DNA of 64,000 bases from Eledone cirrhosa. Lineage: Eukaryota. Shown in pieces: positions 1 through 64,000 of this stretch. How positions within the stretch are numbered: the stretch's first letter is position 1; every line of letters starts with the position of its first letter. The stretch is taken from the NCBI GenBank assembly GCA_964016885.1, contig OZ024742.1:178188001-178252000 (forward strand), written 5' to 3'. The position numbers were made by a program, and so were the translations under genes. The notes beneath the pieces are model-generated. The model was not told the DNA's origin and did no database searches. It was given only the letters and a program-made list of their open reading frames with translations.

Positions 1-281
1 AGCATGTAACAGAAATAATATATATCATGCAATAAAGCAATGATGGTGACGTAACCCTGTCTTAAGTACTTTTAATTAATAAATATATATATATATATAT
101 ACGTAGCCGATTTCTCAGACTTTTACGAAGCAGTGAGGGGATAAAGATAGGGGATGAAGACCCTTAAAGACGGAAAAGAAAGTTGCCATCGGCCACTACG
201 AGGAATCGAACGCTGTATCTTCCAAATACCGGTTACCTATATATATAAATATACCGGCTGGAACAGGTAAAAGAGTAAAAG

Positions 282-342
<61 letters not shown>

Positions 343-1195
343 ATGTATGTAAATAGAGAGAAAAAGACGATTATTAAGAAGAAAGATATATTTTTTTACT
401 TTATTTTTTTCTTTTTTTCTGGGTTAGAAAATGTTTAAAACAAAATATTTTACTTTGTGTGAAGTGTTAAGGTATTAGTTAATTAGTTAATTTATTTATT
501 AATTAACAATGGCATTTATTTATTTATTTATTTATTTATATATTTAATAATTGTCTATTACCGGTTTCAGCATTTTATGTATTATCAAAGGGAGCAATTT
601 GTATTGGTATAAAATGTAGGAGAGAAGATAAGGTGATGTTGAACATGTTAAGGAAATGGGAAAGAAAGAATAATATTATTTACAAACAAGGTTTTTGAAG
701 TAAAAAGAAAAAAGAAAAAAGGGAATGATGTGGAACATGATAAGGTAATAGGAAAGAAAGAATAATATATATATATATATATTAATTAATATATTTATTA
801 ATTAAAGTAGTTAAGACAGGGTTACGTCACCGTCATTGCTTTATTGCATGATATATATTATTTCTGTTACATGCTGGCATGACAACAGGATGGGATTACC
901 TGACCAGGGACATATCCTCATGATTGCATAACTTCACCTATGATTGTATGAGAAGCTGATGAAGTCTCATGCATAACAATATAACAGAAATATATATCAT
1001 GCTATAGAGCAATTATGGTGAAGTAACCCCGCCTTAACTACTTTTAATTGATAAATGAATACTCTGTCACTCCTAATCACCAACTTTTAGCTGGGATAAA
1101 TTACTGACATGAAGTGCTTTTGGATCGTTTGACCCGGCTTATCATTGCGACATTACAGTGTAACATCCATGTATAAGCACCTTATCTTCTGCAAC
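1..1195. mobile_element. Cluster of short PLE-type termini with inverted repeats between (TA)n tracts
   Basis: 1-90 is the reverse complement of ~790-875, and ~970-1055 is a diverged further copy. A degenerate HHR-like CTGATGA...GAAATATATATC lies at ~956-1008 (+), and TTGATAA...GAAACCGGTA at ~559-588 (-). Confidence 0.55.
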
Positions 1196-1648
1196 TATAT
1201 ATATATATATATATCAGGAAAATAAGAAAAACAGTAGCAAATGCTAATGGGATTTTCTCATAGAATAACAGCAAAACATGTTTCTTCTTCTTCTTCTTCT
1301 TCTTCTTCTTCTTCTTCTTCTTCCTGTACCACTTCCACTACTACTACTGCAATTGTAGTCAACAACTAGTCAGACAATAACAAGGAACTAACCAAGGAGG
1401 GCAGAGAGAGAACGTGATACAGGAAAATGTAAACTATGTTCTTATACCCTCTTCTTATTAATATACACCTTAATTTTATTATACACTTTTTAATCATATT
1501 TCCTGTAGCACGAAGAAGCCTAAACAACTTGTGACTGAAACCGGTACGGTTAATTGGCTTTGTTAAATAAATGTTTTGCTGTTATTCTATGTGAAATTCC
1601 CTTTAGAATTTTCTACTGTTTTTCTTATTTTCCTAATATATATCAACT

Positions 1649-1749
<101 letters not shown>

Positions 1750-2337
1750 ATAAAAAAAGATCGATATAAAAAAAAGTACCAGTACTTACTGGTGTCAATT
1801 CTTCCACTATAGAAAAAATCGGCTGTTCAGACCTGGAGAGGGTTGTGCCCTAGACACACCGTACGACGTTGCCTCTACGACTCCACAAGGGGTTATGGGC
1901 TCTTTATCCTTTATCCTATATATAGAGTTTACGAAAGTCACTGATATTATTTCACCGATCTTCTTGTAGTTGTGAAACTGCATTTCATAATAGTTATATA
2001 GTGAGTGTAAATTTTATATTGCAAAACACAGAATGAATAAAATTATGTAGTCTATTATCTGCCTCCCTTTGTGAACCACAATATCATTAAATCTAAATGT
2101 AATATGTGTGGATAGAGTATGAGTGTGTCAATGTGTGTGTATGTGTTTGAGAGAGTGTATGTGTTGATTTATGTAGATATTTGTGTGCGTTTGTGTACGT
2201 GTATGTCTTACCGTGTTGTCATATACAGAGTCGAGTGAATATATTTGTGTGAGTATATGTTGAATTTTGTACATATTTCACTGTGTGTATATGTGTGTGT
2301 GTGTGTGTGGTCGTATATATATATATATATATATATA

Positions 2338-2532
2338 TAGGAACCAGTAAGACCCCGACAGCTGAGCTCAAGCCGTTTCGACGGCTAATTCTGAGTCCAG
2401 AATTAGCCGTCGAAACGGCTTCAGCTCAGCTGTCGGGGTCTTACTGGTTCCTATTACCCACTCTACTACCTCAAGTATTGAGTACTTTGGTGCGTTATGG
2501 TCCACCTGGTTCCTTACCACATTTCCTTCGTT
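2338..2532 (+). mobile_element. Short fold-back element (PLE pseudo-LTR family), copy 1
   Basis: A ~57-bp-arm palindrome (2338-2454) plus a unique tail, flanked by (TA)n. The same family occurs at 37738-37932 and, inverted, at 25020-25130 joined to a PLE RT fragment. Confidence 0.75.
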
Positions 2533-2690
2533 ATATATATATATATAAAGACGTGTCCATGTCTGATATACATATTTCTGAGTTTGTATGTGCTGTGCAG
2601 AGATGTGTGTATAAGTGTGTCTCTTTGTGTATGAGTATATGTGTTTGTGTGTGTATATGAGTATATATATGTATATATGTAAGTGAATAC

Positions 2691-2783
<93 letters not shown>

Positions 2784-3017
2784 CACGTGTATCTGCATGT
2801 GTGTGAACCTCGTAAATAAAACTCTATCTCATTCACTATTGTATATCAATCACTAAAAGTGAACAGTTTTCCATTGTAGCCATTGTGAATTCTTATGATG
2901 TCTTCTGTGGCAATGCTGACTATTTATAAAAACACACAGACTTCCAGCACAGCATCCGTCTTCATCAACCTTAAGTGATCTGTAATATTAATACACTTGC
3001 ACGGATGTGACGCAAAT

Positions 3018-3330
3018 GGCCATTTTCTTGTGTTGACGAAAGTGAAGGAATCAGTAACGGTGTGAAGCATAAAGAGGTGGTCATTTTCTTGTATGTTGAC
3101 TAAAGAAGGGAAGCAGAAAAGGTGTAAATCAGAAGAAAGGACTGCCATTTTCTTGTGTTGACGAACGGAAAGGAAGCAGTAACGGTGTGAAACAGAAGAA
3201 AGAGACAACCATTTTCATGAGTGTTAACGAAAAGGGGAAAAATCAACGGTGTGAATCAGAAGAAAGAGATAATTTACTTGGGAGTTGATGGAGAGGGTAG
3301 AAGAGTAATATTATAAGAAAGAAGAAAGAG
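3018..3330. repeat. Degenerate ~62-bp tandem repeat, ~5 copies
   Basis: CCATTTTCTTGTGTTGACGAA...AACGGTGTGAA recurs near 3020, 3082, 3145, 3209 and 3270. Confidence 0.7.
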
Positions 3331-3559
3331 AATGTCATTTACTTACAGTATAATACTGACATAAATGCACAAATATTCACGTACATATACAGGGTGGGCC
3401 AGAATTTATGACTCGCTTGTTAGTTATATTTCTTAACATGCTTATTTTATTGTTATTGATTAAATGAGTACCTGTGAGTGCTTACCGTATCTTGTTCATG
3501 ATGTTATGCCTGTATATGGTATCATATTCCTTAACTTGTTTTATAACATTTTGTGTTAA

Positions 3560-3583
3560 TCTATACATATATATAAAACTGAA

Positions 3584-3666
<83 letters not shown>

Positions 3667-5033
3667 TAATTTTTGTAAAGTCTATACAAATCCACATTTC
3701 TACTCCGATTGAATTCAAACTTGCATTTATATATTCCTTGCGGTCTAAAGATATTAACTGCAGCTTTTATTTTTTAATTTCCTGTTGTTAAAGTGGTGTT
3801 AGGCGCTGGTTAGCGATCTCTCTCTTTCTTAGTCTGTCTTTTTAGATAGATACATAGCTATAATATCTGTATGTATGTCTGTCTGTCTGTATTACGACAT
3901 TATGAAAACATTGTTCTCATTGCTGACGTATTATCTTCGTTATTTTCCGTTCATTGCCAGGGAACGTCTTCACAAACCAAAGTATCGTCTTCCTGTTTTC
4001 CTTCGGTTGCAACGTTTTTCGAAATATTTACTTCTGCGTTCACAAATTGATTTTTTTAGTTTCAGAAGATCCCGTTAAGAGTGAAAGCAGCGATTCTTTG
4101 CTTAAACTTTAATCTGTTATTTTAATATATATATATAATTATATATTCGTGTACAGATATTTTTACATGCACAAAAACAAAATATAAACAAACTTATTTA
4201 TTTCACGAAAGCACTGACGGCTTATTGTCATTGTTACTGCCGATATGCCACCCAAAAAGTCACACTACTTTTGGCGCAAGGACAGCAATTACATAGTCAA
4301 CGGTTCGGAAATCACATGCCTCACTGATGAGTTAGTCTTAGTGTTCTTCGTCCTACTTTTAGGTCATGCCTCGAAAGAAGAGATACTCCATTGGCTGAAA
4401 TACTGCGAAAGCGGCAAGGAAAAGAACAAGGCGGGCAAACGAATCGTCAGTGGAATCTGCTATTCGACAGTCGCAAGATGCTGAACGTACTGCCACCAGA
4501 AGAGCACTTGAAATAGACAACCAACGAACCATTCGCCGAACCGTGTCAGCTTTGCAATGTCTATCAACAAATCCCAGGGTCAGACCCTAGCTGTTGCTGG
4601 TCTTCTTTTGGAAGAGTCATGTTTTTCACATGGGCAACTATCCGCTGGATGCTCAAGAGTGGGAAGCAAGACAAATCTCTTTGCATATGCCCGACACGGA
4701 AGAACAAGGAACATTGTGTACAAGGAGGTGATACAATCATTGTTTAGGTAGACGAGGCAGAAGGCGATATACACGATTGGCTGAAGAAGCACGAGACTGT
4801 GTTAGTAGTACGACCAACGGCTGCTATCACACCAACAGCAGCAAAAACAACAACAAAAAACGCAATTACATGCTTTTGAAAAATCTTAATGGAAAATTAT
4901 TTGCCTAAGCACAAAATGTAGACACCATCCCAAGGCCGAGGTATTCCGTACTTCTCTGTACTGTTTCAGAAAGAAGTGATAAACATGCCAATCTATGTTT
5001 AGAAGCCCCAACAACGCCGGGCCATTCTACTAG
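3560..5033 (+). mobile_element. Non-autonomous Helitron
   Basis: 5' TCTATACATATATATAAAA, 3' CAACGCCGGG...CTAG, inserted between A and T. It retains a PIF1-helicase C-terminal remnant. Confidence 0.75.
4548..4751 (+). pseudogene. Helitron PIF1-type helicase C-terminal fragment
   Basis: FAMSINKSQGQTL...FSHGQL...SRV, matching PIF1 helicase motifs V-VI. Confidence 0.85.
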
Positions 5034-5399
5034 TAGATCTATAAATAATCAAGTGAGTCATGAATTCTGGCCCACCCTGTATATTGAGAACTGAAGCAGG
5101 TGGTGGTAGTAGTGATAGTTGTGGTAAAATATGATCAACAAAGACTGTAGTTAATTTTTTTTAACTATTCTATATATTTCTAATTGTCAGTTATTTAACT
5201 ATCATTAACTTAACTGAACCTTTTACAAAGAACTCAGTTTCCAGGTAGATTAACTTATTTAATGATAATGAAGCACATGGTGGAACATTTAAGAATATAG
5301 AAATTACTTACAACAAATATTGTTTAGTTAGTGGACAGTTATACGTTATTTATTTAGGGCTAGAATACTGGTTTTTAGGGCTAGAATACTGGTTTAAAC

Positions 5400-5570
5400 A
5401 ATTTTGGGGCAGGCAAAAGTCGATTGCATCGACTCCAGGTCTTTCCTGGTACTTTATTTTATCGACCCCATAAGGATGAAAGGCAAAGCTAACCTCGGCA
5501 AGATTTGAACTCAGATCATAAAGGGCCGTAACTCTATATCATAAAGCATGCTGTCCGATGCTGCCAATAT
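5400..5570 (-). mobile_element. tRNA-derived SINE (diverged)
   Basis: Reverse complement of the family core GAGTTCAAAT...CTTTGCCTTTCATCCTT..GGGGTCGATAAAATAAAGTACCAG. Confidence 0.75.
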
Positions 5571-6049
5571 TAACTGATGTTTTTGTTAGGATAGTTAAAA
5601 CTAATGAGCAAAGGAAACAAAGAGAGAAACTATAAGAAGCTGTTACATTATTGGTGTAAATTATGGTAATTATAATTAATGGTTTAATAATTTAAACAAC
5701 AGAAAGTTGAAATAACAAATATATGACAGAACAATTATTGTGTGTTAGCTACCAACTTCCGTGGCATTTCTACGGATGTTGGTAGCCGCCTAATTGTTAT
5801 CATTACTGGAAAGTGATGGTCGTGAGAGAAGTGCTGTCCCACAAAATATTTGTTAAAAGATAAGTGGATGTAGCGGGAATTGCTCAAATGACTGGCGGTG
5901 AGGTGGTCATTTGCCGATGGCCGGCTTGGTGATCGGGGTGACCTTGGATTTGTGCAATTGTTTAATTACCCCCTGGATGGTGCTTTACCTTCTCGTGGAT
6001 TTCTGATGTTATTACTTTATTATCACTTTGTTACCTGTTTTCTTTCTCT

Positions 6050-7380
6050 TCTTGCACTGTTCTTGTTTCTTACCCGTATTTCTCGCATAAAAGCCAATGG
6101 AGGTGTAAGCTCACTTTCCATATTCCAACATAACTTACACTTATTTTTTCATCTGAATTATACAAATGCCATATACTTTGTGTGTAGCGCTTGACCTTGA
6201 GCAGCTATTAACAAACTTTTCGTTTCTCTCTTAATATCCTCTTTTGTCAACCAATTCCAGGAAGTTTCTACTTTTAATGCTTTTGTTTTTCTTTCAAATT
6301 GACCATGTAATTCCATAGTCTCCCTTGTGCTCAGTTTCTCAGTCAACAGTCTCTGTAATTGTCTTTACTTTCAATGGTTTCGGTGTATAGATCTCGGCTT
6401 TTAGCAACATACCTTAAACTTTCCTCTTTACTACTGACCATATACGATTCTAAGGCCCTGTATTTGTTAGCCACGCAATCTGTCACACAATTCCTCGACT
6501 TCATACGTTCCGCAGTGTACATAGACTGATGACATTTGCCTTTAGATGTATTGCACCATTGTCAACCATTTTCTTTCCCGTTAAACTATCCAACTTCTCT
6601 ATCTCTAATTTAGTCCAATTCAAAATAGCCACACTCTATATCTAATAAATGACACAGCCCAGACATTGATAACGTTAATGAAGCTCTTCCTATTCAATTT
6701 CGTTTCCAGTAGTAGTCTTAAACTATTTAGATAGACTTCCTTCACAATTCCTTTCATTTTCTCATTTAGAAATTTGTCAAGCTCCAAAATGCCCAGATAT
6801 TTGTACCCACTATCTTCAGAGTCACCAATAGACTCTCCATCGGGTAACTCAATCCCACAACTATGTACATAACAATATCTTTTCATAGTCAGGCTGGCAC
6901 ATTTTGCAATACCAAAATCCATCCCAATGTCCCTACAACACCAGTTTTGGTCATTGAATCATTTTGAGAATCATTCCTGTCAGAGAGTTTCAGATCATCC
7001 AGGAAAAATAGATGATTGATCTTAGATCCTCTGTTTTCTTTCTGATAGCCGTAAGATCATTGACAATGGAATCATGCAATCAAAAAGAGCAATGGTGAAA
7101 AAGAATATCATTGAAATACTCCTCTTCTTATATTGGCCACACCTAAGTGTTTCTTTCCAGCATTCAGGTTTGTCTTCTACAAAGGTATACTAGAGTCCAT
7201 TACATCAACAATAGTCCCAAACATTATCAAATATTTCATTAAACATAAATGTGGGACAATGTCAAAGGTTTTCTGAGAGTCTATCCAAGCCAAATATAAA
7301 TCCTTTAGACGTTTTTTGTTAACAGCAAAATGATTTTGTTTCCCTCAGAATGTTTGTTATACTCCTTCAGCCTGACAGGT
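6050..7380 (-). pseudogene. Degenerate R4/Dong-type non-LTR retrotransposon RT
   Basis: Fragments NHLFFLDDLKL, MDFGIAKCA, YKYLGILE, LHGQF, SLLIAAQGQAL and HWLLCEKYG, with frameshifts. Confidence 0.75.
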
Positions 7381-7397
7381 AGCGATTTATTATTTTT

Positions 7398-7606
7398 AGC
7401 AGTATCGGTAGAGCGTCAGACACCCTGATTCACAGAATAGAGTAGCGGTCCAATGCGTTCTGAGTTCAAATCCCACCGAGGTTAGCTTTGCGTTTTATCC
7501 TTACGGGCTCGATTAAATAAAGTGCCAGTTACGCACTGGGGTCAATTTAATTGACTTCCCCTCCCAAAAATGTCTGACCTTGTACCTAAATCAGAAACCA
7601 TTATTA
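7398..7606 (+). mobile_element. tRNA-derived SINE
   Basis: GCAGTATCGGTAGAG A-box-like head, GAGTTCAAATC B-box, family core and an ATTATT tail. Confidence 0.8.
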
Positions 7607-7688
7607 CTTACATATACACCCACATATATATACGTATGCATACACACACGCACGCGCGCGCACAAATACACACACACATATATATATG

Positions 7689-7784
<96 letters not shown>

Positions 7785-8240
7785 TTTGTGCGCGCGCGTG
7801 CTAAGTTGTATACATCGCTTAAAAATATCCTTCTTCAGATGGGTTAAGGAGGAGGAATGAAACCGTACACCGGATCTCCCTGCAACAAGTCTTAACACCC
7901 CGGCGGGCAGGCGCTGCAAAATAACACCCAGGAAACTATCCTTGCATACCAGACCCAGCCTCAAACGACTCAAACAAACAGATGCGGCAAAAAAAAAAAA
8001 AAAAAACTCTCAAAATAAGCGTTGATTACATGCGTATCGACAATGGTAAGGTTGTAAGCTCATCTCGTAGCAGATAAACAAATTTGTCCGGGAAAGACTG
8101 CCCTAACACCGGCCAGAATTACCTCCCTTGACCTGCTGCAAAATCAAAACAAGCTATTTTTGCGAGCAATGAACCTTGACGTGGATTTATCCCCAAAAAC
8201 TCTTTCCGAGCAATGTAAGGAACACTTTTGATTATTTATG

Positions 8241-8276
8241 CCCTTGAGAAGCCCAACTGGGCGAAACGTACGTAGG
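8241..8276 (+). ncRNA. Minimal type I hammerhead ribozyme, U3-A8 core variant
   Basis: cc TTGAGAA GCCC aact GGGC GAAAC gtac GTA gg. Stem III is palindromic (ACGTACGT), and it lies ~170 bp before a (TA)n tract. Confidence 0.65.
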
Positions 8277-8641
8277 TGCTGTTTTAAATAAACATGTTTT
8301 AACGGTCTATTCTCCAATTTCTTGCTTTCCCACGTGCTTACGCTCTGCTAACTCTCTAGCCCACTAAATATTAACACTTCGAATATTTAATACTGCCGAC
8401 ACTAGTATCGAGCACCTTTGGCATACGCTACTTGGCAAATAACTATATATATCACCTATCTTCCCCTTTTTTCCCTCTCTCGATACGTAAATACTGTATA
8501 TATATATATATGTATGTATATATATATAGGTGTGTATATATATATATATAACTACATATATATAAATGCCTACATATATATATAAATATACATATAGATA
8601 GATGTGTTTGTGTGTGTGTGTGTGTGTGTGTGCAAAAGGCA

Positions 8642-10444
8642 GTATATATATATATGTATGTATATATATGTGTGTACATATATATATCTATCTATCTAAG
8701 GCGGGTAAAATTCCCGAGATCCATGGACGAGTTCTCTCCAGCGGTCTCTGTCCCTCATTATCGCTGCCATATCCTGCATCTCCAACAGACCAGTGTCTGT
8801 CCTTAGGATATCAACATATGTTAACCTTGGTCTTACTCTTCTAGTGTGTCCATGTAGGGGCTCCCAAAGGAGCACTGAGTGCAATGTCAACTCTGGATGT
8901 CGGTGAGCATGTCCAGCCAACCTCAGTCTCCTCTGTGTCACTTTTGAGCTGACTTTTGGGATGCTCCCATACAGCTCTGAGTTTTTCATCCTCAGAGTGT
9001 ACTGATTAATGTTCAGAGCCATCCTCAGCATTCTCGTGTAGCACCCATCCACCATCTGAGTGAGACTCTTGGTCAGTGTCCAAGTCTCAGACCCATGCAG
9101 CAGCACAGACCCCACTACAGCAATGAAGAGGCGGATTTTCAGGTCTCTACGAAGGTCCGACTTCCACACCGATCTCAAGCTGTGACACGCCGCCCAGGCC
9201 TTGCTCTTCCTCTCAACCACATCATCTTCCGTATTCCCAATCTTTGCTCCCAAATACAGGAAGTCCTCAACCAATTCCAGCGGCTTCCCGCCTACATTAG
9301 TGATCCCCTCTGGCTTCTCAACATTCTCTACCAGATATTTTGTTTTAGTCTCATTCATTCTCAGCCCCACACTCATCGACACAGTCTCAACCTCCCGCAT
9401 CAAATCCTCTGCCTCCTTCACTGTATTTGTCACCAAAACTATGTCGTCGGCAAATTCAGCATCCGATACCTTTTTCGCCCCAACTCTCCTGCTCTGAGCC
9501 GGTGCTACAGTAAAGCCAGTGTGGAGAGAGCGGTTGACAGATCTGGATGTAAGGAGAGCTGGATGATCATCAACGAGATCACAGGGAGGAAGAAAAGGTG
9601 TTCGAGTCAGATCCAGGGAACGGGGCCCGAGGATAGGAAGAGGAAATGGCTAGACCATTTTAGGACCCTACTAGGAGAGCCACCCTCCACAGCCCAGAGC
9701 ACTGGGGAGATCAGGTGGCTGTTTGAGGAACTGGATGTTGAGACAGAGCCCTTCACCAGAGAGGAGCTTCAGAGAGCCAAGAAGAAGATCAAGGAGGGCA
9801 AGGCTCATGGAGAAGATGGAGTGGCATCAGAGGTGATGAAGAGGTGTGATTTTGATGATATCATCCTGGGGTTCTGTAACGGGGCACTGGAGAAAGGAGT
9901 TGCCCCGAATCAGTGGAGGATCAGTAACATCGTCCCAGTGCCAACGAAGGGAGATCTTTCTAACACCAACAACTACCGGGGGATCTCACTGACGTCACTT
10001 GTGGCAAAGACCCTCAACAGGATGATTCTTAACAGGATCCAGCCTGAGATGGAGAAGAAGCTCAGGGACAACCAGAACGGCTTCAGAGAGGGAAGATCAA
10101 CCACCAGTCGCATCCTGATGCTGAGGAGGATATTAGAGGGAGCTAGAGCAAAGTGCCTTCCTGCGGTCATGGTTTTCATTGACTTTAGGAAGGCCTTTGA
10201 TTCTGTGGACCGTTACTGCCTGATGAAGATCTTACAGGCTTATGGAATCCCCAAGAAGATAGTGGACCTGATATCACTGCTCTACACCAACACCAAAGCC
10301 CAAGTCATTACACCTGATGGGATGACAGAGTTCTTTGAGATACTGGCTGGAGTGCTCCAGGGAGATACATTGGCTCCCTACCTTTTTATCATCGTAGTGG
10401 ACTATTGTATGCGCCTTGCACTGGAGAAACACTAGGACTCTGGC
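8642..10444 (-). mobile_element. RTE/RTEX-type LINE, 5'-truncated with 5' inversion, copy 1
   Basis: The RT N-terminal half is on + (9520-10444: YRGISL, QNGFR, FIDFRKAFDSV, GVLQGDTLAP). Its continuation is on - (9519-8696: FADD, FLYLG, GSETW, RRLRLAGH). Direct repeats at 8535-8641 and 10445-10569 form a long TSD. Confidence 0.9.
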
Positions 10445-10518
10445 TATATATATATATATAACTACATATATATAAATGCCTACATATATATATATATATA
10501 AATATACATATAGATAGA

Positions 10519-10560
<42 letters not shown>

Positions 10561-10637
10561 CAAAAGGCAAGCAGAAATAACAAAATGAAGAAATATATTG
10601 TTAGTTTTACACTTGATATAGTAGGAAAAGAGGCAGT

Positions 10638-10670
10638 CTTAACGTTTCGGACGCTAGTCCTTCATCAGAA
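10638..10670 (-). ncRNA. Minimal hammerhead ribozyme
   Basis: The minus strand reads tt CTGATGA a GGAC tagc GTCC GAAAC GTT aa. Stem I is short. Confidence 0.65.
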
Positions 10671-10847
10671 TATAGAATGAGAAATCAAAGAAGAATTAGA
10701 AAGATAGAGGAGAGTACGCAGTGGCAGAAACGAAAACAGAAAAAACAGGTCCATTCCAGTCGCCATCTGTTGGAAAACTGTTGATTCTGACATTGTTGTA
10801 TAAGTTGATCTTGTTTTAAAATACGTTGATCGAACGCGACGAACTGA

Positions 10848-10959
10848 TGAAGAAGAAGAAGAAGAAGAAGAAGAAGAAGAAGAAGAAGAAGAAGAAGAAG
10901 AAGAAGAAGAAGAAGAAGAAGAAGAAGAAGAAGAAGAAGAAGAAGAAGAAGAAGAAGAA
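10848..10959. repeat. (GAA)n microsatellite
   Basis: Pure GAA run. Confidence 0.95.
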
Positions 10960-11409
10960 TGATCTTGGTGTTGGTGATGATGATGATAATGAATTCTTTA
11001 TTCATTGATTTAGAAAACGACAAATCCCTCCCTATTTCTACACACAACTAAAACCTCTGAGCAATAGCACCAACCACGCCTTTCTTTCCCACTTTCCACT
11101 ATTACAACAGTAACAACAACAGCATTAACAATAACAACCACGCCTTTTCCTTTATACCTTTACACTAAAATAACAACAATAAAAACAATCACTCCTTTTC
11201 TTCCCTACTTTCTGCAAAACAACAACAACAACAATAACAATAACAACCTCGCCTTTTCTCCACCTCATTCCGCTAAAAGAAGATCAACAACCACACCTTT
11301 CTCTCGCTCTCTTCTTTTCCGCTTAAACAACAACAATAACAACAGCAACAACAACGACGACGACGACGACTTTCTTTGTTTCTTCCCCACCTTTCCTCGA
11401 AAATAACAA

Positions 11410-14400
11410 CTATAACAACAACAACAGCAACAACCACGCCATTCCCTTACACTTTTCCCACAATAACAGCACCAACAACAACAACAACAGCAACAACCAC
11501 GCTATTCCCTTCCACTTTCCCACAATAACAGCACCAACAACAATAACAACAGCAATAACCACGCCATTCCCTTCCACTTTCCCACAATAACAGCACCAAC
11601 AACAAAACAACAACAACAACCACGCCTTTCCCTTCCGCTTTCCCACAATAACAGCACCAACAACAATAACAACAACAACAACCGCGCCATTCCCTTACAC
11701 TTTCCCACAATAACAGCAACAACAACAATAACAACAAAAACAACCACGCCATTCCCTTCCACTTTCCCACAATAACAGCAACAACAACAATAACAACAAC
11801 AACAACCACGCCATTCCCTTCCACTTTCCCACAATAACAGCACCAACAACAACAACGACAGCCACAACCACGCCATTCCCTTCCACTTTCCCACAATAAC
11901 AGCACCAACAACAACAACAACAACAACAACCACGCCATTCCCTTCCACTTTCCCACAATAACAGCAACACAACAATAACAACAAAAACAACCACGCCATT
12001 CCCTTCCACTTTCCCACAATAACAGCACCAACAACAACAACAACAGCCACAACCACGCCATTCCCTTCCACTTTCCCACAATAACAGCACCAACAACAAT
12101 AACAACAGCCACAACCACGCCATTCCCTTCCACTTTCCCACAATAACAGCACCAACAACAACAACAACAACAACAACCACGCCATTCCCTTCCACTTTCC
12201 CACAATAACAGCAACACAACAATAACAACAAAAACAACCACGCCATTCCCTTCCACTTTCCCACAATAACAGCACCAACAACAACAACAACAGCCACAAC
12301 CACGCCATTCCCTTCCACTTTCCCACAATAACAGCACCAACAACAACAACGACAGCCACAACCACGCCATTCCCTTCCACTTTCCCACAATAACAGCACC
12401 AACAACAACAACAACAACAACAACCACGCCATTCCCTTCCACTTTCCCACAATAACAGCAACAGAACAATAACAACAAAAACAACCACGCCATTCCCTTC
12501 CACTTTCCCACAATAACAGCACCAACAACAAAACAACAGCAACAACCACGCCATTCCCTTCCACTTTCCCACAATAACAGCACCAACAACAATAACAACA
12601 GCAACAACCACGCCATTCCCTTCCACTTTCCCACAATAACAGCACCAACAACAAAACAACAACAACAACCACGCCATTCCCTTCCACTTTCCCACAATAA
12701 CAGCACCAACAACAACAACAACAGCAACAACCACGCCATTCCCTTCCACTTTCCCACAATAACAGCACCAACAACAATAACAACAGCAACAACCACGCCA
12801 TTCCCTTCCACTTTCCCACAATAACAGCACCAACAACAAAACAACAACAACAACCACGCCATTCCCTTCCACTTTCCAACAATAACAGCACCAACAACAA
12901 CAACAACAACCACGCCATTCCCTTCCACTTTCCCACAATAACAGCACCAACAACAACAACAACAACAACAACCACGCCATTCCCTTCCACTTTCCCACAA
13001 TAACAGCACCAACAACAACAACAACAACAACAACCACGCCATTCCCTTACACATTTCCCACAATAACAGCACCAACAACAATAACAACAGCAACAACCAC
13101 GCCATTCCCTTCCACTTTCCCACAATAACAGCACCAACAACAACAACAACAGCAACAACCACGCCATTCCCTTCCACTTTCCCACAATAACAGCACCAAC
13201 AACAAAACAACAACAACAACCACACCATTCCCTTCCACTTTCCCACAATAACAGCACCAACAACAAAACAACAACAACCACGCCATTCCCTTCCACTTTC
13301 CCACAATAACAGCACCAACATCAACAATAACAGCAACAACCACGCCATTCCCTTCCACTTTCCCACAATAACAGCACCAACAACAATAACAACAGCAACA
13401 ACCGCGCCATTCCCTTCCACTTTCCCACAATAACAGCACTAACAACAACAACAACAGCAACAACCAGGCCATTCCCTTACACTTTCCCACAATAACAGCA
13501 CCAACATCAACAATAACAGCAACAACCACGCCATTCCCTTCCACTTTCCCACAATAACAGCACCAACAACAAAACAACAACAACCACGCCATTCCCTTCC
13601 ACTTTCCCACAATAACAGCACCAACATCAACAATAACAGCAACAACCACGCCATTCCCTTCCACTTTCCCACAATAACAGCACCAACAACAACAACAACA
13701 GCAACAACCACGCCATTCCCTTCCACTTTCCCACAATAACAGCACCAACAACAATAACAACAGCAACAACCACGCCATTCCCTTCCACTTTCCCACAATA
13801 ACAGCACCAACAACAACAACAGCAACAACCACGCCATTCCCTTCCACTTTCCCACAATAACAGCACCAACAACAATAACAACAGCAACAACCACGCCATT
13901 CCCTTCCACTTTCCCACAATAACAGCAACAACAACAACAACAGCAACAACCACGCCATTCCCTTCCACTTTCCCACAATAACAGCACCAACAACAATAAC
14001 AACAGCAACAACCACGCCATTCCCTTCCACTTTCCCACAATAACAGCACCAACAACAAAAAAACAACAACAACCACGCCATTCCCTTACACTTTTCCCAC
14101 AATAACAGCAACAACAACAATAACAACAACAACAACCACGCCATTCCCTTTCACTTTCCCACAATAACAGCAACAACAACAATAACAACAGCAACAACCA
14201 CGCCATTCCCTTACACTTTTCCCACAATAACAGCAACAACAACAATAACAACAACAACAACCACGCCATTCCCTTCCACTTTCCCACAATAACAGCACCA
14301 ACAACAATAACAACAGCAACAACCACGCCATTCCCTTACACTTTCCCACAATAACAGCAACAACAACAATAACAACAACAACAACCACGCCATTCCCTTA

Positions 14401-17400
14401 CACTTTCCCACAATAACAGCACCAACAACAACAACAACAGCAACAACCACGCCATTCCCTTCCACTTTCTCACAATAACAGCAACAACAACAATAACAAC
14501 AACAACAACCACGCCATTCCCTTCCACTTCCCCACAATAACAGCACCAACAACAAAACAACAGCAACAAGCAAGCCATTCCCTTCCACTTTCCCACAATA
14601 ACAGCACCAACAACAACAACAACAGCAACAACCACGCCATTCCCTTCCACTTCCCCACAATAACAGCACCAACAACAAAACAACAACAACAACCACGCCA
14701 TTCCCTTACACTTTCCCACAATAACAGCACCAACAACAACAACAACAGCAACAACCACGCCATTCCCTTCCACTTCCCCACAATAACAGCACCAACAACA
14801 AAACAACAACAACAACCACGCCATTCCCTTACACTTTTCCCACAATAACAGCACCAACAACAAAACAACAGCAACAAGCAAGCCATTCCCTTCCACTTTC
14901 CCACAATAACAGCACCAACAACAACAACAACAGCAACAACCACGCCATTCCCTTCCACTTCCCCACAATAACAGCACCAACAACAAAACAACAACAACAA
15001 CCACGCCATTCCCTTACACTTTCCCACAATAACAGCACCAACAACAACAACAGCAACAACCACGCCATTCCCTTACACTTTTCCCACAATAACAGCAACA
15101 ACAACAATAACAACAACAACAACCACGCCATTCCCTTCCACTTTCCCACAATAACAGCACCAACAACAATAACAACAACAACAACCACGCCATTCCCTTC
15201 CACTTTTCCCACAATAACAGCACCAACAACAATAACAACAGCAACAACCACGCCATTCCCTTCCACTTACCCACAATAACAGCACCAACAACAACAACAA
15301 CAACAACAACCACGCCATTCCCTTACACTTTCCCACAATAACAGCACCAACAACAATAACAACAGCAACAACCACGCCATTCCCTTCCACTTTCCCACAA
15401 TAACAGCACCAACAACAACAACAACAGCAACAACCACGCCATTCCCTTCCACTTTCCCACAATAACAGCACCAACAACAAAACAACAACAACAACCACAC
15501 CATTCCCTTCCACTTTCCCACAATAACAGCACCAACAACAAAACAACAACAACCACGCCATTCCCTTCCACTTTCCCACAATAACAGCACCAACATCAAC
15601 AACAACAGCAACAACCACGCCATTCCCTTCCACTTTCCCACAATAACAGCACCAACAACAATAACAACAGCAACAACCACGCCATTCCCTTCCACTTTTC
15701 CCACAATAACAGCACCAACAACAAAAAAACAACAACAACCACGCCATTCCCTTCCACTTTCCCACAATAACAGCACCAACAACAACAACAACAGCAACAA
15801 CCACGCCATTCCCTTCCACTTTTCCACAATAACAGCACCAACAACAACAACAACAGCAACAACCACGCCATTCCCTTACACTTTCCCACAATAACAGCAC
15901 CAACAACAATAACAACAGCAACAACCACGCCATTCCCTTCCACTTTCCCACAATAACAGCACCAACAACAACAACAGCAACAACCACGCCATTCCCTTAC
16001 ACTTTTCCCACAATAACAGCAACAACAACAATAACAACAACAACAACCACGCCATTCCCTTCCACTTTCCCACAATAACAGCACCAACAACAATAACAAC
16101 AACAACAACCACGCCATTCCCTTACACTTTCCCACAATAACAGCAACAACAACAATAACAACAACAACAACCACGCCATTCCCTTACACTTTCCCACAAT
16201 AACAGCACCAACAACAACAACAACAGCAACAACCACGCCATTCCCTTCCACTTTCCCACAATAACAGCACCAACAACAACAACAACAACAACAACAACCA
16301 CGCCATTCCCTTACACATTTCCCACAATAACAGCACCAACAACAATAACAACAGCAACAACCACGCCATTCCCTTCCACTTTCCCACAATAACAGCACCA
16401 ACAACAACAACAACAGCAACAACCACGCCATTCCCTTCCACTTTCCCACAATAACAGCACCAACAACAAAATAACAACAACAACCACGCCATTCCCTTCC
16501 ACTTTTCCCACAATAACAGCACCAACAACAATAACAACAGCAACAACCACGCCATTCCCTTCCACTTTCCCACAATAACAGCACCAACAACAACAACAAC
16601 AGCAACAACCACGCCATTCCCTTCCACTTTCCCACAATAACAGCACCAACAACAAAACAACAACAACAACCACACCATTCCCTTCCACTTTCCCACAATA
16701 ACAGCACCAACAACAAAACAACAACAACCACGCCATTCCCTTCCACTTTCCCACAATAACAGCACCAACATCAACAACAACAGCAACAACCACGCCATTC
16801 CCTTCCACTTTCCCACAATAACAGCACCAACAACAATAACAACAGCAACAACCACGCCATTCCCTTCCACTTTCCCACAATAACAGCACCAACAACAACA
16901 ACAACAGCAACAACCACGCCATTCCCTTCCACTTTCCCACAATAACAGCACCAACAACAATAACAACAGCAACAACCACGCCATTCCCTTCCACTTTCCC
17001 ACAATAACAGCACCAACAACAACAACAACAGCAACAACCACGCCATTTCCTTCCACTTTCCCACAATAACAGCACCAACAACAATAACAACAGCAACAAC
17101 CACGCCATTCCCTTCCACTTTCCCACAATAACAGCACCAACAACAACAGCAACAACCACGCCATTCCCTTCCACTTTTCCCACAATAACAGCACCAACAA
17201 CAAAAAAACAACAACAACCACGCCATTCCCTTCCACTTTCCCACAATAACAGCACCAACAACAACAACAGCAACAACCACGCCATTCCCTTACACTTTTC
17301 CCACAATAACAGCAACAACAACAATAACAACAACAACAACCACGCCATTCCCTTCCACTTTCCCACAATAACAGCAACAACAACAATAACAACAACAACA

Positions 17401-19925
17401 ACCACGCCATTCCCTTACACTTTCCCACAATAACAGCAACAACAACAATAACAACAACAACAACCACGCCATTCCCTTACACTTTCCCACAATAACAGCA
17501 CCAACAACAACAACAACAGCAACAACCACGCCATTCCCTTCCACTTTCTCACAATAACAGCAACAACAACAATAACAACAACAACAACCACGCCATTCCC
17601 TTACACTTTTCCCACAATAACAGCACCAACAACAAAACAACAGCAACAAGCAAGCCATTCCCTTCCACTTTCCCACAATAACAGCACCAACAACAACAAC
17701 AACAGCAACAACCACGCCATTCCCTTCCACTTCCCCACAATAACAGCACCAACAACAAAACAACAACAACAACCACGCCATTCCCTTACACTTTCCCACA
17801 ATAACAGCACCAACAACAACAACAACAACAACCACGCCATTCCCTTACACTTTTCCCACAATAACAGCACCAACAACAATAACAACAGCAACAACCATGC
17901 CATTCCCTTACACTTTCCCACAATAACAGCACCAACAACAACAACAACAGCAACAACCACGCCATTCCCTTACACTTTTCCCACAATAACAGCACCAACA
18001 ACAAAACAACAACAACAACCACGCCATTCCCTTCCACTTTCCCACAATAACAGCACCAACAACAAAACAACAGCAACAACCACGCCATTCCCTTCCACTT
18101 TCCCACAATAACAGCACCAACAACAAAACAACAACAACAACCACGCCATTCCCTTCCACTTTCCCACAATAACAGCAACAACAACAAAACAACAACAACA
18201 ACCACGCCATTCCCTTCCACTTTCCCACAATAACAGCACCAACAACAACAACAACAGCAACAACCACGCCATTCCCTTACACTTTTCCCACAATAACAGC
18301 ACCAACAACCACAACAACAGCAACAACCACGCCATTCCCTTCCACTTTCCCACAATAACAGCACCGACAACAAAATAACAGCAACAACCACGCCATTCCC
18401 TTCCACTTTCCCACAATAACAGCACCGACAACAACAACAACAACAACCACGCCATTCCCTTACACTTTTCCCCACAATAACAGCACCAACAACAACAACA
18501 ACAGCAACAACCACGCCATTCCCTTCCACTTTCCCACAATAACAGCACCAACAACAAAACAACAACAACAACCACGCCATTCCCTTCCACTTTCCCACAA
18601 TAACAGCACCAACAACAAAACAACAACAACAACCACGCCATTCCCTTCCACTTTTCCCACAATAACAGCACCAACAACAAAACAACAGCAACAACCACGC
18701 CATTCCCTTACACTTTTCCCACAATAACAGCACCAACAACAACAGCAACAACCACGCCATTCCCTTCCACTTTTCCCACAATAACAGCACCAACAACAAA
18801 AAAACAACAACAACCACGCCATTCCCTTCCACTTTCCCACAATAACAGCACCAACAACAACAACAGCAACAACCACGCCATTCCCTTACACTTTTCCCAC
18901 AATAACAGCACCAACAACAATAACAACAGCAACAACCACGCCATTCCCTTCCATTTTCCCGCAATAACAGCACCAACAACAAAACAACAACAACAACCAC
19001 GCCATTCCCTTACACTTTTCCCACAATAACAGCACCAACAACAACAACAGCAACAACCAGGCTATTCCCTTCCACTTTCCCACAATAACAGCACCAACAA
19101 CAATAACAACAACAACAACCACGCCATTTCCTTCCACTTTCCCACAATAACAGCACCAACAACAACAACAACAACAACAACCACGCTATTCCCTTCCACT
19201 TTCCCACAATAACAACACCAACAACAACAAAACAACAACAACCACGCCATTCCCTTCCACTTTCCCACAATAACAGCACCAACAACAACAACAACAGCAA
19301 CAACCACGCCATTCCCTTCCACTTTCCCACAATAACAGCACCAACAACCACAACAACAGCAACAACCACGCCATTCCCTTCCACTTTCCCACAATAACAG
19401 CACCAACAACAACAACAACAGCAACAACCACGCCATTCCCTTACACTTTTCCCCACAATAACAGCACCAACAACAAAAAAACAACAACAACCACGCCATT
19501 CCCTTACACTTTCCCACAATAACAGCACCAACAACAATAACAACAGCAACAACCACGCCATTCCCTTCCACTTTCCCACAATAACAGCACCAACAACAAA
19601 ACAACAGCAACAACCACGCCATTCCCTTCCACTTTCCCACAATAACAGCACCAACAACAACAACAGCAACAACCACGCCATTCCCTTCCACTTTCCCACA
19701 ATAACAGCACCAACAACAAAACAACAGCAACAACCACGCCATTCCCTTACACTTTTCCCACAATAACAGCACCAACAACAAAACAACAGCAACAACCACG
19801 CCATTCCCTTACACTTTTCCCCACAATAACAGCACCAACAACAAAACAACAGCAACAACCACGCCATTCCCTTACACTTTTCCCCACAATAACAGCATCA
19901 ACAACAAAACAACAGCAACAACCAC
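11410..19925. repeat. Minisatellite, ~56-65 bp unit, roughly 140 copies
   Basis: Unit CCACGCCATTCCCTT(C/A)CACTTTCCCACAATAACAGCAC followed by a variable (CAA)n. Degenerate units at ~11070-11410. Confidence 0.97.
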
Positions 19926-20444
19926 GACGACGAAGACTGTCTTTCCCTTCCTCTTCCTCGACTTTCCTCTTAAACTTAAAGCACAAACCAAACTAAACAG
20001 CCAAACTATAATATATATAACTGATCTCCGCCGCAGTTTCTTTCCGCCATAAAATAATAACTTTGTGGCTTTTGATTGATCTGTTGTGTCGACATTGATG
20101 GCCACATTCTGGCTATCTTTTCTTAGTGTCTAGCTACAAAATAACTGACTGTTTAATATGCTGGTACAACAACAGTAACAATAACAAAAGTAACAACAAC
20201 AGTTGCAAAGACAGCAACAGCAATAAAAACAACAGCAACATCAGTAACAACAACAGTGGCCTATGTTGTACATGTAGGACAGCTGCGGCACAAGACTAAG
20301 GAGAAGCAATAATTAATGTCTGCCTGCGTGGCTATGTGGATGTGTGGTTGTGTGTGTGTGTTTGTGTATGAGTGTGGCTGTGTGAATGTGGCTGTGTGGC
20401 TAGTGTCTAGCTACAAAATAACTGACTGTTTAATATGCTGGTAC

Positions 20445-20970
20445 AACAACAGTAACAATAACAAAAGTAACAACAACAGTAGCAACGACAGCAACAGCAA
20501 TAATAACAACAACCGTAACAACAATAACAAACAATAACAACAGTAACAACAACAGTAACAACAGCAACAGTAACAACAACAACAACAACAACAGCAGTAA
20601 CAATAACAGCAGTAACAATAACAGCAGTAGCAACAACAGTAACAACAGCAGTAACAATAACAGCAGTAACAATAACAGCAGTAGCAACAACAGTAACAAC
20701 AGCAGTAACAATAACAGCAGTAGCAACAACAGTAACAACAGCAGTAACAATAACACCAGTAACAATAACAGCAGTAACAATAACAACAGTAACAATAACA
20801 GCAGTAACAATAACAGCAGTAGCAACAACAGTAACAACAACAACAGTAACAACAACAACAACAGCAGTAACAATAACAGTAACAACAACAACAGTAACAA
20901 CAACAACAAGGACCACTACAACAACAACAACAGCAACAACAGCAGTAGCATCGACGGCAACAGCAACAAA
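20445..20970. repeat. Compound (AAC/AGT/AGC)n trinucleotide repeat
   Basis: Visible ACAGCAGTAACAATA-type periodicity. Confidence 0.9.
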
Positions 20971-21029
20971 AGTCTATTGCCATCTTCCTTTGAAAAGAAA
21001 CAAGGAATATTCTTTGTAATGGTCTACAA

Positions 21030-21366
21030 CAGTGGTTCTCAAACCCTTTTTTTGCCAATGGCACACCTTGGAACACATGAAAAAATAGCGGCACACCTGA
21101 CTAAATATATATGAAAAATATTTGAATTTTACAACAAAAAAAACATGGCATGTCACAGACGGCATACAACCGTAGACACAGACTATTCATAGACATAGAG
21201 AATGACTCAAACTAAATAGAGAAACACACAGCTATGAACTTACTTTATTGCAGTGTTTCGAATTTCATCAGTTAAATAGCTGTCTTCTTTAGTGAGAAAT
21301 TTATGCCGTTCAAAATTTCGTGGCACACTTTGGAAGATCTCGCGGCACACTGGTTGAGAATCACTC
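21030..21366. mobile_element. hAT-type MITE
   Basis: Termini CAGTGGTTCTCAA / TTGAGAATCACTC, with an 8-bp TSD GTCTACAA / GTTTACAA. Confidence 0.8.
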
Positions 21367-21409
21367 GTTTACAACAATGATGTGTGTGAGAGAGAGAGAG
21401 AGAGAGAGA

Positions 21410-21481
<72 letters not shown>

Positions 21482-21694
21482 CTGTATGTGTGTGTATGTG
21501 TGTGTATGTGTGTGTGTGTGTGTGTGCGCGTGAGAATGTGTGTTTGTGAGTGTATGTATGAATGTGTGAGTGTATGTGTGTGCATGTGTGTGTATGTGTG
21601 TGTGTAGTTAATTTATCTGTTAGTCATAACTTGACAAAAGTTGAGGCCAATTGTAACCAGATGAAGTACGTCTTCGTTGTACCAATATAGTGGG

Positions 21695-24600
21695 TTTTTT
21701 TGTTTTTGTTTTTTTATTCGCGGTTGTATAAATAACTGTTTCTACTTTAGGCACAAGGCCAGCAATTATCCAGTGCATTACTGGTACTTTATTTTATCGA
21801 CCCCGTAAGGATGAAAGCAAAGTTAACCGCGGTTGTATAAATAACATTACAAATGTACAGTGACAACAAAGATAATACGTCATTAATGTGGATATAAGTT
21901 GTAACGATGAAAGAATGGTATTTAACTAATGTATTGGTACGCGATGGGGCCCGCCCACAGCCCCGGCGGACAGAATGGAGAAGGCGTTTCCCCGGAGGAC
22001 GGCAAGGGAGACGCGCTGGAAAAGTCACTCCAACTCGCGGGGCTTACACCTGCGGCTGGCCAGCTCAGCGCCTATGGTGGTGAGTAAGGAGGTAGCTGTG
22101 GGGCCGAGGACACCAGAAGTTTCCACTGCCAGGGGAACGACCGCAAACCTGTCGGAGAGCGACCGGTATTTGAGGAGTTTGGCCCCCTCAGCCCGACGTG
22201 CAGCAGAACCTGGGTCAGTCGCAGACTGCACCAGGTTGCGGCTGCAGAAAGTGTCGGTGCAAGTGGCATCCCAGACGAGGGGTTTGCCACCGCGAAACGG
22301 GAAGATGGTCATGCCATCTGGCCTTTTGCCGTCCCCTCGATCCAGCCCCACCGGCTCGAGCTGGAAATGGAAGCCTGCAGCGTCCAAGCCATGCTTAATG
22401 ACCTCGTTGAGAGCAGTATGGCGTGGAATGCGGCCGGCACTGTGGCGACAGGAAAGCGGGTGGAGGCCGAAAGAGTCCACGGTGGAACCGCAGCGACATT
22501 GGTGTGGCTGGCAGATCCGAAGGCCGAGGCTCAGGGAAACGCCGATTCGCAGGCTATGGTTGTCTAGCTGCGTGCCAGTGGAGAAGGAGGGCAGAGCATG
22601 GAGCCAGACACCACTGTGGGGTTTGGAGGCCGCACGAAAACAAGCAAGGCGGTGCTGGTCGAGCTGGCGTGTGAGCCTGTCTGAGGCCAGGCTGCACTGG
22701 ATGGCATCCCAAGTGCGTTGGGAGGACTTGACGTCAACATGTGAAGGAGGAGAGACGTCTACTGGGCTAAGTCCCAGCCGGTCCCACGTGTCACAGGCGG
22801 CCTCACATTCTCTGAACACAGAAGGTTATGTTGTGTTTTGAAGAACCCTGCTGACGAGGACGCGGCACGAGGTTACCGACGAAAGATACGCCGGCAAAGC
22901 TAGTGAGATCGGGAATCGGAGGCCTAGGCCGCCATACCTGTCCGGTAAAGTGGCCTGTTGCCACCCTATGTCGTCAAACTTGACGTTGGATATCCTCTCG
23001 GCTGCTGCTTGGATACAAGTATCGAGGTCAGCGAGGAGAGATGTCTGGGTGTAGCATGGAGCGCTGCGGAGTGTATAGAGGAGCTTCGGCATGGCGAAGC
23101 AGTTCCTCAGCAGAAAGAGAGCTGGGTGGCCGTCAATTAAGCCCAGTCGGCTCGTGAGAGTCTGGAGCTGTTGAAGCCTAGACCTGATGGTGGAGCGGAT
23201 GGCCGGAGGGTGGATCAGTGACCCGAGGATGAGGACATCCTCTTTGGGGGTCACCTGAACCTGGCGGAGAATGGACCGCATGTCCAAGACGGAGGCTGCA
23301 AAGCTCGCAGCATCGAGCCTGACGTTCACCACCTCCGACTTGGCCGAGTTGACCTGGAGGCCGATTCCCGCCAGGGCAGGAATCACCGATTGAAGTTCTT
23401 GGCAGACCGTCCGTACGGGACCTCCCAACGTAGCATCATCCAGATACCAAACGTTGAGAGGGGCCGTGATACTCCGGGCGATGTGGTCAATACCAAGGGC
23501 GAACAGGAGGGGTCCCAAAGTGTCGCCCTGTTGGACCCCAGTATCCGAGGGTATGACCGTATCAGCAGCTAGGAGCATGCTCGGGGCTCCATATGACAGG
23601 TAGGCCAGCGGGTAGGCAGAGGGGGCTCGGCTGAGGCAGGCCTCGATCAGATGATCCCGGCGTAAAGAGTTAAAGGCATTCCTCATGTCAAGCTTGACAA
23701 TAAGGTATCTGGAGTCCCTGGATGCCGGTACCGATAGGCAGCTGCTGAAGAACTGCCTGATTGCATGAGAGGCTCCCTCACAGCCACCGAACACGCCGAC
23801 CCCAGTTGCACCCGACTAAACTCCTCACCCAGATCGTGTGTGACGGACTTGCAGATCACCTTAGCAGCCAGTCTCCGGAAGACATTGCCCACAGCAATGG
23901 GGCGTATGCCACCCTCTTTCTTCCTGAGAGCGGTGAGGCTGGCCGAAAAAAAGAGGCCTCGGGCGTAAGGGTCGAGGGCACCATGAATGAGCCTATTGGT
24001 GAACGCCACAATTGCACTCAGAAGGCGGGGCCGGGCCTCAGCGGAGAGGGGGGATGTCAACTCCTTGGGGTGGCCTGGTCGGAGACCATCAACATCTCCG
24101 CAGCTGCTAGCTGGGAAGGACCTGATGGTGGACATGATATCTGCATCAGTAGCCACAAGGAGCAGGTGGGGGTCGGGTGGGGGTATGGGTCTGAGATCAG
24201 TGGGTGGTTCAGGGTGTTTGAGCCGCAGAGCAGCCAGGATCTCCTCGGTGGGTTGGAGGACAGTGTCCTCTGAGGCAACAACTCTGACTGCGGCCGAGAC
24301 ATCACCCATGATAAGCTTTGCGTTTACCCGGTCACGCAAACGCTTGGCGATGGCCTCGGGGGTGGAGGATAGGGGGTACCTGAGGGTGGGGTGTGTGGCG
24401 TCCCTGGGTATGCTTGGAATGGGCGCTCGCCCAAATGACGAGACATTGGCCTTGACGAAGGCTGCTGTTGGTCAGCGCCAGAGCTGGGGAGGTCGAGGGC
24501 AAGTGGGGCGAAATAGAACAACAGCTCCCAGTCACTGGCTCGATTGGAGTCCAGGGCGCTCTCAATCGAGGAAGCGAGGGCATCGGCTACCGGCACCCGT

Positions 24601-24997
24601 GTCGCTCCCGGGATCCTGAGTGGGATCTTCCAGAGCCGCCTGAGCCGAGCGATGTTGACCAGCGAGTCTCGGGCGTCAGGCAAGCTCGCTGTCCCATCTG
24701 GTGGTGTGCCAGACGGCCGTGGCTGGGAAGGCGTGGGGAAGAGGCAGCTCCTGCACCTCCACGCTGCGAGGGCATTGGAAGCTCGACGAGTCAAGCCAAC
24801 GCAGGTGAGGTGGTGGAAGCAGCCGCACCCCAAACAGTTCCGGCCCCTCTTCAGTTTGTTAGTGGTGCCGCAAGTGCTGTAGGTGTCGATTTGGAGGGGT
24901 AGGGGATGGGCGTAATGTGGTAACTGCTTGTTGTGTAGTGTGTTTTGGGATAGCTTAGGTTTGATGTAGTTAGGTGTTGGGTAGAAGTGTGTGAAAT
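21695..24997 (-). mobile_element. CRE-type non-LTR retrotransposon (PHD finger-RT-Zn knuckle-RLE), near full length but frameshifted
   Basis: PHD-like CLGC..HLTC..WRCRSC; RT motifs GGIRPIAVG, GVQQGD, WYLDD and GGLGL; CRC..H..SC..RH..LN; RLE motif RPDG; terminal (stop)LFQRVSLAVLRGNA. An AATAAA plus A-rich tail lies at 21695-21718. Markedly GC-rich. Confidence 0.88.
21737..21827 (-). mobile_element. 5'-truncated SINE inserted in the CRE 3' UTR
   Basis: Family core, with an 18-bp TSD CGCGGTTGTATAAATAAC at 21719-21736 and 21828-21845. Confidence 0.85.
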
Positions 24998-25019
24998 ATT
25001 ATATATATATATATATATA

Positions 25020-25315
25020 ACAAAGAGGGTGTGGTAAGATACCAGGTGGACCATAACGCAACAGAGTACTCAATACTTAGGGTAGTATAGTAAGTATAGT
25101 AGGTAATGGGAAAAGAGTCAGGACCCCGACTTCGACTGCAAACCATCCATGAGGCTTATAAACCCGACCAAGTCGGATATAGGGAAGATCAGTAAAAGGA
25201 TTAGGGATCGCGTTATACCCAAAATAAAGCAAAATGTGAGGCTAAGCCTTTGGATTAGCACCCAGGAAGTCATCTCTTGGATTAAGAATATTATCGAGGA
25301 GGATAAAAGGATACC
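25020..25315 (+). mobile_element. PLE fragment: inverted terminal repeat joined to an RT piece
   Basis: 25020-25130 is the reverse complement of the 2430-2530 family. 25131-25310 encodes KPSMRLINPTKSDIGKISKRI..LWISTQEVISWI, a Naiad-like PLE RT segment. Confidence 0.75.
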
Positions 25316-26201
25316 ACTTTGGGGTCATGTCTCTTTTTCTATATATATAGAGAGAGAGAGATGTGTCTGTGTGTGTGTGCGCGCGCGTATGTGTGTGTAA
25401 GTGTGTGTGTATACTCATTTGTTGTCCCCTATCTTTACGTTATTGTTTTGTCTCTCATATGTATCTCTCCGGCAGTTAGACATAGACCGTCGTGCAACAT
25501 AGACTCAGTATTATGCAATGAACCCCCTTATACGCGAAATTGCATTGCCTAGGAGATGGCTGAAGAGGAAGTTGGATGCTTTTGTTTATTTTTCCAGATA
25601 TTGCAATATAACGATGGGTGAGCAACAATCAAAGTATCCCGGAAAAAATTAACTCAGATACAGCATAGATTATATTTGCCTCGTCGCTCTAGGGTTTGCA
25701 AAAAAAAAGTAGCAGAAATATGTTGGGACTCTGTCAGTTTCCGGCGACGTGTATTCTAGTTGTTCGAACAACGGAACAGCTTGTAAGTGATTGAGTATTC
25801 CACAGGCTTCTGTACATAATTTTCGAGGAGAATCTGCGTGACAGCGTGTTACATAGCTGGTCATTTGAAATTGAGGAATAATTTAAATTTACCAGATTAG
25901 TTGACCGGACAATGGCGAGATAAAGCGTTTTGCTGGTGGTCTTACAAATGCGAGCCGATCACCATAACCACTGAACCACACGCTTTCCCATTCTGTAGTA
26001 GACATAACTAATTATTATCTTCACTACAAAAGCTTGTCATGTGTGAAATGAAAGGAAATTACTGTTTTATGTCATTTAATGATGATTTCTGATTTAGGCT
26101 CAAGTCCAACAATTTTGGCGAAGAGGAAAGTCAATTAAATAGACCCCAGTGTATTACTGGTGCTATATTTTATCGACCCTGTGTGTGTATGTGTGTGTGT
26201 G

Positions 26202-26275
<74 letters not shown>

Positions 26276-26684
26276 TCTGTACTATTGTGTACTATTTACT
26301 TGTAGTAGTAAGTACTAACTCTTGCGTGCGAAAGAGGTCAGGTTTGACGTAGCATATCCTTCGGAGAATCAGATCACAAGCTGAGTTGGGTGGTGAGGTC
26401 CCGTGTTCGGAAACGTGGGGTGCCTGGTTGCACACAGGGTAGTACTCTGTGGACGTACATCGCTTCGCTAATTCGGAGCACCTTTACATAGGAACTCACA
26501 TCGACGAGCATCAAGGACAGATGGTATAACCACCCCATTCCTTTAATACCAGGCACCCCACGTTTCTGTGATTCAACCTGCATACTGAGGTGTCGGTAAA
26601 CAACCAACACATACGCAAAATTATATATATATATATATGCATACACACACACACACAAACATACACATACATTATATATATATA

Positions 26685-26874
26685 TATTAAAATAACAGAT
26701 TTAAGTTTAAGTAAAGAATCGCTGCTTTCACCCTTCACGGGATCTTCTGAAGCTCAGAGTTTCAGAAGATCCCGTTAATAAATATTTGCTCTGTGGTTTT
26801 ATATATATATTTTTTAATATATATTATTCTTATCGAGCCCTCTTCGGATTTTAGTCTTCACATTTATTATTATT

Positions 26875-26880
<6 letters not shown>
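26685..26880 (-). mobile_element. Short (TA)n-flanked repeat family with a small fold-back
   Basis: Copies at ~4058-4125 (inverted) and 32291-32435. It carries an HHR-like CAGAAGA tCCC gttaa GGGt GAAA motif. Confidence 0.65.
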
Positions 26881-26935
<55 letters not shown>

Positions 26936-26938
<3 letters not shown>

Positions 26939-27275
26939 AGTTAAAACAAAAAACAAAAAACAAAGCGAAGAGGCAGTACAAAGTGTTAATATTAGGTGCA
27001 CGCTTGAGAGTACGAAGTTTTGGGCATAAGCCCTTCATCGGAAGAAAAGTGGGCAGGAAAAGAGTTCCGAGGGTGTGAGGGGAGTGGTGGAAAGACATTA
27101 AAAGGGGGTAAAAGGGGAGGAAAAAAATTGTTTAGAAGGTAAAAAAAATTTAAATGAAACAAATGGTGAAAGAGTCTGAGGTGTGTAGGGGTTCGGGTGG
27201 GTGGATGGAGGGGGGGAGACAGGGGGGTCCGAGTGGCGAGGGCGGAATATAGTATGTGTGTATGTGTGTAGGTGT

Positions 27276-27319
<44 letters not shown>

Positions 27320-27900
27320 ATGTGAATGTGAGAGTTTGGGGAAGAACGAGGTTCCATGTTCGGGTAATAGGGAAACCAGTGAGGTGGGGTGTAATTCAGT
27401 GTGTGTGTGCGTGTGGATGGAGAAGGGTCAGAGGGGGGAATTCGGAAGCTGAGTGTGTGTATGTGAGGATACGCACGTGTGTGTGTGTTTGATTTTGTGT
27501 GGTGTGCATGTATGGTTGTGTGGAGCAAAAATAGTGTAAATGGATGTCTTTCCGCGGAGTCTGGGAACGGATGTTGAGAATTCCTAGTATAGCAGGGTGG
27601 ATGCCTGGAGCGCTGGACCGGTGGTGTAGAATCTGTGGTGTGGAATGTGTGTATGTGTGTGCGAAGGTGCGGTGGACAGGGTAGGGGATGGGTATGTGTG
27701 AAAGGTTGAGTGAGAGGTTGGCGGTGTGGAGTGTATATTAGTGGAGGTGTTAGTGGGATGTGTGTGGAGGGGGGGAGTACGGGGAGAGAGAAGGTGCTGG
27801 GGGCAGTGTGAGGGAATGTAATGTACTGGTGTGTGTGTGCGTGTTTGGATATGTGTGTGGTAGATGGGTGTTAGTATTACTGGTGTTGGTGGTGGGGATT
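26936..27900 (-). mobile_element. Probable PLE 3' region with a degenerate HHR
   Basis: The minus strand at ~27012-27042 reads CCGATGA a GGGC ttat GCCC AAAAC. The body is CA-rich and bounded by (TA)n. Confidence 0.5.
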
Positions 27901-27901
27901 T

Positions 27902-27931
<30 letters not shown>

Positions 27932-27932
<1 letters not shown>

Positions 27933-28566
27933 TTGGTTTGCGACAACAACATGACGGTAACATAGACAACATAGAAATCACCCAGCAGGTAGACAAATCA
28001 GAGAGGCAAGCGAAATAGAGCTTAGAAAACCTAAGCTAAACAGAAAAAATTGAATGGAATAACAACACCCAAACAAACAATACTAACTTAAGAGAAGTAT
28101 AAATAAATAAATATATACACAAGCAAAATAACAACAAACACATATAAACACACTAATAAACTAAGATAGAATGCAATAACCAAAACACACTCACCCAAAC
28201 GCGAACACACACACCAAACACTATATACACACGCAAACGCATGCGCAGAGAAGAAGACAAAATAAATAAATAAATAAATAAACAGATAAAATAAAAATGG
28301 TGTAGACATACAATACAACAGAAGGAAACATAATAGTACCACTGATGATGTTGCAGATGTGCAGCGAAAGAACTTTGTTAGACTGTATATATATATATTT
28401 ATATCTGTATTTTTGACCGTTGGTCAATCAATGATAAGCATTGATTGCCGAATAAATTAACTATGGAGATATAAAAGATACAGAAGCGAAAACCAACCAA
28501 ACAATGAGTGTGTTCTGTTATTATTTCTGGCAATATTATTACATCAATATGACCCTCTCCAAGTAT

Positions 28567-28572
<6 letters not shown>
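27932..28572 (+). mobile_element. PLE-type terminal repeat with HHR at 28338-28379
   Basis: CTGATGA t GTTGCA gatg TGCAGC GAAA GAAC TT. Homologous to 38357-38884 and flanked by (TA)n. Confidence 0.75.
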
Positions 28573-28603
<31 letters not shown>

Positions 28604-28607
<4 letters not shown>

Positions 28608-29319
28608 TAAAAGGAAAAGAAAATGCTGACAAATTTTTCCCAGTGAAAAATAGTTTAATTAAGAATAAGTATAAATTAGTAATAAGTATTGGTTAGTATT
28701 CAGTTTTAGTTTTAGGTTTTTACCGGTTGCGCATTTCTAATGCTTTTCAAAAATAATTTTGAGATAGATCGCCCGTGATGTTTGCTCTAATCAGATCAGT
28801 TTTTAAAATTCTACCTGTTTTATGTGAAAAAAGAAGCTCCAGGGGTATTAAGATTTGGTTGGTTGTTGAATGTCACGTGAATGAGTACTGAAAATTTCGC
28901 GCCAATTCGTGTTGCAAAAATTCTTGTAGTCAAAACAATTTTGATTGGTCGGTAGAGGTCACGTGAATGTTAAAGATTGATTTTGCGCCAAATGTAGGTT
29001 TGTCGAAGAGTGTCTTTTTTCGCCTCATTGAGAAGTCACTGAAAAATAAGTATTTTAAGACAAATATGTGTGTGTGTGTAGTAAAGAGGTTCATTGTTGT
29101 GATAATGGTCAGTAGGGATGTGTGTGTGAATTGCAGTCATGTTGAAAAGTCAACAGTTCAGGTGTCTATTAAGACAAATGTGTGTGTGTGTGTAGCAGAG
29201 TGGTTCGTGGTAGAGGGATTCGGTCAGTAGGAATGTGTCTGTACGTGTGTGGGGGATATTTTAACATGTTGAAAGATATTTTTCAGCTCTTGTCTTATAC
29301 GGAGAAGTGTGTGTGTGTG

Positions 29320-29405
<86 letters not shown>

Positions 29406-29451
29406 TATGTTAGTGTACGCGTGTGTATGTGTGTGTGTGCATATGTGTGTG

Positions 29452-29507
<56 letters not shown>

Positions 29508-30510
29508 TGTGTGTGGACCAGTATTTTTGTGATACTGGTAAAAATGGTGTACATTATTCGATATTTTCAGTAATTTGCAAAAACGATTCTCTCAAAAGAA
29601 CATCAAAAACATCAATAATAAAAGAGGTGAAATGATATATAGTATTGTCATAACACCAAGGTGTGTGTGAGTGTCCAGATTGTACGTACTGCAAGGGGAA
29701 TCCATTAGGCCCTGCCGTATGGGAATACTTGTGTACAAATATGTATGTGCCCATCAGTGTGTAATGCATGTGTGCGTATATGTATGTGTGTGTGTCGGCA
29801 CGTTTATATCTATAGACATCAAAAGGTATGCAAATTTGTGTATATTTGTGTTGCACCATAGAACATGTGTGTTTACGTATGTCATTGTGTTTATATGTGG
29901 ATAGAAATGTATGTAGGATGTATGCTGATGTAGGTATGTATGTTGACGTGTGTATGTTGTGGGTTCGTCTTAGGGAGAAGTGTTTAGACGGGTTTCGTAT
30001 TTGTTAATAAAGTGAGATTCCTTGCTGATGCGCTGGGTGTGGGTGGCATTATCTTTAAATTTGTAGAGGGGAAAGATTCTAAAGTTGGAATGATTTGGGG
30101 CGGCACAGGTATCAATGTGTTCACTCAGTGGTATTTTTCTGTATTCCCGTATTTTAATTTGGGATCTATGGACAGTCATGCGTTGGCGGAGGCTGTTTTT
30201 AGTCTGGCCTATGTATTGTTCTCGACAACCTGAGGAAGTTAATACATATATTAGATTTTCTGATGCGCATGTGAAATTGTGTTTTACTATAAAACGTTGT
30301 CCTTCTTTGAAATAGAATTCCGAACCCTCTATTAGGTTGATGCATATGCCACAGTTGGGTCTATCGCATTTTTTTACTGTGGGTTTCGTTGTTGTGGTTG
30401 GCAGTACTTTGGCATGTGTTAGGATGTTTTTCATTGACTTAGATTGTCTTTTGTTCTTTATGATATCGTGTGTTCGATGGATTTGGTTCATTCTATGGCC
30501 CTTTTTTAAT
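28604..30510 (-). mobile_element. 5'-truncated Penelope-like element (Neptune/Poseidon-type GIY-YIG) with long 3' UTR
   Basis: GIY-YIG ORF at 29970-30491, a microsatellite-rich 3' UTR and an HHR-like motif at 28717-28753. A second copy of the 3' end lies at 54547-55060. Confidence 0.8.
29970..30491 (-). CDS. PLE GIY-YIG endonuclease with Zn-knuckle linker (partial)
   Basis: CDRPNCGIC...FTCASENLIYVL..C..QYIGQT..LRQRM..HR...KE...LN. Confidence 0.85.
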   Translation of the reverse strand: MNQIHRTHDIIKNKRQSKSMKNILTHAKVLPTTTTKPTVKKCDRPNCGICINLIEGSEFYFKEGQRFIVKHNFTCASENLIYVLTSSGCREQYIGQTKNSLRQRMTVHRSQIKIREYRKIPLSEHIDTCAAPNHSNFRIFPLYKFKDNATHTQRISKESHFINKYETRLNTSP

Positions 30511-30517
30511 ATATATA

Positions 30518-30912
30518 TAGTGAAAGAGTGAAGAATAACATGGTCAAAAGTTCAAAAAGAGTGTTATCTACAGTATTAACAATTGTTTTATTCTGATGAT
30601 TTTGTTCAGCATACATTGTATTTAAAATTGAGTGACACAACTTCAAGTGATTAGCAATTTTTAGATAACTTAATCAATGAAACAATTGTTAATACTGTAA
30701 ATAAGACCCTTTTTGTATTTTTGACCATGTTATTCTTCACTCTTTCACTATTATTACTCCAAGATAAACTTACATAGGAATTCCCGAGAACTCATAAACT
30801 CGCCACCTAAGGAGACCTCTTGTGGAGTCAAACAACGCCGTACGCTAAAACTATCCACAATACGGAGTATTCACAACCTCTAACTGGATTACCTATAACG
30901 ATAATTTGTTAT

Positions 30913-30914
<2 letters not shown>
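30518..30914 (+). mobile_element. PLE terminus with inverted 5' copy and a long-stem-II HHR (30589-30694)
   Basis: 30518-30588 is inverted relative to ~30680-30752. The HHR reads tatt CTGATGA...GAAAC aatt GTT aata. Homologous to 53970-54300. Confidence 0.65.
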
Positions 30915-30972
<58 letters not shown>

Positions 30973-31300
30973 AATAACTGTCTCTATTTTTATACGCCTA
31001 TCAATAATACCAAACATCAATAAAGTCTCCTTCTTAATATGTTGTTTTTTTTCTTTTATTCTTTTATTTTATATTTTATTTTTATTTTTGTTTCTTCGTT
31101 GGTTTCTGAGTTTCTTTGCCTTTTTATATATTTCTTTATTTACTTAGTTTGTGTCTATGTGTGTATGTATATATATATATATATGTGTGTACGTGTGTGC
31201 GTGCGTGTGTGTCAGTGTGTGTGTGTCAGTGTGTGTGTGACTCTGTGTGTGTATATATATATATATATATGTGTGAGTATATATATATATATATATATAA

Positions 31301-31340
<40 letters not shown>

Positions 31341-31959
31341 GCATCTTGTATTTTGTCGTGTTTCTCCTGCAGGAATGCAGCAATATCTGTAGAATTGTCT
31401 AATTGAAGATAATCATTTTGTCTGGCCATTTTCTAAACCAATTACCTACCTCTTCTTTTTAGCTCTGATTTGTTCTTTTCAGAGATTTTAATGTCACAGG
31501 ATATAATTAAAAACTGTATCACTACTATATATTACAAAGATAGAAAGCCAACTTGTTATATAGACGCTATAATTAAAGAGAAGAGGCTTGTTGTTGAGAA
31601 AATATAGAGAAAAGACAAGAGCCGTTAAATAAGTATTTTGTGAGAGTGTCATGTTTTCCTTTTTGCGCGTTTTCTTATGTTTCAGTCATGTCTTAAATAT
31701 ACTCACGTGATTTTCGCCTCTCAAATTTCTGGTTCTGGGTTCAGTCAAAGGTTGACCAATGCCTTTTATGTGGAATTTGGTAGGTTGAAACTGAAGAATT
31801 CTGTTCAATATATATATATATACATGTATAGATATATATAGAGAGAGAGAGAATTAATACATCTACCAACATATGCGTACAGATGTACACTAATACTAGT
31901 AAATATATAAGTTATGTCAAAGTACCTAGGTGGTTCAATTCAGGGGGATGCAGAACAAT

Positions 31960-32230
31960 TATATGAAAGGCGTAAAATAAGAAAATTTTAAAAATTAAAA
32001 ATTAACTTACTTACTAAAATTTTCACTCCAACTAATTAGTTTCTGTAATGGGATAAATATAGTTACACAATGTAACTATCGAGATGATAGTAATGAATAG
32101 ATGACGTAATGAATTCTCGATAGTTACATTGTGTAACTATATTTATCCCATTACAGAAACTAATTAGTTGGAGTGAAAATTTTAGTAAGTAAGTTAATTT
32201 TTAATTTTTAAAATTTTCTTATTTTACGCC

Positions 32231-32239
<9 letters not shown>
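31960..32239. repeat. Inverted repeat, ~125-bp arms with a 30-bp spacer
   Basis: 31960-32084 is the reverse complement of 32115-32239. It contains GAAAC TAATTA GTT, an HHR 3' half, and ends in (TA)n. Confidence 0.9.
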
Positions 32240-32297
<58 letters not shown>

Positions 32298-32445
32298 TAA
32301 CAGATTAAAGTTTAAGCAAACAATAGCTGCTTTCACCCTTAACGGGATCTTCTGAAACAATATATATTTTTATATATATATTATCCTTATTGAGCCCTCT
32401 TCGGATTTTAGTCTTCACATTTATTATTATTGCTATAAATATATA

Positions 32446-32515
<70 letters not shown>

Positions 32516-32552
32516 CGTGCGTGCGTGTGTGCGTGCGTGTGTGTGTGTGTGT

Positions 32553-32648
<96 letters not shown>

Positions 32649-32925
32649 GTGTGTGTATAACTGAAAAGTCCGTTTGTTTTTGGCCGTGCAAAGCAATTGG
32701 GTTAGATGGGCAAGGTAATAATAATAAGACAATTGTGAGAGAAACCAAATAAAGGAGACTCATATAAAAAAAAAAAATCGGAAAAGACTGACACATGGAC
32801 AGTCCCTGCTCATCGGCTATCTTCTAGTAGTCTCCATAGTTTCGGAACCTTTAAAGATTTCTTCCCTGTGCATTAATAGTTTCTAAAAGAAAGAGATTAA
32901 TTCGATATATATATGTGTGTGTGTG

Positions 32926-33019
<94 letters not shown>

Positions 33020-33375
33020 TGTGTGATTGTACACACCTGACCATTTCGGCAGAGCTACCAATGAATAACCATTGTTAGCTTAAATGAACCTTAAAAATTA
33101 GGAGTGCCCCCCACTCCCAGTGTGAACCTGTCTACAGACACTTAGCTAGAATTGTTTCTGCCTTTGTTACGCTAAATATAGTTTTTAAAGAATGCCCTTT
33201 TCTTTAAATTCTTTACATCCATCAACCAATGACCTCCACTCATCCCAATCACCACCCTCTCCTACCACCAGAAAAGATATAAATCCCACCATATTACTTG
33301 GATGGACATTCAGCTTCCTGGTGATTTCTCCCGAATGAAACAGTTCTAGTCCTGTAGAAGCCATTTCTATATTAA

Positions 33376-33459
<84 letters not shown>

Positions 33460-33612
33460 TTATATACATACATACTTCTATGTATATGTGAGTGTGTTTG
33501 TCTGCCTGCGTCTATGTTTACGTTCGTCTGTCTGTGTTTATGTTCCTAAATTAGCAGTTGAAGAAAAAGAATCGATAAAACAAGAATTGCTGCCAATGTT
33601 GTTACATTGTGT

Positions 33613-33780
33613 GGGCGCAGGCATGGCTGAGTGGCTAAAGGTTTACTTGGCAAGCAATCACGAAGTCTCAGTTTCGATCCAACAGCGTGGCATCTTGGGA
33701 AACTGTCGTTACTACGGCCAGAAGTCGATACAAACTTTGTAAGAGAAATTGGGTACACTAAAACTCTTCTGAAGCCTGTC
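33613..33780 (+). mobile_element. Second tRNA-derived SINE family (diverged)
   Basis: GGCATGGCTGAGTGG A-box and GTTTCGATCC B-box. Related minus-strand pieces lie at ~34490-34620 and ~49330-49470. Confidence 0.6.
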
Positions 33781-34824
33781 TAATTCAGTGCCCAGCATTG
33801 TCACATATTCTTTCACGCCGATTCGACTTGAGAATTATATTAAGGGTACCCGTATCTGTCGAATCCTTCACTAATTACCCGTTAATTCATTAGATTTGCG
33901 TTCAGTTTATTAAACAAGTGATTGCTTATCATCGATACTGACGGTGAATTTACCATCATTTTATAGAAAACGTAAAGAAAATAGTATTTTAAAAGAGCAT
34001 TTGGCTTGTTTCATGTCCACGCACGCATATATGATATTATTTCCACTGAAGACAAAAGACTATTCGGTAAAACATAAATTTGGTGGTTTATTAATGTCGC
34101 GATAGCAAACATGACATCGGCTATTATGAAATAAATATCTTTCATTTTTTTCAACTCTTATTTTGTATCAATATTTTCTTCCAGCTGTTTTGTAACCAAC
34201 GATGTTTCCCCTAACAACAATGCATATAACAACAACTTTTATTTTCTTCATTTAACCCTTTTCTGACCGTATATCTAATTAATTATCTAATTAATTAATT
34301 AATTAAGAAATTTGAAGGATGTGATCCAGTTGTTCGATCACGAAAGTGATCGATCATTTGATTATCATACTAGTGAATGAAATTTACTCAGACGTCTGTT
34401 CATTTAACGTAATTCAATGTGTCGTTGTGTGTGACAAAGCTGACATTTTGAATTACAGGTAATCTATCTGACAGACAGACTTAAACACACTTACCGTCTA
34501 CCTAATTTCACTCGCACTGTTTGTGTCAACTCGGGGCTACTGTAAAGTACACTTGTCCAAGGTGTCATGCAGGGGAATCGAATCTGGAAATACATGATTG
34601 TGAAATGAAACTCTTAATCGATCGGTTATACTACTACCAAACAACATTAGTTAGTAGCATGCTAGTATCTGCGATCAGTAGTTACATAACTCCGTCTAGT
34701 TGAGTTGGGCTGCACTGCACTGCATTACCTGTGCTAACCCCAGCTATCTCTACGACTTAAAATGATATTATGTCGATTTTGTATCCTCCGTCAACTTCGA
34801 CGATGAGCATACACACATATATAT

Positions 34825-37681
34825 ATGTCAATGACTAGGAGTAAGAGGCTCAGTGACGGCAAGAGCCCCTGACGAACTACGGTCTTTACCTGGAGACTCT
34901 CTGACAGTTGGCCGGCATGGGATATCTTGCAACTCATGTCTTGGTAAGTGCACCAAATGAGGGAGATAATCTTCCTAGGCACGCTGTGGTGTATCATCAG
35001 CTCCCACAGTGTCTCTCTGGCCACACTGTCGAATGCTTTCTCTTTGTCTATGAAGTTGATGTAGAGTGGAGGAATTCCACTCAAGTGACTGCTCCACAAT
35101 GATGTGTAGGTTGGTGATCTGATCAACAGACGATCTGTTCCTGCGGAATCCCGCCTGCTAATCCAGGGGCTTGTAGTCGACTGCTTTCCTTATCCTGTCG
35201 AGTAGTACTTGCCGAGCACTGATAGGAACACGATTCCTCGGTAGTTGCTGCAGTTCCTGAGATCACCTTTCTTCGGCAGTTTGATGATGATCTTTTCCTT
35301 ACTCGGAGTCGGGACATCTTCCTTCTCCCAGTTCTTACTGAAGATGCTGTGTAGCATGTTGACAGCTTTGTGTCTGCTTTGATGGTTTCTGCTCGAATTA
35401 CATCCGGGCCTGCAGCGTTACTATTTTTCTGTGTCAGGATGACTTTCTTGATCTCTACTTTTGAGGGTTTGTCACAGTTGATGGGTAGTTGAGTCTATGC
35501 TGGTGTGATATCTGGTGGTACTTTAGGGGTGGGGTCTGCAGCTCCCTGAAGTGCTCTGCCCATCGTTTCAGTTGTTCCTCGGTTGTTGTCAATGGGTTCC
35601 CATCTTCTCCTTCACTAGCTTCTCTGTCCACTGGAATTTGCCTGTTAGCTTTTTGGTCACTTGACACAGGTCTTTAATGTTCCCCTGTCCTGCTGCTTTC
35701 TCTGTTTGACTGGCCAGGTTGTCGATGTCATCATCATCATCATTCTTCGACTACTGTCGAGATGATGGATCTCACTCTCATGCCCCAGAATTCCCTGTCC
35801 CCCATATAGTGTGGTTCCCTGAGGAACAGGAACCCTGGTGCAGTCAGTTGCGAAATCCATCATCTTTTCGAATAGCTAATAATGTGTGTGGGCGCCACTA
35901 CTACAGTCTCTCTTGTCCTTCTTGATGTTTCACTTCACTTCCGTGTCAGCCACTGTGTACTCTTCCTGTGCTCTTGCCTTGGCTACCTTTGTTCGGCTCA
36001 TATTCAGGATGGCTTTCTTCTCTGTCCTTGCTTCCAATTTCTGGGTGGTGTCTGCAGAGATCCATTCCTTGTCCTGGGTTTTCTTCTTTCCAGAAACCTC
36101 TTCGCATGTGTCGTGCCAGAGTTTCTTGGTGTGTTGCCACTGTGTTTCAATGTCTGTCCCACTGTCTTCTATCAGATCTAATAGAGGCTGGTACCTCTTT
36201 GTCAGGCTTATTCGGAAAGCTGCCTGTGTGTCATTATTCTTGAGCAGTGGATTGGCAGTATCGGTAGAGAGTCGGACGCCATGCTTTCCAGCATAGTTAC
36301 GTCCCTTTACGATCTGAGTTCAAATCCCGCCGAGGTTGACTTTGCCTTTCATCCTTACGGGGTCGATAAAATAAAGTACCAGTAATGCACTGGGTAATTG
36401 CTGGCCTTGTGCCTAAAGTAGAAACAATTATGACGGGCGGTGAATTGACAGTATCGGTAGAGGGTTGGACGCCATGCTTTGACGCATAGAGTTACTGCCC
36501 TTGCCATTCTGAGTTCAAATCCTGCCGAGGTTAACTTTGCCTTTCATCCTTACGGGGGTCGATAAAATAAAGTACCAGTAATGCACTGGGTAATTGCTGG
36601 CCTTGTGCCAAAAGTAGAAACAATTATTCTTGAGCAGTGGATTGGCAGTATCGGTAGAGAGTCGGACGCCATGCTTTCCAGCATAGTTACGTCCCTTTAC
36701 GATCTGAGTTCAAATCCCGCCGAGATTGACTTTGCCTTTCATCTTTACGGGGGTCGATAAAATAAAGTACCAGTAATGCACTGGGTAATTGCTGGCGTTG
36801 TGCCTAAAGTAGAAACAATTAATCTTGAGCAGTCTAACGTTGTATCTTGTTCATGTGTGGCCTATATTGGTGGATCTTTTGAGCCGAGGTCTCACTGGTG
36901 TCAGAAGAAGGTAGTGATCTGATGGCATGTCGGCACTTTTCATCACTCGTACATCCCGCATCATCCCCTGAACCTCCGACTGATACAGATGTGATCAACC
37001 TGGTTCTCTGTGGATCTCCATGTGGTTTTGTGGATGTGTTCGTGCGGGAAGATGTTTCCTCCTATCATCAGTTTGTTCAGGGCGCTGGTCAGCAAAGCGT
37101 TCACCATTCCCCGTTCATCTGTCCCTGTCCATGTGTCCCCATGATATCCTCATAACCTGTGTTATCCTGTCCTGCCTTGGCGTTGAAATCTTCCATCAGT
37201 ATTGTCATGTCTTTGGTTCCTCCTTTGTCTATCACTGCGTGTAGCTGTTGGCAAAAATCATCTTCCACATCATTGGTAGGAGCATAACCCTGGATGATGT
37301 TTAGCTTGATCTTGGTGTCATTCATCTTGGCGGATAAACTGGCTGTGATGATAGGTTCCCAGTCTATGAGTACCCGCTGCTGCACCTCCCACACCAGCAT
37401 CAGGACCACACCCTCAGTATGAGGGGCTATATCCTCTGTGTGTCCTGAATACAGCAACTGTACGCCGGATGAATGCTTCAGATGTCCTCTCTGTAGCCAC
37501 CTTGCCTCATTCAGTCTTAGTACTCCTATCTTGTAGTTCTTCATCTCCCTCTCTACTTGGACTGTCTTACCTGGTTTATACATCGTCCTTATGTTCCATG
37601 TAGCAATTTTTGTTGTTGTCCTGAGTGTCAGAATGGGGGTCGACCTCATAGTTGCCTCTAGGCTTTCACTGCACTGCATCA

Positions 37682-37682
<1 letters not shown>
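34825..37682 (-). pseudogene. Degenerate RTE-clade LINE (APE endonuclease plus partial RT), interrupted by SINEs
   Basis: KIATWNIRTM, NEARW, YAPTN, EDFNAK, LKRWAEHF, YINFIDKEKAFDSV and VRQG. Confidence 0.85.
36250..36822 (+). mobile_element. Three tandem SINE copies (A-B-A)
   Basis: Three ~190-bp units. The target sequence TCTTGAGCAGT occurs at 36238, 36628 and 36823. Confidence 0.9.
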
Positions 37683-37737
<55 letters not shown>

Positions 37738-37742
<5 letters not shown>

Positions 37743-37932
37743 AACGAGTGGGACCCCGACGGCTGAGCTCAAGCCGTTTCGACGGCTAATTCTGGACAGA
37801 ATTAGCCGTCGAAACGGCTTGAGCTCAGCCGTCGGGGTCCCACTCGTTCCTATTACCCACTCTACTACCCTAAGTATTGAGTACTTTGGTGCGTTATGGT
37901 CCACCTGGATCCTTACCACATTTCCTTCGTTT
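37738..37932 (+). mobile_element. Short fold-back element, copy 2
   Basis: Perfect palindrome at 37738-37853 plus a tail homologous to 2455-2532. Confidence 0.8.
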
Positions 37933-37963
37933 TATATATATATATATATATATAAATATATAT

Positions 37964-38556
37964 ATTGTTATACTTGGGGATGGTCATATTGTTATAATAA
38001 TATTGCCAGAATTAATAACAGAACACACTCACTGTTTGGTTGGTTTTCGCTTCTGTATCTTTTATATCAGTTAATTCATTCGGTCCTCAATGTTTACCAT
38101 TGACTGACCAACGGTCAAAAATACAGATATAATATAGATATAAACACATATATATAGTCTAACAAAGTTCTTTCGTTGCACATCTGACACATCGTCAGAG
38201 GTGCTATTATGTTCCTCTTGTATTGTATATCTACGCCATCTTTATTTTCTTTGCTTATTTATTTATTTATTTTTGTTTTCTTCTCTGTGCATGCGTTTGC
38301 GTGTGTGTATAGTGTTTGGTGTGTGTTCGCAATGAATAATGTTTAGCTTGATCTTGAACAAACAATACTGACTTAAGAGAAATATAAGTAAATAAATAAA
38401 TAAATATATACACGAGCACAATAACAACAAACACATATAAGCACACACTATTAAACTAAGATAGAATACAATAACCAAAACACAGTCACCCAAACGCGAA
38501 CACACACCAAACACTATACACACACGCAAACGCATGCGCAGAGAAGAAGAGAAAAA

Positions 38557-38591
<35 letters not shown>

Positions 38592-38884
38592 ACAGATAAA
38601 ATAAAGATGGCGTAGATATACAATACAACAGGAGGAACATAATAGCACCACTGACGATGTTGCAGATGTGCAACGAAAGAACTTTGTTAGACTATATATA
38701 TGTGTTTATATCTATATTATATCTGTATTTTTTACCAGTGGCCAGTCAATGGTAAACATTGAGGACGAATGAATTAACTGATATAAAAGATACAGAAGCG
38801 AAAACCAACCAAACAGTGAGTGTGTTCTGTTATTATTTCTGGCAATATTATTACAACAATATGACCCTCCCCAAGTATAACAAT
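37964..38884 (+). mobile_element. PLE-type element with inverted terminal copy; HHRs at 38647-38688 (+) and ~38160-38202 (-)
   Basis: 37964-38330 is the reverse complement of ~38496-38884. The + HHR reads CTGACGA t GTTGCA gatg TGCAAC GAAA GAAC TT. Confidence 0.8.
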
Positions 38885-38945
38885 CTTTGTTTCGACACAC
38901 GATTTCATATCAAAAACCTCGCAAAACAAATATAGATATATATAT

Positions 38946-39363
<418 letters not shown>

Positions 39364-39484
39364 ATACGTATGAGACATTGAAAATAGTAATGTATTTCGC
39401 ATAAGCCATAAGTTGGTCTGTACCTACATGCATGAGTGAGAGAAACAGAAAAAGAGAAAAATAGAACGTATGTATGTGTGTGTG

Positions 39485-39486
39485 AA

Positions 39487-39519
<33 letters not shown>

Positions 39520-39823
39520 CTGGTTGGACGTGAAGTAAGAATATAAGACAGACAGAGAGATGGGGAGAGAGGGAGAGAGAGAGACTGATTGGACGTGAAG
39601 AAAGCGTATAAGACAGACAGAGAGAGAGGGGGAGAGAGGGAGAGAGAGAGACTGATTGGACATGAAGTAAGCGTATAAGAAAGACAGAGAGAGGTGGGAG
39701 AGAGACTGATTGGACGCTAAGTAAATGTATAAGAGAAAGAGATAGAAAGAGTGAGAGAGAGAGAGACCATATGGACGTGAGGTAAGCGTATAAGGAACAC
39801 AGAGAGAGGGAGAGAGAGAGAGG

Positions 39824-39875
<52 letters not shown>

Positions 39876-40140
39876 GAGAGAGAGAGTGAGACAGAAAGAG
39901 AAGGAGAGAAAGAGAGACTGTATATACGTTATGTACATGAATAAGAGAGAGAGAGAAAGAGCGAGAAAGAGACAGAGACAGAGAGAGACAAAAACAAAGA
40001 GGTTATATATACGTTATATACAAGTATAAGTGAGAGAAAGAGAAAGAGAGAAAGAGAGAGAGAGAGAGACAGGCAAAGAGGGTAAGAAAGAGAGACGTAA
40101 CGAACATGTATGAGACACAGAGAGAGAGAGAGGGGGGGTA
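39485..40140. repeat. GA-rich degenerate ~60-bp repeat
   Basis: GAGACTGATTGGACGTGAAGTAAGCGTATAAGA recurs about 5 times within (GA)n. Confidence 0.75.
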
Positions 40141-40452
40141 GAGACTATGCTAATTAATGTACCAAGTATCTTCATCTACTGACCATCTTTGATCATGATT
40201 CACTGTTTTATATATATTTTTGTGCAATTTTATAGTTTGTTTATTTTTCAGTTTTTTTTTGTTTTTTTTTTGTAATTTTTGTAGTCGCCGTCGTTGTTTT
40301 AGGTTTATTTTTATTGTAGTTTTTGTTGTTCTTTCAAATAGCTTGCAGTGAAACATTCCTATACATTCTATTCTCATTTATCAAACCTATTAATTGAAAA
40401 AGAAAACACAAAATAATAAACATAAAGAAATATAAAAAGGAATATAAATATA

Positions 40453-40611
<159 letters not shown>

Positions 40612-40647
40612 TCCTTTTTATATTTCTTTTAAAATAAAAACAATCTG

Positions 40648-40701
<54 letters not shown>

Positions 40702-41232
40702 CAGATTGTTTTTATTTTTGTTTTGTGGTTTTTTTTTTGGTCTTTTTTTTTTCAGACATGGCTTAATGTTTTGGTGTTGAGATAGATCTTTGGTAAAATA
40801 AATTGCTTCCCCACTACCACCAAATACCACTACCTCAGACGACGCCACAACTACCACCACTACCACCATCACCACCACATTATTTAGATGTAACGGTTTG
40901 TGTATACACACTCACACACACATATATATATATATATATATAACAGAATAACTATATATATATATATATATATATTGATATATATATACATATATATATG
41001 TGTGTGTGTGTGCGTATATATATATATACGCACACACACACACACACATATATATATATGTATATATTGATATATATATATATTAATATATTGATATATA
41101 TATATATATATTAATATATATATATATATTGATATATATGTATATTTATATTTATATTTATATTTATATTTATATATATGTGTGTATATATATATATATA
41201 CATATGTGTGTGTATGTATATATATATTGATA

Positions 41233-41263
<31 letters not shown>

Positions 41264-41352
41264 TTATATTTATTTATATATATATATATTTATATATTTA
41301 TAAATTATATATATTTATATATATATATATATTGTGTGTGTGTGTGTGTGCC

Positions 41353-41399
<47 letters not shown>

Positions 41400-42038
41400 T
41401 TATATATATATAATACATATATATATATATATGTGTGTGTGTATGTATATATATATATATATATAATATTATATCTCACATCTTTTATTATTATATATGA
41501 ACATATTTGTATATATTTTATTAAATATAAAAGAACTAGAATATCATAAAATAAAGAAAAACAAATATGCCCACCAGAGAAAAAAAATTGAAAACTAGAA
41601 CAAACAAACACACAAACACACAAACACACACAAACACATACATAAACAAACACATAAGAAAGAAAGTAAGATTATCTTAAGAGTTGTGTCAGATTTTTCA
41701 GCGAGTTCATTAAAAAATAAGTATTCTGTTAAATATTTTACACGGGCAGATAACCCGTGTATTTACTTCATTATAGAAACATGCTATATCTCACGCTTTA
41801 TTCGTAGTGGTTTTAACATTATTATTTTTTTTTTTTGCTATTATTATTAGGATTGTTGTTGTTGTTGTTACTATTGTTATCATTACTGCAAGAAACTTTT
41901 AGATGGATGGAAATTACTGAGTTTAAGAAAGAATGAAAAATGAGAAAAATATAAAAAAAGATTTTTGTTCTTTATTTGAAATTAATAACTTAGCCAATTT
42001 TAATGCATATTTAAATATCTAGACTATATTCTCTCCCT

Positions 42039-42077
<39 letters not shown>

Positions 42078-42382
42078 CCCTCTCTCTCTCTCTCACTCAC
42101 TCTCTCTCTCTCTCTCACTGACTCACCCATCTTCCTTTCTTTCTCTCTCTCTCTCTCTCTCTGACTCACCCATCTTTCTTTCTCGCTCTCTCTCTCTCAC
42201 TCCTCTCAATTCTTCGTTCATTCATTCTATCTCAGTTTTTCCTTCTCTTCTTCTTTCCCTCTCTTCCTTTTTTCTCTCTTCCTCTCTCCCTTGTCTCTCT
42301 TCCTTTTTCCATTTTCTCTCTTCCTCTCTTCTCCTCTACCCCACTCTTCCTATCTCTTCTTTCTTTCACTATCTTTCACTTG

Positions 42383-42458
<76 letters not shown>

Positions 42459-42746
42459 TACTCATTGCCATCTAATTCTCTCCTCATTGTGATCTTGGCT
42501 CATTTATTGAAAATAAGAAAGAAATCTATACATGAATGTGTTTACTGTTTCAATGTAAGAATTTCCTGTTCTGTTATTATGTTCTTTTTCACACTAGTTG
42601 CTTTATATTATTTCTACCTCTTGCTTCCAGCTAAATAGACAAATCTTTAATGTACACTTCTTAATCCACCGAGAATATCTACTTTTTTATACCGATTCAC
42701 ACTAAAATGCTTTTAATGCGTTTCATTGCTGCTATATATATGTATG

Positions 42747-42809
<63 letters not shown>

Positions 42810-42828
42810 GTGTGTATATATATATATG

Positions 42829-42921
<93 letters not shown>

Positions 42922-43001
42922 ACATACGTATTATATATATATATATTTATATAAATGATATAATTCCCCTCATAACTTTGGTTCTTTATTCAATTCATAC
43001 T

Positions 43002-43090
<89 letters not shown>

Positions 43091-43128
43091 TTATGTGTGC
43101 GTGTGGGATGCATGGGCATGTGAATGCG

Positions 43129-43168
<40 letters not shown>

Positions 43169-43273
43169 CGTGTGCACAAAAATACATACATACATAAATA
43201 TATATGTATGATTGTGCGTATGATATATATATGAGTGTGTATGTGTGTTTGTGTTTGTGTGTGTGTGTGTGTA

Positions 43274-43411
43274 TTTAATGTTTAGTATATAAATGGCTTC
43301 TACAGGACTAGAACTGTTTCATTCGAAGGAAATCGCCAGGGCTTTCCTGATTATTTCCTTCAAATGAAACGGTTATAGTCTTGTAGAAGCCATTTCTATA
43401 TTAAGCATTAT
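43274..43411. mobile_element. Fold-back element with degenerate HHR-like motifs on both arms
   Basis: Imperfect ~65-bp arms with CCTG(G/A)NGA TTTC nnnn GAAT GAAAC. A single copy lies at ~33315-33378. Confidence 0.6.
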
Positions 43412-43487
43412 ATACTCTACTATGAATTGAGTACCTTACTTACTGTGGTTACCGCCGATTGAACCTGGCATATCCATCTCTCTTTCA

Positions 43488-43547
<60 letters not shown>

Positions 43548-44339
43548 AATGAAGAAAAACCAAGTTTAACAGCTTAAATCAATTCATATCATCAGGAATT
43601 ACAAAAATTGATAAAGTTTAACCAAATACAAATTATAAGAATAGACATTATATCAAATGTTGGGCGTTGGCAAGCATTTAACGAAGGCCGTATGGGAAAT
43701 GGTTTTAACGTGCAAAGTTATAAGTAATTGTGTTTATAGATTTAAGTAAAAGGCATGATTTCATCATTATTAATAATACTATTATCATTTCTTGTAATAG
43801 TTAGAAGAATATTCATTGGTGGTTAAATAATATACATAGAAAGGTGTGTGATAAGCAGGAAACGAAGCGAAATTAGTTCTGAGGCCGCGGTAAGATTTTC
43901 CCGTTATAACGATTTTCTGGTTATAACGATATAATCGTGTATACAGATAACCCTCACGAAATCGGCAAAAGTTATAACAACATTATCTCCCACATATGAC
44001 TCTTCTTAGACCCAATGTGCACAATAAAATTGCACAAACTCAATCGTTCTCTTCAGTATAAGACAAAGAAAATAATTTGTAATTGCAGCGACAATCACAT
44101 ACCCAATGAAAATAGAATAGAGTACACGCAAATTATGAGAACATAAAGCATATAGGAAATAGTAGCATTAACAGTACAAACTCTAATGACTGTGAGCACA
44201 TAACTTATCGGCCTGAGCACATAACAATCGGCGTGAAAATAATAAAAAGTGTAATAGAGCAAACACCCACTAACCAACGTATACATCCGAAGTTGGCCTG
44301 ATTCCAATCATAAATCTAAAGTTTTTGTAGATAATGATA

Positions 44340-45140
44340 GACTTAAGCATAACACTTTTAACGATAGCCAGTTTAACCTTAAACTAGGTTACCCACCGCC
44401 GGAAATCCGTAAATAAACACGGAGGAAATCCACTACATGGTTTAATCCACCACTTAATAAACATGTAGCCTCTAATATGCCTAAACTTTTTTTAATATCC
44501 TAGCAAAAAACTTCCCTCTAACTCATCGTTAATATACAATACTTAATAAAAAATACTGTAAAAATATCTTTCTCTATTACCTCTAATCTAGCTAACTACT
44601 TAAGGTCTAGCAATAATGAGGAAATAAAAAGATATCTGATCTGTCAAATGGTAGTTCTAACCTAGGTAATCTAGAAGTAAGAGGTAACCCCAATAGCAAT
44701 AATCGTAACTTCCACGCATCGTTCCATCGTCAAGATTCTAACCTTAATAGTAACCTAATATCCGACAGAAACTAACTATAGAAACCCTTCCACCTGCCCT
44801 CATAACTCCAAATTTAGTTTACCAATGCACTATATTTACGCATACTAATAACAATGTATATATAGAGGCTACCTCAAATAACTTTAAATGTAGATTTATC
44901 CACTGTCACTCTTTTAGCAAGAAAGAACTCAGAAGCTCAACCTCATTAACCCAGTATTTATGGGACCTCAAATAAACCAATACAGAATACTCCATTAATT
45001 GGAAAATCCTGAAGGTTGCCCACTCATACCAGCCTGGAAACCAGAGGTGTAGTTTATACCTCACACATCATTTTAAAGACCAATCTCATTATCTTGAACA
45101 GAAAATCAGAGATTCTTTCCACCTGCCCATTTAAAAATTC
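44340..45140 (+). pseudogene. Degenerate Naiad-like PLE GIY-YIG region
   Basis: TWFNPPLNKHV, KNFP, YIEATSNNFK, WKILK..SYQPG..RC and LNRKSEILSTC, which align by eye with the ORF at 59118. Confidence 0.75.
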
Positions 45141-45381
45141 CCAATCTTACTACTATTGGAAATTTTAAATCACCATTACTAACTGAACTTTAACCGTGTA
45201 ATAATTTAACAACCCCTACTAAGTTCTCTCTTTCGCTGCATCTTCTTATTTCGATCGCTTCGCTTGTCTTCGCAGTATTCTGGACCGGAAGTAATGTAAC
45301 GAAATTGCCACGTTTAAATCTGCGGGCATGAAACGTAGACTAAAGTAGCTACAACATCGACGGAAATTCCCACACACCTCA

Positions 45382-45524
<143 letters not shown>

Positions 45525-46435
45525 CAGTCGTCGTTGCAGCACACGCCAAATCATGGCATGGCACCCAGGTTAGAAAATCTGCCCGACATGAAGGTGATCT
45601 CTTTTATCAAGCCACGTCCAAGGTAGTGTTGTTGGTGATGGTGTCTTGTTTTAGGTGAATAGTTGTAGTTGTAGTGGTGACTGTGGTAGATTTGGTAATG
45701 TTTATAGTGCTATTCGTTATGATGGTGATTTTGTTGTTGATGATGGGAGTTGTAATAGTTGTGGTAGTGTTGGTGTTGGCGGAAGTGGTAGTGATGTTAA
45801 TTGTTGTAGTGGTGCTGCTGCTGCTGCTACTACTACTCCTTTTGACGGGAGTAATGGAGTGGTTGATGATGATGTTGATGGTGTATGAGGGTTTGTATTT
45901 GTAGTATTGAAGGTAATTATGGTTTATTGGTGTTGATGTTGGTGGTGTTGATGTTGATAGTGGTGCTGATGGTGAAGATAACGGTAATGGTGGTAGTGTA
46001 TGTGGTGCTGGTGCTGATGAAGCTGGTGGTGTTGGGGTGACGATAATGGCGGTTGAGATGGATGCGTGATAATGATGATGGAAGGATGTGTGTTAATGTT
46101 ACTACAACTACGACCACCGCAATCACATAACCAACACCAACACCAGTATCAACACTGCTAGAGGAGATAGACTAACAGAGACAGGAAGTTGAACGGAAAT
46201 TTCTTTCTTTAATCAAACATGTTTTACATCAATAAACACCGCAGCTGACATTACTGCGTTACGGCGAGGCTGTCATTATTGTGCCAATTAAATTGCTTCT
46301 TGTCAAAGCTAGGTTGCTTTAGCAGTGCCACCTATGCAATCCTAACAGGCACAAATGGGCATTAAAATAAAGATGAAGGTTAAAATTCATTTTAGATATT
46401 CTTTCTACAAAATTCTATAAAATTATTTAAATTTC

Positions 46436-46833
46436 ATTATTATCATTATTTTTTTATTATCATTATTATTATTATTTTTATTATGATTCATTTTCGTAAA
46501 TCTCAGACTCTTCGATGTTAATCGATTTAGTTATTTCAGTAAGGGAGCAATCATCAAGTTGACAAAAGTCCATCACTGCATCTATCTTTCTTGTGCCTTA
46601 CATAGACACGACTTTCCATAAAATCCTTGCTATACGAAAATGTGCTGTCTTCTGCACGACCTATAACCTTACATCAATTCTGATTCTATTAAAAACAGTC
46701 CCCAAAACTGTCCGATATGCATCCCAATGATCCGATCACAACTGGATTCACTAAAACCTTCTTCATTCCTCCACTATTTTCGAAACTCCTCTTTCAGTGG
46801 CTCACACTTCTCCATCTTTTTATGCTCTTAATC
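46436..46833 (-). pseudogene. 3' end of an R4/Dong-type RLE LINE ending in a (TAA)n-like tract
   Basis: The minus strand reads KKMEKCEPLKEE..., PVVIGSLG and VQKTA..ARIL.KV, followed by TAA repeats (a known Dong target). Confidence 0.6.
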
Positions 46834-46834
46834 T

Positions 46835-48810
46835 AGTAGAGTGTGGTGTAAGTGTCGTGCAGTATATTATAGTGTATTATGGTATGGTGTAGTGTGTTGT
46901 AATGTGGTGTAGTGTGGTGTAATGTGATGTAGTATGCTGTGGTACGATGTGATGTGTCGTTGTTTGTAGTATAGTGTTGTGTGCCGGTGTGTGATGTGGT
47001 GTGGTGGAGTGCTGTGTGGTATGGTACAGTGTTTGTAATGGAATATTGTGTAATATGGTAGTTTGGTGTTGTGTGGCGCAGTGTGATGTAGTGAGATGTA
47101 GTGTAGTATGGTATAGTGTAGTGTAGTGCGGTATAGTCTGGAGCAGTGCAGTGTGGTATAGTATGGTGTAGTGCAGTATGGTATAGTGTGGTGTAGTGTA
47201 GTATGGTATAGTGTGGTGTAGTGTAGTATGGTGTGGTATGCTGTGATGTACTGTGGCGCAGTATGGTATAGTATGGTGTAGTGTGGTGTAGTGTGATATA
47301 GTGTGGTGTACTATTGTATAGTGTGATATAGTGTTATGTAGTAGGGTATAGTTTGGTGTAGTTGGGTGTAGAGTAGTGAAGTGTGGTGTAGTGTGGTGCA
47401 GTGTAGTGTAATGTATTGTGGTGTAGTAGAGTTTAGTTTAGTGTAGTGGGGTGTAGTCTGGTTTGGTGTAGTATACTAATGTATAGTATAGTATAGTGTA
47501 GTGTGATATACTGTGGTATACTGTGGCATAGTGTAGTGTAATGTAGTGTCGTATAGTGTAGTATGGTATAGTATTGTGTAACGTATTGTAGTGTGGTTTG
47601 GTATAGTGTGGTGTAGTGTGGTATAGTATAGTGAGACGAGGTGTAGTGTGATGTAGTGTAGTGTGATGTAGTGGGGTGTAGTTAAGTGTAGTGTGGTATA
47701 GTTTGGTATAGTTTGGTGTAGTATGATGTAGTTTGTAGTGTGGTGTAGTGCAGTGAGCTCTAATGTAGTGTGGTATTGTGTAGTGTAGCGTGGTGTGGTG
47801 TAGTGTGGTGTACTGTAGTAGAGTGTAGTGTGATGTAGTGCAGTGTGGTGTAGTGTAGCTTAGTGCGGTTTGGCACAGCGTGGTGTAGTGTAGCGTGACG
47901 TAGTATAATGTGATGTAATATGGTGTAGTGTGGCGTGGTATAGTGTACTGTAGTGTGGCATGGTATAGTGTAGTATAACATGGTATAGTATGGTGAGGTG
48001 TGGTGTAGTGTGATGCAATGTGGTATGGTGTAGTGCAGTGTGGTAAGGTGAAATGTGGTGTAGTGTGATGCAGTGTGGTGTAGTGCAGTGTGGTGTAATG
48101 TGGAATAGTGTGGTGGTGTATAGTGTGGTGTAGTGTAGTTTGGTGTAGTGTGGTGTAGTGTGGTGTAGTATGGTATAGTTTGGTGTACTGTGGTGTAGTG
48201 TGATGTAGTGTGGTGTGGTCAGGTATTGAGTCGTGTCGTGTCTTATAGTGTGGTGTGGTGTAGTGTAATGTGGTGTGGTGTACTGTAGTATGGTGTAGTG
48301 TGATATAGTATAGTATAGTATAGTATAGTATAGTATAGTATAGTATAGTATAGTATAGTATAGTATAGTATAGTATAGTATAGTGTGATATGCTGTAGTG
48401 TAGTGTACTGTACTGTAGTATGGTGTACTGTGATATAGTATAGTGTGGTATTCTGTAGTGTGGTGTACTGTAGTGTGGTGTACTGTAATGTGGGGTAATG
48501 TACTGTAGCATGGTTTAGTGTGATATAGTATAGTGTGGTGTACTGTGATGTAGTGTGATATAGTATAGTGTGGCATGCTGTAGTGTGGTGTACTGTTGTG
48601 TGGTGTACTGTAGTGTGGTGTAGTGTGATATAGTATAGTGTGGTAAGCTATAGTGTGGTGTACTGTAGTGTGGTGTAGTGTGATATCGTATAGTGTGGTA
48701 AGCTGTAGTGTGGTGTACTGTAGTGTGGTGTACTGTGATGTAGTGTGGTGTAATGTATTATAGTATGGTGCAGTACAGTGGAGTGTGGTGTGGTATGTTG
48801 TTTTATGCTG
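46835..48810. repeat. Degenerate pentanucleotide satellite (GTGTA/GTGTG/GTATA)
   Basis: 5-bp periodicity, with pure (TAGTA)n at ~48305-48383. Confidence 0.95.
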
Positions 48811-49481
48811 TAATCATTTGTATGTTAATATGACACTATGTCTCTATTACATAAACGTTTGAGATAGGTAGCAAAGTAAATTACCTCTTTGATCATAGAT
48901 TAATTAAATTTGCTATCAGTTTCATAGGAACATAGATAATATGGCTGCTCTCTTACAACGTTATTCAATCTTTGTTACACGCTATATAATAGAGAAACAT
49001 AAGAAACATAGAGTGGGTATCCGTCGATTTCGACGATAAGTACTCCAGTTGTTCGATCAACGGAATTGCTTTCTCATGAAAGAAACGTGTATTTTTCTGA
49101 TCATTTCACTGACACTTCTTTTCCTAACGTAATTGTTTGGGATATACAGCATGGTACAATGTGTGATAATGATGGCTCTTGTACGTACAATCTATCCTGC
49201 ATAAACGTGTAAATAGCTGAATATTCCACAGAAATGTGTACCCTTAATGTAATTATCTTGGATATTCGGCGTGATAAAATGTGTAATAAGTTTGGCTCTT
49301 TGAATTACAGGTACAGTCTGTCCAACGGGCTTCCAACAGTTTTTGTCGACAAAATTTTACTCGAAAGCCATAGGTCTACCCGAGGTTATGCTACATGTAT
49401 CTTGCGCTATATGCTATGAGGTGTACTTGCACCCTGGACCTCATAATTGCAACCTCTTAAACATACGGCCATACTACGTCC

Positions 49482-50078
49482 ATAATAATTGTTTCTACTT
49501 TTGGCACAAGGCCAGCAATCTTCCCAGTGCATTACTGGTACTTTATTTTATCGACCCCGTAAGGATAACAGGCAAAGTTAACCTCGGCGGGATTTGAACA
49601 CAGAATGGCAAGGACCGTAACTCTATGCGTCAAAGCATGGCGTCCGACCCTCTACCGATACTACGTCCATAATAATTGTTTCTAATTTTGGCACAAGGCC
49701 AACAATTAACCAGTACATTACTGGTACTTTATTTTATCGACCCCGTAAGGATGAAAGGCAAAGTTAACCTCGACGGGATTTGAACTCAGACCGTAAAGGG
49801 ACGTAACTATGCTGGAAAGCATGGCGTCCGACCCTCTGTCGATACTGCCAATTCACCCATAATAATGGTTTCTAATTTTATCACATCGTCAGAAATTTGA
49901 AATCGAAGGGAAAATTGATAATATCGACCCCACTACATGACTGGTACTTTAGTTCATCGACCTCGGAAAGATGAAAGACAATGTTGACCACAGCAAGATT
50001 TGAATTCTGAATATAGAAAGTTAGAGCAAATATCACAATAGCATTTTATCCGACGCTCTACAAATTCTGCCAATCCAC
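49482..50078 (-). mobile_element. Three head-to-tail SINE copies
   Basis: Family core three times. TACTACGTCCATAATAATT is duplicated at ~49473 and ~49659. Confidence 0.85.
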
Positions 50079-50871
50079 CACTTTCACTATAATATAAGAT
50101 GGAGTGGAATCATTGCACGGTCGCTACTCCTGTTAGAAATAGCAGTACTGTTCATTTCAGAATAACTCTAAGATCACACTCATCTAATATAGTGAGTTTT
50201 AAAATAAAATAAAATTTCGATCAACTAATATTGGTGGAGTTATATTCACTCTAGGTGTATTAAAATTTAAATAAGTAAACAAAAACACCAAGCAGAGGAA
50301 ATAACTCAAATTATATAAACCAATTCAAATTTAAGAGAAAAAAACGAAGCAAATGTAAGTGGGATCTTTTCTTTAAAAACAAGAAGTAAAAGTCATTGAG
50401 CTAGATACAGTAGATGGTCACTAAAATATGTTTAAAATCTAAGGTACCTGAAATATTATTGAAATAAAACTTTGTGAGGATTGGCAAACAAAAGGTGAGT
50501 AGTATGTATGTATATACGTATGTATGTATGTATGTGGCGGATTGGGCAGGTTGCCAAGTTACTCAATGGCAACTGGGACCCAGGGGACCCACGGTAACGT
50601 TGCAGGGGTTCACAGTAGCATTGCAAGACCCACTGTAGTATTTTAGCTTTCCAAAAATACCTGAACTCTAAGACAAAGAATAACATAAAATGAATAAAAC
50701 AATTAAGCAAAGCATTTGGTCAACCAATTCCCCAGGGAATTAATAGAAACCAAAATATATGATAGTGCATATAGCTGAAATCAATGGTTGTACATTGTAC
50801 TAAATCTAAAGCTTAGTGTATTCATTCATGCATGCAAACATACATATGTAGACACACACACACAAGATAGA

Positions 50872-50925
<54 letters not shown>

Positions 50926-51195
50926 TATATAGTTATGTAATAAACAACATAAGATAATTATTTCATTTACCAGTGGTTTCTTGAAAGCAAACAAATTTGC
51001 TTTCAGTCATCAGAATGAAAAAATCCTGATGTATTTATTGAAAGTGGATTTACAAAATAAAATTATAATAAATATGAAAGTGAGGCTGGAGGAAGAAGAA
51101 GAAAAGGAGAAAAAGAATAATAACTATAAATGTATATATGTAACCTGCATAGAGCACTCTTTTTTCCTGGACCTTTCCGACGGAATTACTTCATT

Positions 51196-51230
<35 letters not shown>

Positions 51231-51336
51231 TTACACTTACACACGAACTACTGACCAAATAATGTTTGGTATCAATGGGTTAAAAACATCTGTCACTGTG
51301 GTGTATATATGTGTGTGTGTGTATATATATATATAT

Positions 51337-51366
<30 letters not shown>

Positions 51367-51367
<1 letters not shown>

Positions 51368-52725
51368 TGCTTTTATCGAGAATCTAATTGTAATACGTGA
51401 CGTATTCTATTCTATAGCGATTAGGTCTTCAAAATGTTTATTATAAACATACAGAATATTTTCGAATATTCTATGTCTATATTCACATATATATCGCTAT
51501 TTCAGAGCATTTATTCCAATTTCTAATTTCTGCCGGACCGGCAACCGCTCTTTCAAACCAGTTCCTGTACACAGCTAAGTATTCTATAAGTCTCTAGCTG
51601 TGTCATTCTCGATAGAAGCACTGGATATGTAGTCCTGACGATTTCTAACGAGAATGAAACGCGTAGACTTACTTCCCTTGCTTTTATCGAGAATCTAATT
51701 GTAATACGTGACGTATTCTATTCTATAGCGATTAGGTCTTCAAAATGTTTATTATAAACATACAGAATATTTTCGAATATTCTATGTCTATATTCACATA
51801 TATATCGCTATTTCAGAGCATTTATTCCAATTTCTAATTTCTGCCGGACCGGCAACCGCTCTTTCAAACCAGTTCCTGTACACAGCTAAGTATTCTATAA
51901 GTCTCTAGCTGTGTCATTCTCGATAGAAGCACTGGATATGTAGTCCTGACGATTTCTAACGAGAATGAAACGCGTAGACTTACTTCCCTTGCTTTTATCG
52001 AGAATCTAATTGTAATACGTGACGTATTCTATTCTATAGCGATTAGGTCTTCAAAATGTTTATTATAAACATACAGAATATTTTCGAATATTCTATGTCT
52101 ATATTCACATATATATCGCTATTTCAGAGCATTTATTCCAATTTCTAATTTCTGCCGGACCGGCAACCGCTCTTTCAAACCAGTTCCTGTACACAGCTAA
52201 GTATTCTATAAGTCTCTAGCTGTGTCATTCTCGATAGAAGCACTGGATATGTAGTCCTGACGATTTCTAACGAGAATGAAACGCGTAGACTTACTTCCCT
52301 TGCTTTTATCGAGAATCTAATTGTAATACGTGACGTATTCTATTCTATAGCGATTAGGTCTTCAAAATGTTTATTATAAACATACAGAATATTTTCGAAT
52401 ATTCTATGTCTATATTCACATATATATCGCTATTTCAGAGCATTTATTCCAATTTCTAATTTCTGCCGGACCGGCAACCGCTCTTTCAAACCAGTTCCTG
52501 TACACAGCTAAGTATTCTATAAGTCTCTAGCTGTGTCATTCTCGATAGAAGCACTGGATATGTAGTCCTGACGATTTCTAACGAGAATGAAACACGTAGA
52601 CTTACTTCCCTTGCTTTTATCGAGAATCTAATTGTAATACGTGACGTATTCTATTCTATAGCGATTAGGTCTTCAAAATGTTTATTATAAACATACAGAA
52701 TATTTTCGAATATTCTATGTCTATA

Positions 52726-52729
<4 letters not shown>
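51367..52729 (+). mobile_element. Retrozyme-like tandem array: 4.4 x 311 bp, one hammerhead per unit
   Basis: Units start at 51367, 51678, 51989, 52300 and 52611. I see only one difference between them (52594 G>A). Non-coding and flanked by (TA)n. Confidence 0.85.
51629..51677 (+). ncRNA. Type I hammerhead ribozyme, unit 1 (repeated at +311, +622 and +933)
   Basis: gt AGTC CTGACGA t TTCT aacg AGAA t GAAAC gc GTA GACT t ac. Predicted cleavage follows 51665. Stem III is palindromic (ACGCGT). Confidence 0.82.
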
Positions 52730-52785
<56 letters not shown>

Positions 52786-52789
<4 letters not shown>

Positions 52790-54300
52790 CCTTGATTACA
52801 ATATTAGCTGGTCGAAATTAACGGCTGCAAAGGCCTATAGCAGCGGTATGTCCCATTGCGGGCTCTGCAACCTTGAATTGCTACATATCTTAAGGTAGGA
52901 TAAAATGCTGCTTAACAGCAAAAGAGAAAAGTCAATTTTCTGCAGACATAGGATTGCTACTAAATTTACGAGATTTAAACCACCGTCATTCGAACCAGCA
53001 TCCCCGATCTTAATGGAAAATCACTTAGAATTTAACGTATGAAATCCGCATTCTCATACAGCCCACCTCAGAACCATAATCTTTTATAAACATCTTCCTG
53101 CCTCCCTACATCTATATCACCAAGATGGGGCAATAATATCTACAAACATCTACCAATTATCATGTCAGCCCATAAATCAATCTAGCCTTTGCTGTTGTTT
53201 ATTCTTTCGGACCAAACAATTATAGCTATATATCTCACATTAGCAATCCCAACATTTAAAATAAGCAACCTAAACCTTAAAATACTGAATCTACAATTTC
53301 ACTTAATACTACCTAAGAACTATATATCTTTATACACTCACTCTATCAATATAACTAAGTTAATACAACGAAAATACTTATCTATCAGACCATAAATCAA
53401 TCTCCGGTTTATTGCTAGCGTGCCTTTAGACCCACAGCACATTTGTATCTAGATCACTCATTATTGTACTTAAAGGGGCAGATTCCAAAAAATCTGTCTC
53501 TGGGTACATTTTATTAGTTATCTCTCCATCCCTCAGAAACTACGCCTAAAGTAACCTATAGTAGTTTTCACATGTCAACGTCATACATCTGTATCATATC
53601 AGTTCGGTTACCATGCTAGTTTTATCATTTTATCATTATATTCTATTTCTCACTTATATTGATGTTATTAATTTAAGATTGGCAGTATCGGTAAGGGTCG
53701 GACGCCATGCTTTGAAGCATAGAGTTACCTCCCTTTATGATCTGAGTTCAAATCCCGCCGAGGTTAACTTTGCCTTTCATCCTTACGGGGTCGATAAAAT
53801 AAAGTACCAGTAATGCACTGGAATAATTGCTGGCCTTGTGCCAAAAGTAGAAACAGTTATTAATTTAACTATTCAGTATCTAGTTATTTTGTTATTGATA
53901 TTATTGTTCTGGTCTACTACTACTCCTCTATAAAAGCCATGCCTTGTATATTATCCTCACATTCGCTCGCTCGGATGAATTAACTGGTTATAAACAAAGT
54001 ATTGGTGTTCGATTGACGCAACATCTAGCGATTAGCGAACTCTAGACCTACCAGATCAAAGAAACAAATGTCAGCACTGTGAATAAAGCCCTTATTGTAC
54101 AGACAACCATGTTACTCTTATCACTTGAATTATTATTACTCCAAGTATAACCTACATAGAAATCACCGTGAACTCGCTGCATCAATATGGAAGCGTCTTG
54201 TTGAGTCAAACTAAGCCATACGTTAATACCATCTACAACACGGAGTACTCTAACTGGACTACCTCTAAGTGGATTGCCTATAACGATAACTTGTTATCCC

Positions 54301-54301
<1 letters not shown>
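52786..54301 (+). mobile_element. 5'-truncated Naiad-like PLE: GIY-YIG tail, 3' UTR and HHR at 53969-54075
   Basis: ISWSKL..AKAYSSG..HCGLCNLEL..I...LLNSKRE...CRH, then gct CGGATGA...GAAAC aaat GTC agc. A SINE is inserted at ~53678-53842. Confidence 0.7.
53678..53842 (+). mobile_element. tRNA-derived SINE
   Basis: Full head, core and tail, as in 36250-36430. Confidence 0.85.
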
Positions 54302-54347
<46 letters not shown>

Positions 54348-54473
54348 AAAGTTTTATATAAAATTGTTGGGTTACAACAAGTAAATATTTTATAACTGAT
54401 ATAAAGCACTCGACAAGTTTTGGGGTAGATATACGATATTAAATATAAATATAGTTTCCATTTGTTTAATATC

Positions 54474-54550
<77 letters not shown>

Positions 54551-55065
54551 TAAAAGGAAAAGAAAATGCTGACAAATTGTTCACAGTGGAAAATAGTTGA
54601 ATTAGGAATAAGGAAAAATTAGTAATAGTATTGGTTAGTATTCAGTTTGGGTTTTAAGTTTTACCGGTTGCGCATTTCTAATGCTTTTCAAAAATAATTT
54701 TGAGATAGAGCGCCCGTGATGTTTGCTCTAATCTGATTAGTTTGGGAAATTCTACCTGTTTTATGTAAAAAAAAAAGTGGCTCCAGATGTATGAAAAAAT
54801 TCTTGTGGTCAAAACAATTTTGATTGGTCGGTAGAGGTCATGTGAATGTTAAAAATTGATTTTGCGCCAAATGTAGGTTTGTCTCGGCTGATTGAGAAGT
54901 CACTGAAAAATAAGTCTTTCAAGACAAATATGTGTGTGTGTGTGTGTAGTAGTAGTAAAGAGGTTCGTTGTTGTGATAATGGTCAGCAGGGATGTGTGTG
55001 CGAACCGCAGCCTGCTGACAGGTCAACAGTTCAAATGCCTATTAAGACAAGTGTGTGTATATATA

Positions 55066-56023
55066 TATATCATAAATCATGTCCTTAGAATCACTAGATA
55101 CAATATATACCATTTCCTCTCCCAATTAGCACAATTAACCATATAAAAAATCAATTAGACCAAGCTATAAGAATAAAGGCTCCTATGAAGAAATCTTCGA
55201 CAAATAACCGAAAGCGGCCTCTTCGCGGTGGCCACGATAGAGTATTTATCCAACATTTCCACAGCATGTAGAAATCGACCAAACATACCGTCAGCTAAAC
55301 ACAATTAGGTGTAAATTCAAACTTAGAAGAAATGCGTACATACCTTAATTACCTCTACCATGGTTTCGTCCGTATTTTAAGACATCCGATAACAGGGAAT
55401 GTCCAGAGCTTCGGACTCATCAGGAGCAAACTCAAAATTAGATATTTAATTTTCCAAAGTGATCGCGCCAAAAATAGATTCAAAAATGGCTAAAAATCGT
55501 GACGTGGTAGCGGTCAAGTTAGAAAGGATGTGATTAGTTGCTTACGGCGGGTAGGCTTGTTGCTAGAAAGCGCAGCCCAATATCGCCAAATTGTATCTCA
55601 ACCTAACGGGATATTATTAAATATAAAGGTTTACATATATATAAAGTCATAGATATATATGTGTTTTGCAGCCGGTCACGTTGTGTTTAGTTGACGGTAT
55701 ATTTGGTCGATTTCTATATGCTGTTGAAATGTTGGATAAATACTCTATCGTGGCTACCTCGAAGAGGCCGCTTTCGGTTATTTGTCGAAGATTTCTTCAT
55801 AGGAGCCTTTATTCTTATAGCTTGGTCTAATTGATTTTTTATATGGTTAATTGTGCTAATTGGGAGAGGAAATGGTATATATTGTATCTAGTGATTCTAA
55901 GGATATGATTTATGATATATTGCTCTGATTATTTAATTTATTAATTCTTCATTGAGCCACAACGTGACCGGTTGCAAAACACATATATATCTATGACTTT
56001 ATATATATGTAAACCTTTATATT
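55066..56023. repeat. Interlocked inverted repeats in a (TA)n-flanked element
   Basis: 55066-55294 is inverted against 55681-55920, and 55620-55685 against 55958-56023. Confidence 0.85.
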
Positions 56024-56195
56024 ATATATATATATATAGATAGATAGATTTTGAGTTTATGTTGGTTGTATACCAACACCTCAGTATGCAGGCTGGAGCA
56101 CTCGACGAGGTGCGCAGGTTGATTTGGTTACTCCGGAGTAGTGTAAAATAAAGTTAAATAAAAAGTCAAATGATTAAAATTTAGCTTCGTTTATT

Positions 56196-56250
56196 ACTGC
56201 TATATATATTTCAGTGACAGCTATCTTTGGCTGTGACCTCTTCAGGCAGT
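56196..56250 (-). ncRNA. Canonical type I hammerhead ribozyme
   Basis: The minus strand reads ACTGC CTGAAGA GGTcACAGC caaagata GCTGTcACT GAAA TATATA TA GCAGT, giving a 5-bp stem I and an AUA cleavage triplet. Confidence 0.82.
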
Positions 56251-56359
56251 TTGAATTAGTGTGGTATAGACAAGTACATATGTTGTTGAGGTGTATAATA
56301 TTGTCAATACTCTGATATGCCCAGTTCCTGGTTGGGTTGTTATTTCACTGAGGAACTGG

Positions 56360-56488
<129 letters not shown>

Positions 56489-56492
56489 CTAT

Positions 56493-57860
56493 ATATTTTG
56501 TTTTAGTCTTCTCTCCTTCATTCTCAGCTCCACTCTCAACCTCCTGCATCAAATCCTCTGCCTCCTTCACTGTATTTGTCACCAAAACTATGTCGTCGGT
56601 AAATTCAGCATCCGATATATTTTTCGCCTTTCCTCTCCTGCTCTGAGCCGGTGCTACAGTAAATCCAGAGTCCTGGTGTTTCTCCACTGCAAGGCGCATA
56701 CAATAGTCCACTACGATGATAAAAAGGTAGGGAGCCAATGTATCTCCCTGGAGCACTGCAGCCAGTATCTCAAAGAACTCTGTCATCCCATCAGGTGTAA
56801 TGACTTGGGCTTTGGTGTTGGTGTAGAGCAGTGATATCAGGTCCACTATCTTCTTGGGGATTCCATAAGCCTGTAAGATCTTCATCAGGCAGTGACGGTC
56901 CACAGAATCAAAGGCCTTCCTAAAGTCAATGAAAACCATGACCGCAGGAAGGCACTTTGCTCTAGCTCCCTCTAATATCCTCCTCAGCATCAGGATGTGA
57001 CTGGTGGTTGATCTTCCCTCTCAGAAGCCGTTCTGGTTGTCTCTGAGCTTCTTCTCCATCTCAGACTGGATCCTGTTAAGAATCATCCTGTTGAGGGTCT
57101 TTGCCACAAGTGACGTCAGTTATTTTGTTATTGATATTATTGTTCTGGTCTAATACCACTCCTCTCTAAAAGCCATGCCTTGTATATTATCCTCACATTC
57201 GCTCGCTCTGATGAATTCTCTGGTAGAGAATGTTGAGAAGCCAGAGGGGATCACTAATGTAGGCGGGAAGCCGCTAGAATTGGTTGAGGACTTCCTGTAT
57301 TTGGGAGCAAAGATAGGGAATATGGAAGATGATGTGGTTGAGAGGAAGAGCAAAGCCTGGGCGGCGTGCCACAGCTTGAGATCGGTGTGGAAGTCGGACC
57401 TTCGAAAAGACCTGAAAATCCGCCTCTTCATTGCTGTAGTGGGGTCTGTGCTGCTGTACGGGTCTGAGACTTGGACACTGACCAAGAAACTCACTCAGAT
57501 GGTGGATGGGTGCTACACGAGAATGCTGAGGATGGCTCTGAACATTAATCAGTATACACTGAGGATGAAAACCTCAGAGCTGTATGGGAGCCTCCTAAAA
57601 GTCAGCTCAAAAGTGACACAGAGTAGACGGAGACTGAGGCTAGCTGGACATGCTCACCGACATCCAGAGTTGACATTGCACTCAGTGCTCCTGTGGGAGC
57701 CCCTACATGGACACACTGGAAGAGGAAGATCAAGGTTAACGTATGTTGATGCCCTAAGGACAGACATTGGACTGTTGGAGACGCAGGACATGGCAGCGAT
57801 AATGAGGGGCAGACCGCTGGAGAGAACTCGTCCATGGATCTCGGGAATTTTACCCGCCCT

Positions 57861-57862
<2 letters not shown>
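56493..57862 (+). mobile_element. RTE/RTEX-type LINE copy 2 with 5' inversion and 100-bp filler
   Basis: Inverted RT piece at 56493-57120 (-), filler at 57118-57217 and sense 3' piece at 57219-57862. The protein is near-identical to copy 1, and (TA)n lies on both sides. Confidence 0.9.
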
Positions 57863-57908
<46 letters not shown>

Positions 57909-57946
57909 AGGAGGTTATAGTTCACTTGAAGCATTGTGTAATGAGG

Positions 57947-58341
57947 TATAAACGTTAGAATATGTGTAATAAGGCCAAGACAATGCAGATATGGACATAG
58001 AAAAAGAATGCAATAGTGAGAGATATTGGTGAGAATTAGTCTTTCACCTTGAATTTATTTAAATGTCCTTAATTTTCGAGATAATATCTCTTCTTCGGAG
58101 GGAAGTAAAAGTCTCAGACCAGCGTCTAAATTTCCAATGAAGCCATGCATGGCTTCATTGGAAATTTAGACGCTGGTCTGAGACTTTTACTTCCCTCCGA
58201 AGAAGAGATATTATCTCGAAAATTAAGGACATTTAAATAAATTCAAGGTGAAAGACTAATTCTCACCAATATCTCTCACTATTGCATTCTTTTTCTATGT
58301 CCATATCTGCATTGTCTTGGCCTTATTACACATATTCTAAC

Positions 58342-58348
<7 letters not shown>
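57947..58348. repeat. Perfect 402-bp spacerless palindrome with an HHR-like motif in each arm
   Basis: Centre AGCCATG|CATGGCT at 58147/58148. The motif cct CCGAAGA a GAGAT att ATCTC GAAA AT TA agg lies at ~58194-58228. Confidence 0.92.
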
Positions 58349-58390
<42 letters not shown>

Positions 58391-58880
58391 TAAACAAATA
58401 ATGAACAAACAATTCCTTATATTAAACAAAAAAAGTTCACTATTTAACGATCGTTTCTAGGGTATATATGTGTTATAATTGGTATGCATATTTAACAGAT
58501 CTATGTACAAAATTATACAAAATTATACAAATTATCAAGATTAAATATACATACCTAACTCATATATACGCCGTCTTCAGAAATAATGAAGTATATTTAT
58601 TGATAATAACAACAATTCAAAATATCAGTTCAAAATTGACCAATGAAAACACAAAGGGTTAAAAAACAGTTTGGTGTGTGTATATACATGTAAAAACCTT
58701 ACACATATTTTACAATAATGTGTGTATAATTTGTATGTGCATACTAAAAAGATGGATGTAAATACAAAATTTCAAGGTTAATATCTCTGTAAGCTTAATG
58801 CGCTGATAAGATACGCAATGATACTTATGGAGTCAAGCATATAAATATATTTTTTTCATACTCACACATATCAGTATAAC

Positions 58881-60074
58881 CAAAACTTACATTACATACA
58901 CTCACAATCTAATCACCCTAAATCTATCCTTAAAAACCTTGCATATAATATATCACTTAGAATTTCTAACCTTTCTTCTAACCAAGATGTATTTGATAAA
59001 AATGCGACCTTTTATAATGAAGCTCTAGATAGAAGTGGCCACAAAAATAGATTAGAGTATATACCTTCTACTAAAAATACTGAAAACATACAGCATAATA
59101 TTACCAACAAACACCAAATGAAAAGTACACACCTAAATGCCACCCACAGTATACCCCAAAATACTAAATCTTCTAATATAAAGTATAGTAACCCTCAAAA
59201 AACTACTCATCATACGACTATAATAAATATTAATAATAAAACTCCTAATAAAAAAGATAAAACACCTAAATCTACAAATATAACTAAAAATAGTTGTGGT
59301 GAGATCATTAACATAAATCATGATACAACATATAAAAATAATAAAAATAATAAACAACATAGAAACCGTAATAGACGAGTTACTTGGTATAATGCTCCTT
59401 TTAATTTACAAGTTAAGGATAATATTGCTAAAAAATTTTTTTATATCCTTGAGAAAAACTTCCCGCCAAACCACAAATACCATCAAATCTTAAATAGGTC
59501 TACAGTTAAATTCTCATACTCTACAACAAATAACATAAAACAAAATATAAGTGCATATAATGCATATAAATGTAAGAAAACCATAAGTATACCACCAGTA
59601 CATCAAATTAACAATAATATCTCCTCAAATACAGAATTAACGAAAGGATGTAACTGTAGAAACAAAACAAACTGCCCATTAAAAGGGAATTGTCTTGTTA
59701 ACAACATAGTCTATAAATGTAATGTTAAAACTAAAGATTCTATTTGCTCATATATAGGAGCTACCTCTAACAATTTTAAGACAAGGTATAATACCCACAA
59801 ACATAGCTTTAAAAATGCCGCACTGGCTAATACAACATCTCTAGCAGAAAAAATCAATAGTTATAAAAATAAAAATATAAAATATGATTTGACCTGGAGT
59901 GTGCTCAAAAGAGCCACCCCTTATCAAAATAATAGAAAGGAATGTAGATTATGTTCCCAAGAACTATTTGAAATAATGAAGTCTAGGGATATCTTATTAA
60001 ATAAAAGACAGGAATTAATTATATCGTGTAATCATAAACTAAAAAAAACATTTAAATATTATAAACCTAATTAA
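58881..60074 (+). CDS. PLE polyprotein C-terminus (RT thumb plus GIY-YIG), 5'-truncated
   Basis: The frame is open upstream of the track ATG (YIHSQSNHP...FYNEAL..SG). It continues with TWYNAPF, CNCR..CPL.GNC, IVYKC..YIGAT, CRLC and LLNKR.E..C.H. Confidence 0.85.
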   Translation, partial: QNLHYIHSQSNHPKSILKNLAYNISLRISNLSSNQDVFDKNATFYNEALDRSGHKNRLEYIPSTKNTENIQHNITNKHQMKSTHLNATHSIPQNTKSSNIKYSNPQKTTHHTTIININNKTPNKKDKTPKSTNITKNSCGEIININHDTTYKNNKNNKQHRNRNRRVTWYNAPFNLQVKDNIAKKFFYILEKNFPPNHKYHQILNRSTVKFSYSTTNNIKQNISAYNAYKCKKTISIPPVHQINNNISSNTELTKGCNCRNKTNCPLKGNCLVNNIVYKCNVKTKDSICSYIGATSNNFKTRYNTHKHSFKNAALANTTSLAEKINSYKNKNIKYDLTWSVLKRATPYQNNRKECRLCSQELFEIMKSRDILLNKRQELIISCNHKLKKTFKYYKPN

Positions 60075-61898
60075 TAACATTATTCTAGAATTTAATTTAA
60101 TTTAAATGTTAGTTAACCTATAAATTTAATTTAATTAATATTTTATTACAGATGAGAAAATATTATGTAATCATAAATTTTGAAAAACCTTTAAATATTA
60201 CTAATATATATTCAGTAATTTAATTTATAGATTAATTTTAACTTATTTTAACCTTTTATTATAATTTTTTAATTTAGTTTAACCTTTTATTATAATTTTT
60301 TTTATTATAATTCTTTTACAGATAAAATATAACAAAATAATATCATGTATCCTATGACGGAGAAAGAATTTTTAGTATTATAGACCTAATTAATATACAT
60401 TTTGGAAATATATTTATTATTTGGTTTTAGTTTTAATCAACCTAAAACTTTAATTTTAATTTGCTTAAAATTAGTATCCTTGTACAGACGAATTGCAGAA
60501 TGTCATGTAATCATAGAATGGGAGGTGTTTTGGATATATACATAGTTAATATATTCTGTGCAATTTTTTGAAAAAGATATGTATATCTATATGTATATGT
60601 ATATGTGTGTGTTGTATGTGTATCTGTATGTATATTTATGTGACTATATATGTATGTATGTGTATATATATGTATATATATATATATATATGTGTATGTA
60701 TATGTATATATATGTGTATGTGTATGTATATGTATATGTATGCGTATTAATTTTGATTTTTATTTGCATATAATTATATTATGCTATTGATGAAATACAA
60801 TATCTGCTTTATGTATTGTATACCTAATTAACATATACTAATTAACGTATACTATTGAAATAAATATATAATTTTTAATTTAGTTAACATATAATTTATA
60901 TGCTACTACCGATGTAATACTTTATTTTATTTTTATTTGGGTTTCTTTTCCCTATTACTAAATTCATCTCCTAATATTGATACCATAACGTTATTAACTT
61001 TAATTTAGTTATAATGTAATTAATAATCTACTACTGTTTGACTTCATAATTCTGCTTCAAATATTATAAACCTAACTAATTTACACCTTGGAAATCAATA
61101 TGTTGACTATCTTTGGTTTAGTTAACATATGATTAATGGTATACTTTTTTATTTTGTGATGCATAGATTTCGTATTTCCTAGCACTGAAAATATGTAAGA
61201 ACATACATTGAATTAAGATATGGAAAATATTATATGTTTCTTGAAACATATATTTACTTTGATCCCCTTCTCCAAACCCCCCCTTTCCCCCATACTATTA
61301 TCATCTGTTTTTGTAAGCGTATATGTATGAATATATGTGTAGATGGGTGTCTATATAGGTTTTGGTATTTATTTCTAAATATAAAAATACATATATGAGC
61401 ATGTAAATATGAATGTAAGATTGAGTGTGTATATATGATTGTACATACATATGTATGTATATATATGTGTATATATATGTATTATATATGTATGTGTATG
61501 TGAATGTGTGGTATGTATATGTGTATGTATATGTATATATGTGTGTGTATGTGTATGCTTGTATATAGGAATATATATATGTGTATATATGTATATATAT
61601 GTATATGCGTGTTTGTATGTATGTGTATATGGGTTCTGTATATATTTGTATGTCTCTCTATTTATATGTTTATCTTCGTATCTATGTGATATATGTGTGT
61701 GTGTGTGCACGTATGCATATGTATGTGTTTGTGTGTGTTTGTATGTGTGTGTGTATATATATATGTATTTGCGCACACTCACATACACATATATATATAT
61801 ATATATATATGTGAGTGTGTATGTGTGTCTGTGTGTGTGTGTGTGTGTGTATGTGTATATATATATGTGTGTATATATGTGTATGTGTGTGTATATAG

Positions 61899-61930
<32 letters not shown>

Positions 61931-62051
61931 ATATAGGTGTCTATGTGTGAATATATGTCTTTATTCGTATGTGTGTATTTATATATGTATATATTTAGGT
62001 GTATGTATGTATGTGTATGTATGTATGTGTATGTATATATATGTATGTATA

Positions 62052-62102
<51 letters not shown>

Positions 62103-62311
62103 CTTTATTATTATTGTAATATAACTTATGTGTATATGTGTATAAGTGAGGTTGTGTATGTATATATACTATGTGTATATATAAGAGTAATGAAATATAT
62201 ATATATATATGTATATGTGCATGTCTGTATTTTATGTGTGTGTGTATATATATATGTGTATGTGTGTATATATGTATGTATATATACATATATGTGTACG
62301 TGTGTGTATGT

Positions 62312-62348
<37 letters not shown>

Positions 62349-62458
62349 TGGGTGTTTGTATGTGTTTTTATGGTGGTATGAGTGTGAGGATATATATGTT
62401 TGTATATGTGTATGTATATGTATGTATATATATGTATGAGTCTATGTGTGTGTGTATA

Positions 62459-62497
<39 letters not shown>

Positions 62498-63270
62498 ATG
62501 TGTGTATGTGTTGCGCGTGTGTGTGTGTGTATTTATATCTTTTTATATGTGTATGTGTATGTTCGTGTAAATGTATGTGTGTGTATGACAGTATAGGTAT
62601 GTGTGTATGTATGTATGTGTAGATATCTCTATGTGCGCGTACATGTATGTATGTGTATGTATATCTGTATGCGTATGTACATTATATTATATGTATTATA
62701 TTTTATTGTTTTCATTTTTTTATTTTTCTTAATTTATAGATACATTTATATTAGGCTGTCTGGTCTGACAATCTAATACTGACCCCTCCCCCCCCCCTCC
62801 CACCTAATTTCTGTATCTTGATCTTGAAATGTGTGTACCAGTGTTTTTATGTGAGTGACTTAATTTCTATTTGCTTATGATTTTATATCCACATATATAA
62901 ATGTGAGTGGGGGAGTGTGTGTGTTTGTATGTTCGTGGTTATGTGTATATTTATACATATACGCACATGTATGTGTGATTATACTGATATGTGTGAGTAT
63001 GAAAAAAATATATTTATATGCTTGACTCCATAAGTATCATTGCGTATCTTATCAGCGCATTAAGCTTACAGAGATATTAACCTTGAAATTTTGTATTTAC
63101 ATCCATCTTTTTAGTATGCACATACAAATTATACACACATTATTGTAAAATATGTGTAAGGTTTTTACATGTATATACACACACCAAACTGTTTTTTAAC
63201 CCTTTGTGTTTTCATTGGTCAATTTTGAACTGATATTTTGAATTGTTGTTATTATCAATAAATATACTTC

Positions 63271-63419
63271 ATTATTTCTGAAGACGGCGTATATATGAGT
63301 TAGGTATGTATATTTAATCTTGATAATTTGTATAATTTTGTATAATTTTGTACATAGATCTGTTAAATATGCATACCAATTATAACACATATATACCCTA
63401 GAAACGATCGTTAAATAGT
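63271..63419 (+). ncRNA. Hammerhead ribozyme with ~115-nt stem II (mirror copy at 58439-58587, -)
   Basis: ATTATTT CTGAAGA [GTATATATG/CATATATAC and GGTATGTATATTTAA/TTAAATATGCATACC] GAAAC gatc GTT AAATAGT. Confidence 0.72.
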
Positions 63420-63607
63420 GAACTTTTTTTGTTTAATATAAGGAATTGTTTGTTCATTATTTGTTTAATATTTTATCTTGACTCTGTATACCGTTTATCT
63501 TTCACCGAAATTGGATTTTCATTACATCTCTTCTTTCCATGATATCCGGAATACATTGAGTTCTTCATACGGATTGGACACTACCGTAAACTCTTGGTAG
63601 ATTTATC

Positions 63608-63644
<37 letters not shown>

Positions 63645-63647
<3 letters not shown>

Positions 63648-64000
63648 GAGGTTATATTTAATTTGTTGGGATACAACAAGCAAAATATTTTTATAACTGA
63701 TATAAAGCACTCAACAAATTATTGGAGTAAATACACAATATATTAACAAATGCAAGCTATATTTATAAAACCATATTTATTTCATTATACATATTTCAAG
63801 GACCACCAAAGCAGATTATGGTGCGCTTTCATCAGATAAAATGTAATATACATTAGTTTTATAAATAAATATTGACATACCCTGAAAACTCCAACCGTGA
63901 CATACCCTGGAGACTCCAACCGTGAAGGTTGCATTTTTTCAGGGTATGTCAATATTTATTTATAAAACTAATCTATATTACATTTTATCTGATGAAAGCG
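63645..64000. mobile_element. Fold-back PLE-type terminus cut by the window end; HHR-like motif at ~63786-63838 (-)
   Basis: 63824-63888 is inverted against ~63936-64000, with a 26-bp tandem duplication in the loop. The motif reads CTGATGA AAG..CACCA..TGGTG..CTT GAAA TATG TA. A related sequence lies at 54350-54450. Confidence 0.65.

What the first reader, a model, noticed from the sequence alone, without database searches (positions are those of the whole stretch)
51603..51694. Possible bistable on/off switch around the array ribozyme
Seen: ATTCTCGATAGAAGCA (51605-51620) can pair with TGCTTTTATCGAGAAT (51679-51694) over 16 bp with one G-U, extending stem I around an intact HHR. The overlapping TCATTCTCGATAGAA (51603-51617) can instead pair 14/15 with TTCTAACGAGAATGA (51643-51657), which destroys stem II and the start of GAAA. 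The two pairings are mutually exclusive. Inference: a viroid-like conformational control that keeps the ribozyme off until downstream sequence is made, or protects the circle from re-cleavage.
Basis: partly seen in the sequence, partly recalled or inferred. Interest (0 to 1): 0.75.

Follow-up and report, generated by a model that had tools for sequence, protein, structure and literature searches.

The report
Retrozyme stem clamp, not bistable switch
Both RNA pairings are in the sequence, but only the long stem that closes the hammerhead ribozyme of this jumping repeat is conserved; the competing "off" pairing is near-perfect in under 1% of copies and is predicted to be short-lived, so this is likely an ordinary animal retrozyme rather than an on/off switch.

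Summary
Both pairings are real. They lie in a 4.4-unit array of a 311-bp type I hammerhead retrozyme with about 16,000-19,000 motifs in this genome. The 16-bp extension of stem I (A:C) is kept in 99.7% of cells across 21 variants and recurs with unrelated sequence in two other families. The "off" helix (A:B) is not bistable. It costs +8.4 kcal/mol in the circle (P about 1e-6) and 9-18 in other variants. Its full 14/15 form was seen in 2 of 29 loci (at most about 0.5% of copies), it shows no compensation, and it is at chance level in both other families. It is predicted only in nascent RNA that lacks a free C arm. It does beat chance in the AACG-loop subfamily (4,706 copies), so a kinetic role there is not excluded. 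A likelier protection of the circle is the known dimer rule: stem III is a palindrome (ACGCGU here, different palindromes in other families), giving 6 bp between repeats and 1 bp in a circle. No RNA data were available. The scan has already reported what appears to be this family, with its Penelope-type insertion marks, on other DNA. Verdict: new member of a known kind; the switch is mostly not supported.

The parts
51367..52738 (+). Tandem array of 4.4 x 311-bp retrozyme units between (TA)n tracts. It starts at unit position 13 (the C arm) and ends at the family's position-140 end, with no inverted arm in this copy
   Evidence: units identical except 52594 G>A
51368..51383 (+). Upstream C arm (first bases of the array); alternative partner for arm A of unit 1
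   Evidence: P(A:C upstream) 0.83-0.93 when the RNA starts at 51368 and stops before the next C
51603..51620 (+). Arm A: 5' strand of the extended stem I. G51615 is a rare A-to-G variant
51623..51634 (+). Proximal stem I 5' strand: GGA, UAU internal loop, GUAGUC
   Evidence: sequence; UAU|U loop shared with family 4; one compensated change in L071, L104, L111
51635..51665 (+). Hammerhead core of unit 1: CUGACGA, stem II (U.U + 3 bp, loop UAACGA), GAAA, palindromic stem III ACGCGU (51659-51664); predicted cleavage after A51665
   Evidence: cleavage not tested
51643..51657 (+).
51666..51678 (+). Stem I 3' strand; predicted 5' end of the cut monomer
51679..51694 (+). Arm C: 3' strand of the 16-bp extended stem I
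51946..51976 (+). Hammerhead core of unit 2 (identical to unit 1)
52257..52287 (+). Hammerhead core of unit 3 (identical to unit 1)
52568..52598 (+). Hammerhead core of unit 4; 52594 G>A breaks the stem III palindrome (ACACGU)

Best explanation
The region is the type I hammerhead of a 311-nt non-LTR retrozyme, in which the conserved 16-bp A:C helix likely clamps the RNA ends together and the A:B helix is likely an unselected, short-lived by-product rather than a switch. Shown: array, core, both complementarities, family size, conservation of A:C, lack of conservation of A:B, palindromic stem III in several families. Inferred: (1) Multimeric transcripts are cut mainly when two repeats pair their ACGCGU palindromes into a 6-bp stem III; arm A of one unit holding arm C of the same monomer would favour this. 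(2) The cut monomer stays closed by stem I plus A:C, which would line up its ends for ligation (RtcB in other retrozymes, PMC7229834). (3) A circle has only one palindrome, hence a 1-bp stem III, and would re-cleave poorly without any blocking strand. (4) B is largely fixed by ribozyme needs (U.U, loop UAAYRA, GA). Its likeness to C is a chance 7-bp core, improved in some lineages by A-to-G changes that may be editing scars. (5) A Penelope-like reverse transcriptase would copy the RNA into (TA)n.
For: A:C: 99.7% of 336 cells paired in 21 distinct variants from 29 loci; all four one-sided changes are A-to-G giving G-U. An equivalent long distal stem with unrelated sequence is in family 2 (duplex -12.7 to -30.5 kcal/mol, 20 loci) and family 4 (-16.5 to -18.6, 6 loci). 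A:B: 90.1% paired; C51610-G51650 kept in 3 of 21 variants, G51615-C51645 in 10 of 21; covariation at shuffle level, 247/500. Of 13 loci with G51615, 2 have the AACG loop. The forced off fold costs +8.3 to +18.1 kcal/mol in the circle in all 21 distinct units. A:B is not above shuffles in family 2 (0 of 20 at p<0.1) or family 4 (0 of 6). Arm sequestration before C is made is at null level in the 4 AACA/AATA, 4 family-2 and 4 family-4 copies tested. A-to-G counts along the four A's of arm A are 841, 176, 21, 7; the commonest does not help A:B. Stem III: ACGCGU in 27 of 28 family-1 motifs read, ACUAGU in 29 of 33 family-4 motifs, ACAG-A-CUGU in 17 family-2 loci. A junction plus one unit folds by itself into the inter-repeat hammerhead (z=-4.4). 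The catalytic fold there costs 0.5-1.0 kcal/mol, against 7.5-9.4 in the circle; family 4 gives 0.4-0.7 against 7.6-8.4. The dimer rule is stated for metazoan type I hammerheads in PMC4209133.
Against: A:B beats chance in the AACG subfamily, which has 4,706 copies: p=0.034, 3 of 2000, 0 of 40 nulls for L073 and 3 of 40 for the window. It is predicted in nascent RNA whenever the upstream C is absent or taken (P 0.84-1.00 in 12 of 21 variants). Its exit barrier could be high: 14.5 kcal/mol by a nested path, 21 by findpath; the pseudoknotted toehold route was not modelled. In a full dimer that keeps the first arm A, the local register wins (0.97-0.99). The double hammerhead then costs 6.2-11.7 kcal/mol for two sites, against 6.7-9.4 for one single site, so folding alone does not show that the dimer route is reached. 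Tertiary contacts, proteins and Mg2+ are not modelled. In 2 of 4 decayed family-3 copies an upstream-core duplex also beat shuffles. Eleven of the 29 loci were picked for G51615, which inflates A:B pairing and the A-to-G count.
Confidence: 0.7

Rival explanations
1. Kinetic routing: in the AACG subfamily A:B forms during transcription and parks the first arm A long enough for arm C to be caught by the next unit's arm A. This sets the shifted register that builds the inter-repeat hammerhead, so the 'off' helix would in effect turn processing on.
For: A:B forms before C exists (P 0.92 in AACG units); barrier up to 14.5 kcal/mol. With the first arm out of the way the inter-repeat fold is near the minimum (P 0.95-0.96; penalty 0.5-1.0), whereas with it free the local register wins. 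The 7-bp core of A:B is pair-compatible in 21 of 21 variants. Seven inner array ends fall at unit positions 116-121, about 30 nt after a TATAAA, which could be a start site upstream of arm A.
Against: No parking above null in AACA/AATA copies (the majority) or in families 2 and 4. Multi-unit arrays exist with nascent P(A:B) of 0.00-0.09. No covariation. The 116-121 cluster also fits a reverse-transcriptase stall at the hairpin ending at 118, and family 2 shows only a broad spread of inner ends.
Confidence: 0.1
2. One reading: a selected bistable switch in which A:B blocks the ribozyme in the mature circle, as in viroids and plant LTR retrozymes.
For: 14/15 complementarity, p=0.004; blocking precedents in plant retrozymes (PMC4918200 passages).
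Against: P about 1e-6 in the circle; full helix in 2 of 29 loci; at chance level in two other families; in family-4 circles the core pairs with the body at P 0.000.
Confidence: 0.04
3. A single hammerhead is active enough on its own through loop I-loop II contacts in the locally folded A:C register, and the circle is protected by proteins, not by the dimer rule or by A:B.
For: The local register is the predicted ground state in dimers. Loop motifs are conserved across families. PMC7229834 proposes blocking by a mechanism other than self-pairing.
Against: Palindromic stem III recurs with different sequences. Axolotl motifs with a 1-bp stem III or a U.U at the base of stem II cleave weakly as monomers and well as dimers.
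Confidence: 0.16

Closest known systems
Metazoan non-LTR retrozymes (Cervera and de la Pena 2020, PMC7229834, parts 2-4 of 6 and passages read; Li et al. 2026, 10.64898/2026.07.22.740005, parts 1-3 of 5 read)
   Same: Tandem non-coding unit of 150-450 bp with one type I hammerhead, GC under 50%, thousands of copies, PLEs in the same genome, circle predicted not to be blocked by self-pairing.
   Different: New sequence family. Expression, cleavage and circles not shown here. Two-armed insertions with fixed 140/166 ends were not described in the parts read.
Axolotl HHR_Amex1/HHR_Amex2 and newt satellite 2 dimer-dependent hammerheads (PMC7229834; PMC4209133 and PMC6155905 passages)
   Same: 1-bp stem III capped by a palindromic tetraloop (Amex1) and U.U at the base of stem II (Amex2); dimer use expected.
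   Different: This motif has both weak features together plus a 16-bp distal extension of stem I; activity untested.
Blocked hammerheads of plant LTR retrozymes and viroids (PMC4918200 passages; satRPV alternative structure known to me only from reference titles)
   Same: A stretch complementary to part of the ribozyme exists.
   Different: There the blocked fold is the predicted stable circle in several plant retrozymes; here it is 8-18 kcal/mol uphill and not conserved.
Endonuclease-bearing Penelope-like element insertions (Craig et al., 10.1101/2021.04.23.441226, passages)
   Same: Inverted 5'-truncated copy, one-sided tail (26-35 nt here, 30-40 there), (TA)n targets.
   Different: No coding sequence; the partner PLE was not identified; this window's copy has one arm only.

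Membership tests
Metazoan non-LTR retrozyme | Type I hammerhead with full conserved core in each repeat | tested here: met
   Four cores at 51635, 51946, 52257, 52568; Rfam found nothing at gathering score
Metazoan non-LTR retrozyme | Tandem non-coding units of 150-450 bp, GC under 50% | tested here: met
   311-bp period; about 34% GC; no ORF of 110 aa or more over the array
Metazoan non-LTR retrozyme | Dispersed high-copy family that co-occurs with PLEs | tested here: met
   18,857 pattern matches, control 3,063; two young PLE-like families with many open frames of 784 and 830 aa; GIY-YIG confirmed by Pfam for one of two window fragments
Metazoan non-LTR retrozyme | Self-cleavage of the transcript | not testable with these tools
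   No assay
Metazoan non-LTR retrozyme | Expression as linear and circular monomer RNA | not testable with these tools
   Only contigs of unknown kind were available
Dimer-dependent type I hammerhead | Stem III of 1-2 bp with a palindromic loop | tested here: met
   ACGCGU; palindromes of other sequence in families 2-5
Dimer-dependent type I hammerhead | Inter-repeat fold preferred over the single fold | tested here: inconclusive
   Strongly preferred without the first arm A; not the ground state in a full dimer
Viroid or plant-retrozyme blocked hammerhead | Ribozyme paired to a complementary strand in the most stable circle | tested here: not met
   +8.3 to +18.1 kcal/mol in 21 of 21 units
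Viroid or plant-retrozyme blocked hammerhead | Blocking helix conserved or covarying among variants and relatives | tested here: not met
PLE-type insertion | Inverted copy, one-sided tail, (TA)n target | tested here: met
   21 of 30 loci two-armed; 20 of these 21 end at unit position 140 on one side and 164-175 on the other; the window copy is one-armed
PLE-type insertion | Sequence homology to the pLTR of an autonomous PLE | tested here: inconclusive
   No significant match to loci of the two PLE families sampled; other PLE families not sampled

The most novel reading that the evidence does not exclude
A young subfamily of this retrozyme has gained, by stepwise A-to-G changes, a co-transcriptional hairpin that parks the first stem I arm and so shifts the pairing register of the whole multimer into inter-repeat hammerheads. 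It would be a kinetic routing switch that turns processing on, in an animal retroelement.
Probability: 0.1. Interest if true: 0.65.

Novelty: new member of a known kind. Interest (0 to 1): 0.27.

Why it matters
How animal retrozyme circles avoid cutting themselves is stated as open in PMC7229834. A true self-pairing switch would answer it, but this one fails the thermodynamic and comparative tests. What remains useful is a natural allelic series (11/15 to 14/15 complementarity on a nearly constant background), a conserved clamp, and palindromes that change between families. Together they allow a clean bench test of the dimer rule against kinetic routing.

Tried and rejected
Rfam scan: no match. 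Sequencing runs: no RNA holder listed. Contigs of four coded runs of unknown kind read A at 51615 and mostly A at 51650. A second laying on a shorter stretch listed neither row, so I do not lean on these data; their 311-base back-joints cannot tell arrays from circles.

Idea that B resembles C in every family: a look-alike in family 2 by eye gave no duplex above shuffles (0 of 20). Idea that each family parks arm A with some partner: rejected. Idea that G51615 marks editing at an A.C mismatch of the off helix: not favoured, because the neighbouring A after U changes five times more often; no T-to-C control was run.

Partner PLE: not found in two families. My first stem I and stem II indices were off by one and those two columns are not used. 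The pattern was one base too long and returned other families instead of family 2. L068 was left out of alignment A1 because the extracted copy sat on an inversion junction; L078 belongs to another element.

Three papers were not held. Supplements were not read; Figure S6 of PMC7229834 and the tables of Li et al. may hold related families. Literature searches showed, from their listings, no paper on this family or on such a switch in an animal retrozyme.

Full report
Observation. Both pairings are at the stated places: arm A (51605-20) with arm C (51679-94), 16 bp with one G-U, and 51603-17 with B (51643-57), 14 of 15. They exclude each other. They surround a complete type I hammerhead (core from 51635, predicted cut after 51665) in an array of 4.4 units of 311 bp, 51367-52738, between (TA)n tracts. 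In this copy A:B beats shuffles (p=0.004; 0 of 2000).

What it is. The genome (3.0 Gb, animal) has 18,857 matches to the core pattern against 3,063 for the reversed control; 99 of the 100 listed are this family. Of 30 loci examined, 21 are two-armed, with a reverse array followed by a forward array. In 20 of these 21, one outer end lies at unit position 140 and the other at 164-175, both in TA-rich repeats. That matches the inverted copy, one-sided tail and TA target described for Penelope-like elements (passages). Units within an array are mostly identical and differ between arrays, as expected if each insertion was copied from one RNA species. Two young PLE-like families with many intact frames are present, but neither matched the unit. 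This is a non-LTR retrozyme in the sense of PMC7229834 and Li et al.. Earlier notes of this scan describe a 310-nt family with the same layout; they are not independent support.

Thermodynamic test. The circle and the linear monomer fold with A:C (P 0.95) and A:B at 0.0000. Forcing A:B costs 8.4 kcal/mol in the circle at 37 C and 9.2 at 15 C, and 8.3-18.1 across 21 distinct units. So it is not bistable and cannot shield the circle in this model. A:B does dominate truncated RNA ending at 51657-51684 when no upstream C is free (0.94-0.96) and is gone by 51690. If each arm A takes the C downstream of it, A:B can recur at later units (0.00-1.00 by variant). The exit barrier is uncertain: 14.5 kcal/mol by a nested path, 21 by findpath, with toehold routes not modelled. 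A kinetic trap is therefore not excluded.

Comparative test. G51615 is in 176 copies and the AACG loop in 4,706. Of 13 loci with G51615, only the window and an identical array on C8 have AACG. That gives 32 known units with the full helix and at most 49 more among the unlisted matches, about 0.5% of the family at most. On 29 loci (21 distinct; 11 picked for G51615), A:C is 99.7% paired with four A-to-G wobble changes. A:B is 90.1% paired, its C-G pair survives in 3 of 21, and covariation is at shuffle level. A-to-G counts along the four A's of the arm fall 841, 176, 21, 7. This fits editing of the A:C duplex with a 5'-U preference (recalled; lead from note e1-8803689; no control run) or founder effects, and the commonest change does not help A:B. 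An older sister family (family 2) and a family with about 29,900 pattern matches (family 4) both keep a long distal stem I of unrelated sequence. Neither has an upstream-core duplex above shuffles (0 of 20 and 0 of 6 at p<0.1), and neither sequesters the arm above null. Family 4 shares the U.U, the loop UAAYAA and the UAU|U internal loop, so most of B is set by the ribozyme; that these are the loop I-loop II contacts is recalled. Against my reading: AACG copies do exceed the nulls, and 2 of 4 decayed family-3 copies also did.

Mechanism. Stem III is ACGCGU: one A-U pair in a monomer, 6 bp between two repeats. Other families have other palindromes. PMC4209133 states that this design allows cleavage in multimers and avoids it in monomeric circles, and axolotl motifs with these weaknesses cleave far better as dimers. 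A junction plus one unit folds spontaneously into this inter-repeat hammerhead, closed by A:C. The active fold costs 0.5-1.0 kcal/mol there against 7.5-9.4 in the circle, and family 4 behaves alike. In a full dimer, however, the local register is the ground state and the double hammerhead costs 6-12 kcal/mol, so how the productive register is reached is not shown. This gap is where A:B could matter, by parking the first arm (novel case, 0.1). It cannot be general, since the AACA/AATA copies and the other families lack it. Ligation by RtcB and copying by a PLE are taken from the literature and from the insertion marks; neither is shown for this family.

Verdict. The bistable, circle-protecting switch is not supported. 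A transient nascent hairpin is predicted in some alleles. New member of a known kind; interest 0.27. What I saw of the papers: parts or passages as listed under Closest known systems; PMC3185496 and PMC6765202 as passages; no supplements.

Noticed in passing
family-wide: Inner ends of array arms cluster at unit positions 116-121 (7 of about 50), about 30 nt after a TATAAA at position 88 (window 51753) and at the 3' base of a hairpin (99-118): a possible start site or an RT stall. A TGACGT site lies at position 44.
   Followed up: partly
L072:2225-2240, L079, L068, window 51367: Several inversion junctions or array starts fall at the ends of arms A and C; in L072 the two arms join through the 16-bp A/C inverted repeat as microhomology.
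   Followed up: no
L083-L102; L096:2330-3083; L192:2776-3043: Older sister retrozyme family (about 315 bp) with the same 140/167 ends, and a further subfamily with a 12-nt palindromic stem III.
   Followed up: partly
L145-L174: Another retrozyme family with about 29,900 pattern matches (units of about 424-500 bp) sharing loop II and the internal loop of stem I with the window family.
   Followed up: partly
window 58845-60074 (+) and 29970-30551 (-): Fragments of two young PLE-like families; 150 of 150 scored hits of the first are 100% identical over 168 aa, many with 830-aa open frames.
   Followed up: partly
window 21930-24998: Long ORFs in pieces that look like a non-LTR retrotransposon reverse transcriptase with an N-terminal PHD-like finger (by eye, not scanned).
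   Followed up: no
window 11414-19926: 62-bp satellite of about 138 copies with strong strand skew.
   Followed up: no
L078, L077:4870-4920, L085, L088, L093: Minimal hammerhead motifs of PLE-end type, several in head-to-head palindromes.
   Followed up: no
window 52594: The fourth unit has a G>A change that breaks the stem III palindrome.
   Followed up: no
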